Assembly (NCBI GenBank): GCA_951406725.2 | Contig: OX597817.1 | Coordinates: 129,952,001 to 130,016,000, forward strand | Direction: 5' to 3' | Origin: Octopus vulgaris | Taxonomy: Eukaryota | DNA: 64,000 bases | In this document: positions 1 to 64,000 of the stretch, in pieces | Layout of the letters: the number at the start of each line of letters is the position of its first letter | How positions within the stretch are numbered: the stretch's first letter is position 1 | Program-made: the position numbers and the translations under genes | Notes under the pieces: model-generated | The model's database searches: none | The model's input: the letters and a program-made list of their open reading frames with translations, nothing else | Told to the model about the DNA's origin: nothing

Positions 1-566
1 ATATATATATATACAGAGATAGATATACATATATAATTTACACTCGCATACATACACACGCACATTTACACAACCACTCATACACACATACACACAACAC
101 AACACATATATGTATTAGAAACATAATGATGCAACGTTATCGATCTTTTTGTCCCTCATTATCTCACGATTCTATCCAGTATGGAAGCATGCGTGTTGTG
201 CTTTGCAAAGACATGTTTCTCATATAGGCTTAAAGCTTAGAAATATATGAGAAAGGCTATTGTATTATGCTTCACGTGTACAATGGAGGTGTAGTTTTTC
301 TGTAATGAAATTTGTAAAATAGCAAATAGAAACATTCTTGACTCGGACAAGGCTTTTACTTGTAGCTGGCTATTGAAAGTGGGTTATTCAATAAAGAAGA
401 CAAGATAGGAATTATTTCAGTTATTTGGAGAGGCAGACGGTGCCTGCTATGCAATTGCTGCCCATGTAACAACGTTACCATCTTATTTATATGCGCACGA
501 ACTTTCATGATATATTTATTTACATACATTCATACAAAGATGTGTACTTACACGCGCGCATATACA

Positions 567-629
<63 letters not shown>

Positions 630-1039
630 CTTTATATACATATACCAATGTCCCACAGCCCAAACCGCCACACCACACGTCACCACACACCACCACACCA
701 CATAACACCACACCACTCCACACACACTAGCACTGACCACTTCCCAGCACCCACACCACATACCATTGTCTGCACACCCACACATCATCATCCACGCATT
801 ACAGACGCACACACTTGCACACTTACACACACATCCACACGTTAAAGCCACTAGCCCCTATCCACGCACACACTCAAACGCACTCACACACTCTCACATA
901 CACACACGCACGCGCACCTTCGTTTTGGGATCACCAGTACTTTATTGTCTGCTCTTCTTCCTAGTTTTCCCGTCAAGCTATGTTTTCCCAACCAGTTGGC
1001 ATGATTCTTCATTAAATTCACAAATTTTTTTATGCCCTC

Positions 1040-1185
1040 TCTGTTTATTTCCTCATATTCCTTTCTGTTGACGAGCTTAGGCTCGAAAAGTGAAAGACTT
1101 TCTCACTTTCCCGAGCGTCAAACTAATAAATACATCCGCTTGTTTTCACACACCTATTTTCGCCTTTTGTTTTTCAGTAAATTTC

Positions 1186-1190
<5 letters not shown>
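1040..1190 (+). mobile_element. Penelope-like element terminal (pLTR) fragment with degenerate minimal hammerhead
   Basis: cttt-CTGTTGA-c-gagc-ttag-gctc-GAAA...aaag at 1061-1096. Homologous to the reverse complement of 46870-47006, which adjoins a GIY-YIG-like C-terminus. Ends at (TA)n. Confidence 0.6.
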
Positions 1191-1216
<26 letters not shown>

Positions 1217-1289
1217 GGCAAACATTTATGCACGTATGTATGTATATATAAATATATGTGCGCGCGTGCGTGTGGTACTATATTTACAA

Positions 1290-1670
1290 TACGATGTTTG
1301 CCTCCAAACACATGGTTCCAGTTTTAGTCCCTATTGAGTAGTACCTTGGGTATCTTCTTTTGTAGCCTCGGGCCGACCAAAGTCTTCTGAATGGATTTGG
1401 TAGAGGGAAACTGAAAGAAGCCTGTCATATTGTATCCATATATCTACGTGGATTTTTTTGGTCTGTATTGTCACCTACCAGCGCTTTGACAACAGGTGTC
1501 GGTGTGTTTACGTCCCTGTAACTTAGTGGTTAGGCATAAGAGAGCACAGAATAAGTAACAATCTTAGAAAAATGTACTTTAGTCGAATAATTGAACTGAA
1601 ATTCCTCATGGCGGTGCCCCAGCATGGCCGCAGTTTAATGACTGAAGCAAGTTAAAGATGAAAGATAAAA
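1290..1670 (+). mobile_element. tRNA-derived SINE, family A, diverged copy
   Basis: Colinear with 33703-34130 (ggatttggtagagggaaactgaaagaagcc core; cagcatggccgcagt...tgactgaa tail). Confidence 0.85.
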
Positions 1671-2306
1671 AACATATTCAATATATACCTACATATGTAT
1701 ATTGCATATGGACACAATATGGTTGTTTGTTTGCGCGTACGTATAAGTTTCCGGAGGAAAGCGGCAAGCAGGTAGAATCGCCAGTATAGAAAATCTTGCA
1801 GTATTTCGTCTGGAACTTTACTTTTTGAGGACAAATCCTATCTTCGTCAAGTTTGCTTTTCCTTATTCCGAGTCGATAAGCAAATTAAGTACTGTTTTAA
1901 GTGTAGCAAACAATACAGCTTACGGTTATGCGCGGAATATCAAAATCACGTGACTCAGTATAAGTTAGCAAGTAGAATAAGTATTTTCTTAATTCTTCAA
2001 ATATATATTCGATTTCTTGATCGAATTCTCACGCCGTAACTGCCTCGTCTATAGAGAAGGAGACAGGTAGAAATGGATAGACATGTAGAAATGGATAGAC
2101 TAAAAGACAGACTTAGAGTAAAGCATGAAAACAATTAAATTGTGGAAAAATTAAATGAAATGTTTTTTAAAGATATATCCCTAGTTCTCAAATGCAGGGA
2201 CATTTTCCTTTTTTCTGTTTCTGTGTACATATGTATACACGTATAATGCATACAGGCGCGTATTCATATACATATATATATATACATATATATAGTTGTG
2301 CGTGTG

Positions 2307-2368
<62 letters not shown>

Positions 2369-2408
2369 CACATATTTATCAAAATAAAAACATAATGCAA
2401 AGGATTTA

Positions 2409-2495
2409 GCGGTATATATGTTTCGGGCCTTTATTAGACGGTTTATAACAATGCATAATTGATGTAAATGTGTGTCTATAGCCTTCTTCAGCCGC
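2409..2495 (-). ncRNA. Antisense copy of the hammerhead motif
   Basis: Other arm of the palindrome; the cleavage triplet reads AUA instead of GUA. Confidence 0.65.
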
Positions 2496-2637
2496 GTACA
2501 ATTACTACTTCAGGGACATGTATTACATTATAAGTTTTACGTTGGGGATGCAAATCCTCATAGTCGCGACTATGAGGATTTGCATCCCCAACGTAAAACT
2601 TATAATGTGATACATGTCCCTGAAGTAGTAATTGTAT

Positions 2638-2724
2638 GCGGCTGAAGAAGGCTATAGACGCACATTTACATCAATTATGCATTGTTATAAACCGTCTAAT
2701 AAAGGCCCGAAACATATGTACCGC
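2638..2724 (+). ncRNA. Type I hammerhead ribozyme motif
   Basis: Stem I gcgg/ccgc, core CTGAAGA (2642-2648), long stem II, GAAA (2709-2712), palindromic stem III ACATATGT, GUA cleavage triplet (2718-2720). Confidence 0.75.
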
Positions 2725-2835
2725 TAAATCCTATGCATCATGTTTTTATTTTGATAAATATACTCTATCACCTACACCACTAAATGTCATATACAGGTGC
2801 TTACAATTATCAAGTATTCACCCTGAATTTTTTAT

Positions 2836-3470
<635 letters not shown>

Positions 3471-3969
3471 GACACTCACACATACAGCATTCTCCAATTT
3501 AGACTGTGATGCCACAAACGTTGCTCGACTTAATCAAGTCTGACAGACAAAATATCTGGTATCATTACTGGTGGCATTAGTGGTTAGGGCGGTGGATTTT
3601 GCCACCAGGGGTGATAGTGGTGAGTGTTATAGTGGCTCTTTTTGAGGTCATAGTAGTGGTCGAGAGAGTGGTTCTGCTGGTGGTTGTCGTCATGGTGATA
3701 AGGGTGGTATTTGTACTGGTAGCGGTGATGGCGATGGTTGTGGTGGAGGTAGTAGCATGGTCACAATAGTGATAGAGATGGTTGTTATGGCAGTGGTAAT
3801 GGTGATGGTGGTAGTGGTGGTGGTTGTGGTGATAATGGTGGTGGTGTGGGGTAATGGGGAGGTGGGTAATGGGGGAGGTGGCAATGTTGGTCTCTGCATT
3901 TGCCATAGTATTCTTTAGGTGGTGAAGGTAAAAATAAACGCTGAAAATACGCCATCTTGTGCCAAATAT

Positions 3970-4180
3970 TGCTTTCAAAGTTTGGCACGAGGCCAGCAAT
4001 TTCGGCGGGGAGAGGGTACGCCGATTACATCGACCTCGGTATTCAACGTACTTATTTTATCAACCCCTGAAAGGATGAAAAGCAAAGTCAGCCTCGGCAG
4101 AATTTGAACTCAGAATGTAAAGACGGACGAAATGCCGCTAAGCATTTTGCCCGGTGTGCTAATGATTCTGCCAGCCCAGC
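3970..4180 (-). mobile_element. tRNA-derived SINE, family B (Nin/Deu-like core)
   Basis: Reverse complement matches 48866-49086; core reads cttttcatcctttcaggggttgataaaataagtac. Confidence 0.8.
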
Positions 4181-5076
4181 TATTAAAAAATTCTTTTTTT
4201 GTGACAAATATTAAAATTAATAAAATTCTTTGTCAAATTTTGTGGTCTTTTTATAACACGGTACTGTAGGGAGACCTTTTTCCGAAGTCTATCGCATGTA
4301 TCCATAAAAATAATTAAAGAATATTTTTAAAATCACGCTGTATCATGACCGAAATAAGTGTCATAATTTCGCCATCTACGCTCACTAGTGTATCCTTCCA
4401 ATTTTTCTGATGATGTGGTGTCATTTGAAAAATTTTGGTTGCTATTTCTAGCAGGTTGAGCAACCGGGTGGAAGCTCCCTCTTTAAACTTGTGTAATAGA
4501 GGAATGGTACTATATGCTGTGAAGTGGTGGGGTAGGGTGAGATGGGGATGTAGCAGCGTGACATGACAAGAGAAGGTGGGTGGGTGTTTGATACGGAAGG
4601 TTTTGTAATGTTATAAGCAAACAACAACTGAAATACCTCAGTAACAGAATCTTCCAGAAGTAAATGTTAAGTTTAATTCCGTTGAGAAATGATGTTTAGA
4701 AACGGGATGAGAGAGACGGAGGAGGGGATATAGAACATGGAGCTGGTAATTGAACTGATGGGGGTGGGAGATGGCCGGGAAGGGTCGTGAGGCCGAAAAA
4801 GAAGCATGTAACACTAGAAGCGAACAACGTATTGCTTCGCTGATCTTTGGAACACGTGTAAAACAGCAATGCCATGCCATAACATCCTAATTACTTCAAC
4901 TTCACCGCCTCCCTACAACATCACACACACACACGCACACACATGCGCACACAGAAACACAAACACAGTCATACACACATACACATTTTTATATACTCAT
5001 ATCGAGTCTCTATTATTATACCATCACCAACACCACCTCCACCACTAACAAACCCACGACCAATCACTACAATTTC

Positions 5077-5077
<1 letters not shown>

Positions 5078-5159
<82 letters not shown>
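5078..5159 (+). repeat. (AAT)n microsatellite, first piece of a tract split by R4/Dong insertions
   Basis: Direct reading; further pieces at 5962-5997, 6544-6570 and 6783-6867. Confidence 0.95.
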
Positions 5160-5160
<1 letters not shown>

Positions 5161-5961
5161 TTTGAACAGTGACAATGAATCTCTAAATGCACTTAAATAA
5201 AAGAAACAGAGTGCCTAATTGTAGCAACCCAAGATCAAGCGATAGAAACAAAGGATTTGAGAGAAAATATATAGGGAGAGAATGTGTCAGAAATATGTAG
5301 AACCTATGGAACTTAGAACGAAACAGTGGCACACATTGTGACAGAATGTCCCATGTTGGCACAGGAAGAGTATAAGAAATGGAGGCACGACCAGCTGGTA
5401 AAATATTTACACTGGAAACTTTGCCAGAAATGGTGATTTGAAGCAAGAATCATACGGTATAATCATCGAGTCGGGGGAGTACTGGAGTCGGAGAACTGTA
5501 AGATTTTGTGGGACTTTCCGATTCAAACGGACAAGAAGTTAGAAAATAATAGCCCGGATATAACAATTATAGATAAGGAAAAGTAAAATCGCTTACTAGT
5601 CGAGCCATCATGCCTCTTTGATTCCAGGATCGTAAAGAAAGAGGACGAAAAGAATAATACAATTCCTTAAGATTTGAAATAGGAAGAATTTGAAGTATGA
5701 GAACAGTAAAGGTCGTGCCTATAATAATTGGTGCATTGGGAACAGTAAGGAAAGATATAGACAAATGGTTGAAGGAGATTGGAATAGAATGCTCAGTAGA
5801 GCTCCTACAGAAAGTTTGTCTCTTAGGGACAGCAAGGATTATCAGGAAGGTTCTACGCACTTGAAAGACTACTGAAAACTTTTGGGTACCTAAGGTTACT
5901 GGCAGTGACCTGCTACCCACATAATTCCTACCAGGAGTAAGACCGAACCTGAGTCAAACCA
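5160..5961 (+). mobile_element. R4/Dong-clade non-LTR retrotransposon 3' fragment (restriction-like endonuclease domain), frameshifted
   Basis: Manual translation gives ILWDFPIQTDKKLENNSPDITIIDKEK and VKVVPIIIGALGTV...LQKVCLLGTARIIRKVLRT, stop at 5862. Flanked by (AAT)n. Confidence 0.85.
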
Positions 5962-5997
<36 letters not shown>

Positions 5998-5998
<1 letters not shown>

Positions 5999-6543
5999 GT
6001 ACCAGGCAGTGGCTCTCATGGCTTCTGATCTTAACTGATTGGAAGTGTTATCATGTACATTGTTTTGTCTTGGTATAAAAGATGGGCTACAGCAAATATT
6101 CTGCTCAATACCACAGATTTGCTAGTCAGTTGTTTGACCTTAACCAGTTGAGCATGTCCCTTAGTGGCTGACGATATGTGCATCTCTGATCACGAGCAGA
6201 AGTAGTGGGGGGAGCATCATGGCCATGTGTTGAGAGGGATTCTTTGGAGTTTGAATGGTTCACCTCTGGAAACATAGGTGTTTCGTTCAACATCCTAAAG
6301 CAACCCTTATTCAGGGACCGTTTGAGCAGGATGGGCTACTCAACCTGAAGAAAATTCTAACTGGGCCCCACCTGCAAGGTCATGTGCTGTTTATCTTGAT
6401 ATGAGATCACCATGTCGCGCACATATGGTTGTGATGCATGTGCCTGGTGTACCTTTATCAGACGGGTAGTCATGATGGGTATATTGGGCTTCGTATATTT
6501 TACCCCAGTGTCACTTTGATGGCATGAACTGCTCTCTCACTCA
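5998..6543 (+). mobile_element. Probable 3' UTR fragment of an (AAT)n-targeting retroelement
   Basis: Higher-GC complex block bounded on both sides by (AAT)n; no ORF. Confidence 0.5.
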
Positions 6544-6570
6544 ATAATAATAATAATAATAATAATAATA

Positions 6571-6781
6571 ACTGGAACGGCTCATGTACTGAGAAGAGCA
6601 CTATCGCTATGAAAATAACATCCATACATGAATTTATTTATTTATTAATTTTTAAATACATATTTTATCTGTGAATTTGCGCGTGTAATCTGGGAATGCA
6701 TACAATACCCTTCTCTGCCCTAGGTGTATGGAAAACACTCGGCGAGAAACGGAAGAAAATTTGAAGACAGAAGGAAAAAAC

Positions 6782-6782
<1 letters not shown>
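6571..6782 (+). mobile_element. R4/Dong-like extreme 3' end
   Basis: Encodes TGTAHVLRRALSL-stop, homologous to LGTARIIRKVL of the first copy, followed by a different UTR and (AAT)n. Confidence 0.7.
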
Positions 6783-6865
<83 letters not shown>

Positions 6866-6867
<2 letters not shown>

Positions 6868-7980
6868 TTCTTTATTAACCACAAGGGTTTACATTAAGAA
6901 ATCATTATGAACAATACAGGACAAAACAAAGAATGCGTGTGTGTGTGTATGTGTGTGTATGTGTGTGTGTTGTAGGGGTTTTACGTGTTAACAAGACCAA
7001 CAATTTTTTTTAAAATCAACAATGTGTGATCCTCAATAGGGGAGAGACGTTCAAGAGTTGCTCATGGATAAACCCCATGAAAAAAACTATGGTTATCCTG
7101 ACTTTTGGGGGCAGGTGTTTTTCCTTTCCATTTTTCTTTTCAACTACAGGTTTATACCCAGTGTAGGCCCGTTCACTCGCACCATTCTCGGCACTTTCAT
7201 TCACCTTTTATCAAATTGGCTAGAAGACAACACTTCCCTCTCTACCCTTATTTCCCTTATAAGTGAAACTTGAAGAAGTTGATCAAGGATTGGCCAAAGG
7301 GAAAGTGTTTATCTTCAGCTTCTCCAATCTCGTCCACCATACAACCTCTTTCGCCATAGCCACCAGGCATATAAGTTCAGTCTTTCCTTCCCGGTTAAAG
7401 GAAGGCGGTGAGGTGATCTTCACGATGGATTCAGCTGACAGCCGGATCCGTCCCACACGCGACAGTAAGTGTTCAATATAAACCCATAGGTCAGCAATAC
7501 TCGGGCACTGGACAAGTGTATTTATCATCGTCCTGCGAGCATCTCCGACATGCTCAGCTGACGGCACTTCCTTGCCTGTAAAGTTTGTCTCGAATAGGCA
7601 AAGCTCTCCGGTAGCACTGCCAGGCCATCGGTCCCGGGCTGAAAATTCTCCGGAAAAGAGCGGCTAGTTGATTTTCTTCGACGCTTAAGATCCCCTCCCA
7701 AGAACATCGTCGCACTTTTCCCCCACTAATCCTCTACTGAAAGCTAAAATGGACGTTCCACCTATCGCAGTGTCCGATTGGTTGTGGGATGTGTGCGCTT
7801 GAAGACATTCTACTTTCCAAATGTTACCCCTGGGTCTCTGTTTTACCTAGGATTGCAGCTCCGTTAAAGAAACTAGCTGCAGAAACACATGTCTGGCGAA
7901 CGGCGACCACATCTATTCACCGTCAAGGAAGCACTGGAGATGAAGTAGCTTCAGCGCATGTCTGCGCATCATCAACCACG
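6866..7980 (-). mobile_element. Tx1/L1-clade LINE 3' fragment, degenerate
   Basis: Minus frame reads LVQCPSIADLWVYIEHLL...LVAMAKEVVWWTR, typical of the Tx1 ORF2 C-terminus. Minus strand has aataaa just before the tail. Confidence 0.7.
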
Positions 7981-8599
7981 GCGTGCCCAGGCAACCACGC
8001 AGCGGGTGTTAATAATAAGCAGCGATATCTGCTGTAACAAACACAATCAGTATCATCATCGTTATGATCATAATCATCATCGCCGCCGCCGTCGTTGCCG
8101 TTGTTGTCGTTGTCATCGTTGTCGTTGTTGTCGTCGTCATTGTCGTTGACATTCTCTATCCCGCATTCCTCATCCTCTCCCCTCCCCCTCCCCATCATCA
8201 CATAACCTCGTTGTCAGACGTTAACAATGCTTCGGTGATACAGTACAGCGTGACAGAATCATTTAAGTACATTGCCTCCGAGAGAATATTACCCAAGTGG
8301 AAACGGAAGTGAAAATTTGTCCGACTTCCATAACAGAGTCAAGTGTTTTTGATCAGAGGTCCGTTTATGATCAACATCCACTTTATAGACTTTTCATAAG
8401 ATGTTCCCAGCGGCAGAAAAACAAATTGGCACTAGTCTAACCTACGGAAGGCGCCTTTACTTATTTAGTTGACCTGCTATAAATAGTAAATAAAATTTGC
8501 CTTCTTAAAAAAATTGTATATATATACACACACATATACCTTATTGAAGGCGCATGACCTAGTGATTAGGCTGTTGCGCTCACGATTACAAAATCGCGT

Positions 8600-9118
8600 T
8601 AAGGTTATCTCTACGGAATTTCTAATAGAAATTATAGCCAGCTTTAACCATTTTTCATCTTAGATCTCATTGTTGTTTACATCAAGTGTCTCATATAAGA
8701 AAAGTCGTAACAAAATCAGTGCTGGCTATAATTCCTAAATAGTGCGGTTTTTTCGATTACATGAACTAAAAGTTGGAGGGGGACAGAATAAACTACCTGC
8801 AACAACTTGCTTTGAATTTTTATTATTTTTATTATTTTTTTTAATTTTTAGTGCAAGTTCGATTTTAACAGTTATTTTTTCAAGGCTATTATGGAAGTGA
8901 CAAAGGAGTATATTTGGCATATTTTACTTTATGAGTTCAATAAAGGCAACATCGTAACAGAAAGTGTGAGGAATATTATAGCAGTATATGGGGATCGGAC
9001 AGTAAGCGTAAGCCAGTGTCAACGGTGGTTCCAGAAATTCCGAGCCGGAAACTACAGCCTAGAGGATGAGCCTCGTCCTAGAAGATCCGTAGAGCTCGAC
9101 GAGGACGTCCTGCAAACA
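8600..9118 (+). mobile_element. Mariner 5' fragment (HTH domain of transposase)
   Basis: ORF 8891 MEVTKEYIWHILLYEFNKG...QRWFQKFRAGNYSLEDEPRP; truncated near 9118. Confidence 0.9.
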
Positions 9119-9148
9119 GCACAAGTAACACAAAGTAACAGTACAAGT

Positions 9149-9545
9149 AACACAAAGAATGACCCTTCATCAGTTGTCGGCTGTCTATCTACAATATTTC
9201 TTCCAGTGTTCACTATCTTTCCATTCGTTCTGGTCTAACGACCCTCCATGTTTGTTTTCGTTCGATTTCCTTGTATGTCTCTACTATCCAGTTTTTGTTC
9301 CCAACTTTGACCCTCCATAAAATCCCAAATTCATTTTGAAAGTTATGGGAACAACGGTCTTCGAAGACTCATATTGTCGTTGAATGCTCGAAATAAGGAG
9401 TAGATAGACAGCCGACAACTGATGAAGGGTCATTCTTTGTGTTCTTTGTCCTGTTTTTAATTTTTTCTTTCATTGTTTGCATATTTAACTTGCTTGTTTT
9501 CATATTTCATGTTGTTTACAGTTGGCGACGTACGGTACCCATATA
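9149..9545 (+). mobile_element. Foldback cassette, probably a PLE-type terminus
   Basis: Perfect 44-bp inverted repeat at 9149-9192 / 9400-9443. The motif cagccgacaactgatgaagg is shared with 19200 and 19857. Ends in (TA)n. Confidence 0.6.
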
Positions 9546-9620
<75 letters not shown>

Positions 9621-10789
9621 AAAATAAGACAAGGTAAAAAATGCTAAAATAATTTTATCTTGAAGTACATTTTAGTATTTTTGCCCTCTGTAAATTCAGG
9701 GACAATGCAACCTATAATCAGCGCATAAGCAAAGAAGCATATTTTATTATAAAATGTAAACATATTTTGAATGTTTCCACCACAGATGAAACTACTACAA
9801 GAATTTAGAACAATTCCAACCACTACTATTACGACCACAATAGGTCACTTTCAGCCATTTGACCATTAAAGAAGATTCCACGAACAACGTACTGTGTCAC
9901 ACCACTCCTGTATTTTTCTTTTCTTTCTCCTTCTTCCTCTTCTTTCTCTATTCCTACTTCTCTTCCTTCTTAATCTTCTTCTCCTTCTCCTCTTTCTTCT
10001 TCTTCTTCTTCTTCTTCTTCTTCTTCTTCTTCTTCTTCTTCTTCTTCTCCTCCTTCTCCTCCCTCGGTTGCTCCTACTTAAACCATCAATTCTTTGTACC
10101 CATAAAACTATTCCTTCAGATTTACTACTACCTACCTACCTACCTACCTACCTACTTACCTACCTATTAAGCATTCACAAAGGAAGAGACAGACAGACAG
10201 ACTATTTGAAGAATATGGAAATATTTATAAAACATTCCACTTAATTTTTTTCTCCAATTTAATTGTTTTTCTTATTTTACTCTTAGTTGAAAAAGTCTAA
10301 AAGACGGAAATCGGTACTAAAATGTACTTCATGATAAACTTATTTTAGCATTTTCTACCTTGTCTTATTTTCCTTATGCATATCGACTCGTGTGTTACTT
10401 TTCTACCTTCTTTATATATGTGTATAACTTATATCGTTGCTAAAAAGTTATGAAATAAAAAAAATATGAAATAAAGCGATGCTGATCACCGAACCGGCTC
10501 CTGCGTTTTATTTTAAGGATAAATTTAGCTCAAATGAAAAAAGTAAACGGTACTGGTTGAAAATTTTTGATCATAAGTCTGCTCTAGCAGAGCTAATCCC
10601 GGATTAGGCAAAAACCACAAAGTCAACAACTACAGCGAAATTGAAAAGCAAAGAAGTAGGTGTGATCCTTGATAAAAGAACAATGAATGTTGATATATTT
10701 GGTGTAGTAAGCTAAGAAATTTTATCTAAAATTAGACATTTATTTTGTAGCGATGATTCGAAACCGTAGCCCTGGATACGCGATCAGTC

Positions 10790-11160
10790 ATTATGAATCA
10801 ACTACCATAGTTTCGCATTATCGGTCTATTAATCGACCAACCAACGAGATGCGAACGCGTGGACAGGTTTTTCTTGAAAATTCTTGAAGCTTACTTCCGG
10901 TCTCCTATAAAAACCGTTCGGCGCACATTTTTAGAAGCCAAACGACTCAGGAAGGCAGCTAAGATAGATAGCGCAGAGATGACAGGAACTTCTGTCGCCA
11001 CGAGCTTAGTACACATGTTTCCAGTTATATTGGGCAAGCCGCATGTTGTCGTATTAATAGCCTTCATCCCATTATGTAACTATTGATGTTGTTATCTGTA
11101 AAAGACCAGTGCAGTTTGTCTTCATATGCGATGATAAAATATTCGCGGATGTCGTTCAGT
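10790..11160 (-). mobile_element. Highly degenerate mariner catalytic-region remnant
   Basis: Minus strand resembles decayed LLHDNARPH and SPDLAP motifs; weak. Confidence 0.35.
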
Positions 11161-11801
11161 TTACTTCTACATACAGGCTGAGAAACATATTTTCATTCAT
11201 TAACTCAACCAAATATCATAGCAGCCAACATCAACAACCACGCAACAAATTTTTTAAGACGATTATTTTCTAAATGATTGGTTCTTGTCAGAAAAGACTG
11301 TGGAAACAACTAAGAAATGCTAATTAATGAAAATTAATTAAATATTGTATGTAGTAGATAAATATGTCTGAGAGAGTGTGATCCTTTCTACAGTTTCGTC
11401 TTCTTGAAGCTTATCTTCTTGCAGATGCAGATTTGATAAAATGGGGAAGGCCTGGAAACGAAAATAGTCGCTTGGAATTTATTGTTTCAAAGAATATATT
11501 AAAGACTCACAAACTATTAATGGATGTGAAATGTTTTTAAGTTTACAAAAGAATTAAATAGCAATAAAAATTGGATATTGAGAATTAGCTTTGTTTTCAA
11601 TAGTGCTTTGATGAATGAATTATCTGTTTACTACATATGTACACACGCGCACACTCAAATGCGTGAACGCGCACACGCCAGTTAATTATATAAACACATA
11701 TTTATACGTTTTAATCTAATATATATGCGTATACACACACACACACACATATGATTTTACATACTTATAGCTGCACACACAAACACACTCACACGGGCAC
11801 A

Positions 11802-11872
<71 letters not shown>

Positions 11873-11939
11873 CATGTTATATAAATGTATCTATGTATAT
11901 TAGTATTTATAATTATATAAGTATATATTTATATATGTG

Positions 11940-11982
<43 letters not shown>

Positions 11983-13547
11983 ATTACACACACACACATA
12001 CACACAAATACATGTGTGTATGCACATGTGTATATGTGTGTGTAGATGTGGGTGTGTGCGCAAGTGTTACTAGATAGCAAGGAGATAACGGTTATCCTCC
12101 GTAAATTCGAGAAAAATTCGTCACCACCACTGGTGAGACTTAATACAGTTACAATGTATGAGTAGGAACATTTTCTTTTTCTTTTTGGCATTGTGGTTTC
12201 TGATAAATGAAATGTTGTCACAGGCAATTAAACTGGAAGTGAAGTTCGAGAATTCAACTGTTTATATACCCCAGAAATGATTTGAAACAAATTCTGTTCC
12301 TTAGATGCGCCTTCATAAGGATACTTGGTTCAACGACTGCATTTCAGATAAACTAATAAAGCAAAATTAATAGTAATAGTTTATAAAGGGAATTTCATTT
12401 AAAAATCACCATTAGAACTAATCTAAGAATTGTCGACATTTTATAAATTATATTATGTCTGAATACTATTTGATAATATCACTATAGAGGGCTTAACAAA
12501 GAATTACATTTTTACTGATATAAGTTCTAATATACCGGCACTTATAAAAATGTAATTAGTACTGTTTGCAGAAGAATAACTAACATGTACTCTGACAAAG
12601 AATTATTTCAACGCATTTTACATGACTACGAGCGTGCAAAGTTACACTAAAAAGTTGATTGTAAATGAAATACAATACATACAAAATCATATCATATTAA
12701 CAAAAAAAAAAAAAAAAAGTATTATTTTCACTCCCATTAACTCCATATAAATTTAGCATAAACAGAATTTTCTTAACCACGATAAAAAAAAAAAAATCCG
12801 AGAAACTAAATTTAGCACTTTTTTCAAGGAAAACCTATATAATAGTTACGCTGAAAACATCATCACATTTCGAGCTTGAAGTACTTGAAACAATCACACA
12901 CGTACTGTTAAATAATACCCACTGCCTCCATTTTTGTACTACAGTCTCCTCTCCATGACAGGTTCTCAGAAAAAACAGGAGTTCACCGGAAGACAACGAA
13001 ATTTCATCAGTCTCACTGAAATTATATTCAAAAGAAAATACGCTCCATATACTTTCCGCTTAGTTTATCATCGGTTTTGATGGATCGAATTAAAACGATG
13101 TTCCTTCTTGTTACCCCAATATATCTGAAGACTGAAATGCAAAGAAATGAACAGCAAAAATATATCCTGGTTTTGTCGAAACTGCAGCAAATATAACATG
13201 TCTGCGCTGTCTGGATCAAAAGTATCGCATCTCCATACAATTTCTGAAATAGAAAAAAAATACGCTGAACAAAGCACAAGAATTTGTGTCAAAAAGCAGG
13301 CATAAAAATAAACTTCGTTTAAGGTGCTTTCAGATATAAACAAGATTAAAACAGCAGGAGTAGTGAAATGGTGCTGTTCCATGTAGCATTTTGGCACAAT
13401 TAGAAGCTTTCTACACAAAGTTCCCACGGGTCAGAATCCTGCAGCCTAAATCAACTAAATATACTAAAAATAGCTTGCTGTGTTATATCAAAGGATGCGA
13501 CCAGTTCTGAGAGAACAAAAGGAAAATGAGTGCTGCTTCATATTCGA

Positions 13548-13778
13548 ATCATGGCACTCCGTCGGTTACGACGACGAGAGTTCCAGTTGATCCGATCAAC
13601 GGAACAGCCCACTCGTGAAATTAACGTACAAGTGACTGAGCACTCCACAGACACGTGTACCCCTTAACGTATTTCTCGGGAAGATTCAGTGTGACACAGA
13701 GTGTGACAAGGCTAACCCTTTGAAATACAGGTACAGCAGAAACAGAAAGAAAGAGTGAGAGAAAGTTGTGGGGAAAGA

Positions 13779-13780
<2 letters not shown>
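13548..13780 (-). mobile_element. SINE fragment (tail type 1 plus body)
   Basis: ggcactccgtcggttacgacgacgag...gagcactccacagacacgtgtaccc is shared with 38130-38315; the body is shared with 14220-14262. Confidence 0.8.
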
Positions 13781-13837
<57 letters not shown>

Positions 13838-13997
13838 TTTCCTACACAGAACAAAAGTTTGCGCTCATTAAATGGAGCTAAAAGAATATAAAGTATTATA
13901 GGTTTCAACGAAAAGGCAACTTTCGAGATATGGACAATCAACAAATTATTTTCCTCAATAGATTTTTCAAAAGACATAACCCCCACACGAAACATAC

Positions 13998-14130
<133 letters not shown>

Positions 14131-14139
14131 TATTTATAC

Positions 14140-14403
14140 GCCTTTTTGAAGCCTAGCCAGGCTCATGGGCCCGGTTTCCCGTTTTCTGTGGCACATGTGT
14201 TCCCCCCAGGTTACTCAAGAAACAGGAAGAAAGAGTGGGAGATGGTTGGGGCGAAAGAGTACAACGGGGGTCACCACCACCCCCTGCCGGAGCCCCGTGG
14301 AGCTTTTAGTTGTTTTCGCTCAATAAACACACACAACGCCCGGTCTGGGAATCGAAACCGCGATCCTCCGACCGCTAGTTCGCTGCACCAATCACTGGGC
14401 CAT
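14140..14403 (-). mobile_element. tRNA-derived SINE (tail type 2)
   Basis: Minus-strand head tggcccagtg...ggtttcgattccc contains A/B boxes; tail resembles 38446-38520. Confidence 0.75.
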
Positions 14404-14451
14404 ATATTATATATACATACACACACACACACACATATATATATATGTATG

Positions 14452-14502
<51 letters not shown>

Positions 14503-15625
14503 ATAGATAAATAAGTAGATTGATAGACATTAAATTTCGACTTCGAAACATGAATAAACTACATGTATAACACCGCAACAATCATTATGCGACCATTTGG
14601 AATCGCCTCAATTCCATCCATTTCTAGTATTTCTACCATCATTACTATTGCCATGACCATCCCTACTCATCATATCATTACAATATCTATCTCCACCACC
14701 ACAACCACCACGACTACCACTACCAGAACCACCGCCATTACCACCACCAATAACAAAAATACGTACCAGCGTAATGATCATCACTCTCACCATTACCCCG
14801 CCACCACCACCACCACCACCATGACCACCAAATTAATCTATTTTCCCGTAAATGCCACAAGATGGTAAATGTTTTCTCAAAATATAAATGTCACTCAATT
14901 TAGGTGAAGTTACTGTGGAAGTACAAATGTGCATACACATTTGCATGAATATATATATATATACACACACACATATACATACACACGCGCACACGCACAC
15001 ACACACACATATATGCATACATACATTTCATATCATATATACGTATATTAACATACACACACACAAACATATATTTGTTTACACGTCTGTTTTATGAATA
15101 TTTGCGCTTGTATATTTATATCAATGTGTGAGTGTGTGTGTGTGTGTGTACGCGTGTGTGCGGACTAAATATTTCTTTTTATGTGACGTTATATATAAAA
15201 GCAACTTAACATTAACCTGAAGAATTACTCAAAACTTTGTAATAGAAAGCATTTATTAACTTTTACACAGAAAAAAGATTGACGGTGACTTCGAAGTTTG
15301 GGCTTATGTTTTCTATATGATATTATGTAATAAAAAGGTTAGGGAAAAGTATATTTCTTCTCTAAACAAAGTTCAAGTCAAGATTACAACGTTCAAGTCA
15401 AGACTCTTGTTGTTTTTACACTTTATATGACATAGCAGAGACGACCTGATGCTAGGGTCATGTGACATTGGTGAGTCTGATGTCTACCTAAAAGAAAAAC
15501 AAAAAAAAGCAAAAGCAAAAACAGAAAGACAAACACATTGATGTTTTGGTCAAATTCGTTTAATATTTCGATATAGAATAAATGGAAGAGAAGAAAATAG
15601 AAGAGAAAAAATATCGAGAGGTGAG

Positions 15626-16140
15626 AGAAATGACGTCCCGCTTATGGACGTCTCATCCAGAAAAGACAGAGGCTTAACATCTGGATTAGATATAGGCAAT
15701 GGACAGTATGTTGTACGGATGATTACATCTAGTTGCTTTAAGCGTAGTATTAGTATGCCAGAAACGTGATACGGCGTGACATCAGTTACCCAGGTGACCA
15801 AACTATATCTTATCATCACAATGGACTCCTCCCAAACTTATAGCCAATCTACATATCTCGCCAGTCTTTTCTGGATGAGACATTCACATAGTTGGACGTC
15901 ATTTCTTTCTTGGCTCCTTCTCTAGGCCATGTTTTCTTTCCCCTTCCCTCTTCCCTTTGTTTATTTTTTGGACGCTTTTATATTCACTCTAATGAAGTTC
16001 CATGTACTAGTTCGAATATCCTATGAAGATGAAGAACATTATTTTCGCAATTCTTTTGTAGGCACCGATTGACATTAGAGGCAGAAACGGCCGTAAGAAT
16101 TGTTATGTCATGTTTTGTATTAATAAATAATCTACATATG
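15626..16140 (+). mobile_element. Foldback cassette followed by a degenerate hammerhead (PLE-like)
   Basis: Inverted repeat 15626-15667 / 15864-15906; CTAATGA at 15989 and GAAACGGCCGTA at 16084-16095; aataaa downstream. Confidence 0.55.
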
Positions 16141-16384
16141 TGGTCCAATTGTTTGCTGATTTAAAGTTTTCTCCATTTTCTGATTATCTAAATTTGATTC
16201 CTGATAAACTTTTGTTTATTCTGTTGTTACCTGTACCCTACGAGCATAGTGTGCCTGAATACTCATGCCCAGAGATAACATGGATAACTGATACTGATAG
16301 TAAATACGGATATTTTATCCCCTTAGTCGGTTACTACAACTGTTAAATCTGCTTATCTTATATGTATATATATATATCGCGAGT

Positions 16385-16570
16385 CTGTAATAAGATGCTT
16401 GCTTCTTAACCACATGGTTTCGGGTTCAGCTTCACCGCGTAGAAACTCGGGCAAGTGTCTTCTACCATTGCCTCGAGACATCTGAAGGCCTGCCAGTGAA
16501 TTTGATAGATGGAAACTGAAAGAAGCTTGTCGTATATATATGTTTATGTGTGCGTGTCTTTGTGTCTGTA
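16385..16570 (+). mobile_element. SINE family A, 5' half
   Basis: gcttcttaaccacatggtttcgggttca...ggaaactgaaagaagc. Confidence 0.75.
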
Positions 16571-16629
16571 TTTATATACATGTGTGTGTGTCTGTGTGCA
16601 TGTAATATTTGTAAATAAACCCGAAGGCC

Positions 16630-16859
16630 TTGTAAGTTACGGAGACAGAGCGACTATGGAAGTCTCTTAGTGCAATAATAATTATATAATAATATATCAT
16701 AATAGTAATATATATGCTCCGATTTCAAGCGACAATTTATATATTTAAAATGTCGCTTTAAATCGGAGTATATATATCATTATTATGACATATTATTATA
16801 AAGTTATCATTGATTGTACTGGGAAACTTCCACAGTCGCTCTATCTCTGTAACTTACAA
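16630..16859. repeat. Imperfect 230-bp hairpin
   Basis: Outer arms ttgtaagttacggagacagagcgact / agtcgctctatctctgtaacttacaa; inner arms ctccgatttcaagcgaca / tgtcgctttaaatcggag. Confidence 0.85.
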
Positions 16860-17122
16860 ATATTATATGTAGCATTGGACAGTTAAAGTATATGTTCATA
16901 AAATTTGGCTGATATTGATGGGTGAGCGTTTGGCCCAATCGGATGTGCATGGAGCCGTGTTAGAGATGATATGTGTGCTCGATTCTGGGCTGGTTAGCTC
17001 ATCATTTTTCAGTCAATTGTTTATATTTAAAAATGTCGTTTTAAATCGGAGAATATATTATTATGTTATTATATAGTTATTATCGTTATTATACTTACAT
17101 ACGCACATATATATGTATATAT

Positions 17123-17727
17123 ATCGTAAAATATAACTGCCAACTAAATGTGGTCGTCCCATAGACGGCGATGCTACTGTTGTTTTTAGCCTCAGGAGGA
17201 CATCTCCTCCAGCTGGCTAACGACACACTGCCTGTGTCCGATTAGTATTTGCGAAGAGAAATTGCGAAGGGATATACACAAACCCAGGTTTCTGGGCAGT
17301 AACCCGCCATCGGTGTGTGATAATCACGGGCTAGTGATGAAAACTCATTCCACACGCTAAATACTATATGCTTTTTCCAATGTTAAATTGCCGCTGATCA
17401 CGAAAAAGGAGATATAAGCAATATTAAATCTCTCAGCGAGAAGTAAACAGTAGCAGCAAGGAATCGTAAAATATAATTATCAACTAAATGTGGTGGTCCC
17501 ATAGAGGACGATGCTACTGTTGTTTTCAACCCCAGGATGGGAACGATGATTTCCCCTCGCAAATACTAATCAGACACAGACATTGTGTTGTTAGTCAGCT
17601 GGAGGAGATGTCTGGGGCTAAAAACAACTGTAGCATCGTCCTCTGTGGGAAGGCCACATTTAGTTGGTAATTATATTTTACGATTCCGTACTGCTACTGT
17701 TTATTTCTCGCTCAGAGATTTAATATA
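17123..17727. repeat. Three related copies: two direct and one inverted
   Basis: atcgtaaaatataa..caactaaatgtgg at 17123 and 17463; reverse-complement copy at 17549-17727. Confidence 0.85.
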
Positions 17728-17755
17728 TGCACACACACACACGTACAAACACACA

Positions 17756-17809
<54 letters not shown>

Positions 17810-18172
17810 CACACACACACATTTATATGTATGGTGAGATGCATTATTACATGAGCACATCCACACACCATTGGGTTTTGTCAATCACATCACATAACCA
17901 AAGAGATTTAGAAGATACTCCCAATGCGGAACATAGGTACAAATGTTGGAATAAAACAATTCGAGGCCGATTAATGCTACCGAATTCTCATTAATCACTT
18001 ATGGGTGTTCTCTTTAGCATTCACTTATTAGACATGTGATATTCATGTCAGACGAACATTTTTCACCCTAAAAGCTGGTTGGTTATTGGGTGTTTGCTGA
18101 GTTTTTGCTTTGTTACTTGTTTCTTTGTTTCCTGTTGTAGCGCACAATATCCGGCCTGTTGCATTTGAACCT

Positions 18173-18204
<32 letters not shown>

Positions 18205-18328
18205 TGTATGTATGTATGTATGTATGTATGTATGTATGGGTGTGTGTATGTATATATGTATATTTAAATATATGTATATCTCTCTCTATATATGTGTGTG
18301 CATATATGTATATACATACATATATATA

Positions 18329-18370
<42 letters not shown>

Positions 18371-18460
18371 TAGAGAGAGAGAGAGAGAGATGGAAAGACA
18401 AATAAATACATACATACACACACTGACATATATATATGTATATACATACTTACACACTTG

Positions 18461-18497
<37 letters not shown>

Positions 18498-19189
18498 CTA
18501 TATATACATAGATACACACCACACTCACACACGCACATATACATATATACATACACATACACATTATAAGTACATAATTATATGCGTGTGCGTATAAAGA
18601 GAAACGCAAACACTATACATGTATGTATGTGTGTATGTATGAATACACACACACAAACATATGTTGCACATATATTCACATGTATACTTATGTATTTTAT
18701 GTATGTGTGTGTATGTAAATATATGTGTATGTATTTGTGTGCGTGTATGTGTGTTTACATACGCACACATGTTTACACATGCGTACGCACACAACTGTTT
18801 TTATGCAAACAATAATATGACCTTTTCTCTTACGTTGCCTTCTTGTTTGGATGCAAATATTATTTACAGTATCAATAACATATAGATACACTCTTTATAT
18901 ACACACGAATAAGTACACATAGGAAGATATGTTCCCAACAATATGCACTCAAAGGCCATACAGAACTGTCGCAAATATACAAAAGCTCATGTAGGCATAA
19001 ATATATATGTATATACCTAAATAAGCTCCATATACAAGGATGCGCGTGAAACATTGTATCCAAAAGGTTTTTAAACCGATCTTTTGCATACTACTATTTA
19101 TAACTTTGTCCACTTCGAGTTCTTCAGTTGAAAAACAATTATTTTAGATTCTTCCGAAATTTCTATATTTTTATAACCTAATAAATATC

Positions 19190-20010
19190 CTAATAAAACA
19201 GGCGACAACTGATGAAGGGAATGTTCTTTATGTTGCATGTCTCGTTTCTCTGTTTGTTTTTTACGTTGTTCGAAAAAAGTTCGTTTTCTATGTTTTTGTT
19301 TTTATGTTCTCATTTCTCATTGTGCCTACGTTTTTTTTCTTTTTTGATGTCCACATATGCATGTATATATACATATATATGTAGGTATGTACATGTATGT
19401 ATATATGCAAATATTTATATATTATTTATATTATTATGTGATCGAACGCCACGCATCCTTTTTCCAAGTAAGTTTTATCTTAATAATTACGATGCGCACT
19501 CTTATAGTGAGAACAGACAAGAAGGGCTGCTAAGTCTAAACGAGGTTGTGGTGGCGTGGCCCCCACATGACCATCGGCTATTCTCCCAGCTTGTGTTTCT
19601 TTCTTTCTTCCTATTTCAGCTGAACAGGGAAGACGTAATGTTCTCTGTCTCCTGCCCACACTTATTTCTTCGCGTTTTCCACAACAACCTCGTTTAGGCT
19701 TTGCAACCCTTCCTGTCTGTTTTCACTGTCCTGTTTTTGTCATCAATCTTGACCCTTCGCAAGATCGCAAAGTTTATTTAATTTGCTTTGCGGGAGCAAC
19801 TGTTTTATCGAAGGCGTATCTTGTCATGAATCGCTCGAAATACTGACTAGAAAAACAGCCGACAACTGATGAAGGATCGTTCCTTGTGTTGCTTGTTTTA
19901 TTTTCCATTTGTTTCTTTCGTTGCTTGCAAAAAATCCTTATTCCATGTCCTCGTACTTCATATTTTTTGTTGTTTCTGTTTTGTGATGTCCTGTCCCAAC
20001 ATATGTATTC
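19190..20010 (+). mobile_element. Two further copies of the 9149-type terminus, one with its own inverted repeat
   Basis: gacaactgatgaagg at about 19204 and 19861; inverted repeat about 19506-19551 / 19681-19728. Confidence 0.6.
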
Positions 20011-21360
20011 TGCATTCTGAAATATTTGTAACCTGCATTAAAAGAAAAGAAATCTTACTCTCTTTTCCTTCCCCCATTTTGTTTAAAATGGGTAAGAAAA
20101 GACCAAATAAACATGGCCTTCCAGTTCTCCAGAATTAAATTTGAAAAAGGAGTCATACGCATACACACTAACATTCATCCTTAGACATCAGAACTGCTAC
20201 AAAATTTAAAGTATCTTGGTCAAATGAAAGAAGGATTATAGAAAAATAGCACATAACATGAAGTTAATGAGACTCATCACAAGTGAATGTGTGAAAAATG
20301 AAATTTGAATTTTGATAAGTGCATCTATAAAGCTACATTTTCAGTCATTTATTAAAACTTTCTCTACTAACTCATCAGTTACATGAAATATATGGGTTTT
20401 GAGACTTAAATTTGGTAATTTTCCAAGATTTTAATTCTTGTGTATAAGGGGTCCACCGAACTTGAAATGCCCTGGGTCTCCCATGGTTTAAATCCGTCCT
20501 GTGCGTAAATGATTTTTTTTTTTACCGTAATTGATGATTTTTTTCGTAATTAAACGTTATTTCTGATTATATTATTACTAGGATTTCATTAAACATTACT
20601 ACCATCATTTGAAACTTGTTATTCATCACGCTTGTATCATTTACACTTGTGCAATTTAATGAGCAACATTTCACATCCTGATGATCAGACTTAGTTGACC
20701 AGAAATTTTGTTGATGACGTGTTTAGGAGCTCATGCATGACTCATGCATATGAAAATATGAAAATCCTTCTAATTAATTAATCTAAATTTAGAACAGACG
20801 GATTTTCAGTACAATATGTCCTAAAGAAAAGCTGCTCTCTATGTATATGGACATGTGCGAGTGTGCGAACGCGTATATGAAAACAAAATTCACACAAGTT
20901 AAAATTTGAGCATAATCATGTTTTCTATACGCGCACTCGCGCGCGTTCAAGCGTACACACGCACGCTCGCACAAACGCACACACACACACACGCACACAC
21001 ACGCACACACACGCACACACAATTTTCAAGTTTAACTCTACATACTTTCTATTGAATTCCGAGCCAGCACTAACAGTTAAGATATTTCGTAAACGATTGA
21101 AGACGTATATTTCGAAAGTTATTCCTCTTTCATCCACACTACAACCAACCCATCAACTATCCACGAAAGCATTGCAAACGTATTCGTATGCAAAACCTTG
21201 TAACTTCAGCTCTGGGTCTGAATTCTATAGATAGTTTGTGGAGATAAACTTAAAAATGAGAACATCGCACTGATAACAAAGAGTGAGACAATATTGACAT
21301 GTAAACCTTTAATATACTTGGTAGTATATCATAATTGCAAAACTAAATACTGTGTCCTTG

Positions 21361-21422
<62 letters not shown>

Positions 21423-21641
21423 GCATATATATATATATACATATATACATACATACATACATACATACATACATAAATACATACATACACATACATACAT
21501 ACATACATATATAAAGCAAATAAGTAACAAATATGTCCAGGTAACAATGCATTACGGCCGTTTCAAGCGGCTCTATTCAATCGATCAATGAAAATATAAC
21601 ATCAATTTGAAATAAACCAAATAAACTGAATCTTAATTATT

Positions 21642-21699
<58 letters not shown>

Positions 21700-21929
21700 C
21701 TTAACACACATGTATTTATATAAGAGCTACTAATAATTTTCTTGACATGGAAACGCGATAATTCAGTAGATTGATACAGCGTGCACAGTATCTCAAAGCA
21801 ATCTTTCAGGCTCAATGCACATGGTTAGTGCTATTTGTAAGCCAGGACGCTAGTTATGAAAAAGCAAGAAAAAAAGCGAGATGAGTGTTGAGTAAACGGA
21901 ATACACATGTGCGCGCGCGCAGGTATACA

Positions 21930-21961
<32 letters not shown>

Positions 21962-22254
21962 CATACATACATACATACATACATACATACATACATACAT
22001 ACATACATACATACATGCATACATACATAAACACACGTAAATACATTCGCTTGATTTCTTCCAAAGAATCTAGGGCTCAGGTTAGATTTTCTTGGGGCCG
22101 GCCAGATTAGAGCAGTCTCGAGAGTAACCGGCTAAAACTGCAAAGACGATTTGGTACTTGGCTGAAGATTGAAAGCTCCGAATGACAAGTCCTTGTTTTT
22201 TCCTGTCCTTTTTTGTATCGTCTAACTGTCCGAACGTTTTGTTGTCACCTGTTT

Positions 22255-22293
<39 letters not shown>

Positions 22294-22324
22294 CAAAATA
22301 AGCAACAAGGATATCCGGAGGTAT

Positions 22325-22410
22325 TGCAGTACGATCGCTTCAAGCAACTCCATTTGATTGAACAATGCAATCATTACATCAACTTAAATGCAGAGCAACT
22401 CTCAGCTGCA
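22325..22410 (-). ncRNA. Degenerate hammerhead in a PLE-like terminus
   Basis: Minus strand: tgcag-CTGAGA...GAAGCGATCGTA-ctgca. A related truncated copy at 21512-21610 has GAAACGGCCGTA. Confidence 0.45.
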
Positions 22411-22709
22411 TAAAGACAATAAAGACATAGAATTTAATTAAATTAAAACAGATGGACACATTAGTATAATTTTACCTAAAATCTCCAAGAAGGTAAGGAG
22501 ATCGCAAAGAACATGCTGTCTTCACTTCAGCTTAGAAGCTACAAAGGAAGTAAGACTTGTTACTTATTTTGATTTTATTCATCTTATTTTGAAATTGTAT
22601 GGATAATACCGTACTAAATTCTGGTGCCTCAACTTAAGTACCATATTCATCTGAATCTAAATTTTTGCTAAACTCGTCTACCTTACCCACACGATATATA
22701 CATACATAC

Positions 22710-22768
<59 letters not shown>

Positions 22769-22999
22769 CACACACGCGTATGTATGTATATATGTATGTA
22801 TGTGCGTATGAATGTATGTATGTATGTATGTATGTATGTATGTATGTATGTATGTATGTATGTATGTACATACATGTAGTAAATGAGAGAGGGTCCAGGA
22901 AACCTGATAGCTACTTCTGGCAGTGCATAACGAACACTGATTATCCGAGTGTGTAGGAAGGCAAACATTTCTCTAGTGTTATCATTAGTCTCACACAAT

Positions 23000-23325
23000 C
23001 TTAAAATCCAGAAAGTTACCTTCAGTGACCGAGCATATTTACCAGATATTGCTCCTTCGGATTTCCACTTATTCGGGTCTCTGCAGAATAGTCTTAATGG
23101 TAAAAATGTCAATTCCTTGGATGACATAAAATGATACCTTCATGAATTCTTTGCCATGAAACCACCTCAATCTTGGGAAGAGGGTATTTTCAAGTTAAAG
23201 GAAAGATGGGGACGCATTGTGTAACAAAATGGTTCATATTTGCTTGATTAAAAATGTAATGGCACGTATTTATTGACCTTTTTCTTTCCTTTAAAAATCG
23301 GCACGAACTTTCCGGACAACCCAAC
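23000..23325 (+). mobile_element. Mariner 3' fragment with TIR
   Basis: [24 protein letters not shown]; TIR cacgaactttccggacaacccaa. Confidence 0.9.
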
Positions 23326-24028
23326 AATACATTTATTCCACGTTTTACAAGTCCTTCATTTACGTATCAGTGGTAAGTCATATAAGGGGCATGAAGATAT
23401 GGAAGAGGGAAATGATATTGTCATATCGATTATATAATTCATATTATATAATTGTTGACCTACAGTCATTTAGACATAACGCTTGTGAATAAATAAATGC
23501 AATTACTCAGTGAATGTGTTTACTTGTATAAGGCTATCGGGGTGACTTGTCTAGAAGTGATTAATTTGATTAAGTGATTCAGTAAGGAGTTCATTTTACA
23601 AGTGTCAACGAAGAAGAAACAGATCGGCACTTTAATTGTGTTTCTTAACGATATCATTTTACAAGTTCCATTCATAAATAAATTCATAAACTCCAACATT
23701 TGTCAAATCTAAACGGTAGTGCATCGTAAAATTGTCTTACTAAAACACCGACGCCATTAAACATTAATTAAGAAATGACCCGGCTCGACTGGGTCCTAAT
23801 ACACATACACACATACACGCACGTATATATCCACCCACACTCACCTCCCTCCATCTATACATTACACTTCCCTCCAACCCTCACTGACACACAACCTTCA
23901 CTTATACATACAAACACATGCACACGCACACATCTATCATTTGTTAAACACATACGAAGGTATATACACTGGCACCTTCATACACACACATTTACACTGG
24001 GAAAATGTTTTTAGTTCGTAGTTTTGAA

Positions 24029-24083
<55 letters not shown>

Positions 24084-25200
24084 ATCGGTCCCTCTTTCTC
24101 ACTCGCTCCCTATATCTCTCTCTTCTACTCGTCGCTCAACTGCTCGACCACACCTGACTTTATAACCACATACGCGATTCCTTACCTGTGCATTATCTCT
24201 TCTTTCAAAAAAGAATACTTCTGTTCTTCTCTCTTTTATTCTGTCAACCATTCTCCTTCGTTCAAATGAGTTTCACCTTCATGTATTTTTATCATTTTCT
24301 CGCAATTTTACCACCATCTTAAGTTTTACCGCCTCGAATTTTATATTATTATCTTAACTCGTTTTAACATATCGATCTATGTTTCCTTTTCGCACGCCAC
24401 TAAATACATTTCACTGTAATGATGTGTTTTTGTTTACGCACACGCACACTCTGAAATAACTCGTTCGCCTTGGCACACACGTTCACCTTTCCGCAAAATT
24501 TAGTTCACACACACACATGCACACACACACACACCATTCAGCAGTTATATACACCACACCGACCAATATAACTACCACTAATCAACACCACTAAATGTAT
24601 AAAATTACACACATCTGTGCACATTCATACACCTTACCAACAAGCGCTTATACCATTCCATCTTCCAGGCACACAAGCACTCTGAAACATGCAGCTATAT
24701 ACCTAAGCCAACTCCCTTCTTGTCTCCATGAAACAGTATTCCGGCTTTTAGCTTCTCACCTTCCCCTTGCACTCCTGATAAAATTTTTATAATACATTTT
24801 ACTATTTTGCTGTTTAAAAGTTTATTCATTTTTTTGGGAGTGGGGGCGGTTTCAGATTCTCTATGTTTTTCTTTCCGCTTCTTTCCTCCTTCCTGAAAAA
24901 GGACTAATGACCCAATCGTTAAGACTCTCCATACTCTTTTCAACTTCTCAAGCGTTAAACTAATAACCTGTTAGTTGTTCTTTTTTTTCTTTTTTCGTTC
25001 CAAATTTTTAATGCTTTTTTTTTTGCTACATGATATACATGTGTATGCTCTGTGAGTGCATATGTGTCAATATGTATACATAAAATGCTACATGCATACA
25101 CACACACATACATACATGCATACATACATACATACATACATACATACATACATACATACATACATACATACATACATACATACATACATACATACATACA

Positions 25201-25232
<32 letters not shown>

Positions 25233-25264
25233 CACATGCAGGAACCAACACGAAAACGGAAACT

Positions 25265-25306
25265 GTCGCTGAAGAGGTCAAAGATGTGTGACGAAAGATT
25301 TCCGGC
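25265..25306 (+). ncRNA. Minimal type I hammerhead motif
   Basis: gtcg-CTGAAGA-g-gtca(aagatgtg)tgac-GAAA-gatt-TC-cggc: stems I and II pair, UUC cleavage site, aataaa about 20 nt downstream. Confidence 0.65.
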
Positions 25307-25427
25307 CAATGGACATGAGTTCGAATAAAAACAGTACTAAACGAGTAAAGAACGCATGTATAGTGCGTGTGTTTATTTAGCAAAAAAAAAAAATCATCCC
25401 GAAATACAATATATATATATATATATA

Positions 25428-25816
25428 TTCTTTTATTTGTTTCAGTCATTTGACTGCGGTCATGCTGGAGCACCGCCTTTAGTCGAACAAATCGACCCCA
25501 GGACTTATTCTTTGTAAGTCTAGTACTTATCCTATCGGTCTCCCCGTCGTACCCCTAAGTTACGGGGACGTAAACACACCAGTATTGGTGATCAAGCGAT
25601 GTTGGGGGGACAAACGCAAACACACACATACACACACACACACACACACATATACGACGGCTTCTTTCAGTCTCCGTCGACCAAATTCACTCATAAGACT
25701 TTGGTCGTACCGAGGCTATAGTAGAAGACACTTGCCCAAGATTCCACGCAGTGGGACTGAACCCAGAACCATGTGGTTGGTAAGCAAGCCTCTTACCACA
25801 CAGCCATGCCTGCGCC
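25428..25816 (-). mobile_element. SINE family A, full length
   Basis: Reverse complement of 33703-34130. Confidence 0.9.
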
Positions 25817-25822
25817 TATATA

Positions 25823-27086
25823 TTAGGTTGTCAAGAAAGTTCTTGTTGAATTTTAAATTTTCGTTTTAAATTATGTATTTTCAAATTAATTTTCGTTAAA
25901 TTACTTTGACTTTATACATCATTTTTATGCCCGTTTTTCGCTCTATCCTATCGTATTATTCTTTTTCTTTTTGAATAATTAGACCATTTTTTTCAGAACG
26001 TTGAATACAACATGGACAAAAAGCAAATTCGCACAATTTTCTCATTCCAGTTCAAGCTAGGTCTTAAAGCTGCTGAAAAAGCTCGCAATATCAACGATGC
26101 GTTTGGCCACCATTGTGCTGTGCGTTCATTAGAACGCACAGCACAATGGTGGTTCAAGAAATTTCGTAGCGGTGACGAGAGTTTGGAAGATGATAAGCGT
26201 AGTGGTCGGCAATTGGATGTTGACAACGATCAATTAAGAGCCTTAGTCGAAGCCAATCCCCGCACTACTGTTCGAGAGCTTGCTTCTGGATTAGCTATAA
26301 CGTATACGACAATTTCCAACCACTTGAAAGAGATTGGAAAAGCAAAAATACTTGAGAAATGGGTGCCGCATGAATTGAACGACAACCAAAAAAAAACAAT
26401 AAAAAACGCCGTTTTGAAGTGTCGTCTTCCCTTCTTTTACGCAACAAGAATGACCTGTTTCACCGACCGGATTGTGACTTGCACTGAAAAATGGATTGTT
26501 TACGACAACCGGTGACACTCAGCTCAGTGGTTGGACGCCGACAACGCTCCACAGTACTTCCCGAAGCCAAAGTTGCACCAAAAGAAGGTCATGGTGACTG
26601 TTTGGTGGTCTGCGGCCGGTCTCATTATGGCGGAGAAGCACTGTCCGCAAATGGATGAAATGCATAAGAAACTCCGACAACATTGGTCAATAGAAAAGGA
26701 CCAATTCCTCTCCACCACAACGCTCGACCGCCCGCCGCACAACTGACCCTGCAGAAGTTGAGCGAATTGAGCTACGAAACTCTGCCTCATCCGCCATACT
26801 CACCAGAACTCTCGCCTACCGACTACCACTTTTTCAAGCATTTCGACAACGTCCTGTGTGAGAAATGCTTCAAAAACCAAGACGATGCCAAACACGCCTT
26901 CAATGACTTCATCGCCACCAGAACACAGAATTTATACGCCAATGGCATAAATAAACTTGTTTCGCGTTGGCAAAAGTGTGTTGATTCTGATGGTGTTTAC
27001 TTCAATTAATAAAGTTTTGTTTGAGCCGAGATATGTGCATCTGAATTTAAAGGTTAAAAACCGCAAGAACTTTCTTGACAACCTAA
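25823..27086 (+). mobile_element. Near full-length mariner (D,D34D), inactive
   Basis: TIRs ttaggttgtcaagaaagttcttg / caagaactttcttgacaacctaa with TA on both sides; WVPHEL and YSPELSPTDY motifs. Confidence 0.97.
26012..27009 (+). pseudogene. Mariner transposase pseudogene
   Basis: Three ORF pieces (26012, 26531, 26683) with frameshifts, a stop and an internal deletion; first two catalytic Asp positions altered (VTCTEKW, HHNARP). Confidence 0.95.
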
Positions 27087-27105
27087 TATATATATATATA
27101 CACGT

Positions 27106-27167
<62 letters not shown>

Positions 27168-27852
27168 TCAAAGACACTGATGCATCTATTTATCTGACGT
27201 ATCTCCAAGCATCTAAATTAAAATGACACACACACAGTGTGTGTGTGTGTGTGTGCACGTGTGTCCGTGCGTGCTGTAAAACATTTATAAACAAGAAATC
27301 TCTAAGCAAGGATTACCCCCTTACTGGAATTAGAATTCCTCCACGCAATTTGAATCTATGGTATAATATATACAACAAAACCAACATAAACCAGAAAACT
27401 CCTGGAGAACTAGAATTTCAACGAATAACTTACACGCGCACACGCACACGCACACATACACATGCATGTACATATATACACACGTTCATACACAATTGTA
27501 TAACACGTTATTCGAATTTCTTCTCATACTAAGTGCATAAACATATTTTTGCGTGTTCGTACACACAATGAGATTAACGATAATACATATTCATACTCTG
27601 ATATATATGTATTCAGACATGCATTTGCATACACACGCATACAAACACATGCGAACATACGCATACACGCATGCAAATGTACGCATAAACATATAAACAT
27701 ATACATATATGTGCTCATACATTTACATTCCCACACGTTAACCTATACACACATACGGATTTAATAACATACGGATAATAGAAAATTATTATTGATATCC
27801 ATTATAAATATGAAACCATAGTTTCCCATTATTAACTGAATAAAGGGGAGAT

Positions 27853-28024
27853 CAGTGGTTCTCAACCGCGGCTCCCAGGGCCGCTTGTGGCCTTCAAGCA
27901 TTCTTCATGTGGTCCTCGACGGTCTTCTTTAATTGGCTTGTGTTTTACTTTTTCGGGTGCGGGCCCCCTAAAATATTCCAGGTTTTGAATCTGGCCCGGA
28001 TATTAAAACGGCTGAGAACCTCTA
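27853..28024. mobile_element. hAT-Charlie-like MITE
   Basis: TIRs cagtggttctcaacc / ggctgagaacctcta; internal GC-rich ggcc motifs; no target-site duplication evident. Confidence 0.65.
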
Positions 28025-28124
28025 GGATAAACTCAGGTGGAGAAGTGTGGGGTGAAATTCCTGCAGTATTGAGTTATGGTCTTTTTACTTGCTGAATTCA
28101 AATTCCGTCGCGATCAACTTTCGT

Positions 28125-29068
28125 CTATAAATCTCAGCTGATCTATAAGCATCTTCTGGGTTACAAAAATCATATACCAATAACACACATCAGCTGGACT
28201 GCAAACATCATCTGAGCTATAATCCCCACATAGGCAATACATACAATGTTAACTATAAACAACATGTGGAATATAAGCACTAACTGGAATAGTAAAATAT
28301 TTTGATATAAACACTATCTGAACAATGTCATCTAGACTATAAACATCATTAAGAAACAGCTATTTTATGAACACCGTATTGTCAGTAAACATCATCTAGA
28401 ATATTATAAGCTTCTCAAATATGAACACAATCTGAGCTATAAACATCATCTACATATTAAACTGAAATATAAACATCATCTCGAATATAAACACCTACTG
28501 AAATATAAACACCGTCTAGATTATAAACACCAGCAGAATATAAACAACTTCTCGGATATAAACATCATCTGAACTGTAAGCATCATATAGGCTATAAACG
28601 TCAACTGAACAATAAACATCATTTGGAATATAAACAGCTCCTGAAATATAAGCACCATCTAACTTATAAGCATCAACCGGAATATAAACAGCTTGAATAT
28701 AAACACCATCTGAGCTATAAACATCATATGGACTATAAACGTCAACTGAACTATAAACATCATTTGGAATATAAACAGCACCTGAAATATAAACACCATC
28801 TAGATTATAAGCGCCAGCTGGTCTGTAAACATCAACTGGAATATAAACATTTGGACAATAAACAACGTCTGGATATATAAATAATCTGAATTTTAAACAC
28901 TGTCTAGACAATAAAATACCCATCGGGGATAGAAACATAATCTGAGCTATAAACTGTATCTGCACTGTGTTAACACAATCTGGACGATGAACACTGTCTG
29001 GGCTGTATAAACACCACCTGTAAACATTACCTAGACTATAAACACTATCTGGAATATAAGCACCATTC
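28125..29068 (+). repeat. Degenerate 18-bp minisatellite (tataaacatcatctggac)
   Basis: Dozens of units; 141-bp higher-order duplication (tcaactgaac at 28601 and 28742); array resumes at 29590-29720. Confidence 0.9.
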
Positions 29069-29565
29069 GGGGGGTGGCAGATCCCTAGTCTGGAACGCGA
29101 CGTGCAGCGACACGTTTTCCAGTTCCAACCTTGCAGCATCGGCTGAAAACCCGGATGTCGTCGCCCGTAAAGCAAAAGAGAGAAAAGTAAATATACAGAG
29201 GGGCCTCGCCAGCTGCTATTAGTTTGTGGTGGTCGCCGTTGGGACGTCAGGTATTCTCGGACTCTGCACTGCCGATTTCCTCCGCAAAACTAGGAAAAGA
29301 GCTGCCCGTCGGAGAAATGAGCCCCGCGAGGTGGGGGGAATCCTGCAGGTAATGTCGCTGGCCATTCTCCGCAGTGATGACCGCAGGTCGCGGTGGACCA
29401 CACCATTTGTTCAGGGGTGAGAGGCTCATTGACCCCTTCCCCGCCATCTTCTACTGATTAAGCCCCCTTTTTTCTTTCTCCTTTTTCTGTCTTTTTCTGT
29501 TTCTTTGCTTCTTTGCATTTAAATGTTATAATTAACAATGTCATCAGTTGGTTTAAAATAAGAGT
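29069..29565. mobile_element. GC-rich insertion interrupting the minisatellite, probably a rearranged non-LTR fragment
   Basis: Abrupt GC/CpG shift, pyrimidine-rich tail, minisatellite on both sides; family not recognised. Confidence 0.45.
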
Positions 29566-30261
29566 ATCGCTATATTTTGCAACCAGAACACATACATCAT
29601 CTTGACTATAAACACGAATTGGACTGTATCAACACACTTTGGGTTATTAACATCATCTCGACAGTAAGCGCCTGAAAACATCGAGTCTGCTATAAATACC
29701 AACTGGACTATAAACAGCAATATTAGAGAATAGCAACCAAATGTGGGAGAGTGTCAATTATATTCCAGAACAAGCACTTACAGTTGTTCTCAGTAACAAT
29801 TTCCCATCCCTTCCTCCGCTCCAATCTTATTTACATTGACCTCACAATTACTAAATGTTCTTATTGTTAAGTCGACCAACCTAATTATATACTCACGGCA
29901 ACCACCACCACCACCACCACCACCACCACCACCAATACTAATGTCACTATTACTACAACTACTATAGTTGTCATCCTCTTTTTCCACCTCCTCACACGCC
30001 ACTTTTTCCTCTACATCAGAAATTTGTTGTCGATGTAGGTCGTAGAGCTATCGGGAAATAGCAAATATGTCATCCTTCGACATGAAAGAAATAACAGCAG
30101 AATGTTCATCAAATCACATCCTGCCGTTTGTAACAAGCGATGTCACTGGAAGAAAATTTAGCATTCGACATATTGGGTCTAACAGAAGAAATTAAGTGTT
30201 GTCAAAGCTGGAAAACGATCGATCATGTTTGATCAGTAATAACTCGTGTCTAAACATCACA

Positions 30262-30273
30262 ATCATCATCATT

Positions 30274-30327
<54 letters not shown>

Positions 30328-30392
30328 TTCTTCTTCTTCTTCTTCTTCTTCTTCTTCTTCTTCTTCTTCTTCTTCTTCTTCTTCTTCTTCTT
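30262..30392 (+). repeat. (ATC)n(TTC)n compound microsatellite
   Basis: Direct reading. Confidence 0.95.
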
Positions 30393-30506
30393 TTATCCCC
30401 ATCTTCATCATCATCTCCACCATCACTACAAACTCTACAGTTACCACCGCCACCACTGCCAATGTATATATATATATATCAATATATATATAAATACATA
30501 CATACA

Positions 30507-30556
<50 letters not shown>

Positions 30557-30559
<3 letters not shown>

Positions 30560-30630
30560 GGTTGGACAAAATAATGGAAACCTTAAAATTTCAATAAAAT
30601 TTATATTAATATAAGTAGGACGACTTTTGG
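30557..30630 (+). mobile_element. Tc1-like terminal fragment
   Basis: TA|CAGGGTTGGACAAAATAATGGAAAC; no partner TIR seen. Confidence 0.55.
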
Positions 30631-30783
30631 CATACGTATATTTATATTGCTATATTACTGTTTTTGTTATGTCAAGTTATAATAAAGGCAATTTCTACAT
30701 TAAACAGATTACATTAAAACAGTTACTCAATAATTTTTGTTGAGTACATACTTATTCTTTTACAAGAAAAGTGTTGACAGTTA

Positions 30784-30820
30784 CTTCGACGTTTCGGCAT
30801 GATTAGCCTTCATCAGATTT
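30784..30820 (-). ncRNA. Minimal hammerhead motif
   Basis: Minus strand: CTGATGA-a-ggc(taatcat)gcc-GAAA-C-GTC; stem I pairs poorly. Confidence 0.55.
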
Positions 30821-31951
30821 ACATACATACAAATATACTTATATACTTATATGTGTGAACGCCTGTGTAACACACATACGTTGTGGTTGGCAAGACCGGA
30901 GATATTATTCTCGATTAACATCAAAATGTTAGCCATTTATTACATTTTCATAATGAAGTTAAAATACTTTACTTTTTATACTATATAATTAAAATTCACA
31001 GAATTGGAAAGCGTAGGCACTGCAAGCACTGCGTCCAATACCTACGTATGCGTTACATCACTAAGCATGCGTTACATCACTATGTGTGAATACATATATA
31101 TATATATATATACCCACAAATATGTGTGTGTGTGTTTGTGTGTGGGTGCGTGCATGCGCGTGTGTGTGTGTGTGTAAAAACAACACTATTAAAGTTTTAT
31201 CGCGATAATCAGATGCGGCTTGTAAAAAGGACAAGCTGAAAATTAAGTCAATGAAGATGATGATGATGATGATATTACGACGACGATGACTACGAAACGG
31301 TGACGATGGCGGTGATGACGAGGAGGAGGATAAAGGAGAAGAAAGATGAAGGGAAGGTAGAAGAAAGGAGGACTGCAACGAATGATAAGATTAATCATGC
31401 TTGATAGTGATATTTAATTAGATATGAAACCTCGTAAGTCAATGAGCTGCAGCAACAAACGTAACTACACCTTTGACATCATCATCATCATCATCACCTC
31501 CATCATCATTATAACCATAACCAGCAACAAAACAATAACTCCAACAACACCAACGATTGCCTCGTAAGTTTTCTTCTTAATGCCGCCATTTAATTACGTC
31601 TTACCAGTTTCATTGACATGCATTATAGTATCTTACGACGATGACAGCAGCGACTTTTATGATAGAATCGCCCGGTCAGTCTTATGCGTATGCTTGGAGA
31701 ATGGAACCTATTAATGGCGACTATTCTTTTCACTGGAAAAGTGAAGGAGAGGGCTCTCTGTACATATACATGTGCGCATATGTATACATACATATATACA
31801 CACTTATACATACATACATACATACATACATACATACATACATACATACATACATACATACATAGGTAGGTAGGTAGATAGATAGATATAGATATAGGTA
31901 TAGATATATATACATACGCAGATATATACACATACATACATGCATACATAT

Positions 31952-32002
<51 letters not shown>

Positions 32003-32289
32003 CATGCATGTTCACGCGCATCCGTAAATATACTCATACACGCATATGTGTGCGCATACATATACACATGTACACACTCACTCATATATGTTTGCGTATA
32101 CATATGCACGTACATATACATATACACACACATATATATGCATACATATACCCACATACATATACATACACAAATATGCATGCACACACATTTATACGCA
32201 CACACACACGTATTCGCTTGCATGTCCATATATGTAGTATTAAATGATTGAGATCTTTAAAGTAAGATAGAGGAGTTTAAAAAGTCAAG

Positions 32290-33480
32290 TTTAAAAATTA
32301 AGTTAAGTAGAGTTGTTGGGGGTTACCTAAGGGGTGTTGTGGATATATGCTGTGTGGTTATTTAGGTTGCATTTAGATTTGTGGTAAAATTTGAAGGCAT
32401 GAAAAAACACAGTGGTTGCATGTACTTAGGGCCTCATTATATCTATTTAGTAGTGTCAAGTTGCGTTTTAATATGTGGAATACCTCTTTTAGGCATAACT
32501 TACAGGCTAAGCGTTGACCTTGGTATGGAAGCCCTGGGACAATTGAGGAAGATAGTCTTTTTAAATTATTGGTAATGGAACCGCGTATCTGATAAAACAT
32601 GTAAATGTTAATACTTGGGGGTTTATTATCTTTTAAACGGTTTTAATTAGCTTTAAACATAGCAAGGTTTTATAATAAAAGTTAATTACAAATACTTTTA
32701 TTAGTTCTTATTTAATAAAATTTAATGTTTCTATTAGTTACTGGTAATTTAATATTTAAGCTTGTAGTGGTGATATATTAACGAGTATGCAGTGTTTCAT
32801 TATTAACTTTTGAAAGATAAAACAATGTATTTCACTCATAATTATTATATTATTAGTTAAATTAAATTCAATCGTGTTTGTTTTGTTTTGGAGAGATTCA
32901 TATATAGCTTTAACTTTTTTATTATAGTAGTAACTATGGAAGACTAGTGGGATTATTATTTGTAAGATTGGTCACGAGTAAGCATATAATCTAGTTATTG
33001 CAGGTTTACTATTAATACCCGATGCAATGTACATTGGTTTGTGTGTTTCTTTGTTGTAGTTTTATTAAAGTTAGTGTTTAATCCTGCCTATAGTTTGATT
33101 GATTGAATGAATGTGGTTATTAAGCTTTCACTTTTATATTATACTATGGAAAACGGTAGGGAATATAATTTTTGTATGACTTAATGGATTGGTCACTGTT
33201 TCGTTACGTGTTTAGGGGCTGGTTGTAATTTAGTTATTGAATTTATTTACTGGTACGCTTGTGCGTAGGGTAAATGTGTTTGAAAGTTGTGGTTTGTTTC
33301 TTTGATATGTTTGTTCCCAAACAACACTTATTCTAGTGCTGTTGACACCGCCGGATTGAATGCCTAGGTGTCGAACCCATAATGATATCCGTGAGGCAGC
33401 TAATGATGGAGGTATGTTGGATTGTTGGTATGGTTGTTATTGTATATGTGGAATAGTATTATAGTATTATAACACATCCT
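32290..33480 (-). mobile_element. Degenerate Penelope-like element, GIY-YIG end
   Basis: ORF 32373-32600 LPYQGQRLACKLCLKEVFHILKRNLTLLNRYNEALSTCNH matches the PY..CxLCLxE..LLNxxxE..SxCxH C-terminus of PLEs. Confidence 0.7.
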
Positions 33481-33702
33481 TTTGACATATGTGTGTGTGC
33501 GTGTGTGTGTTTGTATGTGTGTGTCTGCGTTTCTGCGTATATGTATGTTGTTTTTGTGGGTAACTTGATAATTGCTTTTAGCTCAACAGCAGGTGATGAG
33601 GTGAATAGTCATTAAAATATCTTGTATTAAATATTCCATATTTTTCTTTATGTGGTATATTTGAAATCTGTGTAGGCCTATTTGTTAAATTACACAGACA
33701 TA

Positions 33703-34130
33703 GGCGCAGGAGTGGCTGTGTAGTAAGTAGCTTGCTTACCAACCACATGGTTCCGGGTTCAGTCCCACTGCGTGGCATCTTGGGCAAGTGTCTTCTGCTA
33801 TAGCCCCGGGCCGACCAATGCCTTGTGAGTGGATTTGGTAGACGGAAACTGAAAGAAGCCTGTCGTATATATGTATGTATATATATATATATATATATGT
33901 GTGTGTATGTGTTTGTGTGTCTGTGTTTGTCCCCCTAGCATTGCTTGACAACCAATACTGGTGTGTTTACGTCTCCGTCACTTAGCGGTTCGGCAAAAGA
34001 GACCGATAGAATAAGTACTGGGCTTACAAAGAATAAGTCCCGGGGTCGATTTGCTCGACTAAAGTCGGTGCTCCAGCATGGCCGCAGTCAAATGACTGAA
34101 ACATGTAAAAGAGTAAAAGAGTAAAGAGTA
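33703..34130 (+). mobile_element. SINE family A, best-preserved copy
   Basis: A/B-box head (gtggctgtgtagtaag...gggttcagtccc), central core, internal (TA)(TG) tract, (aaaagagt)n tail; at least 7 copies in the window. Confidence 0.93.
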
Positions 34131-34319
34131 TAACGTCATAGCACCGACTACTTATTGAGCCATTGTGCTCCCACTTTGATTACCTATCTCGCTGAAATTA
34201 CCTAGATATGTACTACCCGGATTCATTGCAATATATCTATCTTTATATCAGATCACACTTTTTACTGCTTTTTTCACAATCAACATATCCAATTATGACG
34301 CTGTTTTTCTCCTTTCTCC

Positions 34320-34621
<302 letters not shown>

Positions 34622-35289
34622 ATTATCTTCTATTCTCACTACAAACACTTCCATATCTTCTTCGCCCGCTTGCTCTCCCCCTCTCTCGCTGTCTCTTCCC
34701 TTTCTCTCTCTCCTCTCTCTCTCAGTCTTCGTATCTCTTTCTCTTTTCCCCTCTCCCCTCTCTCTCTTTATCTCTACTTACGCAATTATTATATCTGCAG
34801 TTAATTACCAGAAAAGCCTTACAACTTCCGTTCAATTATAACATGGTAGCTGCAATGTCACTTAATTAAATCTCATTATGTTTTCCCACCCAACCGATCC
34901 ATACATGCTGGAAATGATCCAAACATTGGATCGCAATCACAATCTGAATATTGCCAGTGTTTTAACTCTTCAACACTAGACGTCAACATCATCAACATCA
35001 TCATCACTCCCATCACCTACACCACCAACACCATCAATATCACCACCACCACCATCCCCATCACCACGACTACGACCATGACCATGACCACCACCAATAC
35101 CACCACCACCACCACCACCAACACCACCAACACCAATAACAAAAACAATGACGACAGCAACAACAAACAACACCGAAAGACATTAAATTCACCCCGACCG
35201 CCACCGGTATTGCCACCTCCATGATGAATACCAGCAATAGCACCATCATTACCGCAATCGCCAATAGCACCATTATTTTGTCATCAACG

Positions 35290-35401
<112 letters not shown>

Positions 35402-35781
35402 AGAGCATTACCCCACTACTAAGACCATCACTGCTGACATAACCACAGCCTCAATAACCAGCCATTACTGCCATTACATTCATCCCTAATACATTCGACA
35501 CCACCATCAATTCTTTCACCGTCGCCACCTTCAAAACCTCTACCAACGCCGTCCCAATACCACCACCAATGGCTCTATCATGCACTCCATCCTCAGCACT
35601 ATCCCTGGTACCACTGCTAACTACCACTACTCGCAATACCACCACAAACACCATCATCACCGCGACGCTCTATACTGCCTCCAACACCATCATTTCAGCC
35701 ATCAGCCTCACCCTGAATATCTGTAGGCTATATTGGTTATCAATATTAGTTTTCTAGTACCAGTCATAAACCTGGAATTAC

Positions 35782-35906
<125 letters not shown>

Positions 35907-37956
35907 TATCAGTAGGAGTGAATGATGGGGTAGTTAGGGGAGGAGTTCAAATTTTATAGAGATAGGTTTTTCGATGGGGTAGGTCGTGATTATGTTGATA
36001 ATAGAAAATAACACATATAAATTAAAAATATACAATGGAAAATTTGTTTTACTTAATTCTATTTTAAAGTAATTAATGCTTTTCTTTCAAAAATTGGTAT
36101 TCGTTTCATCATCTTGAACAAGCATCAATAAAGTTGATAAAATATATATTACACTTATTGTAATTATGCAATATTTCCTGATAGTACCTATAGTGGCAAA
36201 AGTATACTTTCCAAGTTACCTGTCACAAGACGGATAACTGTGTGTGATATGCAGGATAAGGTTTTACGTATTTTCTGTCCATCCAAGGTATGGGAGAACT
36301 TGGTGCTCATAGAAAATAATATTTGCTCACGAGAACATACCACAGGATCCACGTCTTAATTAGTTAGCCATGCTACACAAAGCTATAAAATTTTGGCGAT
36401 TATGCATGTAAGTATGTGTAAGAAGGGCATCTGCACATTTTTCATCAACACAATTTCACTCTCAAATTATAGACCAAATCTAAAAACAACTGCGCACTGA
36501 TGATCGAACTCGGGACCATGTTTTTCGAAGCAAAAAGATTATTAACCACGCAGCTAGGGTTACAACTATATGTATATCGTATTTCGCGTCTTTTTAGAGA
36601 CTAAAGTTTTATTGCATTGTTGTGTGCAGTCGGTCAATAAAGACAACGGAACAAACATTGAACTACTCGATATATATGAGTATTCACACTGTTGTTCAAA
36701 GGGAAAAGAAGAGAAAAAGGAGGAGGAAGAGGAGGAGGTGGAAGAATGGGAAAGAGACAAGCGAGATACGGAAGTAGGTGGAAGTGAAGAGTTTTAAAAA
36801 GAAAAAAAAAGATGCAAAACCAAACTGAAGCAAACTGTTAAAATTCAATGAACTTATTAAAACTTTGTAAGAGAGGAAATTGAAATTCTTTGATTACGTC
36901 GAAATGCTGATACGGCCATATTAAGACAAAGAACAGAGAAAACTCATCGGGAGAAGGAAGAGGAATTGAAAAGAAACACACGAATACAAGGACAGCAACG
37001 TGAAGAATTGTGCTGGGTTGTTAATGATTAACTAAACAAGCTGTATATAGATAGTAATGTGTGTGTAGCGGGGTGAAAGGCAAACATCCCAAGTTAGTGT
37101 TTGGTATAAAGATTTGCCTGAATTAAACAGCAGTGCGTAGCAATTTAATTGATCGAGTTGATGTGGTCTGGGTTTCGTATCTCTAGTATAGACTCACCTA
37201 ATTCTCAAATAACCCAGTCCACCTTGCTTTTGTGGAGTTCATCTTTTCCGGGCTGATGGCATTGACCTTTTCCCCTCCCCCAAAATTGGGTCTGAATAAG
37301 GAACCGCTGTTGTTTAACTCCAACTCAACTCTGATTGATGAAAACCTATGATCAAAACATTCCGGCCGTGACCAGCCGTTTTCACTGCATACATTATTAA
37401 ATGTGATGTGTGAGTGTATGTGTGTGAGAGAGATAGAGAGAGTGAGGGAGAGAGAGATGAAGAAGGAGAAGAGCGCAAGAGGATATTGATGTTGTTTCTG
37501 TTTAAGCCCATGTCAGTCTAAATGGAGAGGGCATACGAGGAAAGATATCCTGACCGTGGTTATCTTGTCTCTTTTGTTATCCATATGGCCTTACTTTTTC
37601 TAAGGTGACAGGATAAGACTTGTTCGAAATTTAGGTGCTATTTTTAGCATATGGAACAAACACATACAAAGCTGTGAACTTTAATTCCTCTTCTATAGTC
37701 ATTACGTAAAATAACTTCATGTGATACAGTGAAGTCGTCAACTCGGTCTAAATATAAGGAATACACACATACACGCGTGTACACTCATTTACACTTACAC
37801 ATACGCAGCGCACTCACTTGCGCGCCCGCCCTCACCCCTCTCTTACATATAAAATAATTCTCAAAAATTCCCCTTAATTATATTAGCTACAAGCTCTTCC
37901 ATTATGGGTGTGCATGTGTGTGTGTATGCATGAACATGTATCTGTCTGTCTGTCCG

Positions 37957-38020
<64 letters not shown>

Positions 38021-38055
38021 TCATCTATCTTTCCATCTATCTATCTTTCTATCTA

Positions 38056-38090
<35 letters not shown>

Positions 38091-38129
38091 GTCTATCTAT
38101 CTATCTAACTATCTATCTATCATAACTAA

Positions 38130-38445
38130 CTGGCACTCCGTCGGCTACGACGACGACGACGAGTATTACAATTGATCCGATCAACGGAACAAACTTCTCG
38201 TGGAATTAACTTGCAAGTGGCTGAGCACTCCACAGACACGTGTACCCCTAATGTAGTTCTCAGGGAAATTCAGCGCGACACAGAATGTGATATTAATGGC
38301 CCTTTCAAATACAGGTTCTACTCATTTTTGCCAGCTGAGTCGACTGAAACAATGTGAAATAAAGTGTCTGGCATAAAGGTACAACGCGCCACCAGGTATC
38401 GAACACACGATCTTACGATCGTGAGCAGAATACCCTAACTACTTA
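38130..38445 (-). mobile_element. tRNA-derived SINE, family C head with tail type 1
   Basis: Minus head ...ctcacgatcgtaagatcgtgtgttcgatacc; core shared with 59141; tail shared with 13548. Confidence 0.8.
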
Positions 38446-38685
38446 CAGGACTCACAGGGCCAGTTACCCACTTTCCTTAGTGTATACGTAAGCGAGATCA
38501 CGTTTTCCCCTGAAAAGGGCGCCATTACGTCATTGGGTTACTTGTTAACAATCTAATAGACTGGAGCAACGTGAAATGACGTATTCTGTTCAACACAGCA
38601 CACTGCCCAGGCCAGGCCAGGAATCGAACCATGATCTTGTGATCGTGAGAGCAGCACCCAAACCCTCACGCCATGCACCTTCACA
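38446..38685 (-). mobile_element. tRNA-derived SINE, family C head with tail type 2
   Basis: Minus head gtgaaggtgcatggc...ggttcgattcc. Confidence 0.75.
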
Positions 38686-38805
38686 TACAAACACATACAC
38701 ACGCACACACACGCACACACACACACTCACATATACACACACATAGATCTGCATGGGTCTTTTCTGCAAGTTTTTCTACAAGAATTGCCTATTCACACAC
38801 CACTA

Positions 38806-40874
38806 TTCATCAAAATGTTTGAAAAGTTTTTTAAAAATTTTCATCAAAATATTGGAAAGTTTTTGAAAGGTTTTTTGAAAATTTTCATCAAAATTTTTGG
38901 AGAGTTTTATGAAAATTTTCATCAAAATATTTGAAAAAGTTTTTGAAAATTTTCATCAAACTTTTTGAAAAGTTTTTTCAAAATTTTCAACAAAATTTTT
39001 GAAAAATTTTTGAAAATTTTTCTCGAAATTTTCATCAAAAAGTTTTAGAAGATTTTTAGAAAATTTTCATCAAAATGTTTGAAAAGTTTTTTGAAAATTT
39101 TCATCAAAATATTGGAAAATTTTAAAAAATTTTCATCAAAATTTTTGAAAAGATTTTTGAAAATATCCATCAAAATTCTTGAAAAGTTTTTTGAAGATTT
39201 ACATCAAAATGTTAGAAAAGTGTTTTGAAAATTTCCATCAAAATATTTGAAAATTTCCATCAAAGTTTTTGAAAATTTTTCTGAAAATTTTAATCGAAAC
39301 TTTTGAAAAGGATTTTGAAAATTTTCATCAAAATTTTTGAAAAGTTTTCTGATAATCTTCATGAAAATTTTTGAAAACTTTGTCGAAAATTTTCATGAAA
39401 ATATTTTAAAAGTTTTCTGAAAATTATAGAAATATTTTCAAAAATGTTGATAAAAATTTTTTAAAAAGTTTACAAAAATTTGGATGAAAATTTTTGGAAA
39501 TTTTCATCAAATTTTAATCGAAACTATGAAAAGTTTTCTGAAAATTTTCATGAAAATTTTTGAAAATGTTCTCTCAAAATTTTCATCAAAATTTTGGAAA
39601 GTTTTATGAAAATTTTCATGAAAATTTTCGAAAACCTTTTCAAAAATATTGATGAAAATTTCCAAAAAATTTTCATCAATATTTTTGAATAGCTTTTGGA
39701 AAATTTTCATCAAAATTTTCGAAAAGATTTTTGAAAATTTTCATCAAAATTTTTGGAAATTCTTCTGAATATTTTCAGAATAATTTTCAAAAATTTCCAA
39801 AATTTTGATTAAAGGTTAGAGAAAAATTTCCAAAAATTTTCATGAAAATTTTCAAAAAATTTTATGAACTTTTCCAGAAACTTTTCAAAAATTGAAATGG
39901 AAATTTTCAAAAATACTTTCTAAAATTTTGATGGAAATTTTCGAAAAATTTTTTTAAATATTGATGAAAATTTTCAAAAATCCTTCCAAAATTTTGATAA
40001 ATACTTCAGAAAAATTTTAAATATTTTAAAATATTTCCAAAATTCTCATGAAAGTTTTCAGAAAAATTTCCAAAGACTTTTATGAAAATTTTCAAAAAAC
40101 TTTCCAAAATCTTCAATAAATTCTCAAAAATTTAGATAAAAATTTTCAGAAAAATTTTCAAAAATTTTGATGAAAATTTTCAAAAAACTTTCAAAAATCT
40201 TCATGAAAATTTTCAAAAAACTTTTCAAAAATTCTGATGGAAATTTTTTAAAATCCTTTCAAAAATTTTTATGATAATTTTCAAAAAACTTTCCAAAATT
40301 TTAATAAAAACTTTCAAAACACATTTCAAAAATTTTGATTAAAATTTTTATAAACATTTTAAAAAATTTTGATGAAAATTTTCAGAAGACGTTTTAAAAC
40401 TTTTTATGAAAATTTTAAAACCTTCCAAAATTTTGATGAAAATTTTCAAAAATCTTTTCAAAAATTTTGATGGAATTTTTCAAAAAAAAACTGTTCAATA
40501 ATTTTGATGAAAATATTCCAAAAACTTTCCAAATTTTTTATGAAAATTTCCAGAAAAATTTTCAAAACTCTTCATTAAAATTTTCAAAACTCTTCATTAA
40601 AATTTTCAAAAACAAACTTTCCAAAATTTTGATGGAAAATTATCAGAAAAACTTTCAAAAATCTTCCTGAAAATTTTCAAAAAGCATTTTTTGGGAAAAT
40701 TTTCAAAGAATTTTTGAAAAATTTTGGGGGAAAACTTTCAAAAGATTTTTCAAAAATCTTGAGGAAAATTTTCAAAAATCTTTTCAAAAATTTTGATGAA
40801 AATTTTCAAAAATTTTCTTCAAAAATTTTTTTAAAATTTTTGAAAATTCTCCCCAAAAATTTTCCACAAAATTT
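38806..40874. repeat. 2-kb quasi-palindromic A/T-tract satellite (about 11-bp subunits, about 33-bp unit) with orientation switches
   Basis: gaaaattttcatcaaaatttttgaaaagtttttt units at left; reverse-complement units (aaaattttgatgaaaattttc) from about 39800; catg hybrid units in between. Confidence 0.93.
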
Positions 40875-42525
40875 GCCGCCTCACCTATAACAAGCGAGGC
40901 GGTTACAATAGAGTGTATTGATATTAGCGAAGAAGATGTCCTACTAGCCATAGATGAAGTGGACACAAACTCAACTGCTGGTCCAGATGGTTTCCCACTA
41001 ATCCTCCTCAAAGCGTGTAAGCATGCTCTGGCAAAACCCCTCAAGATTCCCTTCCAGAGCTTTCTTACAAATGGCAAACTGCCAAGCAAGCTGAAGGAGA
41101 GAATAATATGCCCAATACATAAAGGGGGAAGTAGAGCAGATGCCAAAAACTATAGTCCTATCTCTCTGACTTCACACATCAGCAAAGTCATGGAACGGAT
41201 AGTCAGAAAGAAACTAATCGCATTCCTTGAAGAAAATAACTTTCTAAGTGATACCCAGCATGGTCTTTGACCAGGTCGGAGCTGCCTGACCCAGCTCTTA
41301 CAACATTATGACTGGGTGTTGAGGCAGTTACTCAACAAATCAAATGTGGACGTAATCTACCTTGATTTTGCAAAAGTTTTTGACAAGGTGGATCAAGGTA
41401 TGATATGCCACAAACTGCGTGGCCTCGGCATAGCTGGAAATCTTGAAGTGTGGTTTCATGACTTCCTGAAAGATAGGAGTCAGGCAGTAGTGGTTAATGG
41501 AGCCACCTCTATGAACACACAAATAGTGAGCGGTGTTCCACCGGACACTGTCCTGGGACCACTGCGTTTTATAGTGACCCTCTCAGATATGCCCTCAAAT
41601 GCCCGGATAGCCACTCTGGCAAGCTATGCAGACGATACGAAAGTCTCGCAGAAAATACAGAACCACAGTGATGTTGCACACCTGCAGCAGGAGTTGGACT
41701 CAGTCTACAGATGGGCTGAGGATAATAATATGCAGTTTAATGCTGAAAAATTCCAGGCATTGTGCTACCAGCATCCAAAACTGAATATTAAGCTTACAGG
41801 ATACACCGGTCCACAGGGAATTTCAATCCCAGGGCCTAAGTCTGTGAGGGACCTGGGTATCGACATGAGTGAGGATACCACTTTCCAAGTGCACATTACC
41901 AGGATGGCGACAAAGTGCAGACGACTGGCTGGGTGGATCCTAAGAACATTCAGAACCAGAGATAAGGAAACCATGATGGTCCTCTGGCGGACATTAGTCT
42001 TCAGCCGCCGGGATTACTGCTCACAGCTATGGTCACCCACCAGTGTGAAATTAACAGCGGACCTTGACGCTATCCAGAGAAGATTCACAAAGAAGATCGT
42101 CTCTTTGCAACAGCTCAGCTACTGGGAAAGGTTGAAACAGCTAAGACTCTACTCCCTGGAGAGAAGACGGGAGAGGTATGCAATAATATATGTATGGAAG
42201 ATCCTGGAAGGAATTGTGCCAAATTTTGGCATTGTAAGCTACACCAATGCTAGAACGGGACGACACTGCATAGTGCCAAAGATCCCAGCAATGCCATCAT
42301 GCTTCAGGACCAGCTACTGCAACAGCCTGGGTTTTTAATATTCTCCCAGAGAGTCTGAGGAACTTGCACAAAGTAGATATAGAGGTTTTTAAATCAAAGC
42401 TGGACATTCTTCACCAAGTGCCACATATTAGAGGAGGCTCTTCGTAATAACAGTGTAGCACAAAACGGCGGTGCATCAGCATGGCCGCAGCTCTGAGCTG
42501 AAACAAGAAAAACGAAAACGAAAAC
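40875..42525 (+). mobile_element. 5'-truncated CR1-group LINE (RT domain and 3' UTR)
   Basis: AGPDG, KNYSPISLTS, QHG, VDVIYLDFAK, YADDTK and VRDLG motifs; in-frame TGA at 41268; short repeat tail. Confidence 0.95.
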
Positions 42526-42536
42526 GATACATACAT

Positions 42537-42588
<52 letters not shown>

Positions 42589-42596
42589 ACACACAC

Positions 42597-42630
<34 letters not shown>

Positions 42631-42744
42631 ATGTATATAACTAGAGAGAGAGACACACACAAATATATCTATATATAAATATATATATAATATATATTTA
42701 CATATATATACGTGTATCCACACAAACATAAATGTATATGTATG

Positions 42745-42784
<40 letters not shown>

Positions 42785-42856
42785 TATATGTATATATGTA
42801 TGTTTGTGTGTGCATACATACGTATATGCAAGCACACACACAGACATACACACAAA

Positions 42857-42917
<61 letters not shown>

Positions 42918-43121
42918 CATTCTTCGGTTGAGAAGAAATTGAGTACATATTGTAACAAATACAATGTAATGCAATAAAACTGTGAAATAACTTCTGTGGA
43001 ATGTTAAATGGGGATAATGGGGAAACGGGCGATTGTGAGTGAGTTAGTAAGGTGGTGGAGGGGATAACCTGTCACTCACCATTATCATTCTGTCTGTTCG
43101 TCCTTCCTCTGTTTTTATATA

Positions 43122-43545
43122 TATCTTTATCTTTTACTTGTTGCAGTCATTGGAGTGCGGCCATGTTGGTGCACCGCCTTGAAGAGGTTTTATTTTTATT
43201 TTTTTTTTCGGTCGAACAAATCAACCTCATTATGTATCTTTGAAGCTTAGTATTTATTATATTGGTGTCTTGCCGAACTGTTCAGTTACGTGGGCATAAA
43301 CAAACCAACTCCTTTTGTCAAGCAGTGGTAGGGACAAACCCAAATTCAAAGACACACACACACACAAATTCATACACGTACATGGGCTTCTTTTAGTTTT
43401 CGTTTGTCAAATCCATTCGCAAAGTAGTGATCGGCCCGGGGCTATAGTAGGTGATATTTGCCCAAAATTCCACGCAGTAAGACCGAACCCAGAACCACGA
43501 GATTAGGAAGCAAGCAAATTTCTTACCATAAAGTCGCGTTTGCCA
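43122..43545 (-). mobile_element. SINE family A, diverged
   Basis: Reverse complement of family A tail, core and head. Confidence 0.85.
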
Positions 43546-43689
43546 TAACTTTTTATTTTTTGGTTTAGTCAGGTGTGGAAGGGCAACGCCCTTAAATGTT
43601 TTTAAGGTTTTCAAGAGAGGTGAGGAGAAAAGAGGAGTGTATCCTCAGATCGAAGACATAGCTTGAAGTCTTATTACAACGTGTAAAGC

Positions 43690-44017
43690 GTAAAGACCCT
43701 CTTCGGTCGTGAATGACCGTGCGAATGCACCGCGAAAGTTACCCTCTGCGGCACAAGTCGAGGCAAGGTCGTTTATGGAAGACCAGCAGTCGCCCATGCA
43801 AATCAGCCTTTCCTCTCCATGCCACCGATGTTATCCAAGGGAAAGATAAAGGCCAATAAATCTCATATCTCATATCACTTCTACAGGTAAGTGAACTGGA
43901 ACAACTTGAAATAAAGTGTCTTGCTCAAGAACACAACACAACCTGGTCCAGGAGTCGAACTCACTACACCGTAATTGTGAGCCCGACGCTCTAACCAGCG
44001 AGTCATGCAGCTTCACA
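43690..44017 (-). mobile_element. SINE family C, tail type 3
   Basis: Reverse complement of 59141-59424. Confidence 0.85.
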
Positions 44018-44390
44018 ACGTGTACTCTACAACTAAAGGGACCAAGAAATCATGTATAATGTCTAACCAACCAATGAAGGTAATCTATAGTTACCATTTG
44101 TGAAATTTTATACAGAAAGTATTGGTTGAGCTGGTACCACGATAGAAAAGATACTTGCACCATATGCCATGCTGTATGACCGAATCCAGGACCACAGAGC
44201 TGTGAGGTGAACCTTAAAGCACACAGCTATTCATGCAGTCATTCATACGAATATTTTAAAATACACACGTGCACACACATACACATACACAAACATACAT
44301 ACACCAAACACATTTACAAATTTATGCATACACATGTACTCACGCAGACTCACACAGGCGCTTACATATAATGTATTTGTGTGTGTATGA

Positions 44391-44427
<37 letters not shown>

Positions 44428-44457
44428 GGAAAGAGGGAAGAAAGAGAGTACTGTCAT

Positions 44458-44504
44458 CTCTAATATCCTCTGTTTCATTCTTTGAGAAACAGAGGATATT
44501 AGAG

Positions 44505-44546
<42 letters not shown>

Positions 44547-44581
44547 TATATAGTGTATATTATATATAGTGTATATATATG

Positions 44582-44622
<41 letters not shown>

Positions 44623-44669
44623 ATACTCTAATATCCTGTTTTATTCTTTGAGAAACAGAGGCTATTAGA

Positions 44670-44670
<1 letters not shown>
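44458..44670. repeat. Duplicated small hairpin separated by a (TA)/(TG) tract
   Basis: 19-bp arms ctctaatatcctctgtttc / gaaacagaggatattagag at 44458-44504; second copy at 44626-44670. Confidence 0.85.
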
Positions 44671-44700
<30 letters not shown>

Positions 44701-44720
44701 GTATATATCTATCTATCTAT

Positions 44721-44771
<51 letters not shown>

Positions 44772-44931
44772 TATATATATATATGTGTGTGTGTGTATAT
44801 ATATGTATATGGATATTCAATATGTATCTACACATGCACACATTTTTTCCCCAGAAGTATCTGTCTACATTAATAAGTACACGAAGGAAACTCGTTAGGT
44901 TTACACGGTTCAGTTTTCAGTACGGTGCAAC

Positions 44932-44985
<54 letters not shown>

Positions 44986-46229
44986 TACATACATTACCAC
45001 GATATAAGGATTCCATTCATTTTCATTGATAATCGTGCTGTTACTTGATTCTTTTCACGCTTGCGCTGTCGGTGTTGCACTATCAGTTTAGCCTTTTGAT
45101 TTCAAGACATTGTAATAAGGTTTCACTAGTTATGTTGCTATAATTGGTGTCTAGCTAGTTATTCATTTGCTAACAACGGCTTATATATCATATAATCATG
45201 GATTATATGCACTATGTCTGGATTCCGACAGGAATCTTTCACAATACATACACGCCTACATACATGCTGCTCTCTCTCTCATTTTAGGCATAGCGGCACT
45301 AATGACTTTTTATTATGTATATGCTTCACAATAAATCGAAAGGCGAGTATAGAGTGTAATGTGAGTATTAATGAAATGACAAAGGAACAGGAGTTACGCA
45401 ACCAGCTTCATTTGTTTATGATTGTTTCTACAATAAGAAACAAAGGATTCAGAACTGCATGCGGGTCCATCGTCTTATAGCAAACTCTGGGCCTTTTAAA
45501 GGAAGTGACTGTTTATTTCGGAAAGCATTTAAATACGTACGAAAGAACACCGTTGAATTGATGGGAAGCTAGTAATATTTATTAAATAATTCCAGTTCCC
45601 TTGTCTTTTCATTAATTTTATACGTACATACCCTGTTGTTGATGTTGAAATTCCAGTGAAGCAGCCTTGGATCTAGGTTAGAAAGCGATTCTTTCTCTAT
45701 TGGCAAAAAATCTTAACATACAAACATACATGCATGCATGCATACATACTTACATACATAGGTACGTACGTACGTACGTGCGTGCGTGCATGCATGCATG
45801 CATGCATGCATGCATACATACATACATACATACATACATACATACATACATACATACATACATACACACATACACATACCACCTGCATTCCTTTATTAGT
45901 CTCTCTCCTCTTTCTCCTTCTTGTTCTTCGTCTTCTTCTTCTCCGCCACCTCCTTCCTTACTTGACTACTATTGCTGTTTAGAATAACACCTACGCAAGT
46001 ATAAACAATACATCCAAAAGAGATGTCTCAAGAATTCAATCACTACTACCATCCACAACAAATCACTTTCAGGGCACTTGACCATTTAGCATCCTAATTT
46101 CTTACCACACAGTCACGCCTGTGTCAACATGCATATATTGTATTCTGAGGGAGATTTTGCTGATATTTCAAATAGACCAGTGTCCACATAGAAACTTTCT
46201 AGTATTCTAGTCACGACCATTTCATCTAT

Positions 46230-46437
46230 TTAGAAATATACTTGGAACTACATTTCCCAATGTGCCCTTTTCTCTTCCAAAACCGAGCTGCGATATGAGA
46301 GAGATTTGGATGCTTTTTCCAGCACATCTCCAGATAACATAAAATGCCTCTTGTCACCTCGTTCTCCCTTGCTAACATTTGAGCTACTAAAATATGAGGA
46401 AGGACAATACTCAGCATTTCCTTTCTTTCTTTCTTTC

Positions 46438-46468
<31 letters not shown>

Positions 46469-46700
46469 TGAATGTCTTTCTCAAATTTTGTGAGAATGAT
46501 TGTAGGGTAGTTTGAGTGGAAGCTAACAAACTGTTTCATATAATACTGAAACTGAGGTAAATTACTCATATAGGATTGGAGTTGATGTATCTAAAAAACA
46601 GGATGACTATTGTAAGACGAATTTCGTTTCCTCTTCAACAAAATTTGTTAAGTTCTTTATTCCTTTGGTCAGAGAAACGAGACGAATGATAAAAGTTATT
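46230..46700 (-). mobile_element. Possible hAT transposase C-terminal remnant
   Basis: CWKKHPNLSHIAARF resembles the hAT dimerisation motif W..(F/Y)PxLS.IA; weak. Confidence 0.3.
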
Positions 46701-46771
46701 GTGAGTCATTGTTTTTCAAATATACAAACAAATATGTATTTGTGTGAGCTTGTGTGTAAGTGCGTGCTTAA

Positions 46772-46826
<55 letters not shown>

Positions 46827-46861
46827 AGCAGGTTCACTTTCAGTGTTCGTTGGGTGTTTGA

Positions 46862-47360
46862 TTAATGAGAGAGACGGAAGTTCACAAAAAAAACAAAAAA
46901 CAAAAGACGAAGACAGGTGGTGTAGACAACAAACAGATGTATTAGTTTAACGCTCGGGAAGTGAAAAAGTCTTTAACGCTTCGAGCCTACGCTCTTCCAC
47001 AGAAAGGAACACAGAAAGAAACAAGGAGAGAAAATAGTACAAAAATGTTTAGAGAGTACAAAAAAGTTTAGAAAGTACAAAAAAGTTAAGAAAAGTTCAA
47101 AAGCTTCGAACGACGTGGTGTATTGGGGCGATTTCTCATTAACAGAGGAGTCGAGTGTAATCCATGGGCAGGAGAGGTGCAGCTGAAGTGTACGAGAGTA
47201 GAAAGTCCCGGTAAAGAATCCAGGTAGAATGGTCCAGTGTAGAAGGTGTAAAAGTTCGTAAGGTACCGCACGAGTGAAAATATATAGGGAAGAGGATTTG
47301 AAAATGCAGAGGTCTTTTAAACATGTTTATTGGCTTGACCGGTTTCACTTTAAAAAAAAA
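46862..47360 (-). mobile_element. Penelope-like element 3' end (GIY-YIG C-terminus plus pLTR with degenerate hammerhead)
   Basis: FSCTSPAHGLHS resembles the PLE TLxPxGLN terminus; cttt-CTGTGGA-a-gagc(gtag)gctc-GAAG-cgtt-aaag at 46971-47006. Confidence 0.7.
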
Positions 47361-47792
47361 AGATTTTCAAAAGTAAAGTGCAAGGCTTTTTGTAGCCTTT
47401 GCGCTGTTAAAGGTTAGTTAACAAAGATGTATTATAATACAGTGATAGGGTCTTTGATAATGATAAGAAAATATTAAGAAATAGAATCTTTGACAATGAT
47501 AAGAAAATGTTAAGAGAAGCTTTATATTAAACAGTTTACATAAAAGTGTTCAAAATAGGCAGTAAAATAAGTTCATAATTGTTCATAAGTTCGTCAGAAA
47601 TCATAACTGTTTATAAAGATTTTAGAGGAATGACCAGCCTTTTTTTTTTCATCTCCAGTCTTGTATATAGAGCTATTGAGAGGATGGGAAGTACTATCGT
47701 TGAGCTTATAGTTCATCATCATCAGCATCTAATTGAGGGACGAGGAACTTAGCCAAAATTGATCTTTGCAGCAGATCATATATATACACATA

Positions 47793-49412
47793 CTAGCAAT
47801 GCATGCCGGCGTTACCCGGGCGTTATGACCTACATGCATATTGTATATTTTGCTCCTTTCTTATGGACAGAATCGGCACAGCTGATATATAGTTAATGGA
47901 ATAATGGAAGTTTTTTTTTTTGTTTAATAATGAAGGGCGAGAGTATAATTTGCATGGGTTTGCATGAAAGTGCTTTCTGTTCTTAAGAAGGATCAGAAGC
48001 TATGCATTGTTTCAGCGTATAAAAGGTTAATATGACTTTGTCCAGAAATCACGTTTTCAAAATTTTAATTTCTTCCTATCCCCACCGCAATTTCTTAATT
48101 TGTAACTTTTTTCAATATTTTTTATCTACGTAGAAAAATACAGAGATTATGAATCTGGGAAATATATAATTTTTATAGTTTAATTTTTCTTAAAGAAACA
48201 CACAATGCCCCTTCTCCAACCTCGCCCGCCCATCACCTACCAGCTTTCAAAAAGTTAAAATCTCCCAATCTATCACTTTTGTCTGATGTTTTCTGCATGC
48301 GTAGAATTCTACTGAAATAGTAAACTTAAAAAATACCAGACTACCACCAGAAAACCCGACATACTAAAAACAACAGAAATTGAAAGAGAGGATAAACGGA
48401 AAATGCGACATTTGCTTTGAAGTGAGATGTTTCTACGCATGTGTGAAACATCGGACGAAATTGATACATTGGAAACAAACCAAAATATTGTCCGAAAATT
48501 ACCTAAAAATTGTGCGCCCCAATCTAGTTTCCGAGGTTATTTTAGTTGTAAAAAAGAGTTGTTGAGCCAAAAACATAGTTTATTTGGCAGATAGATAATA
48601 AGCAGCTTTCTTTATTATAATACACATGTGACTAATTCGGAGAAACATTACTTTAATTATTCACCCATCGTCATGTTTGTAATGCAACACTTTGCAATTT
48701 TGATTTAAATTGAAAGTGTGAAACTATTTTCATTTTCTAATGAAACTTGGTCGTTGTAGAGAAGTGTATTTGAAATAACTATTGCTGGTTATTGAGATAA
48801 CGTAGAAAATATGGAAATGAAAATAAAGTTTATTTGGCATGTGTAATTGATTTGATTGTTCTCGAAGGCGGCGAGATGACAAAATCGTTAGCATGCTGGG
48901 CAAAATGCTTGAGCGGTATTTTGCCTGTCTTTACGTTTTGAGTTCAAATGCCACAAGTGTCAACTTTGCCTTTCATCCTTTTGAGGTCGATAAGTTAAGT
49001 ACCTGTGAGACACTGGGTCGATGTAATCGACTGGACCCCTCTCCCGAAATTTCAGACCTTGCGCCTATAGTAGAAAGGATTTTATTTTTCTGGTCATCAG
49101 TTGGTAAGAATAGAAGTCATTTGACGACACCCTTTTGTTTGTAATTGGCTATCCTGTTGCAGGTTCAATCCGAGGAATACTGAAAAAATATCCATCTTGA
49201 CCATTCCATAAAATAAGAGTATACTGGAGAGCATCATAAGAGGGATGAGTCTGTGAAGCGCGTTTAAGATTGTTATCTCGAACACGAATGAGAAAATCAT
49301 GATTTTCAGCGGGATCACCAACCATAAGGATGGCTACTTCATTAGATGTGGGCTCATTAAAACAGCGTAAAATGTTCTTTACTATAGTTTACTATAGACG
49401 TAGCGAATGCAG

Positions 49413-49460
<48 letters not shown>

Positions 49461-50696
49461 ATAGAATTGATAATACTGAAAAGAGCAAAACGTTCACACA
49501 CGAAGTTCAAGCGAAACGAAATGTAGTCAATATAGATGCAAAACATACTTTCTGTAGCATAGTTATGTTATCAAAAAATGGAAAGTCACCTGTTTAGCAA
49601 ATTAGTAAGCGTCACCAAAGTAAAAAAGTACAGAAAGTCAACATCTATAAAACATGTCCTAAATGTTATAAAATTCAGGCTTGAATGAATGTCAAGGTGA
49701 AAAAAGTGAAAGTTCAAGTAAATTCAGAAGGCATAATTCAATTTTTCGTATAAAAATAATTTATTTTACAATTTTGAAACAAACGCTGAGCCAAATGTAT
49801 AAAAAAGGAAGATGCTGAAAAATGTTTGTAGCAAGGTATAAAACAAATTGACATTACTATATATTTTTGAATTGTGTAACGTTATAGGCTGTAGAATAAA
49901 TACTGAGTAACGCAGTAAAATGGTTGTACGACGTTGATACTCACAGTGATGAAGAATACAAACACTGTTAAAAAAACATTATCTTGAAACTGGTTAGAAG
50001 GAGAGGAATAACATTTCTGTAATTATATTGAAAGAGCCGCTCAGGCTTTCTACTTCGCCAACCAGAATAGTATTTTTTTCCAGATATATTTGCAGGTATT
50101 GTGAGTGGTGTTAAATCAACCAAATCTTCATGTTGGTAGTACTTGAAAGTGAACGTTGTTATTAGTTTGAAGTCCAGGCCGCAAGTAAACTTTCAATATC
50201 GGTGCGTTTCAGTTAGGGGGAGTTACATGCATAAACTATGAGACACATACACACACGTACAAACCTGAAGCCTATCTCTGTCATTGTGTGTGTCTGTCTC
50301 TGTATTTAGATGTATGTGTGTGTATGTGTCAGTCATCACAAAAATGTATGCATAGTGACAGACACATACACCATCACACATATATACTTGTCAGTCATCG
50401 GCCTAACGTAGGTAACGAAAGTGCGAACACACTCATATAGAAAATGTGACGTTATCGTCGTTGTGGTGATAATATAGAATGTTGTTTACGATAGGTGACT
50501 AAAAGAAAAATGATAATGTCAAATTTTTGTAATGCAAATATGTGAATGAAAATATAGTTTACCTGATAGCCAAAAGCTTACTGAATCTTTTGATACCCCT
50601 TACGTGAAAATCGGCAACTCGGTTTTGGAATGCATAAGGTACATACGCACGCACAAACACACACATACAAACTCTCTTTTATAGTTATAGTTATAG

Positions 50697-50697
<1 letters not shown>
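47793..50697 (-). mobile_element. Internally deleted Helitron, possibly composite
   Basis: Minus 5' end A|TCTATAAC at 50697; RepHel fragment NEPTSNEVAILMVG...THPSYDALQY..WNGQDGY...FYSYQLM at 49090-49375; 3' GC hairpin plus CTAG|T at 47793-47820. Confidence 0.75.
48866..49086 (+). mobile_element. SINE family B nested in the Helitron
   Basis: A/B-box head; core gcctttcatccttttgaggtcgataagttaagtacc. Confidence 0.85.
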
Positions 50698-50769
<72 letters not shown>

Positions 50770-50906
50770 ATATATATATATATATGTGTGTATGTATGTA
50801 TGTATGTATATGCGTGTATATACACGCATATAATATATACATACATATATATACATAATACATACATATATATATGTACATGCATATATATATAAATATA
50901 TATATC

Positions 50907-50944
<38 letters not shown>

Positions 50945-51669
50945 GATATATATATAAATATATATATGTTTATATATAAATCTTTGGATATATGAATGTG
51001 CGCGCGCGCGTGCATAAGTGTGCTTGGAAAAGATAATGTAAGAAAAAGATAGTATTCTTCGGATAGGAATAAATGAAGCTGAAAGATGATAAACCATCGT
51101 TTCATAAAGAAACATTCCTAGACCGTTCCAATATACCAATATCGAAATACTGCACTAAATGACAGAAGCTGTTTCCTGAACCAAATTAAATTACTTAGCT
51201 TAGAAACAGATAAGTTGGTTTGACAGCCGGAAATTCCATCATAGAACAGTAAATAGACTATGAGGATTTCATGTCATAACTAATGAACGAGTAATTAAGA
51301 CTGATCATATTTTATTTATTTTATTTTTGACATAGATTTTCAGGTCATTTGTCATCTACTAAAATTAACTACCACATCGAAGTTAGAAACCAGCTGTCTC
51401 ATAATCGGATATTGTTTGTTTGATCACTCCTTCTAAACAATTCAATTTCCCTTTGTCCTTCGTACGTCATTGGCCTTTTTTTTTTTTTTTGCATTTTCTT
51501 TTCTTTTTCTTTGTTTATTTTGTTATATTAGAGCAACAAACTACAAGATTAGAGGAAAAAAAGAAACCCAGCGTTTTGTTGTCAGACGAGTCAATAAAAC
51601 TTCGTAACAGTAGTTAAAGCTTAAAAGAATGTGTGGGGAGTGGTGATTATGTCGGCTTAGATGTAAAGA

Positions 51670-51955
51670 CATCGGTGTTAATATCTTCATGCTGATAGGA
51701 GTCCACTATTCTCTGGTTTTATTCTAATTGCTCTGTGATAGTTTTTAATGCTTCATCGTTGTTAATTGATAATTTCCAATATGCTACTTCGACAACACTA
51801 GAACTGTATCGTCCTCTCACCCCTCCGTTATACATCGTTCTTATATCCCTTGGATACCTACAGTGTCTGACTGCTGGCTTGTTTTATAGACTCAGCTGTA
51901 GTTCTTGATAAAATTGCACTGAATATCTATGAAGACCATTAAGCAATCTTTACTT
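51670..51955 (-). mobile_element. Ancient RTE-like RT remnant
   Basis: LMVFIDI and IRTMYNG resemble RTE MVFIDL and IRxMYxG; many disruptions. Confidence 0.35.
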
Positions 51956-52374
51956 GATTTACACATTGACAAATAAAGTGGCCTGATAGATAGTTGGTTC
52001 TTTCATTCATTGATTCGCTGGCTGGATAGATGGAAAGATGGATAGTGTGAGAAAGGCAGTGAGTGTGAGAGATAAGCAATGAGAGACGAAGAAATCACGA
52101 AACATTTCTTTCAGTCACTCACCGTGAATGAGTGTGTGAAAGAAAACCGAAAGTGTGATGGATGACAAGTATTAGAAAAGTAATTTCTTCTCTATCTTCT
52201 GAAACAAGAGAGTGATCATACACGTTACTAAACCTTCGATTTTTCCTGTAACATGATTTGGTTATTCTCACAGAAAGTTGTGTGTGTGTTTCGTCTGATA
52301 TTTTTCTCATTTTTTCTTGATGATTAAAAGAAATTTTTTTTTAAAAATAGAATATTGATTTTTAATTTTTTTCT

Positions 52375-53110
52375 TCTGCTTGAAATTATCATTCCAAAAC
52401 ATAATGTGATAACAAGTAGATATTATCGATTATCGTAATGTAATAAAAAAAGCCTTCAAAGTTATCATACCCAACGATGTGTGATATCAATATAGTATGT
52501 GATATTACCGTGATAATTATAACGGGCTGAAATTGCTTTGTTTCAAAGTTATCTTCAATTACCATAATGTGGCGACAAGGCCGTCAAATTTAACATTGAT
52601 GATTATATGACAAAATAGCTTCCGGGGCTATTATCGACAGCCATGTATTAATGACGTATAGGTAATCATCGTAACAACAATAATGGTATAAACATACCAT
52701 TGAAAGTTATAAGATAATATAGCGTTCAAAGTTATTATCCACAATCAAGTGATAATAATATGGTAGAAGACTAGACTGGGATAATACAGCATTCCAAAAA
52801 TGTCACCCACACCGATAATGAATATGATATTGCTTTGAAATTTATCATTTGCAATCATAATGGAATATCATAGTTTTTACAGATATCATCATCAACCATC
52901 ATGCCATAACGTAGCTTTCTTAGTTTATCATTTGTAGCTGTTTTAATATCACAATGGACGTTAGGACGACTAAGTCATAAGATTGCCCTCAAAGTTATCA
53001 CCAACCACCATAATGGATGAGATAACACAGCTAGTTAGCAAAGTTATCATCGTCAAGGATAATATAACATACCTTCTAAATTTGTCCTCCACGAACAACT
53101 ATGTGATACG
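52375..53110 (+). repeat. Cryptic degenerate tandem repeat, about 40-45 bp
   Basis: Recurring ttcaaagttatca...cataatgtgata motifs. Confidence 0.7.
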
Positions 53111-53462
53111 AAGTTGAGAATCATAACAACTAGAATGTAATTTCATTATTTTCATGTTATTGACAATTTTTGTCTTCTATAAGCGGATAAATTAATCGCC
53201 TTGTTAATCTTTTCGCAAACAGTACAGATATAAAAAAAAAAAGAAAAAAGAAAAAGAAAACTGTGCTTAATCTTAGCTTTAGCAGCTTAACTGAAACATC
53301 TTTATTTGGATAGGTCGCTAATCTATTTGAGTTATTAAGTTCACTCTCTAATGAACTAAATACATAACCATTCTAGTCTGCAAAATTGGGGCATTTTAAA
53401 ATTAGTGCTTCACTATTACATTGTGGCTAAAATAACTTGGGAAGAGTTCTGAAGACTAGCGC

Positions 53463-53547
<85 letters not shown>

Positions 53548-53549
53548 TG

Positions 53550-53950
53550 TATCTTTTGTTTTACTTGTTTCAGGCATTGGACTACGGCCATGCTGGGGCA
53601 CCACTTTGAAGGGCTTAGTCGAACAAATCGACCCCAGTGCATATTTCTTTTCAATCCTGGTACTTATTCTATCGGTCTTTTTTAGTCGAATCGCTACGTT
53701 ACGGGGACGTAAACAAACCAACACTGGCTATCAAGTGATGAAGGTTGGGGACAAATACGAATACAAAGACACGCACACTTAGATATATACATATATGCAT
53801 AAGACGGGTTTCTTTCATTTTCCCTCTATCAAATCTACTCACAAGTCTTTGGTTGGCCCTAACTGTAGTAGAAGGCACTTGCACACTGTGCTACACAGTA
53901 TGGCTGAACCCGGAAATAAACTTCTTACCATGCAGCCATGACTGCACCTA
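53550..53950 (-). mobile_element. SINE family A
   Basis: Reverse complement of family A. Confidence 0.85.
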
Positions 53951-54287
53951 CACACACTCACACACACACACACACGAAATTCGTGTTAAGCGTAGAAGCT
54001 ATGCACGTTACCAGAATTCTCAACACGGGTGCGATAGAACAACACAATCCTAACATAATTTATAGTAGTTGTGTGAATGGATATAGGGCTGACTAGCTTG
54101 TAGTGACGGAGTTATATAATGTATAAACATGAAGTCAAACCAAATAATGATATTTTAAATTCATTTAATTCGTGATTCAGATAACTAAGGAAAGGGAAAA
54201 CAAAACCAAGGTATGACGAGCATTTCAGGTCATTTAGAATATTTAATTAGAGTAAGGTGAATCAAAAAAGAAGTAGAAGTAATTAAA

Positions 54288-54363
54288 GTCTTACAGCTGT
54301 TTCTGTGATATCTCAGGTAATGGGTCAACACCCCCATACATTGGGCATTCCGTCATCGGAAAC
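54288..54363 (-). ncRNA. Type I hammerhead motif (U4C variant)
   Basis: Minus strand: gttt-CCGATGA...GAAACAGCTGTA-agac; palindromic stem III ACAGCTGT. Confidence 0.6.
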
Positions 54364-54482
54364 AAACTGTGTATGCAGGAAAATTCCAAACAGAGAATTC
54401 ACAATATATAGAAGATAGAAGAATAAAGTTCTCAGTTCATCTTGTTCTGAAAGGTATAGATGTTATATATATATATATATAT

Positions 54483-54872
54483 AGTCGCCTCCAGTTCGTA
54501 TTCGAGCATTGAGTTCATTAGTTTCATCCAGTTTCCTTGGCTGATGTTTGGGCCAAAAGTGACTTTGGAGTCCATATCGGTGGTGAAAGAGTCGTGGGCA
54601 GAACTCGCACGGGATGGTCGGTGCAGGTCGAAGATATTGAGAACGCCTCTTTCTTCTCCTACGTTTTGCATCCTCATTCTGTTGTCTGTTCTGTTCGAAT
54701 GAGCTGGTTCTATTGCAGATAACAGTCATCCAGAACGTCTTATCTATGGCAATCTGGTCCCATGAAGATGGCTGGATGTTAGCTTGAGCCAAGGTCCGTT
54801 TGAGCTGGTCTTTAAAATGGAACTTCGGACCTCCTCTGGGTCTTGTTCCGATTGCACGTTCTCCGTCAAAAA
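54483..54872 (-). mobile_element. RTE-BovB-like LINE 3' end with C-terminal C2H2-like finger
   Basis: RPRGGPKFHFKDQLKRTL...SWDQIAIDK..W...CEFCPRLFHHRYGLQSH. Confidence 0.85.
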
Positions 54873-55105
54873 CGTTGCTCTTTCAGAAAATGGAAAAATA
54901 GTTTCACCATTCCATAGCAAAACCGTTGTACTTTGACAATTTTTGATATCTTGGCATCTGAAATAGCTGGAGTTACGATAGTTTGACTAAAAGAACCGGT
55001 TACTGCAAGCAAAAATAAATATTGAAAAAAAACACATTTGGCCAAATTTGGACATACGACAGTTTAACATGATAGCAATGATATGTTTGTGTGTATGTGT
55101 GTGTG

Positions 55106-55165
<60 letters not shown>

Positions 55166-55214
55166 TATATATGCATATATATATCGCGAAAATATGTTGA
55201 TGGACATTTTCTAT

Positions 55215-55350
55215 ATTTCTGATGAAGAGCTCCGCTCGAAACGTGGAATCCTCTTTCTTTGCTTTCCTTTCCTGAGCGTCCAATAACACTGTACTTATTC
55301 CACGTCCTCGCGTTGTTGTATTTTCTTGCTTGTTCATGTTTGGATTGACT
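55215..55350 (+). mobile_element. PLE terminus with minimal hammerhead
   Basis: attt-CTGATGA-a-gagc(tcc)gctc-GAAA-CGTG-gaat at 55215-55249; downstream gagcgtccaataac resembles the 1061 family; ends in (TA)n. Confidence 0.65.
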
Positions 55351-55829
55351 AGATATATATATATATATGAATGCATGAGTGGGTGGGTAAATATGTGTTT
55401 AGACATGAAAGATTTGAATAGTTTTTTCTCTCAATTCCAGAAAGCAATAATTTTCAAGATAATTTGAAAAAAGAATTTGTATTGTTTACGCATATTTTAT
55501 CTTCTGATAAAACTGAAAAATCTTTGCAGCAGTAATATTAGGAAATATAAAGGCTTCTATCTTATAACGGAACTAGCGTATATAAAACTGTTGTACCGCA
55601 AGTTCGATGTACGATATCACGGGATAATAATAATGTCCTTGAAAACCGTTCAACTCAAGACACTGGTAATAACCCTCGACAATACTCACTCTCGGCTTTA
55701 CTCAGCGCTACACCACTGAAGGCTTTCTGCGTATGTTCATTTATATTGTCGCACAGTCCATTAGGAGCCAACCAATAGGGCTGTTCTACTTCTACCCAAC
55801 AAAAACATAGCTCTAAAGATAACACACTG

Positions 55830-56012
55830 CTGAATTAATCGAGAAGTGAAGGAAATAGCTGATAAGCTCAAGATACATGATGGAATACAATACTTAGCCT
55901 CTCTCCTATCTCTCTATCACTCTCAATGACTATATATTAAACTTTGAAAGTAACCTGTATATCAATCCTACTATACCAGAGGTAGGAATAGTTAACAAGA
56001 AAATATTGGGAG
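55830..56012 (+). mobile_element. Penelope-like RT N-terminal remnant
   Basis: INREVKEIADKLKIHD..., ITLNDY..NFESN and INPTIPEVGIVNKKIL resemble PLE ITLKDHKxNF..RLINPxKxEIG. Confidence 0.6.
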
Positions 56013-56284
56013 CGATAGGTTTTAGGGTTAGAGTAGTTTTATATTGTCTTTATGATATTGTACTTCAAAAGCATTAAAATGGTGGTGAGATAAACGATGT
56101 AGAAACCAAGCTTTTATTGACTAAAGTCTCAGAAGTTCGCAAATACTACTACGGATGATAGAATCTGCCATTACCATAATTATGAATAAAAACGAATTAA
56201 ACCTCGCCTGCATAGTGAAGGATTTTAGCAATGTGGTGATTGTAGTTTTTGCAATTTTTATTGTTATTGTTGCTAAAAATGTTT

Positions 56285-56492
56285 TAGTAGTTGCTTGTGC
56301 AAAGCTTGGGTAACCTTCATTGATCAAACCTATGATCACAAGCATTCCAGCCGTGACCATCACTTTTTTATGGATATTTCTAGAAATACATTATCTAATG
56401 TATATTCTCAGCTGTCAAAATTGTCGATCATAAATTGAGTAAGATCTAACTGCTATTTCTAACAGGTCGAGCAACCAAGTAGAGCCTCCTTC
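56285..56492. mobile_element. Ancient dispersed repeat family (about 200 bp, (GTT)n at one end)
   Basis: Motifs ctatgatca..cattccagccgtgaccatc and gctatttcta.caggt.gagcaacc recur near 4440, 37330, 37550, 46150, 57400 and 58335, and inverted near 10570 and 30050. Confidence 0.6.
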
Positions 56493-57825
56493 AATGGTTT
56501 TATTGCTGTGTAGTTTCCAAGTCAGCTCTAATTGTATGTAGACGTTCCATCTATGGCCATTCCAAAGGAAGAAGGAAAGATAGAAGGAAAAAATGAATGC
56601 GAAAATGTATGAGAAAAAGAAGGAAAGAAAAGTATGAAAAAGAGGAAGGGAAATGAATGAACTAAAGAGAATGAAATAAGGATACACAAGAAAAGAAAAG
56701 AAAAGAAACAAAGAATGAAAGAAAGAAAGAGTTAATAGAAAAGAAATATGAAAGTTTCTCTCAGATGTAAAGGGAATGAAAATAGAAAAGAAGAAAATAA
56801 GAAAAAAGGGTAAGGATGGAAATGTGATGGTGGTGGTGGTGGTGGTGGTGGTGGTGGTAGTAGTAGTAGTAGTAATACAAGGCTGATGAGAGTAGTAGTA
56901 ATAAAGGTGTTGTTGTTGGCGGTGGCGGTGGTGTACGGAATAAAGGATCTAATTAAGTAACTTCAGTCGGTAATTTTCGGTACACACGGAATGGTTCTGG
57001 AGAATTCCTTTAACCCTGTCAGCAACAATGGTTTGTTCAAATGGTGTTCATATTGGTGGTGGTAGTGGAGGTGGGTAGTTAAGGTAGGGGTGGTGTTGGT
57101 TTTGCTGTTGTTGTTGTGTTGCAGAAGGTGTTGCTGATGACTATAGTTGTAATCGTGGTGGTAGCGGCGGCGACAATGGTGGTGCTGGTGATGATGGTGT
57201 TGGTGGTGTTGGTGGTAGTTAGAGTGAAGCAATGATGGGGGTGATGATAATATTTTTGCTAGTGATAGTAGTATTATTAGTAATCAGTATTAGTAGTATT
57301 GGTAATAGTGTTTGCAGTGGTGGTGGTGGAGGTCATGATTGTACTTAAGAGTCATCATGGTCAGGTTGGTATTATTCGTAATAGTGTTTAGGTTGTTACA
57401 GCTGTTTAGCCCTAGGTTACGCCTGACTGAGCAAAGTTATGATCAGAGGTGTTCAAGCCTTGATCATCCACATTTCTTTTGTAATTCATACTATTCTCCA
57501 GATTGCATTAACCAATGTGTCCTATTTTTAAGGATTTGTGAGAGATTTGACTACCATTTCTAGTAAGTAGAGCAGTCCTTGTTGAGGAGGTAGTATAATG
57601 AGGTGTTAATATCTAATATTTATAGTAGTAACATTGATGTGGCAGTGATTCTGTATGGGTGATAGTAGCTAAAGTGGTGATGTTTGGCGCGAGAAATTAA
57701 AAGTAATAGTTTAGGGGGCACATGTACTGCTGAGGTGCCAAAGGTGGTAGTGATGGTGGTGGCTGCTATAATGATGATGGCTATAATATTAATGATTGTG
57801 GTGGTGATGTTGGTATTGGTGGAAA

Positions 57826-57960
<135 letters not shown>

Positions 57961-58515
57961 AAAGGTAGCCGTCTAGGTGGTAATGGCGGTAGCAGTGACG
58001 AGTCTGTGATGGTGATGAGTCATTCTCACCTTTCCAGTAATAATAAACGGTGGAATTTACGAGCAAAGAGAATATTATAGCGTCGAGTTGGTGATGGTGG
58101 TGGCAACAGTGGCGGCGGTGATGGTGGTGATGGTGTGAAGTGTGACGGTGTGGTGGCGATATACGAGAGGGGGCGGGGTGTCTATTAAGGAGAATTTTAC
58201 AATGTGGTGGTAGTGCTGGTGACGATGGGGATTTTATCAAAGACATACAAAAGGGTTGTTGATAAGGTGTTTGTATACGTGTGTATTGCATGTATGTGTT
58301 TGTTGGCGTAGTGTTGTAGGTATGTGCTAGTGTTGTTGTTTAAACCCAGGTAGAAATCTGATCGAGCAGATATATGGTCGAAGGCGTTCCAGCCACGACC
58401 ATCTCATCGATATAAACATATATCTAGGGTTACGTTATCTAATGACATCCACGCACTCACCTTCACTTGATAAGAGTGCAATCTGATGGGAATATGGCTC
58501 CCACGTTGGTTTTAT

Positions 58516-58564
<49 letters not shown>

Positions 58565-59140
58565 GCGCGTGTGTTAATTAGCGTCAGGTGTTGTGTATTG
58601 GTTATGTCTATATATTAGTGTATTAGGATGAATGCATGAATATGTGTTTGTGTGTGTGTCTGTGTGTGTGTGTATGTGTGTGTGTGTGTTTGTGAATGTC
58701 GTGTTAATTTACGTGATATACAAGTGTACATGTGTAATTAGGTGCCTAGCTAAAGTACGTATGTGTTTAGTTATGTGTGCATTTATATGTGTAGTTTGGA
58801 GTTATATGTATAGTTGGGCGTGTATGTAGTTATATGTATATTTAGGCATGTGTATACATAGTATGTATATATAGTCGTGTATGTAGTTTTGCGTAGAGTT
58901 GTGTGTGTAGTTATGTATGTTGCTATGTGTAGTAATATGTGTGTAGCACTATCTGAGTTCTGCAGGGGTGTACTTTGGCAAATGACTTGATCTGAGACCA
59001 TGTTTTTAAACTAAAACAATTACAACATGGAACACACATTTTAGCAATTCAAAAACACATATACATAGTTAATTTCATTCAAATATTTATTATTTGATGT
59101 CAACATTTATATGAAATATTTATGTAGTTATTTAATTTAT

Positions 59141-59424
59141 GTGAAGGCGCATGGCTTTTGATCGTGAGGTTGTGAGTTCGATTCCCGGACCGGGTTGCGT
59201 GTTGTGTTCTTGAGCAAGACACTTTATTTCACGTTGCTCCAGTTCACTCAGCTGTAGAAATGAGTTGCGACGTCACATGTGCCAAGCTGTATCGGCCTTT
59301 GCCTTTCCCTTGGATAACACTGGTGGCGTGGAGAGGGGAGGCCAGTATGCATGGGCTTGTACCTAGGAGGGTAAACTCCCTAGGTGCAATCCCATGGTCA
59401 ATCATGACCGAAAGGGGTCTTAGC
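59141..59424 (+). mobile_element. SINE family C, tail type 3, with target-site duplication
   Basis: B box gagttcgattccc; CORE-like ttgagcaagacacttt; atttaatttatgtg duplicated at 59130 and 59425. Confidence 0.9.
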
Positions 59425-59519
59425 ATTTAATTTATGTGTAAAATTTGTGCAACGTGTGCATAGTTAGCTATTGTGTGTAACTATGTATGTAGTATCTCCA
59501 TCAACTCCTGGCACTCTCT

Positions 59520-59890
59520 TATCCCTAAATGTAGCTAAAGACTAAGAAGAGGTGAAGGACAGCCACAAGAATGAATGAGTAGTGAACGAGGTATTTGCCA
59601 GTGAAACTTGGCAGTCGAGGGTTTTCAGGTTGTACACTGAATAAGACCTATGGGACGCTGGATGTTTCAGGTACATACAGAAGAAGAGACATCAATAAAG
59701 AATATTGTAGAGGCTGCTGTGAAAACATTCAAATGGCTCTGGCTGAAAAGAGGGGATTCTTGGGTCTAAGCTTGATCAACCCAGATCGAATCGCCTGGAT
59801 GAAGGTGTATGTTGTGAGGCCCGAAACATCGAGTGAATCCGAGATAAAACGCTGACGTTGTGCTCAAGCATTGCATCTGTAGATGTAAGA
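59520..59890 (+). mobile_element. HERO-like RLE non-LTR retrotransposon 3' end
   Basis: PVKLGSRGF..L.KTY.TL..SG..RRR, and in a shifted frame AAVKTFKWLWLKRG, resembling the PVEVGCRGF...WLWLKR C-terminus. Confidence 0.7.
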
Positions 59891-59927
59891 TGTCAACGTA
59901 CATCTACAACTTGTAGATGTATGTGTA

Positions 59928-60133
59928 GTTGTTGTTGTTGTTAAGCAACAAGACGGGTAAGGGTGATTAGGTGATGGTCTAGGGCTTAGGGGCGGGAGAC
60001 CCCAGACCTTGGAAAAAAAAACTGTGGTCGTCTTGTTGTAGTCCAGAGCTCTTCGTTAACGCCAGACACCACTGGGAGGTGGCCCTCGAAGTCGCTGGAA
60101 ATGGAGATCTCCATGTCCAAATTCTTGAACGGC
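59928..60133 (-). mobile_element. LINE 3' end with (AAC)n tail, possibly Ingi/Nimb-like
   Basis: GC-rich block ending in (caa)n on the minus strand; EELWT..P motif. Confidence 0.4.
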
Positions 60134-60683
60134 TGTAGTTAAGTATGTAGTTTCGTGTAAGAAGATGTGCAGTTAAGTATGTAGTTATGTGTAGGTGTGT
60201 ATATTTATGCGTATAAGTAGATGTGTAGTTATATATATACGTCAGGTAACGAATGCAATTATGCTTGTAGTTAGGTTTTTATTTAAATGTATCCTATTGT
60301 TAGTTGCGTAGCTAGCTATATATGAGTAATTAGCTTTGTACATTATAAGTGCAAATATTCTTTCAAACGGACACTTTCAAATAAGAAAATGGTATGTATA
60401 AACAATAGTTTGTATAATTTAAATACACCATTCATCTTTCTCATTGCTTCAGACTCTACATACTTCTTCCCACCTCTCTCTCTTCTCACATTCTCTGCTC
60501 TATATCTTTCTCCCTTCATTATTTATGGTTCTTCTCTTCTATCCCACTTTAAAATAATTCTCAACAATCCCGGCGCCGTATCTGTCTGTTAGTCTATCTG
60601 TCTGCCTATCTGTATGTCTGTCTGTTCATCTGTCTCTGTCTATTTGTTTGTCTGTCTTTCTCTCCCCCTCTCTTTTTATCTAA

Positions 60684-60723
<40 letters not shown>

Positions 60724-60726
<3 letters not shown>

Positions 60727-60916
60727 ATTTCTTTATTGCCCACAGGGGGCTAAACATAGGGGGGACAAACAAGGACAGACAAAGGGATTAAGTCGATTAC
60801 ATCAACCCCAGTGTGTAACTGGTACTTATTTAATCGACCCCGAAAGGATGAAAGGCAAAGTCGACCTCGGCGGAATTTGAACTCAGAACATAACAGCAGA
60901 CGAAATACTGCCAAGC
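60724..60916 (-). mobile_element. SINE family B with an alternative, Tx1-like tail
   Basis: Core cgaccccgaaaggatgaaaggcaaagtcgacc; tail tttctttattgcccacagggg resembles 6867. Confidence 0.8.
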
Positions 60917-61522
60917 TTCAAATTAGCTTTCTCCTTTCTAGTTTTGAGAATCCTAATTTCTCAAGATTGTTATTTAGGCAGTGTGTTACATATTTCAGAG
61001 CCCTTATAATTAAAGATACAAACCTGAACTTGTAATTTGGATAGGGTAACTGCAGATCCCTCAACAGTTCAGCGTAGGTATTCTCTTTTTCACTGATCTT
61101 CAGCTTTATATTAACATCCGCTGGGCAGCTAATTTCCACAACTGTACAGTTCCTCTTCTCTATCACAAATCATCATATAAGATCTGTTGTGCTTACACTT
61201 TATTGAGGTCTTCACTGGGACATCCCATCAATACTCCTTTTTATCATGAGTGGCTATGGCTTCTACCATACTCTGGGTTCTTATTTCTTTGTCCTCGGGG
61301 TTATCCTTCTGACAGATTTCATTATATAGTGTCCTAACTACAACATCATGTCTTATCGGTAGATAACACCGTGATGACATTTTCGGTCAACTGCTTATGA
61401 TATGGGTAATATCTTCGGTGTTAACTCCACAAATTCTACACCGGTTGTCACATTTTACTGCTTTTCCTGCATCTCTTTCCCTTTTATGCATCAGGTACTT
61501 GGTTGATATTTCCTGTTCCTGT
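60917..61522 (-). mobile_element. R4/Dong-like fragment (CCHC knuckle plus RLE)
   Basis: QEQEISTKY..., CRICGVNTEDITHIISS, RHDVV, CTVVEISCPADVNI...EKENTY. Confidence 0.85.
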
Positions 61523-62499
61523 ATCTATGTATGCATATGAGTTATAGAATTACCGGATCGTTTCCGAAAAGTTAACGGATATTTTTCCAAAATTTGGTGT
61601 TATTTATTGAAGAAAGTGAAGTAACTCATATAAACGTCTATATTTCCTCTTTAGGTGGGGTGGGGGAGAAAAAGAGGAATCTGAATACAAGAAAAGAAAG
61701 ATGAGAGTGCTTGCCTGTGTTCGTAAAATATAATTAAAAGTTACTATGTTTATTTAATATTGGAAAATTTTAACTGTTTGTGGATTTCAAGAAGATTTGC
61801 AATGTTATATAAACAAATAAATACATAAAAAATATTTAAGATGGAGAATTAATTTATGGAGTAGAGTGTAGATATAAAGTTACTGCTAATCTGGAGAAAT
61901 AAATGAGTACAATAAGTAAAAGAGGTCTTATCTTGGATCAGTCAGTCGGTTCAACGAAATAGAATGTCAGTAGTAAATGCCATTTGTAAGAAGTTAAACG
62001 AATTAGGGTTAGGCAAATTGAAAAAAAATATTTATATATGAAATTAAAGGATAATTGTAGGAAACAAATAGGTTTAGAATGGGGATTATAGGAATTCCAT
62101 GCTAGGAATTAAATGCTAAGAGACTTTAATTCTTGATGGTTAATAGTGTTTGTAGTTAGTCGAATTAATTGATTAATAAAGAGTAGAATTTTGTAGTTTT
62201 ATTTTGTGGGATTATGTTATGATGCAATTGGTTGTTTGTAAAAGTGTAAACGTTAGAGTGAGTAAAATGTCAGAAAGTAATAATCTTGAGTTCTGAATGA
62301 TTAAGCGGAGAGTGACACTTAAATATGGAATTGAGTATAGAGTAGAAGGGAAATCAGTATAATTATATGAACGGAAGAGATAGAGAGAAATTATAAGGTT
62401 AAGTGAAATAGAAAGAAGGAAAATGCATAGGGTTGAATATCAAAATGATATGAATATATAGGAGGGTTTGTAAATAAGCAATTATGAATGTATATTGAA

Positions 62500-62615
62500 G
62501 AAAGGAATGGTTGTGCGGCACTTTGGGTAAGAGCTTTTTTATATAACCCAAGGCCGATCGAAATAGTGGGAAGAAGAGAATTTGGTAGACGAAAACTGTG
62601 CAGAAACCCAACATG
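62500..62615 (+). mobile_element. SINE family A core remnant
   Basis: gaatttggtagacgaaaactgtgcagaaaccc. Confidence 0.55.
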
Positions 62616-62859
62616 TGCGTGTGTGTGTGTGTGAGTGTAATGTAAAGTGAGAAAATAATTATATATGCAAAAGCATATAAACTAAGGTTAAGAGTTGGGT
62701 GTGGTTTGTAGACGTTGTATGTCGAGTGTGGAGGATTACGGTCAAATGTGAAAGGGTAGATGCTGAGGGCGATATGTTAGTATGTTTGTGAGCGTGAGAA
62801 TAAGGATTATGGATATAAGTGTGTGCACAAGGAAGGAGTATGAGGTAACGTGAGGGCAT

Positions 62860-63950
62860 GTCAGTGTGAGAATCCGAGTTTAGTAAACTGAGAGTAATAA
62901 TTTAGACTATAAAGAAAAAAGAGCTTCCGTTTCTTTTAGAAGCGAACGGTTGGGGATTCGATGTTGGAGGCCAAACCATAGACTGAAAGATACTGGAATG
63001 CAGAGGCTGACAGAGCAGAAATGTTAAGCAACAGGCGACCTGTTGTGAAGTGGATTGTCTGTGAGATGATCTACGAATCTCTTTACAGAGGGTACTGTGT
63101 GCTTCCTTACTCCAATCCCTTTACAGAGGGCACTGAGTGCTTTTTCACATACCAAGCACTAGTAAGATCATCAAATAACTTACAAGATAGGACCCCTCAA
63201 CTGAGTAGGGGTGTAGTATTGAGGAGGCTTTATGTCAGGTGACGAAAGGTTAAATTATGATAGAGCGACAGAAACAGGTGTCTTTCTTAACTGTGGCAGT
63301 AAATTGGAACCCTGTCATGAACAATGTTTGCTCAAATTTTTCTTAACAATTTTATTCGCTGAGAAATCTCTCCACCAACAAAGAAGAGACATTTGGCTGT
63401 CAATTTGCCGATGTAAATTGAAAAGCAGAGGGAGCACTTCACTGCATTAATATAGTTGATGAGTGTACATCAGACACGGTGGAAACAGAGAAAGTAAGAG
63501 CCTAGGATAATGTGTTTAGTGCAAGTTGAGTTGGAGAAGGAAAAATCAGAATCCGAATCAGAAGTGGAAGTCGATGGTTTTAAATAAAACGAATGATGTC
63601 AAGGAAATTGACTACGGTTTCAGAGATGGAGGAGGTACATTGAAGATACGAGTGAAATGAACTGACAAGAGAGTTGAAAAAGTTTAGTTGCTTGTGACAG
63701 AAGGAGCTGTAGATCTCTGAAACGAGACCAATGAACTGAAAAAGATTTGAAACAAACCGTAACCTACGAATAGGTTGGTGTATTTGGGGCTCTTTATTGT
63801 GTCCATGGCCAATCCAGTAATATGCTTTACACACACAAAAAAGAAACAATCAAGTGTAAATACAACTTAGTCTAAGGGAAAGAGGGGAAACACTTGGATA
63901 AAAATTGGCGGCGCGGATGTCTTCGTCGAGAAGGATGGCGGTATAATAAA
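62860..63950 (-). mobile_element. Degenerate Penelope-like element (RT, thumb, GIY-YIG)
   Basis: LNFFNSLVSSFHSYLQCTSSISETVVNFLDI (RT motifs 6-7); a decayed YxKPTD-like motif; DHLTDNPLHNRSPVA*HF (nuclease EH..PVAxHF). Confidence 0.8.
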
Positions 63951-64000
63951 GTGATGATGATCATGCTGAAGTAATTGGAAACCGGAGAGAAAAGGAAAAG

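Follow-up and report, generated by a model that had tools for sequence, protein, structure and literature searches.

A non-nested hammerhead variant with an upstream stem II in a HERO-like retrotransposon of Octopus vulgaris

Hammerhead ribozymes in which the conserved boxes run in the order cleavage site, GAAA, CUGANGA were described as type SGC by Eckert et al. in 2023 from metatranscriptomes only, with in vitro validation of cleavage and of all stems (PMC10085705). According to the available portions of that article, a search of RefSeq revealed no type SGC in genomes of known organisms, and CUGANGA and its strand of stem II were assumed to form an inseparable block because known insertions between them comprise at most one or two bases (PMC10085705). 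Core insertions of only one or two bases are also given in the accessible text of Perreault et al. 2011 (PMC3088659). Among mobile elements, the Naiads form partial tandems and favour (TA)n, and the available account by Craig et al. 2021 states that they lack canonical hammerheads and sometimes contain half-cores (PMC8557442). The literature that we searched, which lay outside subscription journals, Repbase Reports, Dfam and bioRxiv supplements, yielded no paper on a HERO ribozyme, no SGC hammerheads in genomes, and no hammerhead with the junction described below; such a ribozyme is likewise unmentioned in the portions available of three papers from 2026 and of a preprint from that year (10.64898/2026.07.22.740005).

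The window analysed here is a stretch of 64,000 nucleotides of Octopus vulgaris DNA (contig OX597817.1, positions 129,952,001 to 130,016,000 of the forward strand). A sequence-only reading had picked out hammerhead parts in the order NUH, GAAA, CUGANGA within the 3′ UTR of a HERO-like retrotransposon, and all of these pieces are present on the + strand where it placed them: GGTGTA at 59804-59809, one strand of stem I at 59810-59816 and its partner at 59845-59851, the strand 59817-59822 before GAAA (59823-59826), CATC at 59827-59830, CTGACGT at 59852-59858, and a strand at 59859-59865. The real feature is about twice the reported length and occupies 59759-59869 (Table 1). Translations place it 3′ of the end of a degenerate, frameshifted RLE retrotransposon ORF, and a covariance model trained without this copy matches it with 47.1 bits and an E of 1.2e-11. 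On the strength of these sequence comparisons we reject chance assembly of the boxes.

Table 1. Coordinates in the window of the retrotransposon remnant, of the parts of the hammerhead-like fold, and of two further copies of the fold
Feature	Position	Strand	Basis
5′-truncated HERO-like RLE non-LTR retrotransposon remnant (ORF end and 3′ UTR)	59551..59896	+	BLASTN limits against sister copies
End of frameshifted RLE endonuclease domain, stop at 59767-59769	59586..59769	+	translations, relatives
Outer helix P0, remnant of 5′ strand (six bases deleted)	59759..59762	+	sister-copy comparison, covariance model
Hairpin P1, loop with UGAUCA	59763..59787	+	alignments of relatives
True stem II, 5′ strand (positions 10.x), two mismatches	59788..59792	+	pairing in relatives
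Helix beyond the kink-turn, 5′ strand, with its GA	59794..59802	+	pairing in relatives
Stem III, 5′ strand, with the GUA triplet; bond after 59809 predicted to be cut	59803..59809	+	
Stem I, 5′ strand	59810..59816	+	pairing in relatives
Stem II 3′ strand (59818-59822), GAAA (59823-59826), stem III 3′ strand	59818..59831	+	
3-nt bulge and GA of the kink-turn signature, with 3′ strand of the helix beyond	59832..59843	+	
Stem I, 3′ strand, with the CUGANGA box (U at A9)	59845..59858	+	
Outer helix P0, 3′ strand (the 'weak stem II' of the sequence-only reading)	59859..59867	+	
3′ tail lacking poly(A), reaching the fixed 3′ end of the family some 85-90 nt beyond the cleavage site	59868..59896	+	
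Degenerate copy of the same fold, non-coding 780-bp repeat family	22064..22179	+	covariance model
Further degenerate copy of the fold, of the 3′ UTR type published for Naiads	33310..33417	+	model E 0.045 (weak alone), likeness by eye

Relatives were fetched by protein alone to avoid circularity, which gave 69 metagenome loci, 63 of them with room downstream. The covariance model finds the motif in 54 of these 63 loci (15 of the 54 belong to its training set), and two of the nine that it misses (L078 and L085) still agree with the full descriptor. Among the lettered rows of 57 aligned matches the core is nearly invariant: U16.1 is kept in 52/53, C3 in 53/54, U4 in 54/54, G5 in 52/54, A6 in 55/55, G8 in 53/57, A9 in 50/57, G12 in 44/54, A13 in 54/54, A14 in 53/53 and A15.1 in 52/54. 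N7 and H17 vary, as a hammerhead allows, with H17 other than G in 50 of 53 rows, and nine rows have A at G12, which we put down to CpG decay. Between families, the representatives are no more than 37-75% alike.

Stems I and III had been proposed from the single copy and are borne out by pairing and covariation in the relatives; stem I, a pseudoknot stem that lies outside the model, is 90.6% paired in the 57-row alignment. The weak stem II that had been drawn with the strand after CUGANGA did not survive: this pairing is 66.4% complete in two alignments, as against 54% in shuffles, and a run of at least four consecutive downstream pairs is present in just one of 29 parsed loci. The strand before GAAA instead pairs with a segment lying about 19-20 nt 5′ of the cleavage site at U16.1, and this upstream stem II is 95.2% paired in a structure-blind MAFFT alignment of 25 sequences and 94.3% paired in the 57-row alignment, which was not fitted to that stem. 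The strand after A9 is engaged elsewhere, with a segment 43-47 nt upstream, in an outer helix that we call P0, typically of 8-12 bp and 91.9% paired in relatives; the alignment behind the percentages for P0, P1, stem III and the kink helix was fitted to the model for these four helices. P0, the hairpin P1, stem II and the core meet without an unpaired base and thus form a perfect four-way junction between A9 and G10.1. The full descriptor with a perfect junction is found in 22 of the 29 parsed metagenome loci, compared with 56 of 1450 upstream shuffles.

A kink-turn consists of a canonical stem, a 3-nt bulge, tandem G.A and A.G pairs and a second helix. Stem III is extended in this manner: a 3-nt bulge and tandem G.A/A.G pairs lead on to a helix of 5-8 bp, and the signature bases are well kept (G 52/54, A 54/54, partner A 51/53 and G 51/53, with U as third loop base in 46/54). 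At the level of sequence every element of a kink-turn is in place, and the turn would presumably bend the chain back to stem I. In the structure-blind MAFFT alignment of 25 sequences, 84.7% of cells in all seven helices are paired compared with 66.5% after shuffling and 34-49% when the strands are slid, and double changes occur in 33 of 40 pairs, with covariation in all seven helices; kinship among the sequences inflates such shuffle statistics. RNAalifold recovered P1 and the upstream stem II unaided, and no other helix. The check suggested in the sequence-only reading, for invariant boxes and covarying stems in family alignments, came out in its favour, with stem II taken upstream. We regard the fold as almost certainly conserved.

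As a negative control, the same core pattern was followed in 121 prokaryote matches and 13 distinct viral matches, and stems I and III are formed in only 3 of the 121 and in none of the 13. Two of the three exceptions are the same motif (L203 2560-2681 and L260 254-372); they occur in bacterial metagenome bins, have no ORF upstream and are followed by telomere-like repeats, and are likely to be host DNA in the bins, from a non-autonomous family; apart from these two, the prokaryote matches are attributed to chance. Viral contigs held no protein relative.

At the level of sequence and structure the fold is that of a hammerhead. The family has conserved CUGANGA, GAAA and NUH elements, and stems I, II and III abut the core and covary. 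The boxes follow the S, G, C order with a linker of 0-8 nt from stem I to stem II, as in type SGC, and the fold departs from that type in one defining feature: the 5′ strand of stem II does not directly follow CUGANGA (66.4% downstream versus 94.3% upstream). The strands that correspond to the SGC helix joining the distal ends of stems I and II are here taken up by P0 and the kink helix. No match to a type I, II or III hammerhead model of Rfam was found at E up to 10 in window positions 54000-64000 and nine loci, as anticipated for standard models, and the published SGC pattern misses the fold as well. The sequence-only reading did not say whether the topology had been described; the box order had already been reported and validated as type SGC (PMC10085705).

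The copy in the window had been called degenerate, and comparison with its sisters agrees. A DNA search of the same genome listed 43 matches (40 of 49 candidates scored), the non-self ones with 64-81% identity and most of them spanning the UTR, and in an alignment of 26 of these the majority shows intact boxes and seven perfect base pairs in stem I. Relative to the majority of 25 sister copies, the window copy has U in place of A9, has lost six bases of the outer helix P0, and carries two mismatches in the true stem II. Its folding is about that of its shuffles (z -0.25), a single-sequence measure that cannot show pseudoknots. A natural A9U hammerhead variant still cleaves (Eckert et al., PMC10085705). 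Judged from its sequence as a whole, the window copy is probably inactive.

The element itself was traced with an open 110-aa endonuclease fragment from another copy, which retrieved 244 proteins (mostly RT-RLE polyproteins of fish) and, with E up to 0.001, 3090 cluster representatives; a degenerate 70-aa fragment gave no relatives as a protein query. Full-length relatives (L061, L067, L071) have a single ORF of about 1120 aa with RVT_1, zf-RVT and a C-terminal RLE domain, and the window retains only the last 60 or so codons of this RT/zinc knuckle/RLE ORF. The L067 protein is 68% identical to AAN12398, which we take to be Zebulon, and BAC82598 and BAC82599 are presumably HERO elements. The label HERO-like refers to identity to these accessions rather than to RT phylogeny; in this sense the proposed setting in the 3′ UTR of a HERO-like retrotransposon is upheld, with the motif adjoining the degenerate end of the RLE ORF. 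The last 18 residues of P0099 and the last 8 of P0121 look, by eye, like in-frame read-through of the 5′ arms of the ribozyme, and from these C-terminal tails the ORF appears to overlap the ribozyme in some elements. The window also contains, at 60860-61500 on the - strand, a broken zinc-knuckle and RLE endonuclease region of a different RLE retrotransposon, behind which the covariance model finds no such motif; a further zinc-knuckle/RLE-type fragment at 5293-5424 on the + strand (tblastn E 0.005); and an open frame at 54463-54882 on the - strand, which resembles the C-terminal part, zinc finger included, of an RTE-type retrotransposon ORF.

The model trained on HERO-type copies also matches a second family in the same genome (family 2), which is unrelated in sequence and has perfect stems I and II, neither of them encoded in the model. 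Family 2 is a non-coding repeat of about 780 bp with 2084 first-look candidates, the best copies being 92-95% alike. It has (TA)n both inside the unit and at its end, often forms partial tandems (spacings of 781 and 787 nt) and also occurs as adjacent inverted copies. No tRNA head was seen in five loci and no long ORF in the translated copies, and the family (L274-L333, with 22064-22179 on the + strand in the window) looks like a retrozyme. The junction descriptor is found in 29 of 42 parsed copies as against 148 of 2100 shuffles, and the downstream stem II of the sequence-only reading is possible in 2 of the 42; folding lends no z-score support (0.08). Two short family-2 motifs were not found in the text of the Naiad supplement, in which line breaks could hide them.

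By eye, some published Naiad consensuses carry the same arrangement. The scan was made by eye and covered 58 of 62 places of one box and the first six places of five other terms in the portion of the supplement available; among the matches listed, ten records have the same order with an upstream stem II, and three others have the canonical order. Nine of the ten show a clear P0/P1 junction, and several have a long extension of stem III rather than a kink-turn. An Octopus Naiad motif has 118 exact matches in the O. vulgaris genome (control 0), and the model matches 18 of 20 fetched Naiad-type loci (L334-L353), 8 of them at E < 0.01. On the descriptor the own-genome Naiad copies are weak, with 4 of 11 as against 133 of 550 shuffles (24%). 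No ORF with an N-terminal GIY-YIG and an RT lies within 1.5 kb in the 20 fetched of the 118 matches, and the link to Naiads is near identity to the 3′ ends of the Naiad_Obim and Naiad_Ovul consensuses as published in that portion. By the covariance model, decayed copies of all three families (HERO-like, 780-bp and Naiad-type) lie in the window.

The placement of the motif within complete elements suggests how it could be used. Zebulon elements form partial tandems. In L067 and L071 the motif stands both before and after the ORF with spacings of 3643 and 3683 nt (a 3.65-kb unit), and the 3′-end location that had been proposed is thus correct but incomplete, with the feature at both ends of full-length elements. 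The terminal repeats of these two loci differ slightly (one indel; 83/90 identical); repeats at contig ends could partly be assembly effects, though both copies differ in sequence. Six loci (L067, L071, L074, L090, L091 and L109) run from the motif into the 5′ UTR of the next unit, five of them near +90. Solo copies have a fixed 3′ end, with 25 of 37 estimates at +82 to +95 past the scissile bond and no poly(A), and because they end at this fixed place the copied RNA always holds an intact cleavage site and priming lies inside the tandem unit. One family (L118, L120, L126-L129) keeps the fold and ends about 190 nt or more past the site, not about 88. A conserved 5′ UTR motif begins where solo copies end (L067 110-230, L071 90-230, L074, L090, L091, L109); it is probably structured and is a candidate priming or translation signal. 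L071 starts one base past the predicted cut, a single contig end that we do not count as evidence. One RNA contig runs across the cleavage site, which fits read-through RNA and a sealed circle equally, and RNA runs of low share were not taken as a sign of expression.

Conservation of the core predicts self-cleavage after NUH, and for intact copies we consider cleavage after GUH to be likely, bearing in mind that activity is an extrapolation because we found no validated hammerhead with a junction between A9 and G10.1. Two such cuts on a tandem transcript would release a unit-length monomer, the ends of which would stay clamped since P0, stem II, stem III and the kink helix each draw a strand from the 3′ end. 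The nick could then be sealed, by self-ligation or a host RtcB-type ligase, or be crossed by the RT. Target-primed reverse transcription would start internally near +88, and an RT primed there would meet the 5′ end after 88 bases and so would have to cross the sealed or nicked junction; going round more than once would give rise to partial tandems. Animal retrozyme monomers circularise mainly via RtcB (PMC7229834), and a PLE RT initiates internally in the data available to us (PMC11167929). We therefore put forward, with somewhat more confidence than doubt, that in intact elements unit-length RNAs cut by the ribozyme, end-clamped or circular, serve as template for reverse transcription; for the cleaved monomer or circle as the main template the chances appear about even.

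Our preference is held no more firmly than this because the genomic pattern is accounted for just as well by priming on read-through RNA that has not been cleaved. The ribozyme might work and the template nonetheless be uncleaved RNA primed internally near +88, with cleavage conditional on protein and serving 5′-end processing, translation or turnover rather than circles. We consider this combination unlikely, yet it is the alternative to be taken most seriously. The accessible data on the PLE PAc are the main evidence against a circle step: insertion in vitro was not lowered by mutating the ribozyme, the substrate was mainly RNA that had not been cleaved, the ribozyme needed protein, and no reads ended at the cleavage site (PMC11167929). 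The ribozymes of R2 and Perere-3 process 5′ ends, all genomic copies keep an intact site, and the RNA contig spans that site, as a sealed circle would also allow. Arguing the other way, both ends of the product would stay paired by four helices, an arrangement suited to re-joining, and both the 3.65-kb element and the 780-bp repeat occur as tandem units that are constant in length and contain the priming point.

Another reading would make the active form a plain type-SGC hammerhead with stem II after CUGANGA, as drawn in the sequence-only reading, and treat the upstream pairings as an off-state. Downstream pairing does exceed that of shuffles, and the first stem II pair of L091 comes from downstream. 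In addition, a G stands two bases after A9 in 44 of 57 rows and matches the published SGC core with an extra U (PMC10085705), which is why the junction may slip by one pair toward the validated SGC core. The L076 group, L078/L085 and family 2 do not permit such a slip. In these and in L112 the cores are intact, a downstream stem II cannot form (0-2 pairs), and the upstream stem II has 5-6 perfect pairs; a plain SGC form appears very unlikely.

R2-type proteins bind their RNA at the place that the motif occupies, and both the UGAUCA loop and the kink-turn look like protein-binding elements. It could be argued on these grounds that the fold is a non-catalytic scaffold derived from a hammerhead and used by the element's protein for template recognition. 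We give this little credence, as G8, G12, U16.1 and a non-G H17 are kept across families that are only 40-55% alike and also between unrelated classes of element. Minimal PLE hammerheads work as dimers, and the sequence-only reading had offered a pseudoknotted or a dimer-assembled topology; the crossing stems hold, and an obligatory dimer was rejected because every stem closes in cis within one copy. Assembly from two copies, whether as a dimer or in trans and for instance through the UGAUCA loop, which is palindromic and kept in most HERO families, is highly improbable given this closure in cis and the absence or alteration of the loop in L111, L078, family 2 and Naiad copies.

The broadest reading of these results is a tentative one that we hold with rather less than even confidence: a seventh hammerhead architecture, with the CUGANGA-stem II block split by a four-way junction and closed by a kink-turn, would be common to two unrelated retrotransposon classes, HERO LINEs and Naiads, and to their non-coding parasites, HERO elements would be copied from a ribozyme-made circle by internal priming, and the missing Naiad hammerhead would be found. 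As far as our searches show, this is the first non-circularly permuted hammerhead in animal genomes. The fold breaks the assumption, as worded in the available text, that CUGANGA and stem II are inseparable (PMC10085705), and offers a direct answer to the stated puzzle that Naiads 'lack canonical HHRs' and yet show half-cores (PMC8557442). Because neither Rfam models nor the published SGC pattern detects it, counts of ribozymes in animal genomes are likely too low. The proposed mechanism supplies a testable reason for the partial tandems of HERO-type LINEs, and a fold able to hold the two cleavage products together might find use in the production of circular RNA. RLE retrotransposons are under development as gene-insertion tools.

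Comparison with known systems places these observations in context. The element shares with HERO/Zebulon RLE elements a single ORF (about 1120 aa) that combines RT, zinc knuckle and RLE, and differs in its ribozyme, none being found for them in the literature searched. The type I hammerheads of PLE pseudo-LTRs and retrozymes resemble the present system, in the portions of the sources available, in that a hammerhead lies in a partial-tandem terminal repeat, unit-length RNA is defined between two ribozymes, priming is internal, and non-autonomous tandem derivatives exist (PMC7229834, PMC8557442, PMC11167929). Those ribozymes have the nested order, a three-way junction and GIY-YIG PLE proteins, whereas the present fold is non-nested and occurs in an RLE-type LINE and in Naiads alike. 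The HDV-like ribozyme of R2 and the twister-variant ribozyme of Perere-3 likewise process a non-LTR transcript by self-cleavage; in the accounts available they belong to other classes, lie at the 5′ end and cut at the element boundary, in contrast to the present site, which lies some 88 nt before the 3′ end and stays intact on copying. With type SGC (HRIMA-1 and its variants) the fold has in common the box order, the short linker from stem I to stem II, a doubly pseudoknotted core and, often, an extra base after A9. In type SGC, stem II directly follows CUGANGA and a fourth helix joins stems I and II, whereas here stem II is delivered from upstream through a four-way junction with P0 and P1 and stem III runs through a kink-turn or a long extension; and where type SGC is known from metatranscriptomes only, the present fold sits in animal retrotransposons.
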